From Paramicrosporidium saccamoebae KSL3 (taxonomy: Eukaryota; Fungi; Cryptomycota), in the NCBI GenBank assembly GCA_002794465.1, contig MTSL01000205.1, positions 54,229-86,228 on the forward strand: a stretch of DNA of 32,000 nt, in the 5' to 3' direction. The notes beneath the pieces were generated by a model. The model ran no database searches, was not told the DNA's origin, and was given only the letters and a program-made list of their open reading frames with translations. The position numbers and the translations under genes were made by a program. Positions 1 through 32,000 of the stretch are shown piece after piece (the stretch's first letter is position 1; every line of letters begins with the position of its first letter).

Positions 1-81
1 TAGTCGGGATGGATGATTGGTTGAACAAGGTCTGGTCTATTTAGGAACCCATTATTATTATCAACCAGTGGAAATAATGAT

Positions 82-699
82 TTATTGGGGCTCGGCCATG
101 GGACTACGAACATTGGTGGTTGTGGGTGCTGACGGAATATCATCCAAATAAGAGGGATTCTCTTCCACGCCCTGAAATTCCTGCAACATTCCCAACTCGG
201 CTTCCAGATCCGCCTCGTCCAGGTAATCTGGAGTCCCATACGACCGGCTCAGCACCTCGTTGATCTCGTTGGAATCCTGCATCAGCTCTGCAAGCTCGTC
301 CCGGAGATCCTCTACCTTGTCAATGTTCATCGCCTTCATATTCTGTTTCATTTCCTTGGCTGCCGTCTTCATCACTGTCACTGTCTCTGCGGTGCTGCGC
401 AACGACTCTACGGTAAAATTGGCCTGTTCCAAGTTGAACGACTGACCCATCATCTGTGTCTTTTGGTTTTCATATTGTTTCTTCTGTTGGAGCAGTTGCA
501 TTGCCTGTCGCTTTACAGACTCACGCGAGGGTCCAGCAGGAGTGCGGGCAAGCTGTTCCTTGTATTTGGCTAGTTCGCCGTCTATTTTCCTGATTTTCGC
601 GTCTATGGCATCGACCCGAGAGTCCATGGTGTTGATAGTGTCATTTAGATTCGGTGGGGGAGTGTTCTTTTTGCCGCTGGAGCCAAAGAGCCGGTTCAT
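82..699 (-). CDS. VPS60: ESCRT-III Snf7-family protein Vps60/CHMP5
   Basis: Intronless 205 aa ORF. MNRLFG start, coiled coil, QKKQYENQ...QSFNLEQANF, MNIDKVEDL and LSRSYGTPDYLDEADLEAEL are characteristic of CHMP5/Vps60. Confidence 0.93.
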   Translation of the reverse strand: MNRLFGSSGKKNTPPPNLNDTINTMDSRVDAIDAKIRKIDGELAKYKEQLARTPAGPSRESVKRQAMQLLQQKKQYENQKTQMMGQSFNLEQANFTVESLRSTAETVTVMKTAAKEMKQNMKAMNIDKVEDLRDELAELMQDSNEINEVLSRSYGTPDYLDEADLEAELGMLQEFQGVEENPSYLDDIPSAPTTTNVRSPMAEPQ

Positions 700-954
700 T
701 GTGTGTGGTCACGTTGGCGTCCAGCGCTGTTAAAGAAGACTATCGACCAATGAGAACGGCCGAATTGCTATTCATACCAAAAACACACATGTAGTTGCAA
801 ATATACAAGCTGATTAATTAATCAAACGTTGCCAATCAATCTAGCTCGATTTCTGGATGAAGTAGGCCAAAACTCGGGAGAACAATGCATGGGTGGCTTC
901 TGGGTGCGTCGACCCAAACAAACGAAACCGAAGCGATTCGCAGGGCACGCCACG

Positions 955-1534
955 ATGCCCACCAGCACGCTCCCCGCCTGGTGGACCCTCCAGGACAAGG
1001 TCACTGTCGCCCTCCCACCAAACTACACTGCCCGACCCCTCCAAGCCACCGACTACGACCATGGCTACCTCGAATGTCTTGGCCAGCTGACCCTCGTCGG
1101 ACCCGTCTCCCGCTCTCAATTCCTTGGTAGCGATGCGTCCTCTTTTCATGCGTGTAGAACGACTGGAATACATGCAACGGCATGACGACACCTACATGCC
1201 CATGGTAATCCTTGACGCCCAACGGGTGGTGGCCTGCGGGACCTTGGTCATTGAACGCAAGTTCATCCACCAGTGCGGAATGTTGGCCCACATTGAGGAC
1301 ATTGTGGTGAGCGAGGATCAGCGTGGCACTGGCCTGGGTCGCATTCTCATCCAGCAGCTCAAACATCTGGCCTTCAAACATGGCTGTTACAAGATTACCT
1401 TGGATTGTGATATAAAGAATGAGCCGTTCTATGCCCGGGGCGACTTTGAGACAAAGGGGCTGCAGATGTGTATATACTATCGCGATGATCCGGCCACCAC
1501 GCCGACCTCGCCCAAGTATCCCCACCAACTGTAG
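955..1534 (+). CDS. GNA1: Glucosamine-6-phosphate N-acetyltransferase (GNAT)
   Basis: A 31-nt GT-AG intron (1127-1157) joins RPLQATDYDHGYLECLGQLT to GTLVIERKFIHQCGMLAHIEDIVVSEDQRGTGLG...YKITLDC, the typical Gna1 motifs. Start ATG at 955 is inferred. Confidence 0.9.
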
Positions 1535-1662
1535 ATGTCTATGTCTAGGCCCGGGTCTAGGCAAGTATTGTTGGTATTGTTGAGCGTTGAGAATTATGAA
1601 TGTTGAGATGAGTATTTGGAAAAGTGTCGAGATGTATTATGTGCCGCGTGCAGTGTTGTTTT

Positions 1663-1819
1663 ATAAAAAGAGTTCTTGTATATTCAGAGAAAGAGTTCCT
1701 GTATAGCCGGATAAGGAGTTTTTGTATAATCGGATCAAGAGCTTTTGTATAGTCAGATAAAGAGTTTCCATATAATCGGATAATTCTTGTATAGTCAGAA
1801 AGAGTCCCCGTATAGTTGG
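1663..1819. repeat. Degenerate ~23-bp minisatellite, 7 copies
   Basis: Units such as AGAAAGAGTTCCTGTATAGCCGG, ATAAGGAGTTTTTGTATAATCGG and ATCAAGAGCTTTTGTATAGTCAG are directly adjacent with no spacers. Confidence 0.85.
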
Positions 1820-1948
1820 ATAAATTCACGGTCAACGATATCACTGTCGTTTAAAACAAGATTTATTGTGTAGCACGTCAAATTCGGGTTCAGCAATATC
1901 CATTCTTTGTTAGCGTGGACAAAATGTATAGGGTTTATGTGTTTACTT

Positions 1949-3223
1949 TTACTGGGATTCTTCATCCGTTTTGCTGGTTGAGTGTCCCATCGCTGCCGCT
2001 GCTTCTAATAGCTGAGGCGCCAACATGGGAGTTGCTGACACTGGTCTCGTGGGCAAGATCGGTACAAAATTAGTGGTCAACATCACACTGTGCTGTCGGG
2101 TAGCAAGCGGCGGAGTTGTTGGCGCCGAATTCATTCCCGGAGGCTGCAGAGACTTGTTACGGCCCACGGTGCGACGTCCATTCCCCGTACTCTCCACAAG
2201 ATGTTTAAAGTTGGTGTCAATAACCCAAAACATTCCCTTTCCAGGCTCGCCCATCGATCGAGGAATCTTGCGAAAGGCCTTGTTCAATGAGAGATTGTGT
2301 CTAATCGAGTTTTGCCATCCACTCTTGGTGTATCGGAAATAGGGATATTTGTCAGAGAGAAACTTGTAAATTCCACTCAGTGTCAGACGGGCATCGGCAG
2401 TGCTGTTGATTGCTTCCGCAATAAGACATGCATAGGAGAGGGGAGGCTTGGACAGATCACCGGGCGGAACTTCGGAATCTGACACGGCCGATGCATCCTG
2501 GGAACTGGAAATGGAGCGTCGCTTAGCAGAGGTTGAATCTGAGGAGGAATTGCGCATCCGCACCCGACGTCGACTCCGTAAACTTGGAGCTTCAGGCTTT
2601 TCAGGGCCGCTGGAATCCAGAGGGAGCAAAAAGTAAAACTCTACATCCTCCACAACGATAACGCTTCGAGACACAAGGGGCACCGGATGACAGAAAGGCT
2701 CGTAACGTTCGTCATTCACAAGAACGCCCGTCTTTCCAAAGCAATACAACTCCCACTGTTTTTCGTGGGTGTTGTATTCAATGCGCAGATGTTTCTTTGA
2801 AACGGCCATAGAGGTCCCCAGAAAGACGTCGACCCCGCTTGAGGCAGAAAAGTCGTTTTCGGGACTCTTTCCCAGCACAATAGAGAGTTTCTGGATGTAA
2901 TACTCCCAGGACTTTCCTTGCAGCTTTGCATACGCCCGGACGGGATTTGCAGTTCCGCGGGTCCTGGAGACCGACTCGTTTGGCTCCGGACTGAGTCGGG
3001 CCAGAGATAGTGCAGCAGGCTCTTCCTCATCAGGTCTTATATCAGCATTCAGTTTCTCGTCCTGCGAGAAAGAAAGGAGGACGGATGCCAGTTTGGCCTA
3101 CACTATTAATAACCCCACCCAGACGCATACCAGATTGCTTTGTTCCGGAGCCGTGCGAGGTGATGTCACCGGCGGACTGTGGAAGGGGATACTGTCGGGA
3201 GAGTTTAGCACAGCAGGTTGCAT
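1949..3223 (-). CDS. FHA + forkhead transcription factor (Fkh1/Fkh2, FOXK-like)
   Basis: FHA region RAYAKLQGKSWEYYIQKLSIVLGK...VSKKH and forkhead domain KPPLSYACLIAEAI...WQNSIRHNLSLNKAF...GKGMFW. The frame extends upstream of the listed ORF. A 33-nt intron (3098-3130, GTATGC...TAG) links to an ATG at 3223. Confidence 0.88.
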
Positions 3224-3260
3224 TAAACGTAGCGGGTCGGGAGAGGTAGAAGGTGTAGAC

Positions 3261-3277
3261 TTTGTTTACTTGTTTAC
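3261..3277. promoter_or_regulatory. Two tandem forkhead consensus sites (TGTTTAC x2)
   Basis: TTTGTTTACTTGTTTAC lies 38-54 bp upstream of the inferred forkhead gene ATG, in the spacer shared with DPB2. Confidence 0.6.
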
Positions 3278-3509
3278 TGCCAACTTTTGACAAGGCGTAG
3301 GGAGGCTGTCCAGATAAATGCTAAAGTGTCACTAGTCAGAGAGCAGTAGGTGGGCCGAGAAGATGCGCAAGAGTCGACCAAAAACACAGTCGCGCAGTCA
3401 ATTCGACTCGACCGGGTCGTAAACAACTGCAAAAATTTCCCCTGGGAGCCAATCAGCATCCGAGGGAGAGGGACTCTTGGGCGTGAACAATCGACCAATA
3501 GGAGGAAAG

Positions 3510-5213
3510 ATGCTAGCGGGAGGCGGAAGCGTAAAGGTGAATCAGGTGATTTGGCGAGTCTTTACAAAGACCCACGGGCTGACATTGCAGACGGATGCAG
3601 TGGAATATTTAAAGGAGAAATTGGGATCGAGTGCGTTGACAGAGCAAGAGCTTGTCACGACGTTGAATTTTATTGCGACTGCCTATAAGCAGCAAGCCAG
3701 TACCCTTCCATGGCGGGTTTACATTATCTAGGTCGTCCCACATTGGTGGACTACAATGCGCTTTCCAGCGTTATTGAAGGGATGCTAAAGCTAAATGTGT
3801 CAGAGGACGGAACCGGAAAGGCGCTGGCCAAGAATTTCATCCACGTCATCAACGCCCACGACACGCCTAGATGGGACTATGATCCCCATCAAAAGCTTTT
3901 CAGTCTGTAACCCACGTGTCCGGTTTGAACTTTAGGTCTATGGAGAAGCCCTCGCTACTTGGTAGGGCCTATTCAAAGGTGACCATGTTCAGGCGCCATT
4001 ATGAAGTGCTCAAGCAGCGACTATTGCGAGCAGAACAGTTTCGCGGAGTCTCCTGTGCCAAGGTTCTGCTATACAACTGTCTAAGTGTTTAGTTAATGTC
4101 CATCAAAGCGATTAAGGGCCAAAAGACTTTGGATCGAAAACTCTTGTTTGGCGTTTTGTCGTTTATTGAAGAGGGCCGACTATATCTGGAGGATCTTGAA
4201 GACAACATTCGCCTTGATTTGACCAATGTCGATAGTTTCGTCCCGGCTTTGTACACTGAAACATCAATGGTTGTGGTGGGCGGCAGTCCGAATGGAGACT
4301 GCTTCACAGTGGAATTTATCTCTCCCCCGCCACTAGAGAGTCGAGCACAGAGTACCGAGACCATTTCCTATCCAAATCTCCTGGCAGGCTCGGCTATTGC
4401 AGATTCGATGCTCCAGTTCAGGGCCCTGGAGAAGGAATATATGGATGCTGCCGTAGTCATCTTGTCTGATGTGTGGTTAGATTGTGCCCGTACCTTGGCC
4501 AAAGTTGAAATGTTGTTCCGTGGATTTGAAAGCGCCACTGTCCCGGCAGCATTTGTTATAATGGGGCCATTTGTGTCCAATCTGCATAGGGGTACTCCTG
4601 CACTTGGTGCATTGCACCGGGTATTGTCTAATTTGGCAGCAATGATCCACCGATACCCTACAATATGTCGACAGAGCAAGTTTATTCTCGTCCCTGCTTT
4701 GGATGATCCACTGGCGCCCAAGATACTCCCTCGTCCACCGCTCCCCATCGAGCTTCTTGAGCCGTTCAAGCATTATTCCATCGACTGTGTATTTGCATCC
4801 AATCCGGCCCGGTTGTACATTTTCACCAAAGAAATACTTCTCTTCCGACGTGACTGCACTGTTGCCTTGAAGAAAAACTTGATTCCCGAATTGTCCCGAG
4901 ATACCACAGACCAATGCGGAACATTTAGAGCCGTCCTGGAACAGGCGCATCTCTGTGCCCTGTCGTTGGCAATTCAGCCAAGGGCGTGGGAGTATGACCA
5001 TGCACTGAGGGTATATCCATCGCCTGATTTTCTGGTAATTGGAGAACGGAGTCGGCCCACTGCGAGTCGAGAGACCGATGACTGTTTGGGCATCAATCCT
5101 GGCTCTTTTGCCACTTCCGAGTTTTCCTTTGCGCTTCTCTACCCTATGCTTGGCAAAATTGAAGCTTGGTACTGTTCCTTATCCATCACTAATCCCTCCA
5201 TAGTAAAGTATAA
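3510..5213 (+). CDS. DPB2: DNA polymerase epsilon subunit B
   Basis: Four introns (3700-3731, 3907-3935, 4063-4092, 5169-5203) restore one frame. Motifs: RVFTKTHGLTL, FRRHYEVLKQRLLR, VILSDVWLD, FILVPALDDP, SNPARL, EQAHLC, WEYDHALRVYPSPD. Confidence 0.92.
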
Positions 5214-5375
5214 CTCACCACCGACACGCTACGCAAATGTCTATACAAAAGTTACATCGTTTTGTGATATAGTAATAAAGACCCTGTTGATTAGAGGTAG
5301 TATCTTTATCAAAGGCGCCTTTATAAGCCGCCACCATCAATATGCCTGGATTATAGGGTAGCCATCAATATTACT

Positions 5376-5633
5376 AATCGCTAGCAGATGCTGCTTTGCA
5401 GACTACGTTAATCAATGATAATACATCTTTAGTAAAAAGCATGCCTCATTCATCGACTATCACCCTCAACACTCCGAGTTGTGAGGTCGCTATCATCAGC
5501 GCTACCAATCGCAAGCGGATGCTGCTTATCAGACCGTGTTGATCAACGATAGTTTGTCGTTAGTAAAAAGCATACCCCCCTCCCCATTCACAGACTACCA
5601 CCCTCAACACAACACAACACTCCGGGTTGTGGG
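5376..5633. repeat. Decayed tandem duplication, ~130-bp period
   Basis: 5376-5486 and 5507-5633 share AATCGC.AGC.GATGCTGCTT, TTAGTAAAAAGCAT and CACCCTCAACAC...CTCCG.GTTGTG.G. Confidence 0.75.
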
Positions 5634-5704
5634 ATCAGGATTAACAATCGTAAGTAGATACGGCTTAACAGGATCTCACATACCTAGTCTGTATATACAC
5701 TATT

Positions 5705-6920
5705 TCACACTATACACATCAAAATGCTGTTCAAGGTGGCTCGAACATCGTGCGGCCACTCTTGGGCATTTGCCAGTTTTTTCGTCTGGGCGATTAGTCC
5801 CAGCATGTTCTCGTTACTCATCAATGAAAAGCTTCCCTCACTGCAGGTGAAGCGACAAAAGTTGATTGTCCAGACAACCACCATCCGTAAAAGCCTAAAG
5901 ATACCAAGATCGTAATCTCGGGTTACTCCGGCACGGTCCTCTACCTTTATGGATGAAAGACTCGTCATTAGCTGGTCGATTCGTCTCAGAATGGGCAACT
6001 TGCGGCCACCACCAAGCCGATATCGATGTCCGAGGATTAATAAAGCCAGCTCTATTCGGACGACCGATGATAGTCCCTGTAACAAAATAAAAAGTGTCGT
6101 CTGATCCAGATGTAAAGTATGCTCGTAAAACTCTTCCAACATTGAGTCGTAGTAGTCCCGATCCGCGGACAAACTAACAAAGACCATGCAAATGATTTCT
6201 AGAGCAGGTATATCAGAAGATTCAACGGAGAGCTGGAAGTGTCCCATTAGTTGAGTACTTATAAATCTCCTCCTCAGTCGGCGATCGTCCATTCCGTCGC
6301 GCACCAACTGTCTCAATTGTCCAATTACTAGCAGTCGCTGCAGAATGGACCGCAGCAGCATTATTGCACCGTCGCGGTCCGGACATTCTTGCTCAATGAG
6401 ACTGCGAAAAATGTCCCAAAAATTATTTTCACCCTCTTCAAGAAAGTTGAATTTGACTAGGTCAACCAATATGTCATCCCAGCCGCCTCCCGAAATGCCG
6501 CGTTGTAGGTATAGGAGCAAGGCAGAGCTTGTAATATCATCATAACACTTCATGTAACACTCCACAATCAACTCTCTCAGTAAAGCGATCGGCGGGATCA
6601 TTTCTGCATTCTGGGCACTCTGGAGATTGTCAAGCACAGAAACATAATCAGCATGCGAAATGTATCCCCGTATGATATGTGCAACCATCGGATGGAGTGT
6701 CTTGCCTTTGTGGGGCGTAATGTCGCTGGAAAAGTCTTTGGTGTACTTCCATGCATCAAAATCACGAGGGTAACGTTCAAGGATTTCATCACTTGCCAAT
6801 GACAGCTCTTCCTTCCGTCTTCCATTATAGAGCACAAACTGCACCACTCCGTTCTACAGTCAAAAACGGCAAAGAGGCTACACAAAGGACACATCCTCGA
6901 ACGGTACTGCCCACGGTCAT
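5705..6920 (-). CDS. Hypothetical helical protein, ~395 aa
   Basis: 383-codon open frame plus a 13-codon first exon joined by a 28-nt intron (6854-6881). No family confidently recognised. Confidence 0.7.
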
Positions 6921-6942
6921 GCAACGAAACCAAATATTTGAT

Positions 6943-7635
6943 TTATTCGTAGAGTATCGACTTGAATTTGTCTATTAAATGGTGCTTCCTCCATAAAGTC
7001 TCTAAATAGGACGGCGCCTTTGCCATTGTAACTAGAGAATGCTCTGCATACTCTTTCGCCCGGGCTGGATCACACTCTTTAAACAGATCACACAATCTCT
7101 CTGCCACCTTGAATGCCATTTCCAATCTTGCCTGCTCCTCTCGCACACCCTCACCTATATGTGGCTTATGGATCAACGCTGCGTGACTGGCCATAAGATT
7201 GTGGACATTTGGGGTAGGATCGGCCATGTACAGCATTGATAGATAAATGACTAGCGCTGTGGACTGTGGAGATGCGGCACCGAGACCGGACGAGAGCACA
7301 TGCTGCAGCGCCTTGTCCAGATAATACGCCTTGTCAGCCAAACTATCAGTCCAGAGTGCTCGTCGTATGAAATAGCGTGAAGATAAAGGAAATGACACAT
7401 TTAAGGGCTCAGGGAAAGGACTGAGACGCTCATACGTGCCGAATGCAGCAATTGGCAGACATGCAGCCCCAAGTGCAAACCCCACTCTTGTCCATCTGGG
7501 GCTAGCCCAAAGCCTGCTCTCCGTGGACAGCTGACGTAGATTTCTAATGAACAAATTAGTGTCCACCTTGGTCCATCTACGACCAACCCAAGGCTTTGTG
7601 GACAATCGCCGAACATATCGACTGAATAGGCTCAT
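6943..7635 (-). CDS. Probable mitochondrial inner-membrane protein, Mgr3-like (i-AAA protease adaptor)
   Basis: Arg/Ser-rich N-terminus resembling a presequence (MSLFSRYVRRLST), one hydrophobic segment, then FPLSSRYFIRRALW...YLDKAL...GL...STALVIYL, which recalls Mgr3 helical repeats. Family call is from memory. Confidence 0.45.
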   Translation of the reverse strand: MSLFSRYVRRLSTKPWVGRRWTKVDTNLFIRNLRQLSTESRLWASPRWTRVGFALGAACLPIAAFGTYERLSPFPEPLNVSFPLSSRYFIRRALWTDSLADKAYYLDKALQHVLSSGLGAASPQSTALVIYLSMLYMADPTPNVHNLMASHAALIHKPHIGEGVREEQARLEMAFKVAERLCDLFKECDPARAKEYAEHSLVTMAKAPSYLETLWRKHHLIDKFKSILYE

Positions 7636-7679
7636 ACTCGTTAGTAGGCGCCCAATCAGCGTGTGGCTCACGGTCGGAC

Positions 7680-10183
7680 ATGGAGGTTAAGCTGCCAATG
7701 CAGCCCGATACGAGACGAGTCATTATTGTCTCGGATACCCTACCCGTGGCCATTGTACAGAGAGAGAATGAAGTCCCAGCACGGACTTGTGGCGACAGTC
7801 CCAACGAACGACCTCGACGTCGTCGCCGTCTGAGTTTGGCATTCCAGAATGACGCGTCCGAGATACTTTCGTCGACAGAGGAACATAGCCCCATTAGTAA
7901 TCTGGAAAGATACGAGCTTGTGGAACGACATAATCATGCTGCGTACTGGGTTAATGCGCAACTTGGGTGCGAGGCTGTCTTGGTAGGAAAGCCATTTGGA
8001 ATTGAACCTTCAGAATGGGCTGATAATCCCAGCCTACAGGCAGAGATCAAGGAGCGGTATTGGCATGAAAGGAGATGTGTTCCTGTGCTGCTGAGCGAAA
8101 GTGTCCATCGTGGACATTGGGATGGCTACTGCCGGTCGTCATTATGGCCGCTATTCCATTATGTACTCTGGGAGAGCAACATAGACGCTGGACAGACCAG
8201 CGACTGGGACAAGTATGTACAGGCAAATGCCGCATTCTGTGAGACGATAATGTCCGTCTGGAAGCCAAATGATATTAGTATTGATTTTTCATCCCTGTCT
8301 GATGCCTAGTTTGGGTCATTGACTACCAACTCATGCTGCTCCCGTCCATGTTGAGGGAGAGGAATGAAAATGTCATTGTGGCATTGTTCCTACGATCTCC
8401 ATTTCCTAGCTCTGAGGTTTTTCGATGCCTGCCGCGTACAAATACAAGGCTTCTCTAATTTGTAGAGGCCAAGGAAGTTTTGCATGGAATATTGGGGGCC
8501 AATGTGGTGGGATTCCAGACATATGGATATGCACGTCACTTTATCAGCAGCTGCACCAGAATCCTAGGCTGCGAATCAACTCCCAACAGTGTCGACAATG
8601 CCGGTGTTCCCGTGAGAGTTGCTGTGCAGCCAGTGGGCATTGATCCGGCTCGAATAAAGCGACTAGCGTCTCTGCAAGCTGTTACCGATAGGATTGCGTC
8701 TTTACGAGAGTCATTCGGGGGGAAGCGGATCATCGTTGGCTTGGAATCGTCTGATCAGTCGCGGGGTATAATACACAAGTTGAGATCTTTTGAAAAGCTC
8801 TTCTCAATGTACCCCGAGGTGATTGGCGAAGTTGTTCTGATCCAGCTGATTTATACCACCGGAGATCCAAAGAGCAAGCTTGATGCCCGGGTCTCGCAGC
8901 TTGTCTCTAAAATCAATGGAATGTTTGGCTCGTTTGACTACAAGCCCATCAATGTCTTTCATCAGCTTGTAGAGAGGAATGAATATCTAGCCCTCTTGTC
9001 AGTGGCAGATATTCTTCTTATCACCAGTGAACGAGACAGCGTCAATACACTGGTTCTGGACTACATTGCATGCCAAGAGGAGACTCAAGGGATCCCTGTG
9101 ATTAGTGAATTTATTGGATTGGCTGGAGTGTTACCTGCTAAGTATCAAGTGAACCCTTGGGATCACATGGGAACAGCCAAGGTAATACGGGAAGTGCTGC
9201 AGTTGTCCCCGCTGGAGAGGAGGGCATATTGCGAAAAGATTACCCGCTTTGTCAAGTCGAACACGACGCAACACTGGGTGGATGCCTTCCTTAGGACAAT
9301 TAAATCCACCGCAGATTCTAATAGTATGTACACTACGACTCCCTTCCTCCGGCTGGACAAGGTTCTGGAGTGCTATTCAGAGGCTACAAAACGGTTAATT
9401 TTGTTGGACTACGATGGAACGTTGACACCCATCAGAAAAGTCCCCAGCGCAGCAACGCCGTCGCAGGAGGTAATTCGATCTTTGCGTCTTCTCACTTCCG
9501 ACTCGCACAACCTTGTATATATAATCTCAGGGAGAGACCAGATGACGCTTGAAGGATGGCTGGGAACTATTCCGCGTCTGGGGATGAGCGCCGAGCATGG
9601 GAGCTTCCTTCGTCCTGTGACAGAGACTGGCGAAGTTACTAATTGGATGGCAATGGTTTCACTGGAAGAACTCGTGTGGAAGGACGACGTTACCAAGATT
9701 ATGGAGTACTATACAGAGAGGACGCCGGGTTCGTTTATTGAAGTCAAGACTGCCTCCATGACATGGCACTATCGGCTTGCTGATCCAGACTTTGGATCGT
9801 GGCAATCCAAAGAGATGCAAAACCACCTGGAACAATCGATTGCATCAAACTATGCAGTGGAAATTATCGCAGGGAAGAAGAACTTGGAGGTGAGGCCCAA
9901 GACTTCGAACAAGGGCGAGATTATCAAAATGCTTCTGGAGAGACATGGGATGCCCAATTTCATCCTGTGTGCTGGAGACGATCGCACAGATGAGGACATG
10001 TTTCGGGCGCTAAACGACATTCAGTGTCCAATTTTGGAGCAACAATGTTTCACCTGCAGCATCGGAGCGCCTGGGAAAAGAACGCTTGCACATTATCATG
10101 TAAACACACCAGAGCAAATTGTGAGTCTACTGATGCGACTCTGCACAATGATCACAGAGCGACTTGCTGGATTGACAATGTAA
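7680..10183 (+). CDS. TPS2: Trehalose-6-phosphate phosphatase with N-terminal GT20 synthase-like domain (Tps2-type)
   Basis: Introns at 8278-8309 and 8436-8465. GT20 segments LWPLFHY, PFPSSEVFRCLP and VGFQT; HAD motifs LLDYDGTLTPI, ISGRD, AEHG and GDDRTDEDMF. Confidence 0.88.
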
Positions 10184-10316
10184 TAAAAATGTCCCGATTT
10201 GAACGGCGAGAGGCAAAATACTGGAGAATTGATACTCCCCCCTCGTTTTAGTATTTTCTCTACCACGCGAAAAACTCGCTGGATCAACAATGTAATAAAG
10301 ATGCCCCGATTTGGAC
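10163..10316. repeat. 42-bp imperfect direct repeat (10163-10204 and 10275-10316)
   Basis: Ungapped alignment with 36/42 identity. Copy 1 spans the TPS2 stop codon. Confidence 0.85.
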
Positions 10317-10323
10317 AAATTTG

Positions 10324-11244
10324 ATGCTACTCGTAGTGTTTTTATGCGTGATTGTGCTTGTGAAGGGAGAGGTAGAAAGCAAATCCTTTCCAGGCCTAAC
10401 CAAAAGAGACAGCTATATTACTTTTCCTGTCGCCAAACATGTACACAGTCATCTCTTAATCCTCACGGGTTCAGTTTAGATTGGACAGACCGATTGTTCA
10501 TTATCACAATTCGACCACCTATCGGAACGTCCCGTACCATTGTAACCCTACAGCATCGCTTATTTGTTAGATGTTCGTCTTGACAATCCAAATGGACATT
10601 TGCACGTAATCACAGCTGGAGATAAGGGCTGTCCTGGCAGGATGAGCACCAGCGATACGGCTCGTCTACTTGGCTGCAAAGTTGCCACGAATGCCGGCTT
10701 TTTTAACATGCAAACCGGCGACTGCATTGGAAATGTTGTCTCGCGCTCCCATCTCGTCCAACTCAGCGGCCTGCGCAATGTTAACATTGGTCTCACTCCT
10801 GCTGGATGGCTCGTGGGTTATCTCACCAAAAAAAGCGTTCAGCATCTCCAATTCAAAGAGTTGGTTGCCGGCGTCATCTGGCTTATCAGAGAAGGCGCAC
10901 CGTTCTGGGAAGAGAGCGAAATAGTCGAGGCACCTGATTTCATGGACATCGTTGCGCCACGCACCATCTTGGGACACGATGCCATGGGGAGGGCGGTGCT
11001 CGTGGTGGTGGAGGGCACCGAGTCGGTGGATGTGGGTGGCAAGACGGCATCAGGGGTGACAATTGCCGAATTGGGGCAACTCGCATTAGACTTGAAGTTG
11101 CACAATGCCATTAACCTGGATGGCGGTGGAAGTTCAGCCTTCTTCTTTGATGGCCAAATGATGAACACGATTACAGAAACGTGTCCAGATGATCCATCGA
11201 GCATATGCGAGAGGTTAGTAACTACCATTATCTGTATCAAATAA
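10324..11244 (+). CDS. NAGPA: Phosphodiester glycosidase, NAGPA (uncovering enzyme)-like, secreted, ~285 aa
   Basis: Signal peptide MLLVVFLCVIVLVKG; introns at 10441-10474 and 10542-10570. GCKVATNAGFF..TGDCIGNVVS, LVAGVIWLIREG, APRTILGHD and NAINLDGGGS parallel animal NAGPA. Confidence 0.85.
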
Positions 11245-11377
11245 ACCTTGGTGGAGAAAGTGTGCGAGTATGAGTGTGTATAAGGATCGAAAAATATCTA
11301 AATGATCCCTATTTTATAACTGCTGGTCTCATACTCCCACAGACTTCACGCACAGCGCTTACAGTACAAAAGACAGT

Positions 11378-11815
11378 TTACTTTGTCCGGATTAACTTTA
11401 ATGGCGCAGGCGAGTAGGCGAAATTGGCTGCATAAGATTTATGTCGCCAATGTGTTTCTTCTCCGCTACGCACTGCGTATTGCCAACCTTGTCTTTCGGC
11501 AAACCGCACCGCATCTGCTTCACTGTCAAACTTTAAACTGACACCCTGCATTGCGTCACGGGAACTCGTCCAGCCCATTAGGGGATTCTCCCATCGGGCT
11601 TGTTCGTTGTCAAAGTCAAGCCGCCACGCAGAGGTATGGAGTAGACCGCTTTGCATGGCATTGCGAGCCGGTTGGTAAATGTACACACGGCGAGCCGTTA
11701 ATCCTGGGGGCGTACTGGCAGCCGCATTAACCCGAACTTCTGGCACTGCAACCGGTGCTACATTCCGGGTGGAGAAGCGCCGAAGAAGAGCAAATAACTT
11801 GTGTTGCGGCGGCAT
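11378..11815 (-). CDS. NDUFS4: NADH:ubiquinone oxidoreductase subunit NDUFS4
   Basis: RRVYIYQPARNAMQSG, RWENPLMGWTSSRD, LKFDSEADAVRFAERQGW and KSYAANF. The only usable ATG before the conserved core is 11815, which gives a presequence-like N-terminus. Confidence 0.93.
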   Translation of the reverse strand: MPPQHKLFALLRRFSTRNVAPVAVPEVRVNAAASTPPGLTARRVYIYQPARNAMQSGLLHTSAWRLDFDNEQARWENPLMGWTSSRDAMQGVSLKFDSEADAVRFAERQGWQYAVRSGEETHWRHKSYAANFAYSPAPLKLIRTK

Positions 11816-11831
11816 TTGATTGGTTGGGAGT

Positions 11832-14531
11832 ATGAATCCGGATGAAGAGTTATCAAAACTTGGGGTAGAGGCAGTTGATGTGGGAGAATATGAGTCTTCC
11901 TTTGAAAAAAAGGTGCGGCCAAGACGAAAGCTTCCTAGACGTGTAGGTTGATCGTGAAATGAGGGAACAGGAACGGACACTGGAATGGAAGCGGCTGGAA
12001 AAGACACGAGAGAGTATTGCAACGCTGCGATTACGCATCGATACGGCCTCGGAAAAGGTTTCAGTAGCAAGGCTAGCCAAACTAGTAATGCTAGGATAGT
12101 CTACTGATTATAGATGGACCGGATGGACGAGCTGCTAGAAGAAGAGAGGCTTATTTTGGAGCGTATCGATATGCATGTCCACGAAAGGACAGTGCCAGCT
12201 GTTGCTCCGGCCAAGAGGCCAAAGCTGGCTGCTGAGACAATACCCGTGAAAGAGGTTGTAAATGTTGAAGATGGCGCATCCGATGCCTCGGTGGTGTCAG
12301 GGGAAGAAACTGAAGAATCCTACGACGATGGCAACGAAGCCTTTTTCCAGTCGAGACTAAAGAGATGGATCGATGAATTTGGGGGAGAGGTAGATCTGTC
12401 AATTCTGCAAAAGGATTTGGAAGAGCAAGCCAGTGGCTTGACGTTTCCAGCACTCGTCAACACGGACGTGCCGGGATTCAAAGTGCCCTCCATGGTTTGG
12501 GAACGATTGCTCGACTATCAGCGAGACGGTGTACAATGGCTCTTGAATCTTTATCGACAGGAGGTAGGGGGCATTTTGGGTGACGAAATGGGTCTGGGAA
12601 AGACGATCCAAATTGTGGCACTCATTTCATCCCTCCAAGCCAGTGGAAAGCTGGATCGACCCGTCTTGGTGGTTTGTCCAGCGACAGTGATGAAGCAGTG
12701 GGTCAAAGAGTTTCATTCATGGTGGCCAATCCTACGCATCGTGCTACTTCATTCGGCTGGCAGCTTGGGAGGTGATCTTAAAAAGGCAATCAAGTCGGTT
12801 TCGCGAAAAGGCCACGTCATGGTTACCTCATACGGACACTTGCAGCATCGGATAATTGGGAAAAGGATTTTGGAAGAGACCTTTAGTGCAGTGATCCTCG
12901 ACGAAGGACACAAAATTCGCAATCCAACCACTGAAATTACCGTCTTGTGCAAAAAGCTACAAACTCCACATCGGTTCATCTTGTCGGGAACGCCGATCCA
13001 AAACAATTTGATCGAGCTGTGGTCATTGATGGATTTTGTGTATCCGGGACGGCTGGGAACATTAAATGTGTTCAAGGCTGAAATTGCATTGCCTATTAAT
13101 GCGGGTGGCTATTTAAATGCTTCCTCGCTTTTGGTTCAGACCTCGTACAAGTGTGCCTGCATCCTCAAAGACCTCATTGCCCCATACCTCCTAAGGAGAG
13201 TAAAGGCGGATGTTGCGCAGAGTTTGCCCGAGAAGCAGGAACAGGTATTGTTCTGCCAGCTTACAGAATATCAGCGCGAGTTGTATGAGCATTATATTCA
13301 ATCCGAAGATGTCAGAGCAATTTTATCAGGGGAAAAGAACATTTTGGCTGGAATCGACATTCTTCGCAAGATTTGTAACCATCCCTCCCTACTAAGAGTT
13401 GAAGATGAGCAACTTTATGGCCTCACACACATTAGTGTACCGACAGATCCCAATTTGAAAAGTGGAAAACTAAATGTTCTCACCAGTATCCTTCAGCATT
13501 GGCATGCGAACGGGCATCGAGTCTTGTTATTCTCTCAGACCCGACAAATGCTCAACATTATAGAAGATTTTATCGTCCAGAGCAATTTTCGCCATCTTCG
13601 CATGGACGGCACTACCCCAATCCACCAACGAATGGCACTCGTGGACGAGTTTAATGGAAAAAGGGACATATTCATCTTTCTCCTCACAACCAAAGTTGGT
13701 GGGCTGGGCATCAATCTGACCGGAGCAGATCGTGTGCTTATTTATGATCCAGACTGGAATCCCTCCACAGACATTCAGGCAAGAGAACGAGCATGGCGAC
13801 TCGGCCAGACGAGACCCGTCACTATATACCGGATGCTGACGGTGGGTACTATTGAGGAAAAGATTTACCATCGACAAATCTTTAAGCAATATTTGACAAA
13901 CCGGATTCTGGCAGATCCCAAGCAAACACGCTTTTTCAAGTCTTCTGACTTGTATGATTTGTTTACATTATCAAGTGTTGAATCCCATGACGTATCTGAG
14001 ACAAAGGCCCTTTTGGAGGAGTCGTCCAAAGAAGACAATAGTCACATTTTGGATGGCTTGCTGCAGATTACAGGATTGCATTCGGCACTTGAGCATGACA
14101 AGTTGATTGAAAAGCCAAAGCGTGAGTTGCTATTAGTAGAGAGGGAGGCCCAGAAACGTGCAGCCGAGGCCATTGAGGCGCTGCAGAGATCCCGAGAGAT
14201 GCGCAATCTGGACACGATCCAGGTGAGTCTTGGCGCTGGTTTGTCGTCGTCTGCCATCATGGCTAGTATCCGCCGACGACAGCTAGCAGCCACAGATGAC
14301 ACTCCTGTCACTGTGCCGGCTGGACAGGAGCCGCTGCAAAAGATTGTGGATCAGCTTTTCGTATTGTTTACTCTGAGTCATGGAAAGTGCTCGAGTCAGT
14401 TCATTGCATCCAAGTTTTCATTCGTAGTAGGAGACGATGCAATTGCATTCCGCCAGGTATTGCGCACAATTGCCACATTGGATGGAAGTGGAATGTGGAG
14501 ACTAAAGGACCAATATTATAGAGCAACCTAA
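11832..14531 (+). CDS. RAD26: SNF2-family ATPase Rad26/CSB (transcription-coupled repair)
   Basis: GGILGDEMGLGKTIQ, ILDEGHKIRNP, LSGTPIQNNL and QARERAWRLGQ. Two introns (11913-11946, 12085-12113) add an N-terminus LSKLGVEAVD... resembling the CSB N-terminal coiled coil. Confidence 0.92.
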
Positions 14532-14609
14532 GGTCTGGGGAGGCAAAGATATCGTATAAATACTGTATAATGGCATATTAGAAATCAGTGCGTGGTATAA
14601 ATTGCAGTT

Positions 14610-14973
14610 TTACTTCCTATCCTCCACCATGATAATGTGATAGCCAAATTGAGTCTTGACAGGTGGATCTGTGTAGATGGGGCAGTTGACCGTGCTTGGC
14701 TGCAGTTGAAAGGCAGCCTCCTGGAATGCCCCCACCATTGACCCGCGTACCATCCAGCCCAAACTGCCTCCTTGCCGCGCCTTGTCCTCGCTAAACTTTT
14801 CTGCAACACTGTTGAAACTCTGGCCGGCTTTGAGCAGAGCCATTGCCTCCATACACTTGCCATGCTTCTCGCACAATATGTGACGAACCTTGACTGACGT
14901 GGCCGATTTCAGCTCGTCTAGAATATAGCCAAATGGACTGTGACTTACCATTACCCTTCTTCTTGGGTGGCAT
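14610..14973 (-). CDS. PIN4: Parvulin-type peptidyl-prolyl isomerase Par14
   Basis: MPPKKKGN, a 31-nt intron (14918-14948, GTAAGT), then [23 protein letters not shown] and [15 protein letters not shown]. Confidence 0.93.
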
Positions 14974-15002
14974 GAAATGTCCAACCAATCGGGACCCGTC
15001 GC

Positions 15003-17066
15003 ATGAATAGCCCGCGAGACGCCCTCCGTCCTCGGGACATGTCCAGTCTGGAAGCCCAACTTCGCACCTCTGTGCGTGTGCAACTGGAGAATACGCGTGA
15101 CAGTATCCGTTGCCTCTCTGCCTCTCAGGACCGTCTGCGCGAATCCGGCGGAGCACTGGCCCGAGTTATTGACCTTTGTGAGCAATCTGAAACGCTGATA
15201 GATAATTATCCATTCATCAAGCAGGTGAGCCGAACACACCAGAATTTCGCACTGACAAAGCGCGTTTTCGACGAATTTTGTGCACTGGATGCCAAAGTGG
15301 AGCGATGTGCGGGCCTGCTGCAAATGGACCAGGAGAGTGGACAGCCAGACAACCTGTTGTTAGTATTCTACTACCTGTCGAGGCTGGAAATGTTCCGGAG
15401 GCAGACACTGGAGCTGATGCAGGATGCGCCTTCTACAGCAGTGTACACAATCAAACGATATTTCAAGAAATTGGACGATTTGGCCAATTCATTTGAAGAA
15501 TTTTTCTGGCGTCTCCCCAAGCAAATTTTCACCATGGCTGAGGAGGGTCAGGCCACGCACTTGGTGATGATGGTCAAAGTGCTGGTGGCAATGGATGTGG
15601 CAGAGAGGCCTCGCTTCAATACAATTTTGGACGATCTAATTGCAACAAAGTTTACGACTGCAATTGCTGCAGGCGGAGTGACGCCGGCAGAGGAACCTTC
15701 CTCGGTTTTGGAGGCAATTTCTTTCTGGCAGAATGATTTGATGGTGGTGAGGAATGATTTGGTCCCCAAGTTTCCCACTTCGTTTAATATTTTGGATTTT
15801 TTCGTTCTGACGTACCATCGAAACATTCACTCAATCCTGGCCCAGTGTCTGGGGACCAAACTGGGACCAGCTGATATTTTGTATATCATCGGCTGGGTCC
15901 GAACATATCATGACGAGATGGCAGCCCAATTGGGCATCTCTGCCGATGATTTAGAGCCCAGATTGTTGGACGATCGGGAGCCACAGCTGATTGCCGAATA
16001 TGTGGCCCTGTCGCGAGCCAAGATTAACGAATGGATAGGCAATCTGTTGGCGGCAGAGGCCAAAAACTTTGCAGAACGGACAGAGGCTCCAGACACAGAT
16101 GCTGACAATCATTACATGACCCCGGCAGGGATCGATCTCTTTCAGATTGTCAAGCAACACATTGACACTGTGGCACAAGCCAGTCGTGGTCGATTAGTGT
16201 TGGAGATTGTGGGCGAGTGTGTCAAGTCGGTGAATGGCTTCATCTCTGGGATGGCCAAGGCGTTGGAGAGTGAAAAGACAAGGTATCTGGACAAGCCCGA
16301 CACAGCCGCTCCATATTTTGAAGATTACGTAATCATGCTGGGAAATACTTGTCTGAAATGGGTCAGCTATCTCGACGATCTAACAGGCGACTTGGAGGAA
16401 ATTCTTGCATCCGAGTTTGTTGCGTCGGGGACGAAGACTTTGAAGACGCTTGGCGAGGGATTCGTGAACCTGGCCAAGGTGTGCACGCAAGTGCTGGCCG
16501 AGATTATCTTCCGATCAGTGAAACCGGCAGTTCAGCAGCTATTTACCAATGTGTGGTATGGTGACGAAAACCTGGTAGAGTCCATCGTGGCTACTTTTGA
16601 CGACTTTTTCAAAGACTATCAGGAGCATGCTGACACGTTTTTGCTCAATAAGCTGGTTGCCGATGTCTTAGAGCGTCTCTTCTTGACCTACCTGGATCAA
16701 TTGCGTTCCAAGTCAAGCAAGCTCAAAATGCCCACTGCAGCGACGCTTCTCTCCTCTGACGTCTCCTCCGTAATTTCCTTCTTCTCCACCTACCGCGACC
16801 CTGATCGGGTCAAGAAGGCTCTCGACCCGCTGGCCAAATTTGTTGCACTAATAGGATCATCTCAAAGGATGATATTTTTAGAGTTTGTGTCCTTCTGGAA
16901 GGTATATCCAGATGTGCCACTGGGGCTGTTTGAAGAGGTTTTGGGACGGAGAGACGATCTGGAGCGGGCAGCAGTGAGGGAAATTGTGGAAAGTTGTCGA
17001 AAAAAGACGCAAGAGGACAAGATTGTGGAAGCGGCACCCTCTATATTTTCAAAGGTGAAGCCCTAG
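15003..17066 (+). CDS. SEC6: Exocyst complex component Sec6/EXOC3
   Basis: 687 aa helical [43 protein letters not shown] and the C-terminal YPDVP...LGRRDDL are Sec6-like. Confidence 0.85.
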
Positions 17067-17371
17067 ATAATTGTTCAATTTGTAAAGTATTAGTGGGGGG
17101 ATATAGATGATGTGTAAAAAAAGTGTAGAGGGTGTGTAGAGGATTTATAGAAAATTTGGAAATGATGTGCAGAGGATGTATAGATAACGTGGGGAGGATG
17201 TGAAAAGAATGTGTACATGTCAACCCGTGTGTAGAGTGGCGGACCGGTACTAAATGGATGCTATTTAACATATACAATTGCATCTGCTGACCCGCTGTAA
17301 AGTCATGATTCAAAACATACTACTCTGTATTGCTATTGCTATATACCGCAACCGCTGCTACATTGTATGGG

Positions 17372-18676
17372 TTAGTGGATCTTGGCAAGTGCATCCATCA
17401 GAACAGTCATATCGCTGCTAATATTGCCGGCAAATTTGAGCACCTTTTCCTTAGTGTCCAACACCTCGACAGTCTGCGTGTAGGGGTTGTAGCGCACTGT
17501 GAAGGGACGATCCATGGTGGTGGCAAACTCCCGAATACGTTCCTGGGCATTTTTGAAGCTCTCGGCAACAAAGTAGAGGGGCTGGAAGCGGGTGACGGGA
17601 TATTCCTGCAGCGCCGTATTGGGCGGATCAAAGGGCAATTTGGCGGGCTCTTCAGTCAGACAATACTCCAACTCGCCAAAGGAGGACAACAGACCGGCTC
17701 CATAGGCACGCAACTCGCCGTCCTGCTTGCACAGACCAAATTCGACAGTAAACCAATAGATGGTGGCCAATTTCTTAATGTCCTCGTCAGAGGCCCCCAG
17801 GGAGACGAGTCCGATCTCCTGCGAAAAGGCCGCAAAGTCGGGATCAGCAAACAATGGCACATGGCCGAGTAGCTCATGACAGACATCCGGTTCGGGGGTG
17901 TAAAAGGGTTTTGAATGATGACGAATGTACTGCGTGGAGTGGAAGACGCGGAAGGCAAGACCGGCTAAAAAGTCGCGTGAACTAAGTAATCCCATGACAG
18001 GACGCAGAGTAAAGCCGGTACAATCCTTGAGAAAGTTGGAAATGTCCTCCAACTGTGGAATAGAGTTGGGCGAGTAGCCGCAGTTCTGGATCAGTAAGGG
18101 AAAGACATACTGATGCTCCTTGCACGCATGGGTCGGATACATAGTCACCAGTCGCTCATAGACGGCATTCCATGTCTTAATCTCTTTCGCCGTGTACTCT
18201 ATGCGCGGAATGGGCTGGCCCGTCTTGTGAGAACGGGCAATGGCAGTAATCTCTGCCCGTCGCTGACGATATGCCTCGTCGGTGAAGCCTGGATGATCGG
18301 CCGATAATGCCTCCCCAAACTCCAACGTCTTGGTTGCAAACCCATCCAGGTCGCCCATCTTGCGGGGGAACCATGGGATTGCACAGGTTTTGACGAGTTG
18401 GGGATTCTTGCTGATGACAGTCACAGTCTTTGTGACCGCCATCAAATACTTTTTCAGCTGCTCCACCTGAGCGGGGTCGTTTGAAATAAACTCGGTCATA
18501 AAATCATATTCCCATTCAAAGTTCCGCGACGGCCGCGATTCAATGTGACTCAGCGACACGCCCGCCTGCTGAAAGCATCGCAATGCATTCTCCAGCGAGC
18601 CCGGCTTGTCTTCCACTGTAAAAAGAAGCGTAAGACGAGGATTGTCAGCGTCAATGTCGACCGATGTAGTCTGCAT
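17372..18676 (-). CDS. PAH: Phenylalanine-4-hydroxylase (ACT domain + biopterin-dependent hydroxylase)
   Basis: ACT domain [12 protein letters not shown]...HIESRPSR; catalytic [27 protein letters not shown] and YWFTVEFGL with the iron ligands intact. Confidence 0.92.
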
Positions 18677-18815
18677 GAATCATGGCCGACAAATCACCGT
18701 CTAAATACACAAACCCATTCTGACCGACGAATCACAATCAACGAACCGTTCAGTAGAAAGGACAATTTACTAACGTTACTTACATCAGCGCACCCATTGA
18801 TTTTGTTGGATTGTA

Positions 18816-18831
18816 GGCATTTAAAAATGCC
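18816..18831 (-). other. Histone 3' stem-loop element (H4)
   Basis: Sense strand GGCATT-TTTA-AATGCC (6-bp stem, 4-nt loop), 26 nt after the H4 stop. Confidence 0.8.
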
Positions 18832-18857
18832 ATTGAGTATTATGAACAGACGGATGC

Positions 18858-19386
<529 letters not shown>

Positions 19387-19800
19387 ATGGCCCGCACCAA
19401 GCAAACCGCCCGCAAGTCCACCGGAGGCAAAGCGCCCCGCAAGCAAATCGCCACCAAGGCTGCCCGCAAGTCGGCGCCCTCCAGCTCCGCTGGCATCAAG
19501 AAGCCCCATCGTTATCGTCCCGGAACTGTTGCTCTCCGTGAAATCCGTCGCTACCAGAAGAGCACTGAGCTGTTGATCCGCAAGCTGCCTTTCCAGCGTC
19601 TCGTCAGGGAGATTGCCCAGGAGGCCAAGACTGACTTGCGTTTCCAGAGCACTGCCATTGCTGCCCTCCAGGAGGCTGCTGAGGCTTACCTTGTGTCCTT
19701 GTTCGAGGACGTCAATCTCTGCGCCATCCACGCCAAGCGTGTCACTATCATGGTCCGCGACATCCAGTTGGCCCGCCGCATCCGTGGTGAACGTGCTTAA
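19387..19800 (+). CDS. H3: Histone H3 (divergent, one-residue tail insertion)
   Basis: [10 protein letters not shown] tail and histone fold, 137 aa, intronless, divergent from H4. Confidence 0.98.
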
Positions 19801-19817
19801 TTGTCCCCTATACATAC

Positions 19818-19833
19818 GGCTTTTTTAAAAGCC
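19818..19833 (+). other. Histone 3' stem-loop element (H3)
   Basis: GGCTTT-TTTA-AAAGCC (6-bp stem, 4-nt loop), 17 nt after the H3 stop. Confidence 0.8.
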
Positions 19834-20259
19834 TATCTGTTGCCTGATACCCATTGTCATTTAGCAACGGATTCAGATGCAGAATACATAGTGTAGAGCG
19901 GGCGAGTCTTAGTATTGAGTAGTTAATTGAGTCTTGCTGAGTTTTATTGAGTAATTGGTTGATTGGTCTCATGAGTTGGCTCTTGTGCTGGCTGAATATT
20001 GGAGACGATTATTTGATAATAATTCACACCAACCAGTTTCTTCCGAGATTTATTGTTCACTTGCAGAGTATGGTGCGCCGGTCACATGTTTAATGAGACT
20101 ACATTTCCGAAACAGCTACAGTACTGGCGAGTGGCAGTAATTGACGGTTACGATCTGTGTTACATTACACATACCATTCATTTTCATTGCATTTGTAAAT
20201 TATCAAAGTCTATCACCAACGCAACGTGGTCGTGCCATAGCTATTTAATTGATACCCGC

Positions 20260-22593
20260 TCAGAAACTATCCGAACTCTCCATCGAAAGACTTGCCAGGG
20301 GCAGTAACGTCAATATATCTTGGCTTGGTTGGGACATGTCGGGATTGATAAGAGTATTCCATTTCAAAACGCGTTCGCATCCCTGCTCAGCAGCCAGATC
20401 AATTTCAATCTGATTCAAGGCCCAGCCAGGTTTAAATCCGTCCAGAGAATCTGGATGATATCGCGTCAGGAACCATTCCAAAGTTTTCAATTTTCCAATT
20501 TTACAGGCTAGATGCAATGCTGCCACGCTTGGCTGGTGCCGTTGAAGATTAGAATTGCTGTAGCACTCCAAAAGATCCACATAGCCGCTCGTAGCGGCAG
20601 TATTGACTTCATCTTGGGTCAATGTCCAGCCGGGAGTGACAGCGGTGTACAATTCAAGATTGGCGCAACGTCCTGATCTGCATGTCTCGTTCACTACATC
20701 CAAAGCTGGTCGGGGCATTACGCTGTTGACACTGGTACGGGCAGCCCATTCCAAAACGCGCACGTATCCTTTTACAGTGGCATGGTCGATAATGTTTCGT
20801 GGCACTTTCCATTCATATCTGGGCAAGGATGGATGTCTTGTCAGAACCCATTCGAAAGCTCCCAAAGATCCAAGAATCGTGGCCATTGCTTTTAGAGTAC
20901 GTCTGCTCGGTGGAGGCATGTTGGGATTAACAGAGGCCCACCATTCCAAAACATTAATACGATTCCATTCTGCGGCCTTATCAATGTCTTCTTGGCTCAA
21001 TGTCCTGCCAAGACCGATTTCGGTAAACCATTTGAGGACGTCTAACTTTCCACGTCTGCAGGCCACATTCCATGCTTTTGCGCTTGGCTGGGTCATTTGA
21101 TGCTTGTCAAGATTGTATTGCCACTGCAAAATGACCACTTGTCCATACTCAATAGCAGTATCCATGTTGTCTTGATTCATTACCCAGCTGGGATTGACCG
21201 AGGTGTGCCACTTTAAAATGTCAATATGGCCCCGTTTAATGCAACGACAAATGTCACTTTCACTCAGCATCCAGTCATGGTCAATGGCGGCGTACCATTT
21301 AAGACTTTGTATACGATTGTTCTTGATGGCTTTAATCACCGCAGTTGCACTTGGTCGAGGCATTTCGGGATTGATACCTGAGTACCATTCCAGGATGCGT
21401 ACACTTCCACTAGCAGTAGCGACATCAATGTACTCTTGACTCAATGTCCAATCAGGATTGGTGGACTCGTACCATTGGAGAACTTCCAAATAGTCACGGT
21501 TGCAAACCTCAGTTAGTGTTGCGACATCCAGTAAAAGCGCTCTAGGAAGCAGAGAGGTGCACCATTTAAAAACATGCATATAGCCGTTTATAGCTGCTTT
21601 TGGGATATACTTCAGATTCAACTTCCAGCCAGGCTTGAATTCGTTTACACGATCACTGTAATATCGAGAGAGATACCACTCGATAACTTGTAAATTTTCC
21701 CCCTCATATGCCAACGTTAGCGCACTATGACTCAGAGGAGGCATTGCAGGATCAATACTCAAATACCAATTCAAAACGTCCGTACCACAGTATATGCTGG
21801 CAGCTTTATCGACATCCCTCTGACTAATGGTCCAGCTCGGATTGTATGAACGAATACGATGGAGAATATTTGACTTGCCGTGATTAGTCAAGATCTCAAG
21901 ACTATAGATAGAGGGCACTCTCCCTACTTTTTCCAAGAGGAATAGCACGCTGTCATCTGGCTCCAAGTCTTCAATTGCATTGTCTAAATCCTTCATGCAT
22001 GGCGTCCATAGTCCTTCGTCAATCAATGATTGAAGGAAAGTAATGTTTCCTTCAGAAAGTGCATAACTCGGTCTGCAGGTGAAAGCAATGCTACGCTCTT
22101 TCAATAATCTCGCCAGTCGCAACGTGTGGGGATACATCAAGCGAAACTTTGCATTCTCGAATGCAGACAGATCAGACAGAGTTCCTGCAATATTGATGGC
22201 GTCATGCTGAAGTAAACCACTTGGTTCTAGTACTTTTTCACGCAATTTAGGTGGTAGTGTTTCAAGCAAGCTCGGATTATCAGCAAGTATAATAGAGGAA
22301 ATATTGGCTCCCAGTTCCTCCTCCGAGACCAAGGTGGCGCACCACAAAGTGCCAAAATACTTGGCATAACACCATACACGCTCTTCAGCTGTCCTTTGCG
22401 ATAGGTCAGGGACCCTCTCAAAGATGCCTTTGGAGACACGCTCAACAACTTCCTTCACAGTCATCTGGAATTCGCCAAAGGGGCAATGTCCAGACAAGCG
22501 TTGGAGTAGCTGCTGCTCATTAAGGTCCTTTAAACCAGCTCCCGAGATGGAACCCAGAAACAGGGAAAGACAAGCAACGAGCGACACTTTCAT
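20260..22593 (-). CDS. Secreted ankyrin-like repeat protein, paralog 1 (777 aa)
   Basis: Intronless. Signal peptide MKVSLVACLSLFLGSISG; repeats of the form WTLSQ..D.A...G...ILEWY..INP.MP.PS. Confidence 0.8.
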   Translation of the reverse strand: MKVSLVACLSLFLGSISGAGLKDLNEQQLLQRLSGHCPFGEFQMTVKEVVERVSKGIFERVPDLSQRTAEERVWCYAKYFGTLWCATLVSEEELGANISSIILADNPSLLETLPPKLREKVLEPSGLLQHDAINIAGTLSDLSAFENAKFRLMYPHTLRLARLLKERSIAFTCRPSYALSEGNITFLQSLIDEGLWTPCMKDLDNAIEDLEPDDSVLFLLEKVGRVPSIYSLEILTNHGKSNILHRIRSYNPSWTISQRDVDKAASIYCGTDVLNWYLSIDPAMPPLSHSALTLAYEGENLQVIEWYLSRYYSDRVNEFKPGWKLNLKYIPKAAINGYMHVFKWCTSLLPRALLLDVATLTEVCNRDYLEVLQWYESTNPDWTLSQEYIDVATASGSVRILEWYSGINPEMPRPSATAVIKAIKNNRIQSLKWYAAIDHDWMLSESDICRCIKRGHIDILKWHTSVNPSWVMNQDNMDTAIEYGQVVILQWQYNLDKHQMTQPSAKAWNVACRRGKLDVLKWFTEIGLGRTLSQEDIDKAAEWNRINVLEWWASVNPNMPPPSRRTLKAMATILGSLGAFEWVLTRHPSLPRYEWKVPRNIIDHATVKGYVRVLEWAARTSVNSVMPRPALDVVNETCRSGRCANLELYTAVTPGWTLTQDEVNTAATSGYVDLLECYSNSNLQRHQPSVAALHLACKIGKLKTLEWFLTRYHPDSLDGFKPGWALNQIEIDLAAEQGCERVLKWNTLINPDMSQPSQDILTLLPLASLSMESSDSF

Positions 22594-22751
22594 GACTGAC
22601 AGGGTGAACTGATTCAGCCACCAGATTAAATATATGCAGGTGTTCTAAACTAAGGATTCCCTAATGACGTCCCTGAGGCGGAGAGGTAGCGTCTCACAAT
22701 AGGGAATGATTAACAAGGTGCATTTGAGAAATGGTGCACATAGAAGCACAA

Positions 22752-22845
22752 TTGACGTAGCTGGCATTAGCTTATCCGGTTGAGGATAGTGTGCAGGCTT
22801 GTGTTAGCTATGGGATGAGAGACTTGTACTATTTCGAGATGAATG
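22752..22845. repeat. Non-coding block duplicated upstream of both repeat-protein genes (second copy 25467-25560)
   Basis: 94-nt ungapped alignment, 74/94 identical by manual count. Confidence 0.85.
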
Positions 22846-22894
22846 TAAGCTAGCCGCCAGGTTCCTCTGGTGTTGACTGCTCAATTGAAAATTA

Positions 22895-25327
22895 TTATGT
22901 GCTAATTATATATTCAATGAGACCACACGACCAAAACAACGCCAACGTCAACGCCAACAGTGGGACGACAACTGGAGCTAGTCCATCCTCAGGATAACGT
23001 TTAGGCTCCGCTGCACTGTGAGGATTTTCTATAGGGAGCCGTGGCAGTATATCTGCGCTTGGGTGAGGCGGGCCGGGATTGACAAGAGCGTTCCACTTCA
23101 AAACATGTCGACATCCCTGCTCAGCAGCCAGATCAATCTCAAGCTGATTCAAGGCCCAGTCAGGTTTAAATCCATCCAGAGAGTCTTGGTGATACCGCGT
23201 CAAGAACCATTCCAAGCTCCCCAATTCCCCGGTTATACAGGCCAGATGCAGTGCTGTAGCGCTTGGCTCGTGAATTTGGGGATTGAACTTGACATAACAT
23301 TCTAAAAGATCCACAAAACCGCGTGTAGCAGCGTCATTGATTTCATCTTGAGTCAATGTCCAGCCAGGAGTGACAGAGGCATACCATTCGAGATCGGCAC
23401 AACGCCCCAACTTACACATTACGTTCAGCCCCTCTATATCTAGTCGAGGTATTATAACACCGACATTAGCGTGGGCAGCCCAGTTCAGAACATGCACGCC
23501 TCCTATTTCAGCGGCCTTGTCGGCCATACGTTGAGCCCACGTCCAGGAACATCCGAGCAAGAATGTGTGCTTTCGGTGACAGTTTTTCAGAAACCATTCA
23601 AACACTCTTGTATTCTCATGGATCACAATTGCATTCCCCAAAGCAGTTTCGCTTGGTTGAGGCATGTTGGGATCAACAGAGACCCACCACTCCAAGACAT
23701 CCAACTGTCCCTCTTCAGTAGCCACATCAATGTCCTCTTGACTCAATGTCCTACCACGTCCGATTTCCGTAAACCATTCGAGGAATTTCAAATTTCCATT
23801 CTTGCAAGCCACATGCCATACCTCCGCGCTCGGTTTAGTTATTTTACTCTCGTTAAGAGCATATTGCCATTTCAAGATATCCAGTTTCCCGTGTCTAGTG
23901 GCAGTATTAATATTTTTTTCGTCCATTACCCATCTGGGATTAATCAAGGCATGCAACTTTAAGATCTCGATATATCTAAACATAATGCAATAATGGATTT
24001 CTCCTTCATTCAGCATCCAACTATGGTCAACAGTGGCATACCATTTGAGAACTTCTAAATGATTGCTCTTGACAGCCTGATACACTGCAGCTTGGCTTGG
24101 CTGAGGCATTTTAGGATTAATACTTGCATACCATTCTAGAATGCGCGCTTTTCCACACCCAGCAATGTTGTCAACGTTTTCTTGACTCAATGTCCAGTCC
24201 GAATTAACAGAGTAATACCATTGGATAATCTCCAAAAAGCCCTTGCAGCAAACCGCCTCCAGTACGCTGGCGCTTAGCGGAGGCATCTCAGGAAGTAAAA
24301 ATGCGTAGCATTTCAAAACATGTATATGTCCCTTCATAGCTGCCCGCCCGATATGACCTGGATTTAATTCCCAGCTAGGTTGGAATGAGCCTTCACAACC
24401 GCTGTAATATCTGGATAGATACCACTCGATAGCACCTATCCTTTCTTCCCAATGTGCCCTTTGCAACGCAGCAAGGCTTGGGCGAGGCATTTTAGGATCG
24501 ATACTCATATACCAGGTCAAGACTTCCGCACCGTTGGATAGAGTAAGGGCCTTATCCACTTCACTCTGACTTATGGTCCAGTCTTGATTGTATGAACGGA
24601 TGAAACGGAGAGTATCTGACGTGTCGAAACTAACCAAAAATGAAAGAATATCAATAGAAGGCACTCTTCTTAGTTTCTCCAAGAGAAATAGCACGCCACG
24701 TTCCGGCTTCATTAATTTAGTCGCATTTTTCAAGTCATCCATGCACGGCATCCAGAGTCCCTCGTCAAGTAACGATTGAAGAAAAGTAATGTGTGCGTAC
24801 GTCGGCCTGCAAGTGAAAGCAATGCCATGCGCTTTCAGTAATCTCGCCACTCGCAACGTGCTGCGATGATCCACGTCAATCTTCACATCTTTGAATACAG
24901 AGAGATCAGGCAGGCTCTCTGCAATATTGATGGCGTCATACTGAGCTACAGCACTCGGTTCTAGCACTTTTTCACGCAATTCCGGTTGCAAACTTTCAAG
25001 CACACTCGGATTATCAGCCATGAGAATGGAATGGGTATTGTCTCTCAATTCCTCTTCCGAGGCCAAGGTGGCGCACCGAGGAGTGCCATAATACTTAGCA
25101 TAACACCATACGCGCTCTTCAGCTGTCCTTTGGGACATTTCAGGGACCCTCTCAAAGATGCCTTTGGAGGCACGCTCAAAGATTTCTTCCACAAGCATTT
25201 GGAATCTATCGAGGGAACATTTTTCAAGCAAACCCAGAAGTAGCTGCCCATTATCAAGGCTCTTTAAACCCGCTCCAGATATGCATCCTAGGAGCAGATG
25301 AAGGCATGCAATTAACGACACTTTCAT
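22895..25327 (-). CDS. Secreted or membrane-anchored ankyrin-like repeat protein, paralog 2 (810 aa)
   Basis: Collinear paralog of 20260-22593 with a signal peptide, the same repeats and an extra hydrophobic C-terminus PVVVPLLALTLALFWSCGLI. Confidence 0.8.
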   Translation of the reverse strand: MKVSLIACLHLLLGCISGAGLKSLDNGQLLLGLLEKCSLDRFQMLVEEIFERASKGIFERVPEMSQRTAEERVWCYAKYYGTPRCATLASEEELRDNTHSILMADNPSVLESLQPELREKVLEPSAVAQYDAINIAESLPDLSVFKDVKIDVDHRSTLRVARLLKAHGIAFTCRPTYAHITFLQSLLDEGLWMPCMDDLKNATKLMKPERGVLFLLEKLRRVPSIDILSFLVSFDTSDTLRFIRSYNQDWTISQSEVDKALTLSNGAEVLTWYMSIDPKMPRPSLAALQRAHWEERIGAIEWYLSRYYSGCEGSFQPSWELNPGHIGRAAMKGHIHVLKCYAFLLPEMPPLSASVLEAVCCKGFLEIIQWYYSVNSDWTLSQENVDNIAGCGKARILEWYASINPKMPQPSQAAVYQAVKSNHLEVLKWYATVDHSWMLNEGEIHYCIMFRYIEILKLHALINPRWVMDEKNINTATRHGKLDILKWQYALNESKITKPSAEVWHVACKNGNLKFLEWFTEIGRGRTLSQEDIDVATEEGQLDVLEWWVSVDPNMPQPSETALGNAIVIHENTRVFEWFLKNCHRKHTFLLGCSWTWAQRMADKAAEIGGVHVLNWAAHANVGVIIPRLDIEGLNVMCKLGRCADLEWYASVTPGWTLTQDEINDAATRGFVDLLECYVKFNPQIHEPSATALHLACITGELGSLEWFLTRYHQDSLDGFKPDWALNQLEIDLAAEQGCRHVLKWNALVNPGPPHPSADILPRLPIENPHSAAEPKRYPEDGLAPVVVPLLALTLALFWSCGLIEYIIST

Positions 25328-25673
25328 GGCTGGTAAAGTGAATTAATTTAGCCACCAGTTTATAATAAAGATTCTTTACTGGCGCTCCTGAGTCATAGAT
25401 ATGTCATCTCACAAAAGGAACTAGTTAATATGGATCACCTGAGAAAGGGTGTAAATAGAGACATAATGGACGTGGCTGACGTCAGTTTATCCAGTCGAGG
25501 ATAGTGAACAGACTTGTGCTAGCTACAAGTTGAGAGATTTGTATTATTTCGAGACAAATGCTTCACAAATTACACCAGCCATTAGTCGACACGGAACGCA
25601 TATATGTATAGCGGACTGGATCTTTGCCTCCATAATCCATTACTTAATTTCACGATTAGCACATCTCGCAACT

Positions 25674-28600
25674 TTATTTTGCACTGCTGGTGGTACGGAC
25701 GAGATCGAGCAAATTGGCATTTTTCTTGGGAATCCCACCAAAGTAGCCTACGAGTTATATTACCACTTCAGCCCATAAAGTACCTCGACGTCGAAGGAAG
25801 CGGCGAATAAATTCATATATAATTAGGAGGATGCCAGCACCGACGGGTGCCAGTAAAGCGACGAATGGTACCGGTCCGCCACCCAGAACAACGTTGTTCA
25901 ATCCCGGAATGTATACCACCATCAACGCCACCACAATAGCAGTGCCTCCTCCGATGTAGGTAAACTTGTTCCTAAGCAAATTAACAATCGATCCCAACAG
26001 TACTTGAACATGTCCCAGCCATACGGATAAGAATACCGATGCTTGGTCACCCACAGATTGAACAGCTGGCAAATGACAATTCCCATAAAGTATGCCGATT
26101 GGGACGATCCGGAAATGGCAATTTGTTTGTCGGCGTTGGCAATGGTGTTATTGGTCAGTCGGAGGGATGGAGCACCGAGCTTCCAATATGTTTTGGCCGA
26201 TCCCATTAACATGTCAAAGGGCACACTATACCACACCAACACAATCAGATAAGCAGCAAAGCATCCGATGGCTTCAATGATTCCACCCTGTCCGTAGCAC
26301 CAGAAGAGCATGTCCGAATCCAACAGCACTTCCCCCGTGTCGTCCCGCTTAAATGGCTTGCAGATGCGGTTCCAGCTGGCACGGATCCATCCCGGCTTGG
26401 ACGGCGCCACGCCCGTTTCAATGTCTCGGGCGATGGGGGCCGGCTGGCAGAGGACCTTGCGGGGCGGCACCAACATCAGATCGCCCTCTGGCGGCTCAAA
26501 AGCAAACGACAGAGCCGGCCCCAACTCGGATACCAAATCCACCATGAGGATCAGCAGCGAATTAATGGGGAGAGGAATGGCAAAGATGATAAATACCACA
26601 AAGGCAATCACCTCTGACGTCATATGGGTCAGAGTGTATCTAATGCTCTTCTTTAGGTTGGCAAAGATCAGTCGCCCTATATATGATTGCATTGCAAAGG
26701 GTTTCTACCTTCGGCGATTCCATGCACAATGGAAGCAAAGTTGTCATCAAGGAGAATCATTTCCGCCGCTTCCTTGGACACATCGGATGCCGTCTTGTTC
26801 ATGGAAATGCCCAGATCGGCCTTTTTCAGGGCCGGACTGTCATTCACTCCATCCCCAGATACGCCCACAATATGGCCTTTGTTCTGGAACCGCGTGACAA
26901 TCTCCAGCTTCTGTTTCGGCGAGGTGCGAGCAAACACAATCTCTTTCTGTGACAGAATCCGATCCCAATCGGCATCTGCAAGCAGCTCTAACTTTTCACC
27001 ATGCACCACCACAGCATCGTATTCATCCTCGTTAACTAGTTCCATTGGTTTCTGCAGCTTTAGGGATGCATCCATGATAGTGTCCCCAGAAATGAGTCCA
27101 ATTTGTCGGGCAATCGATTCGGCCGTCAGAGGATGATCGCCCGTAACCATTACTATCTGGATTCCTGCCGTCCTGCATGCCGCAATGGCTTTCCGGACGC
27201 CATGTTTGGGAGGGTCCATGATAGCAACCAGACCGATGAAAACAAAGGTGTCCATGGGGATATCGCATGGATCACGGGTAAACACGTGGCCCTCGGGAAA
27301 TTTGTCTTCAGCAAGCTCTTGTAAAGCCAAGGCCAGCACTCTCCGCCCTCTAATGGCAAAATGCTCGTAGGCTTCATTGAATTTTGCCTCAATCTCCTCA
27401 TCCCAAGGAACCTGCTGATCGCCCATCTGAATGGACTTGCACATTTTCGCCACCCTTTCTGGCGCACCCTTTACAAAGGATATATGCCGACCGTCAATCC
27501 GATGCACTGTCAGATGCCACTTTGTTAGGGAGCTGAATGGAATCTCGAATACTTTCCGATGCGCGTCCTGCTCTTCCGGCGCATTCACATAGTGACACGC
27601 AAATCGGAGCAATCCAACTTCAGTTGCATCGCCAAGGATGGTGCGTTCTGCCAGCGGCTTGTCTGCCTCGGATTCACTAAATTTGGACTTGCAACAGAGA
27701 GCACACGCCTGCACCAATTGGGAAAGATTGGGCACTTTGGGATCTAACGGTGTGTCTGGTCCCATCTCTCCAGTGGAGAAGAATGCCCCGTTCAGCCAGG
27801 TGCCGACCACGGTCATTTTGTTCTGAGTCAAGGTGCCCGTCTTGTCAGTTGCCAACAGAGTGATTGATCCGAGGGTTTCTACTGCATGCAAATTCTTCAC
27901 AAGAACATTCTGTTGGGCCATCTTTTTCGCAGCAATCGTCAGCAACGTCTATAGATGAGACTGTATTGCATCAGTAATACCGAAACAGTCACAGGCAGCC
28001 CTTGTGGTACATATGCCACAAAGATTCCAATCGCAAAGCTAAATGTGATCCCAAGATCGTAGCCCAGAACCAGTCCAACAATAAAAAAGATTATTGCCGT
28101 AAGTATCGCCACCACTGCAATCTTTCGAACAAAGAGATCAATTTCCTTGGTTAGTTGGCTGTGTGGCGCCTTTTCTCCAATGGTTAATTTGGCAATCTGT
28201 CCCAGAATGCTCTGATCGCCAGTGCGAATGACCAGTCCATAACCCTCTCCATGCGCGACGGTAGTTCCACTGAACACCAAATTGCTGGCCTCTAACGGAT
28301 TTTCGCTTCCCATGGAAAGACTACGTTCCTGCGCCTCACTTTCGCCTGTAATTGAGGAATTGTCGACCTTGAGATCTGTCACGCTGAATAGACGACAATC
28401 GGCGGGGATCTTGTCCCCAGCCTTAATGTAGAGCACATCCCCCTTGACGATGGAAGCTGCTGGGATTGAATGCAGCGCCTGGGCACGGATGACGGTGGCC
28501 TCGGGTGGGACAAGCGACATGAACGACTCGAGAATGGCAGCCGTCTGATATTGTTGATAAAAGTCGATGAATGCATTCACACTGGCCACCACAATAAGGA

Positions 28601-29048
28601 TGATCCCCAAGTAGAGCTACACCATCAAAGGACAAAACGGAAGCTACATTGACCATGGATGACGGATCGATGGCAAATAAAATAAACGACATGATCCCGC
28701 TGACAATGAGCAAAACATTGAACAGACCGAGCAGTTGTTTGAAAAAGAGCAACCAGGTTGATTCCTTCTTAGGAGGGGTGATGGAATTGGGACCACCGCA
28801 GCCGAGTCTTTCAAGTGCCTCCTCCTCTCCCACACCCTACAGCCTCAGAGAGGAGAGAAGAGATAAAGTACGATGCTCTTGTTGGGATTCAGTGGGTCCA
28901 CCTTGACATTGTATCTCTCAGCGACCATCTCCACTGACAATCGGTGCTCATCCTACACACTTTTACGGATTGAATGACCGCGTACGACATTGATAGACTG
29001 AAAAGTCTCTACAACAGCACTCTCCACCCCACCAACCTCCTCAGTCAT
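25674..29048 (-). CDS. P2C-type (Na+/K+- or H+/K+-like) P-type ATPase alpha subunit, ~1047 aa
   Basis: Seven introns (28953-28985, 28837-28871, 28617-28647, 27949-27980, 26677-26708, 25972-26003, 25748-25783) give one frame. Motifs: DEHRLS, GPNSITPP, VDNSSITGESE, DKTGTLTQN, KGAPE, MVTGDH, GDGVNDSPALKKAD and YGQGGIIEA. The last exon is the least certain. Confidence 0.9.
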
Positions 29049-29179
29049 GCGTCCCGGTAATGCATTCTACCCATTTATGGCACTGCATTAACACTGTTAA
29101 CTTTTTCCTTAGAACATGATCAGCTGAGGAAGAAAGTCTATTCATAAAATAGTCAGTTGAGGGAGAGAGATGGTTTGAT

Positions 29180-29201
29180 TTGAATTGAATTGAATTGAAT
29201 T
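29180..29201. repeat. (TTGAA)n microsatellite, ~4 copies
   Basis: TTGAATTGAATTGAATTGAATT seen directly. Confidence 0.8.
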
Positions 29202-29287
29202 GGCATAATTATGAAAATCTTGACACTAGGGCTTGACATTCAAGATTAATACTCGAGCTGGTTCAAATCATTGCATAAATACAGTGT

Positions 29288-29650
29288 TTATTTCTGGTTG
29301 ACAGTGCATTTCTGGTTGACAGTGCATTTCCGGTTGGCAGTGCATTTCCGGTTGGCAGTGCATTTCCGACAGTACCATTGTGTCCTGTCGTCTGTTACTA
29401 CAGCGGGATTAATGATCGGTCGGTGACAGCTTTGGTGGTAGACGGAGAGACAGCCATCGCACCGAACAATTCTATTCTCGTCGGTTTGGTCGTTAGCCTG
29501 ACAGAGACAGCAGGCTTGGCTGTCCACCCAATTCTCTGGGTCCGGCCTCTGGGTGGGCACATAGAGGTTAAAGTGACACATTACGTGTTGCTCCAGCTCG
29601 GAAATGGTCCAAAAGACGGTGCCACACTCCTGCCATTCGCATTTGAACAT
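29288..29650 (-). CDS. Small C2H2 zinc finger + PHD finger protein
   Basis: FKCEWQECGTVF...LEQHVMCH (C2H2) and CCLC...IVRCDGCLSVYHQSCH...WYCRKC (C4HC3 PHD). The start could be an upstream in-frame ATG. Confidence 0.75.
   Translation of the reverse strand: MFKCEWQECGTVFWTISELEQHVMCHFNLYVPTQRPDPENWVDSQACCLCQANDQTDENRIVRCDGCLSVYHQSCHRPIINPAVVTDDRTQWYCRKCTANRKCTANRKCTVNQKCTVNQK
29291..29368. repeat. 18-bp coding tandem repeat, 4.3 copies
   Basis: TTTCTGGTTGACAGTGCA x2 followed by TTTCCGGTTGGCAGTGCA x2. On the minus strand this encodes KCTANR KCTANR KCTVNQ KCTVNQ K. Confidence 0.95.
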
Positions 29651-29669
29651 CCGATGGACTTTGCCACCC

Positions 29670-30695
29670 ATGTCCGTCCCACTCACATCCATCCAATATA
29701 CACCCTCCACAGGACCGCATCTCCGCGGTCGCACCATTCTCATCACAGGCGCTTCACGCGGCATCGGACGCGCCATTGCGCTGCGGATGGCACGCGACGG
29801 GGCAAATGTGGCCATCCTCGCCAAAACAGTGGACCCGCATGGAAAGCTCCCCGGGACTATTTACACAGTGGCAGAGGAGGTACGTTCGGCAGGGGGACGG
29901 GCATTGCCATTGCAATGCGACATTCGGGACGAGAAACAGGTGGAGGAGGCAGTCCGACGGACAGTGGAGGAGTTTGGGGGCATTGATGTGGTGGTGAACA
30001 ATGCGAGCGCAATTAGTCTGACCAGCAGCGCCAACACGAACATGAAGAAATATGACCTGATGCATGACATTAACGTACGGGGCACATATTGTGTCTCACG
30101 GACTGCCCTTCCATGGCTGCTCAAGTCGTCTTGTGCACATATTCTGTCGCTGTCTCCTCCCTTGTCCATGAAGGGGGGATGGTTTGCACCCCATCCAGCC
30201 TACACCATGTCCAAATACGGAATGTCCATGGTGACCTTGGGATTGGCCGCCGAGTTGGAGGGACGTGTAGCAGTGAATTCCCTCTGGCCCCGTACAGTCA
30301 TTTCAACGTCCGCCCTACAGGCATTTGCAGGGGATCAGCGTACCATTGCGTGGGGGCTGATGTGTAGTGGATGAGTTGCATCGCAAAGCACGGACGGCGG
30401 AAATTATGGCGGACGCCGCCTATTCCATCTTTTGCCAACCCCCAAAGGCCTTTACGTACCACGGTGAATTATTTTAACGCGGATCTAGGGCAGTCTTTGC
30501 CATTGATGAGGCGGTGATGGCGGCCCAGGGAGTGCGGGATCTTGGACTGTATGCCTGTGTGGCCGGTGAGCGTGACTTTGGCACCGGTTATTAGTTGTCT
30601 GAATTTGACCTGTAGATTTGTTCATTGAGGAAAAGGAATACACTGTGCCTCCCATGAAGAAAGTCTTGTCCCCTGGCCAGAAATCCAAGTTGTAA
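29670..30695 (+). CDS. HSDL2: Hydroxysteroid dehydrogenase-like 2 SDR, no SCP2 domain, C-terminal SKL
   Basis: ITGASRGIG, AKT..PHGKLPGTIY, VNNASAI, YTMSKYGMS and NSLWPRT. Introns at 30340-30367, 30456-30488 and 30587-30615 give 311 aa ending KSKL. Confidence 0.88.
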
Positions 30696-30915
30696 ATTGT
30701 CTAGTCCTACATAATAATTGTAACTGAGGTTCGGATCATTATGGTTGCTGTATTATTCGCCGAAAGTTTGCTATACTATCTCAATTTACCCAATACCCGA
30801 CATTCGGTATTCATTATCCTTTAGACTATTCACTCGACACCAAACACCTACTACACTCGCTACTCACGACCCAACAAAACTCACCACTCAAGAACACTCA
30901 ATAATACTCATTGGT

Positions 30916-32000
30916 TTAGTTTAAATTGAAACGAGTAACTATGTCTAGTGGAATGGTACGACAATATTCAGACCAACCATCTCCTATTCGATTTTTCATG
31001 AGAACGACCAGGGAGAGAAAGGCTGCCTCCAGTTGGGGGGAGCCGCGTGTACAATTAATGCTGCTAAAGAGGGCAGGGACGGCTTCTGGGGTGAGCAAAT
31101 CGGAATGGCGGTGGAGCATGGCCACCATGGGCAGCCAGGCCGATTGGCATTCGTCAATATCAGTGTCAAGAGCGATCATTTGGGCCCAGCGAGGCAAAAC
31201 TGCGCCGAGCGCCATAGGAGGTGGAGCAATGATCAAACAGCGTCCCAGACAAACTGCCACATTCTCCAAGTACGATGTGTGCACGTTGGTATAAGTGAGG
31301 AGTTGACATAGTGAATCACCGAGATTAATGACCACCGGAGCAATCTGTGGGAAACGACCGCATTGGACCAACTCTCCCAGGGCCCAAACGGCATTGTTTG
31401 CAGAACCGTGGGTGGCAGTGTCGCGCAGGGGGTCCATGTGAGCAGCAATAGCGGGAATCAACGTATCCAAAACAAATTCAGGCTTAAGGACCTCGGAACA
31501 CTTTTCGGCAAGGTCCCCGACGAGTGCAAACGCAGCTTGACGCATCTGTGGACGCGGCTCAGTACAGCACCGTTGCAGAATAGTGTCCAATCGCACTGTT
31601 GAAAGCAAAGGACAAAGGGCAGGTCCAAGTCCTTGAACCAGGGCGCCGATGAGATCAAGGGCGACAATGCAGAAATCAAAGTCGATTTCCGTGTCGGGAC
31701 TGGCAACTAACACCACAGCCTTTAGCGTGGTCTCTGCCATGGCCACACAGCGCTGCAAAATGACCGAGGCAAAAGGCGCCATCAATGCCCCCACCCCCAC
31801 GGAAATGGAACAAATGCATTCCAACAGGGCAAACAGAGAGGGATCGTTTTCATCAGTGTCCACCCATCGCTGCATCAAAAGAGGCAATATGAGGGAAAAT
31901 GCTTCCAAATCCGCGTGGTCCAAACAGTCAATGCGGTCCGCAATAGTGCCCACCATATCGTACAATACCGCGACATTTCGATTTGGATAAAAGGAGAGGA
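30916..32000 (-). CDS. KAP104: Transportin-1/Kap104 (importin beta-2), C-terminal part; the gene continues beyond the window
   Basis: LYDMVGTIAD, LFALLECI, DFCIVALDLIGALVQGLG, RQAAFALVGDL, NNAVWALGEL and ENVAVCLGR match transportin HEAT repeats. Confidence 0.88.
   Translation of the reverse strand, partial: LSFYPNRNVAVLYDMVGTIADRIDCLDHADLEAFSLILPLLMQRWVDTDENDPSLFALLECICSISVGVGALMAPFASVILQRCVAMAETTLKAVVLVASPDTEIDFDFCIVALDLIGALVQGLGPALCPLLSTVRLDTILQRCCTEPRPQMRQAAFALVGDLAEKCSEVLKPEFVLDTLIPAIAAHMDPLRDTATHGSANNAVWALGELVQCGRFPQIAPVVINLGDSLCQLLTYTNVHTSYLENVAVCLGRCLIIAPPPMALGAVLPRWAQMIALDTDIDECQSAWLPMVAMLHRHSDLLTPEAVPALFSSINCTRGSPQLEAAFLSLVVLMKNRIGDGWSEYCRTIPLDIVTRFNLN

Follow-up and report, generated by a model that had tools for sequence, protein, structure and literature searches.

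The window analysed here, a stretch of 32,000 nt from Paramicrosporidium saccamoebae KSL3, carries NDUFS4 on the minus strand and RAD26 on the plus strand in head-to-head orientation. Along the forward strand, CAT (11813-11815) is followed by TTGATTGGTTGGGAGT (11816-11831) and by ATG (11832-11834). The initial annotation had described the NDUFS4 ATG (11815, minus) and the RAD26 ATG (11832, plus) as lying only 16 bp apart around a CCAAT box, and the sequence indeed reads so: the first 12 bases of the spacer give CCAACCAATCAA on the minus strand, with ATTGG at 11819-11823. P. saccamoebae is an intranuclear parasite of amoebae with a genome of 7.3 Mb, 3750 genes and 47% GC, in which respiratory complex I has been kept; introns and intergenic spacing are not a topic of the genome paper. 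The genome is hyper-compact and belongs to the Rozellomycota, and MTSL01000205.1 of assembly GCA_002794465.1 carries the gene for a protein identical to NDUFS4 of the window. Protein look-ups of NDUFS4 and Vps60 returned the genome contig only and no RNA assembly, and the 810-aa protein of the window was not on record in the look-up. Rfam and tRNA scans of the window returned nothing that would explain the NDUFS4/RAD26 spacer. The features of the locus and of the other divergent spacers are collected in Table 1.

Table 1. Gene parts, divergent spacers and CCAAT boxes as read from the window sequence (positions are those of the window).
Feature	Position	Strand	Sequence or structure	Remark
NDUFS4 coding sequence	11378..11815	-	single exon, 145 aa	same as deposited gene
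ATG-to-ATG spacer, NDUFS4 (-) / RAD26 (+)	11816..11831	.	16 bp, TTGATTGGTTGGGAGT	
CCAAT box	11817..11825	-	AACCAATCA	NF-Y/HAP-type flanks; fits RRCCAATSR
RAD26 exon 1	11832..11912	+	27 codons, MNPDEELSKLGVEAVDVGEYESSFEKK	protein conservation; absent from deposited model
RAD26 intron 1	11913..11946	+	34 nt, GTGCGG...GTGTAG	same site in four relatives
RAD26 exon 2	11947..12084	+	46 codons, VDREMREQERTLEWKRLEKTRESIATLRLRIDTASEKVSVARLAKL	colinear with intronless P0011 and P0019
RAD26 intron 2	12085..12113	+	29 nt, GTAATG...CTGATTATAG	same site in four relatives
RAD26 exon 3	12114..14531	+	SNF2 ATPase core and C-terminal domain	deposited start 12123
Vps60/GNA1 spacer	700..888		GACCAATGAG (CCAAT 747), GCCAATCAAT (CCAAT 832)	GNA1 start 889 or 955
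Forkhead/DPB2 spacer	3224..3709		GAGCCAATCAGC (CCAAT 3449), GACCAATAGG (CCAAT 3495)	
583-aa gene (ATG 7635, -) / TPS (ATG 7680, +) spacer	7636..7679		44 bp, GCCCAATCAGCG	CCAAT 7652-7656
Parvulin (ATG 14973, -) / Sec6 (ATG 15003, +) spacer	14974..15002		29 bp, CCAACCAATCGG	CCAAT 14985-14989
H4/H3 divergent promoter	19170..19386		GAGCCAATGG	CCAAT 19301-19305

In NDUFS4, the Pfam domain PF04800 covers residues 44-135 (E = 8.7e-37), and the basic residues 1-43 look like a mitochondrial presequence. Met1 is the sole methionine ahead of this core. The reading frame remains open upstream of it but contains no in-frame ATG, which bears out the initial annotation's statement that the gene has no other ATG before its conserved core. 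The N-terminus MPPQHKLFALLRRFS is similar to MPLSVRLFNLLRNRS of the more distant relative L005, and an equivalent, variable presequence was found in four close relatives. In one of these, L002, a 5' intron using an ATG adjacent to the box was considered and rejected, as reading the sequence gave no in-frame solution.

The corrected RAD26 gene has three exons and encodes 878 aa. It was compared with relatives from uncultured genomes that an extended RAD26 protein search had matched (43-65% identity). Exons 1 and 2 are in frame in four of them (L002, L003, L004 and L007), with GT/GC-AG introns at identical codon positions (33-83 nt for intron 1 and 34-84 nt for intron 2), and exon 1 is also conserved in L010, where an ATG opens the same motif. 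In L005 and L008 (P0011 and P0019), the same segment is uninterrupted and the spliced product of the window is colinear with it. Codon positions 1, 2 and 3 showed about 20, 13 and 37 differences, respectively, over 63 aligned codons (pairwise ranges 12-27, 9-15 and 36-39), a third-position excess indicating purifying selection on the protein. Moreover, the N-terminal profile of RAD26 matched residues 7-114 of Rad26 in 8he5_O (E = 2.4e-7) and residues 14-116 of S. cerevisiae RAD26 in 5vvr_M (E = 7.7e-4), i.e., the extreme N-terminus in both, in line with the earlier proposal that exon 1 resembles the N-terminus of CSB.

Several details fix the ends of these exons. Intron 1 must be spliced because its 34 nt are not a multiple of three. 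The chosen donor of intron 2 keeps the conserved segment VSVARLAKL, which the donor at 12058 (a 56-nt intron, also in frame) would remove; the latter was rejected. An in-frame TGA at 11817-11819, five codons upstream of the RAD26 ATG, leaves no start further upstream. In-frame upstream ATGs in L003 (5574), L004 (5295) and L008 (5001) were likewise rejected as RAD26 starts: the extensions are unconserved, and the window has its TGA there. The P0008 contig (L012), a genomic fragment starting in RAD26 exon 2, was uninformative. On these comparisons the upstream exons of RAD26 are real, and we infer their splicing from the sequence. Because both starts are sound, the 16-bp interval is real as well. 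The deposited RAD26, by comparison, is a single exon at 12123-14531 that encodes 802 aa, 76 residues fewer than the corrected model. In the neighbouring parvulin gene the deposited model also misses a 31-nt intron and misplaces the start, so very short introns seem to escape the deposited annotation.

The NDUFS4 (-)/RAD26 (+) head-to-head pair was found with the same gene order in eight genomes, including the window. Its spacer measures 16 bp in the window, 29 bp in L010, 38 bp in L004, 63 bp in L002 and 115 bp (inflated by simple repeats) in L003, which form the close clade, and about 110 bp in L008, 143 bp or more in L005 and 223 bp in L007, which are more distant. Judged across these genomes, the pair is real and anciently conserved. 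The five close-clade spacers could not be aligned as DNA; their only match was the box region, shared by the window and L002. Each of the five nevertheless contains exactly one CCAATCA; four genomes have it on the NDUFS4-sense strand, and L004 has it inverted. The box and the NDUFS4 ATG are separated by 3 nt in the window, 24 nt in L010, 22 nt in L004, 24 nt in L002 and 23 nt in L003, whereas the RAD26 ATG stands anywhere from 0 to 87 nt from the box across the close clade (8 nt in the window). The inverted box of L004 thus keeps its 22 nt to the NDUFS4 ATG (versus 23-24 nt), an observation of sequence and not a functional test of orientation. Because the box stands 22-24 nt from the NDUFS4 ATG in the four close relatives, the 16-bp state is, on this comparison, a derived one: P. 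saccamoebae would have lost about 20 bp of this interval. Among the more distant genomes, the spacers of L005 and L008 are without CCAAT, L005 having TATAAAAA instead, and that of L007 has a CCAAT with different flanks.

A random 16-bp segment of the window would contain CCAAT or ATTGG with P = 0.034. The canonical position of NF-Y sites in animals is approximately 60-100 bp upstream of the transcription start, and the window box is not found there; since the boxes lie 0-24 nt from the start codons, the box cannot be at -60/-100 for the nearer gene. The window box is 3 and 8 nt from its two ATGs, and in most relatives the corresponding distances are 0-34 nt. We call the site an NF-Y-type box and not a proven NF-Y site: it has the sequence features without the canonical position, and its binding by NF-Y is a prediction. 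The initial annotation had proposed an NF-Y/HAP site as the main shared element of the two genes. The part that stands is that the box, with its NF-Y-type flanks, is the sole element kept in the five spacers; its position is noncanonical.

CCAAT or ATTGG is present in all six divergent spacers of the window, with nine boxes in 981 bp (P = 2.5e-5 when segments matching them in length are placed at random), and the three shortest spacers (16, 29 and 44 bp) all carry a box (P = 2.3e-4). Flanks of the form RRCCAATSR were found at 5/9 spacer boxes versus 4/84 elsewhere in the window (Fisher P = 2.6e-4). The parvulin/Sec6 spacer contains CCAAT in 7/7 genomes; in five of these the box precedes the Sec6 ATG by 8-16 nt, and L002 has three boxes spaced 8 nt apart. 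The spacer between the 583-aa gene and TPS contains it in all four close-clade genomes that cover the region (the window, L002, L003 and L004), and in the latter three the box is 6-7 nt from the minus-strand ATG. The H4/H3 promoter additionally has one TATA box towards each gene and the initiator-like CATCGTC/CATAGTC. CCAAT was absent from the 120 nt upstream of the ATG of three unidirectional genes (BiopterinH, the 777-aa gene and the 810-aa gene) and from two tandem spacers inspected in L009 (46 and 228 bp). The Sec24/Trs120 spacer (57 bp), the sole divergent pair in the 10 kb adjoining the window on the left, was fetched as an independent check and has no CCAAT, with an AT-rich TATATAT instead. 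CCAAT marks 6/7 of the divergent spacers examined, and the rule is not absolute. The expectation that CCAAT would be enriched in short divergent spacers is accordingly borne out in part over the approximately 42 kb of one contig to which the CCAAT statistics apply: all six window spacers conform and the short Sec24/Trs120 spacer does not. NDUFS4/RAD26 is one extreme instance of a pattern that is locus-wide and probably genome-wide.

Several sequence features bear on where transcripts start. In the histone promoters, the initiator-like CATCGTC (CATAGTC at the window H3) is located 28-33 nt downstream of TATA, a geometry that implies leaders of 9-31 nt; at TPS in L002 and L003, TATA lies about 40-45 nt before the ATG. 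Upstream ATGs opening overlapping reading frames occur 31 nt upstream of parvulin, 26 nt upstream of Sec6 and 20 nt upstream of NDUFS4 in L002, suggesting that the leaders of these genes are shorter than 31, 26 and 20 nt, respectively. Additionally, an initiator-like CATT stands 6-7 nt before the NDUFS4 ATG in L002, L003 and L004. In the window, the ATG-free run extends 223 nt upstream of NDUFS4 (P = 0.015 for a random position) and 153 nt upstream of RAD26 (P = 0.055). Both runs reach into the coding exons of the partner, suggesting that crossing 5' UTRs would be tolerated. The upstream-ATG evidence is therefore mixed, pointing to very short leaders at parvulin/Sec6 and L002 NDUFS4 and allowing long overlapping ones at the window pair. 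A TATA-like element within the partner's first codons was sought, and only weak AT-rich patches were found, AAATAA at 11792-11797 and TTTTGATAA on the minus strand at 11851-11859, which are unconvincing.

Taken with the spacer length, these features suggest that the 5' ends of NDUFS4 and RAD26 probably cross or else are nearly leaderless. With leaders of approximately 10-30 nt and a spacer of 16 bp, the simplest outcome would be that the ends cross over a few nucleotides, up to a few tens. The initial annotation had argued that 16 bp forces either near-leaderless or head-to-head overlapping mRNAs. This argument is supported, as both starts survive the comparative tests: it follows because both start codons hold and the upstream exons of RAD26 are real.

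We consider it fairly probable that the conserved head-to-head pair is served by a miniature shared bidirectional promoter, in which an NF-Y/HAP-type CCAAT is the only conserved element of the spacer. A CCAAT-binding histone-fold complex (NF-Y, or Hap2-3-5) would bind the box and keep the site open to initiation in both directions. Leaders in this lineage would be short, approximately 9-31 nt and down to 6-7 nt at NDUFS4 in the relatives, and over a 16-bp spacer the 5' ends would most likely cross to the extent given above, unless both mRNAs are almost leaderless. In either case the pre-initiation complex of each gene would sit on the first codons of its partner, and NDUFS4 and RAD26 could therefore not initiate at the same moment.

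A more far-reaching reading, which we regard as unlikely in its entirety, would make the CCAAT/NF-Y box a core-promoter element of the Paramicrosporidium clade, with a fixed position, a role in place of TATA/TBP and mutual starts. The box would then lie approximately 15-20 bp upstream of the initiator-like CATT, 22-24 nt away from the start codon of NDUFS4 or 13-16 nt from that of Sec6, and a DNA-bending histone-fold complex would replace TATA/TBP positioning and fire both ways, giving leaders of 6-7 nt. Loss of the 20-bp leader segment would have forced the P. saccamoebae mRNAs to start inside the partner's first codons, and the N-terminal codons of each gene would double as the core promoter of the other.

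The miniature shared promoter with crossing 5' ends has to be weighed against strictly near-leaderless, back-to-back initiation as in Microsporidia, with both starts inside the 16 bp flanking the box and no overlap. NDUFS4 would then have a leader of at most 3 nt and RAD26 one of at most 8 nt. Such leaders would resemble the 5' UTRs of 1-7 nt in E. cuniculi, and they would suit the upstream ATGs that confine the parvulin, Sec6 and L002 NDUFS4 leaders to about 20-30 nt or less, as well as the CATT placed 6-7 nt before the NDUFS4 ATG in L002, L003 and L004. However, the histone geometry gives 9-31 nt, the ancestral segment of 22-24 nt between the box and the NDUFS4 ATG has gone from the window, and the stretches free of ATG (153 and 223 nt) continue into the partner genes. 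The footprint of NF-Y is about 25 bp and would cover both putative start sites. We hold this alternative to be possible and on the whole rather improbable.

Two further explanations would dispense with a promoter squeezed into 16 bp. If the deposited annotation were right, RAD26 would start at 12123 (or 12114), the ATG-to-ATG distance would be approximately 300 bp and an ordinary short promoter would suffice. The MAKER model starting at 12123 was built with RNA-seq evidence, and the ATGs at 12114 and 12123 do open a long ORF. However, exons 1 and 2 show protein-level conservation across five genomes, substitutions typical of coding sequence, identical intron sites, colinearity with intronless orthologues and homology to the extreme N-terminus of solved Rad26 proteins, and the same annotation overlooks the 31-nt parvulin intron, which together make this explanation extremely improbable. 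The second would leave the spacer without a promoter of its own: long transcripts that read through or cover several genes would arise well within or beyond the neighbouring gene, as in Microsporidia, and CCAAT would be kept for another reason, e.g., another DNA-binding factor or a signal at the RNA level. Both E. cuniculi and A. locustae have documented transcripts that overlap or span several genes, and the ATG-free runs of 153 and 223 nt upstream of the two starts would accommodate them. Against this, the inverted box of L004 at its conserved distance from the NDUFS4 ATG argues for a site that acts at the DNA level, independently of orientation. In addition, the flanks of the box fit NF-Y, CCAAT marks divergent spacers and is found in none of five unidirectional promoters, and the TATA and initiator-like elements of the histone genes indicate conventional local initiation in this genome. 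We therefore think read-through very unlikely to account for the pair.

The closest precedent for the architecture is found in Microsporidia, the sister lineage. In E. cuniculi, 5' RACE gave 5' UTRs of under 7 nt, and the head-to-head S16/L13 pair, 35 bp apart, shares one palindromic AAATTT signal (PMC2803860). The NDUFS4/RAD26 pair similarly has a head-to-head spacer of tens of bp or less with one short signal common to both genes, and its promoter elements would be pushed against or into coding sequence, as in Microsporidia. Unlike in E. cuniculi, where the shared signal is AAATTT plus a CCC-like motif, the signal here is CCAAT, and AAATTT is absent from the 16-bp spacer. Moreover, Microsporidia have very few introns, whereas RAD26 opens with two mini-introns beside a spacer of 16 bp, and the leaders of E. 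cuniculi were measured, whereas those of P. saccamoebae are deduced from sequence.

For the motif, the closest precedent is provided by mammalian NF-Y bidirectional promoters. The NFY motif is enriched 5.3-fold in human bidirectional promoters (PMC3121118), and the mouse Mrps12/Sarsm promoter is driven by a CCAAT array (PMC1802594). As in those promoters, RRCCAATSR boxes stand between divergent genes and are enriched relative to unidirectional ones, and, as in Mrps12/Sarsm, one gene of the pair is nuclear and serves the mitochondrion. Mammalian boxes act in either orientation, and the box is inverted in L004, there as a matter of sequence only. However, mammalian bidirectional promoters span approximately 100-1000 bp, with starts back to back and boxes approximately 60-100 bp upstream, a geometry that is impossible here, with boxes 0-24 nt away from start codons. 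Functional leaders of approximately 0-15 nt are found in mammalian TISU mRNAs and in Giardia and Entamoeba mRNAs, and mammalian short-leader mRNAs are over-represented among mitochondrial genes; a TISU-like consensus was not seen around the NDUFS4 or RAD26 ATG.

A third comparison concerns the fungal Hap2/3/5 complex. Hap2 is a global regulator of respiratory genes, and most surveyed species retain a single PF02045 (NF-YA) gene, with Encephalitozoon, which was in the species set, not among the listed exceptions (PMC9973273). Like the targets of this complex, the window has a sequence that fits the yeast HAP-type site, ACCAATCA, directly upstream of a complex I gene. Yeast HAP sites lie hundreds of bp upstream, whereas the box here is near the ATG (22-24 nt in the relatives). 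Unlike in Hap2/3/5 respiratory control, a box of this kind also precedes Sec6, parvulin, TPS, DPB2 and histone genes, and since these are unrelated housekeeping genes, it looks like a general promoter element and not a respiration-specific one. The literature yielded nothing specific on NF-Y or CCAAT in Rozella, Paramicrosporidium or Microsporidia.

The arrangement brings together promoter compaction of the microsporidian kind and the CCAAT-marked bidirectional promoter, both known themes, in a previously undescribed geometry. With two validated start codons 16 bp apart and one conserved, predicted factor site between them, it offers a tangible instance in which the limits of Pol II promoter shrinkage in eukaryotes can be tested. 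If CCAAT marks divergent spacers genome-wide, the NF-Y-type bidirectional architecture would predate animals and would have survived extreme compaction in the lineage towards Microsporidia. The public annotation of this genome misses introns of 29-34 nt and N-terminal exons, and CCAAT, by its position and conservation, could help to re-annotate it in the way that the CCC motif helped with E. cuniculi. A GGG/CCC triplet is present at 11826-11828 inside the 16-bp spacer.

Short introns seem to escape the public annotation of this genome when they measure only 29–34 nt. The three spliceosomal introns of this class are listed in the table; their orthologues in the relatives are 33–84 nt long. In L004, a contig from a close-clade relative, the first RAD26 intron (5412–5444) has a GC-AG boundary (GCAAGA...GTGTAG) rather than GT-AG. 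The deposited model of the Par14-like parvulin starts at 14951, encodes 113 aa and appears to include a 31-nt intron, bounded by GTAAGT...TCTAG on the minus strand, in its coding sequence. In the alternative model, translation from the ATG at 14973 yields an N-terminus that agrees with the MPPK... N-termini found in relatives.

Coordinates of introns, gene models and divergent promoter regions (window positions unless a contig is named)
Feature	Position	Strand	Structure
Spliceosomal introns (n=3)	11913-11946; 12085-12113; 14918-14948		34, 29 and 31 nt
Parvulin (Par14-like), alternative model	14610-14973	-	exon 1 14949-14973; intron 14918-14948; exon 2 14610-14917
Tandem paralogous ORFs, 777 and 810 aa	20260-22593; 22895-25327	-	
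Histone H4/H3 divergent promoters	19170-19386; L002 13120-13360; L005 upstream of 12383		
Sec24/Trs120 divergent spacer	L009 14962-15018, left of window		57 bp

In L002, a second close-clade contig, the parvulin/Sec6 spacer (9001–9039) carries three tandem CCAAT boxes, 8 nt apart (CCAATGCGCCAATGAGCCAATCG). In L003, also from this clade, the NDUFS4/RAD26 spacer is enlarged at 5640–5684 by simple-repeat tracts, (CCTA)n, (CATA)n and (TA)n, that immediately precede the RAD26 ATG. Additionally, an out-of-frame ATG is found on the minus strand of L002 at 5634, 4 nt downstream of CCAAT (CCAATCAAAATG), an arrangement shared with the genuine NDUFS4 start in the window (CCAATCAAATG). This ATG opens a 58-codon reading frame across the L002 NDUFS4 start, and it may be a relic or may restrict where transcription starts. 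No CCAAT was found in the Sec24/Trs120 spacer; it contains an AT-rich palindromic TATATAT and a 12-codon upstream reading frame whose stop codon directly precedes the Trs120 ATG.

In the histone H4/H3 promoters of the window, L002 and the more distant relative L005, each gene has one TATA box, and a conserved initiator-like GCATCGTC lies 28–33 nt downstream of every TATA. These divergent promoters additionally contain one CCAAT.

An AT-rich, gene-free stretch of 460 bp (19801–20259) separates the 3′ end of H3 from that of the 777-aa ORF. Three ATTGG motifs (19954, 19962 and 19998), one with full NF-Y-type flanks, occur inside 50 bp of this stretch, which may serve as promoter for a small gene or non-coding RNA missing from the annotation; Rfam gave no hit here. 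The 777-aa ORF and its 810-aa tandem paralogue, for whose product no called gene is on record, both have signal-peptide-like N-termini and numerous repeats of the type '..LEWY..NP.MP.PS'. Conserved 5′ flanks are also common to both ORFs (CTGGTGGCT.AAT..TTCAC).

A deposited 102-aa gene on the minus strand (841–1149), which has no Pfam match, is probably spurious. It is overlapped on the plus strand by a region (829–1185) resembling the conserved first exon of GNA1 (glucosamine-6-phosphate N-acetyltransferase), the annotated start of which lies only at 1196. The plus-strand gene at 7698–11244 is deposited as a single 1012-aa product, in which trehalose-phosphate synthase/phosphatase (TPS) carries a fused NAGPA domain (phosphodiester glycosidase, PF09992) at its C-terminus. 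TPS translation may actually begin at the ATG at 7680, not 7698. In relatives, NAGPA is an ORF called apart from TPS.
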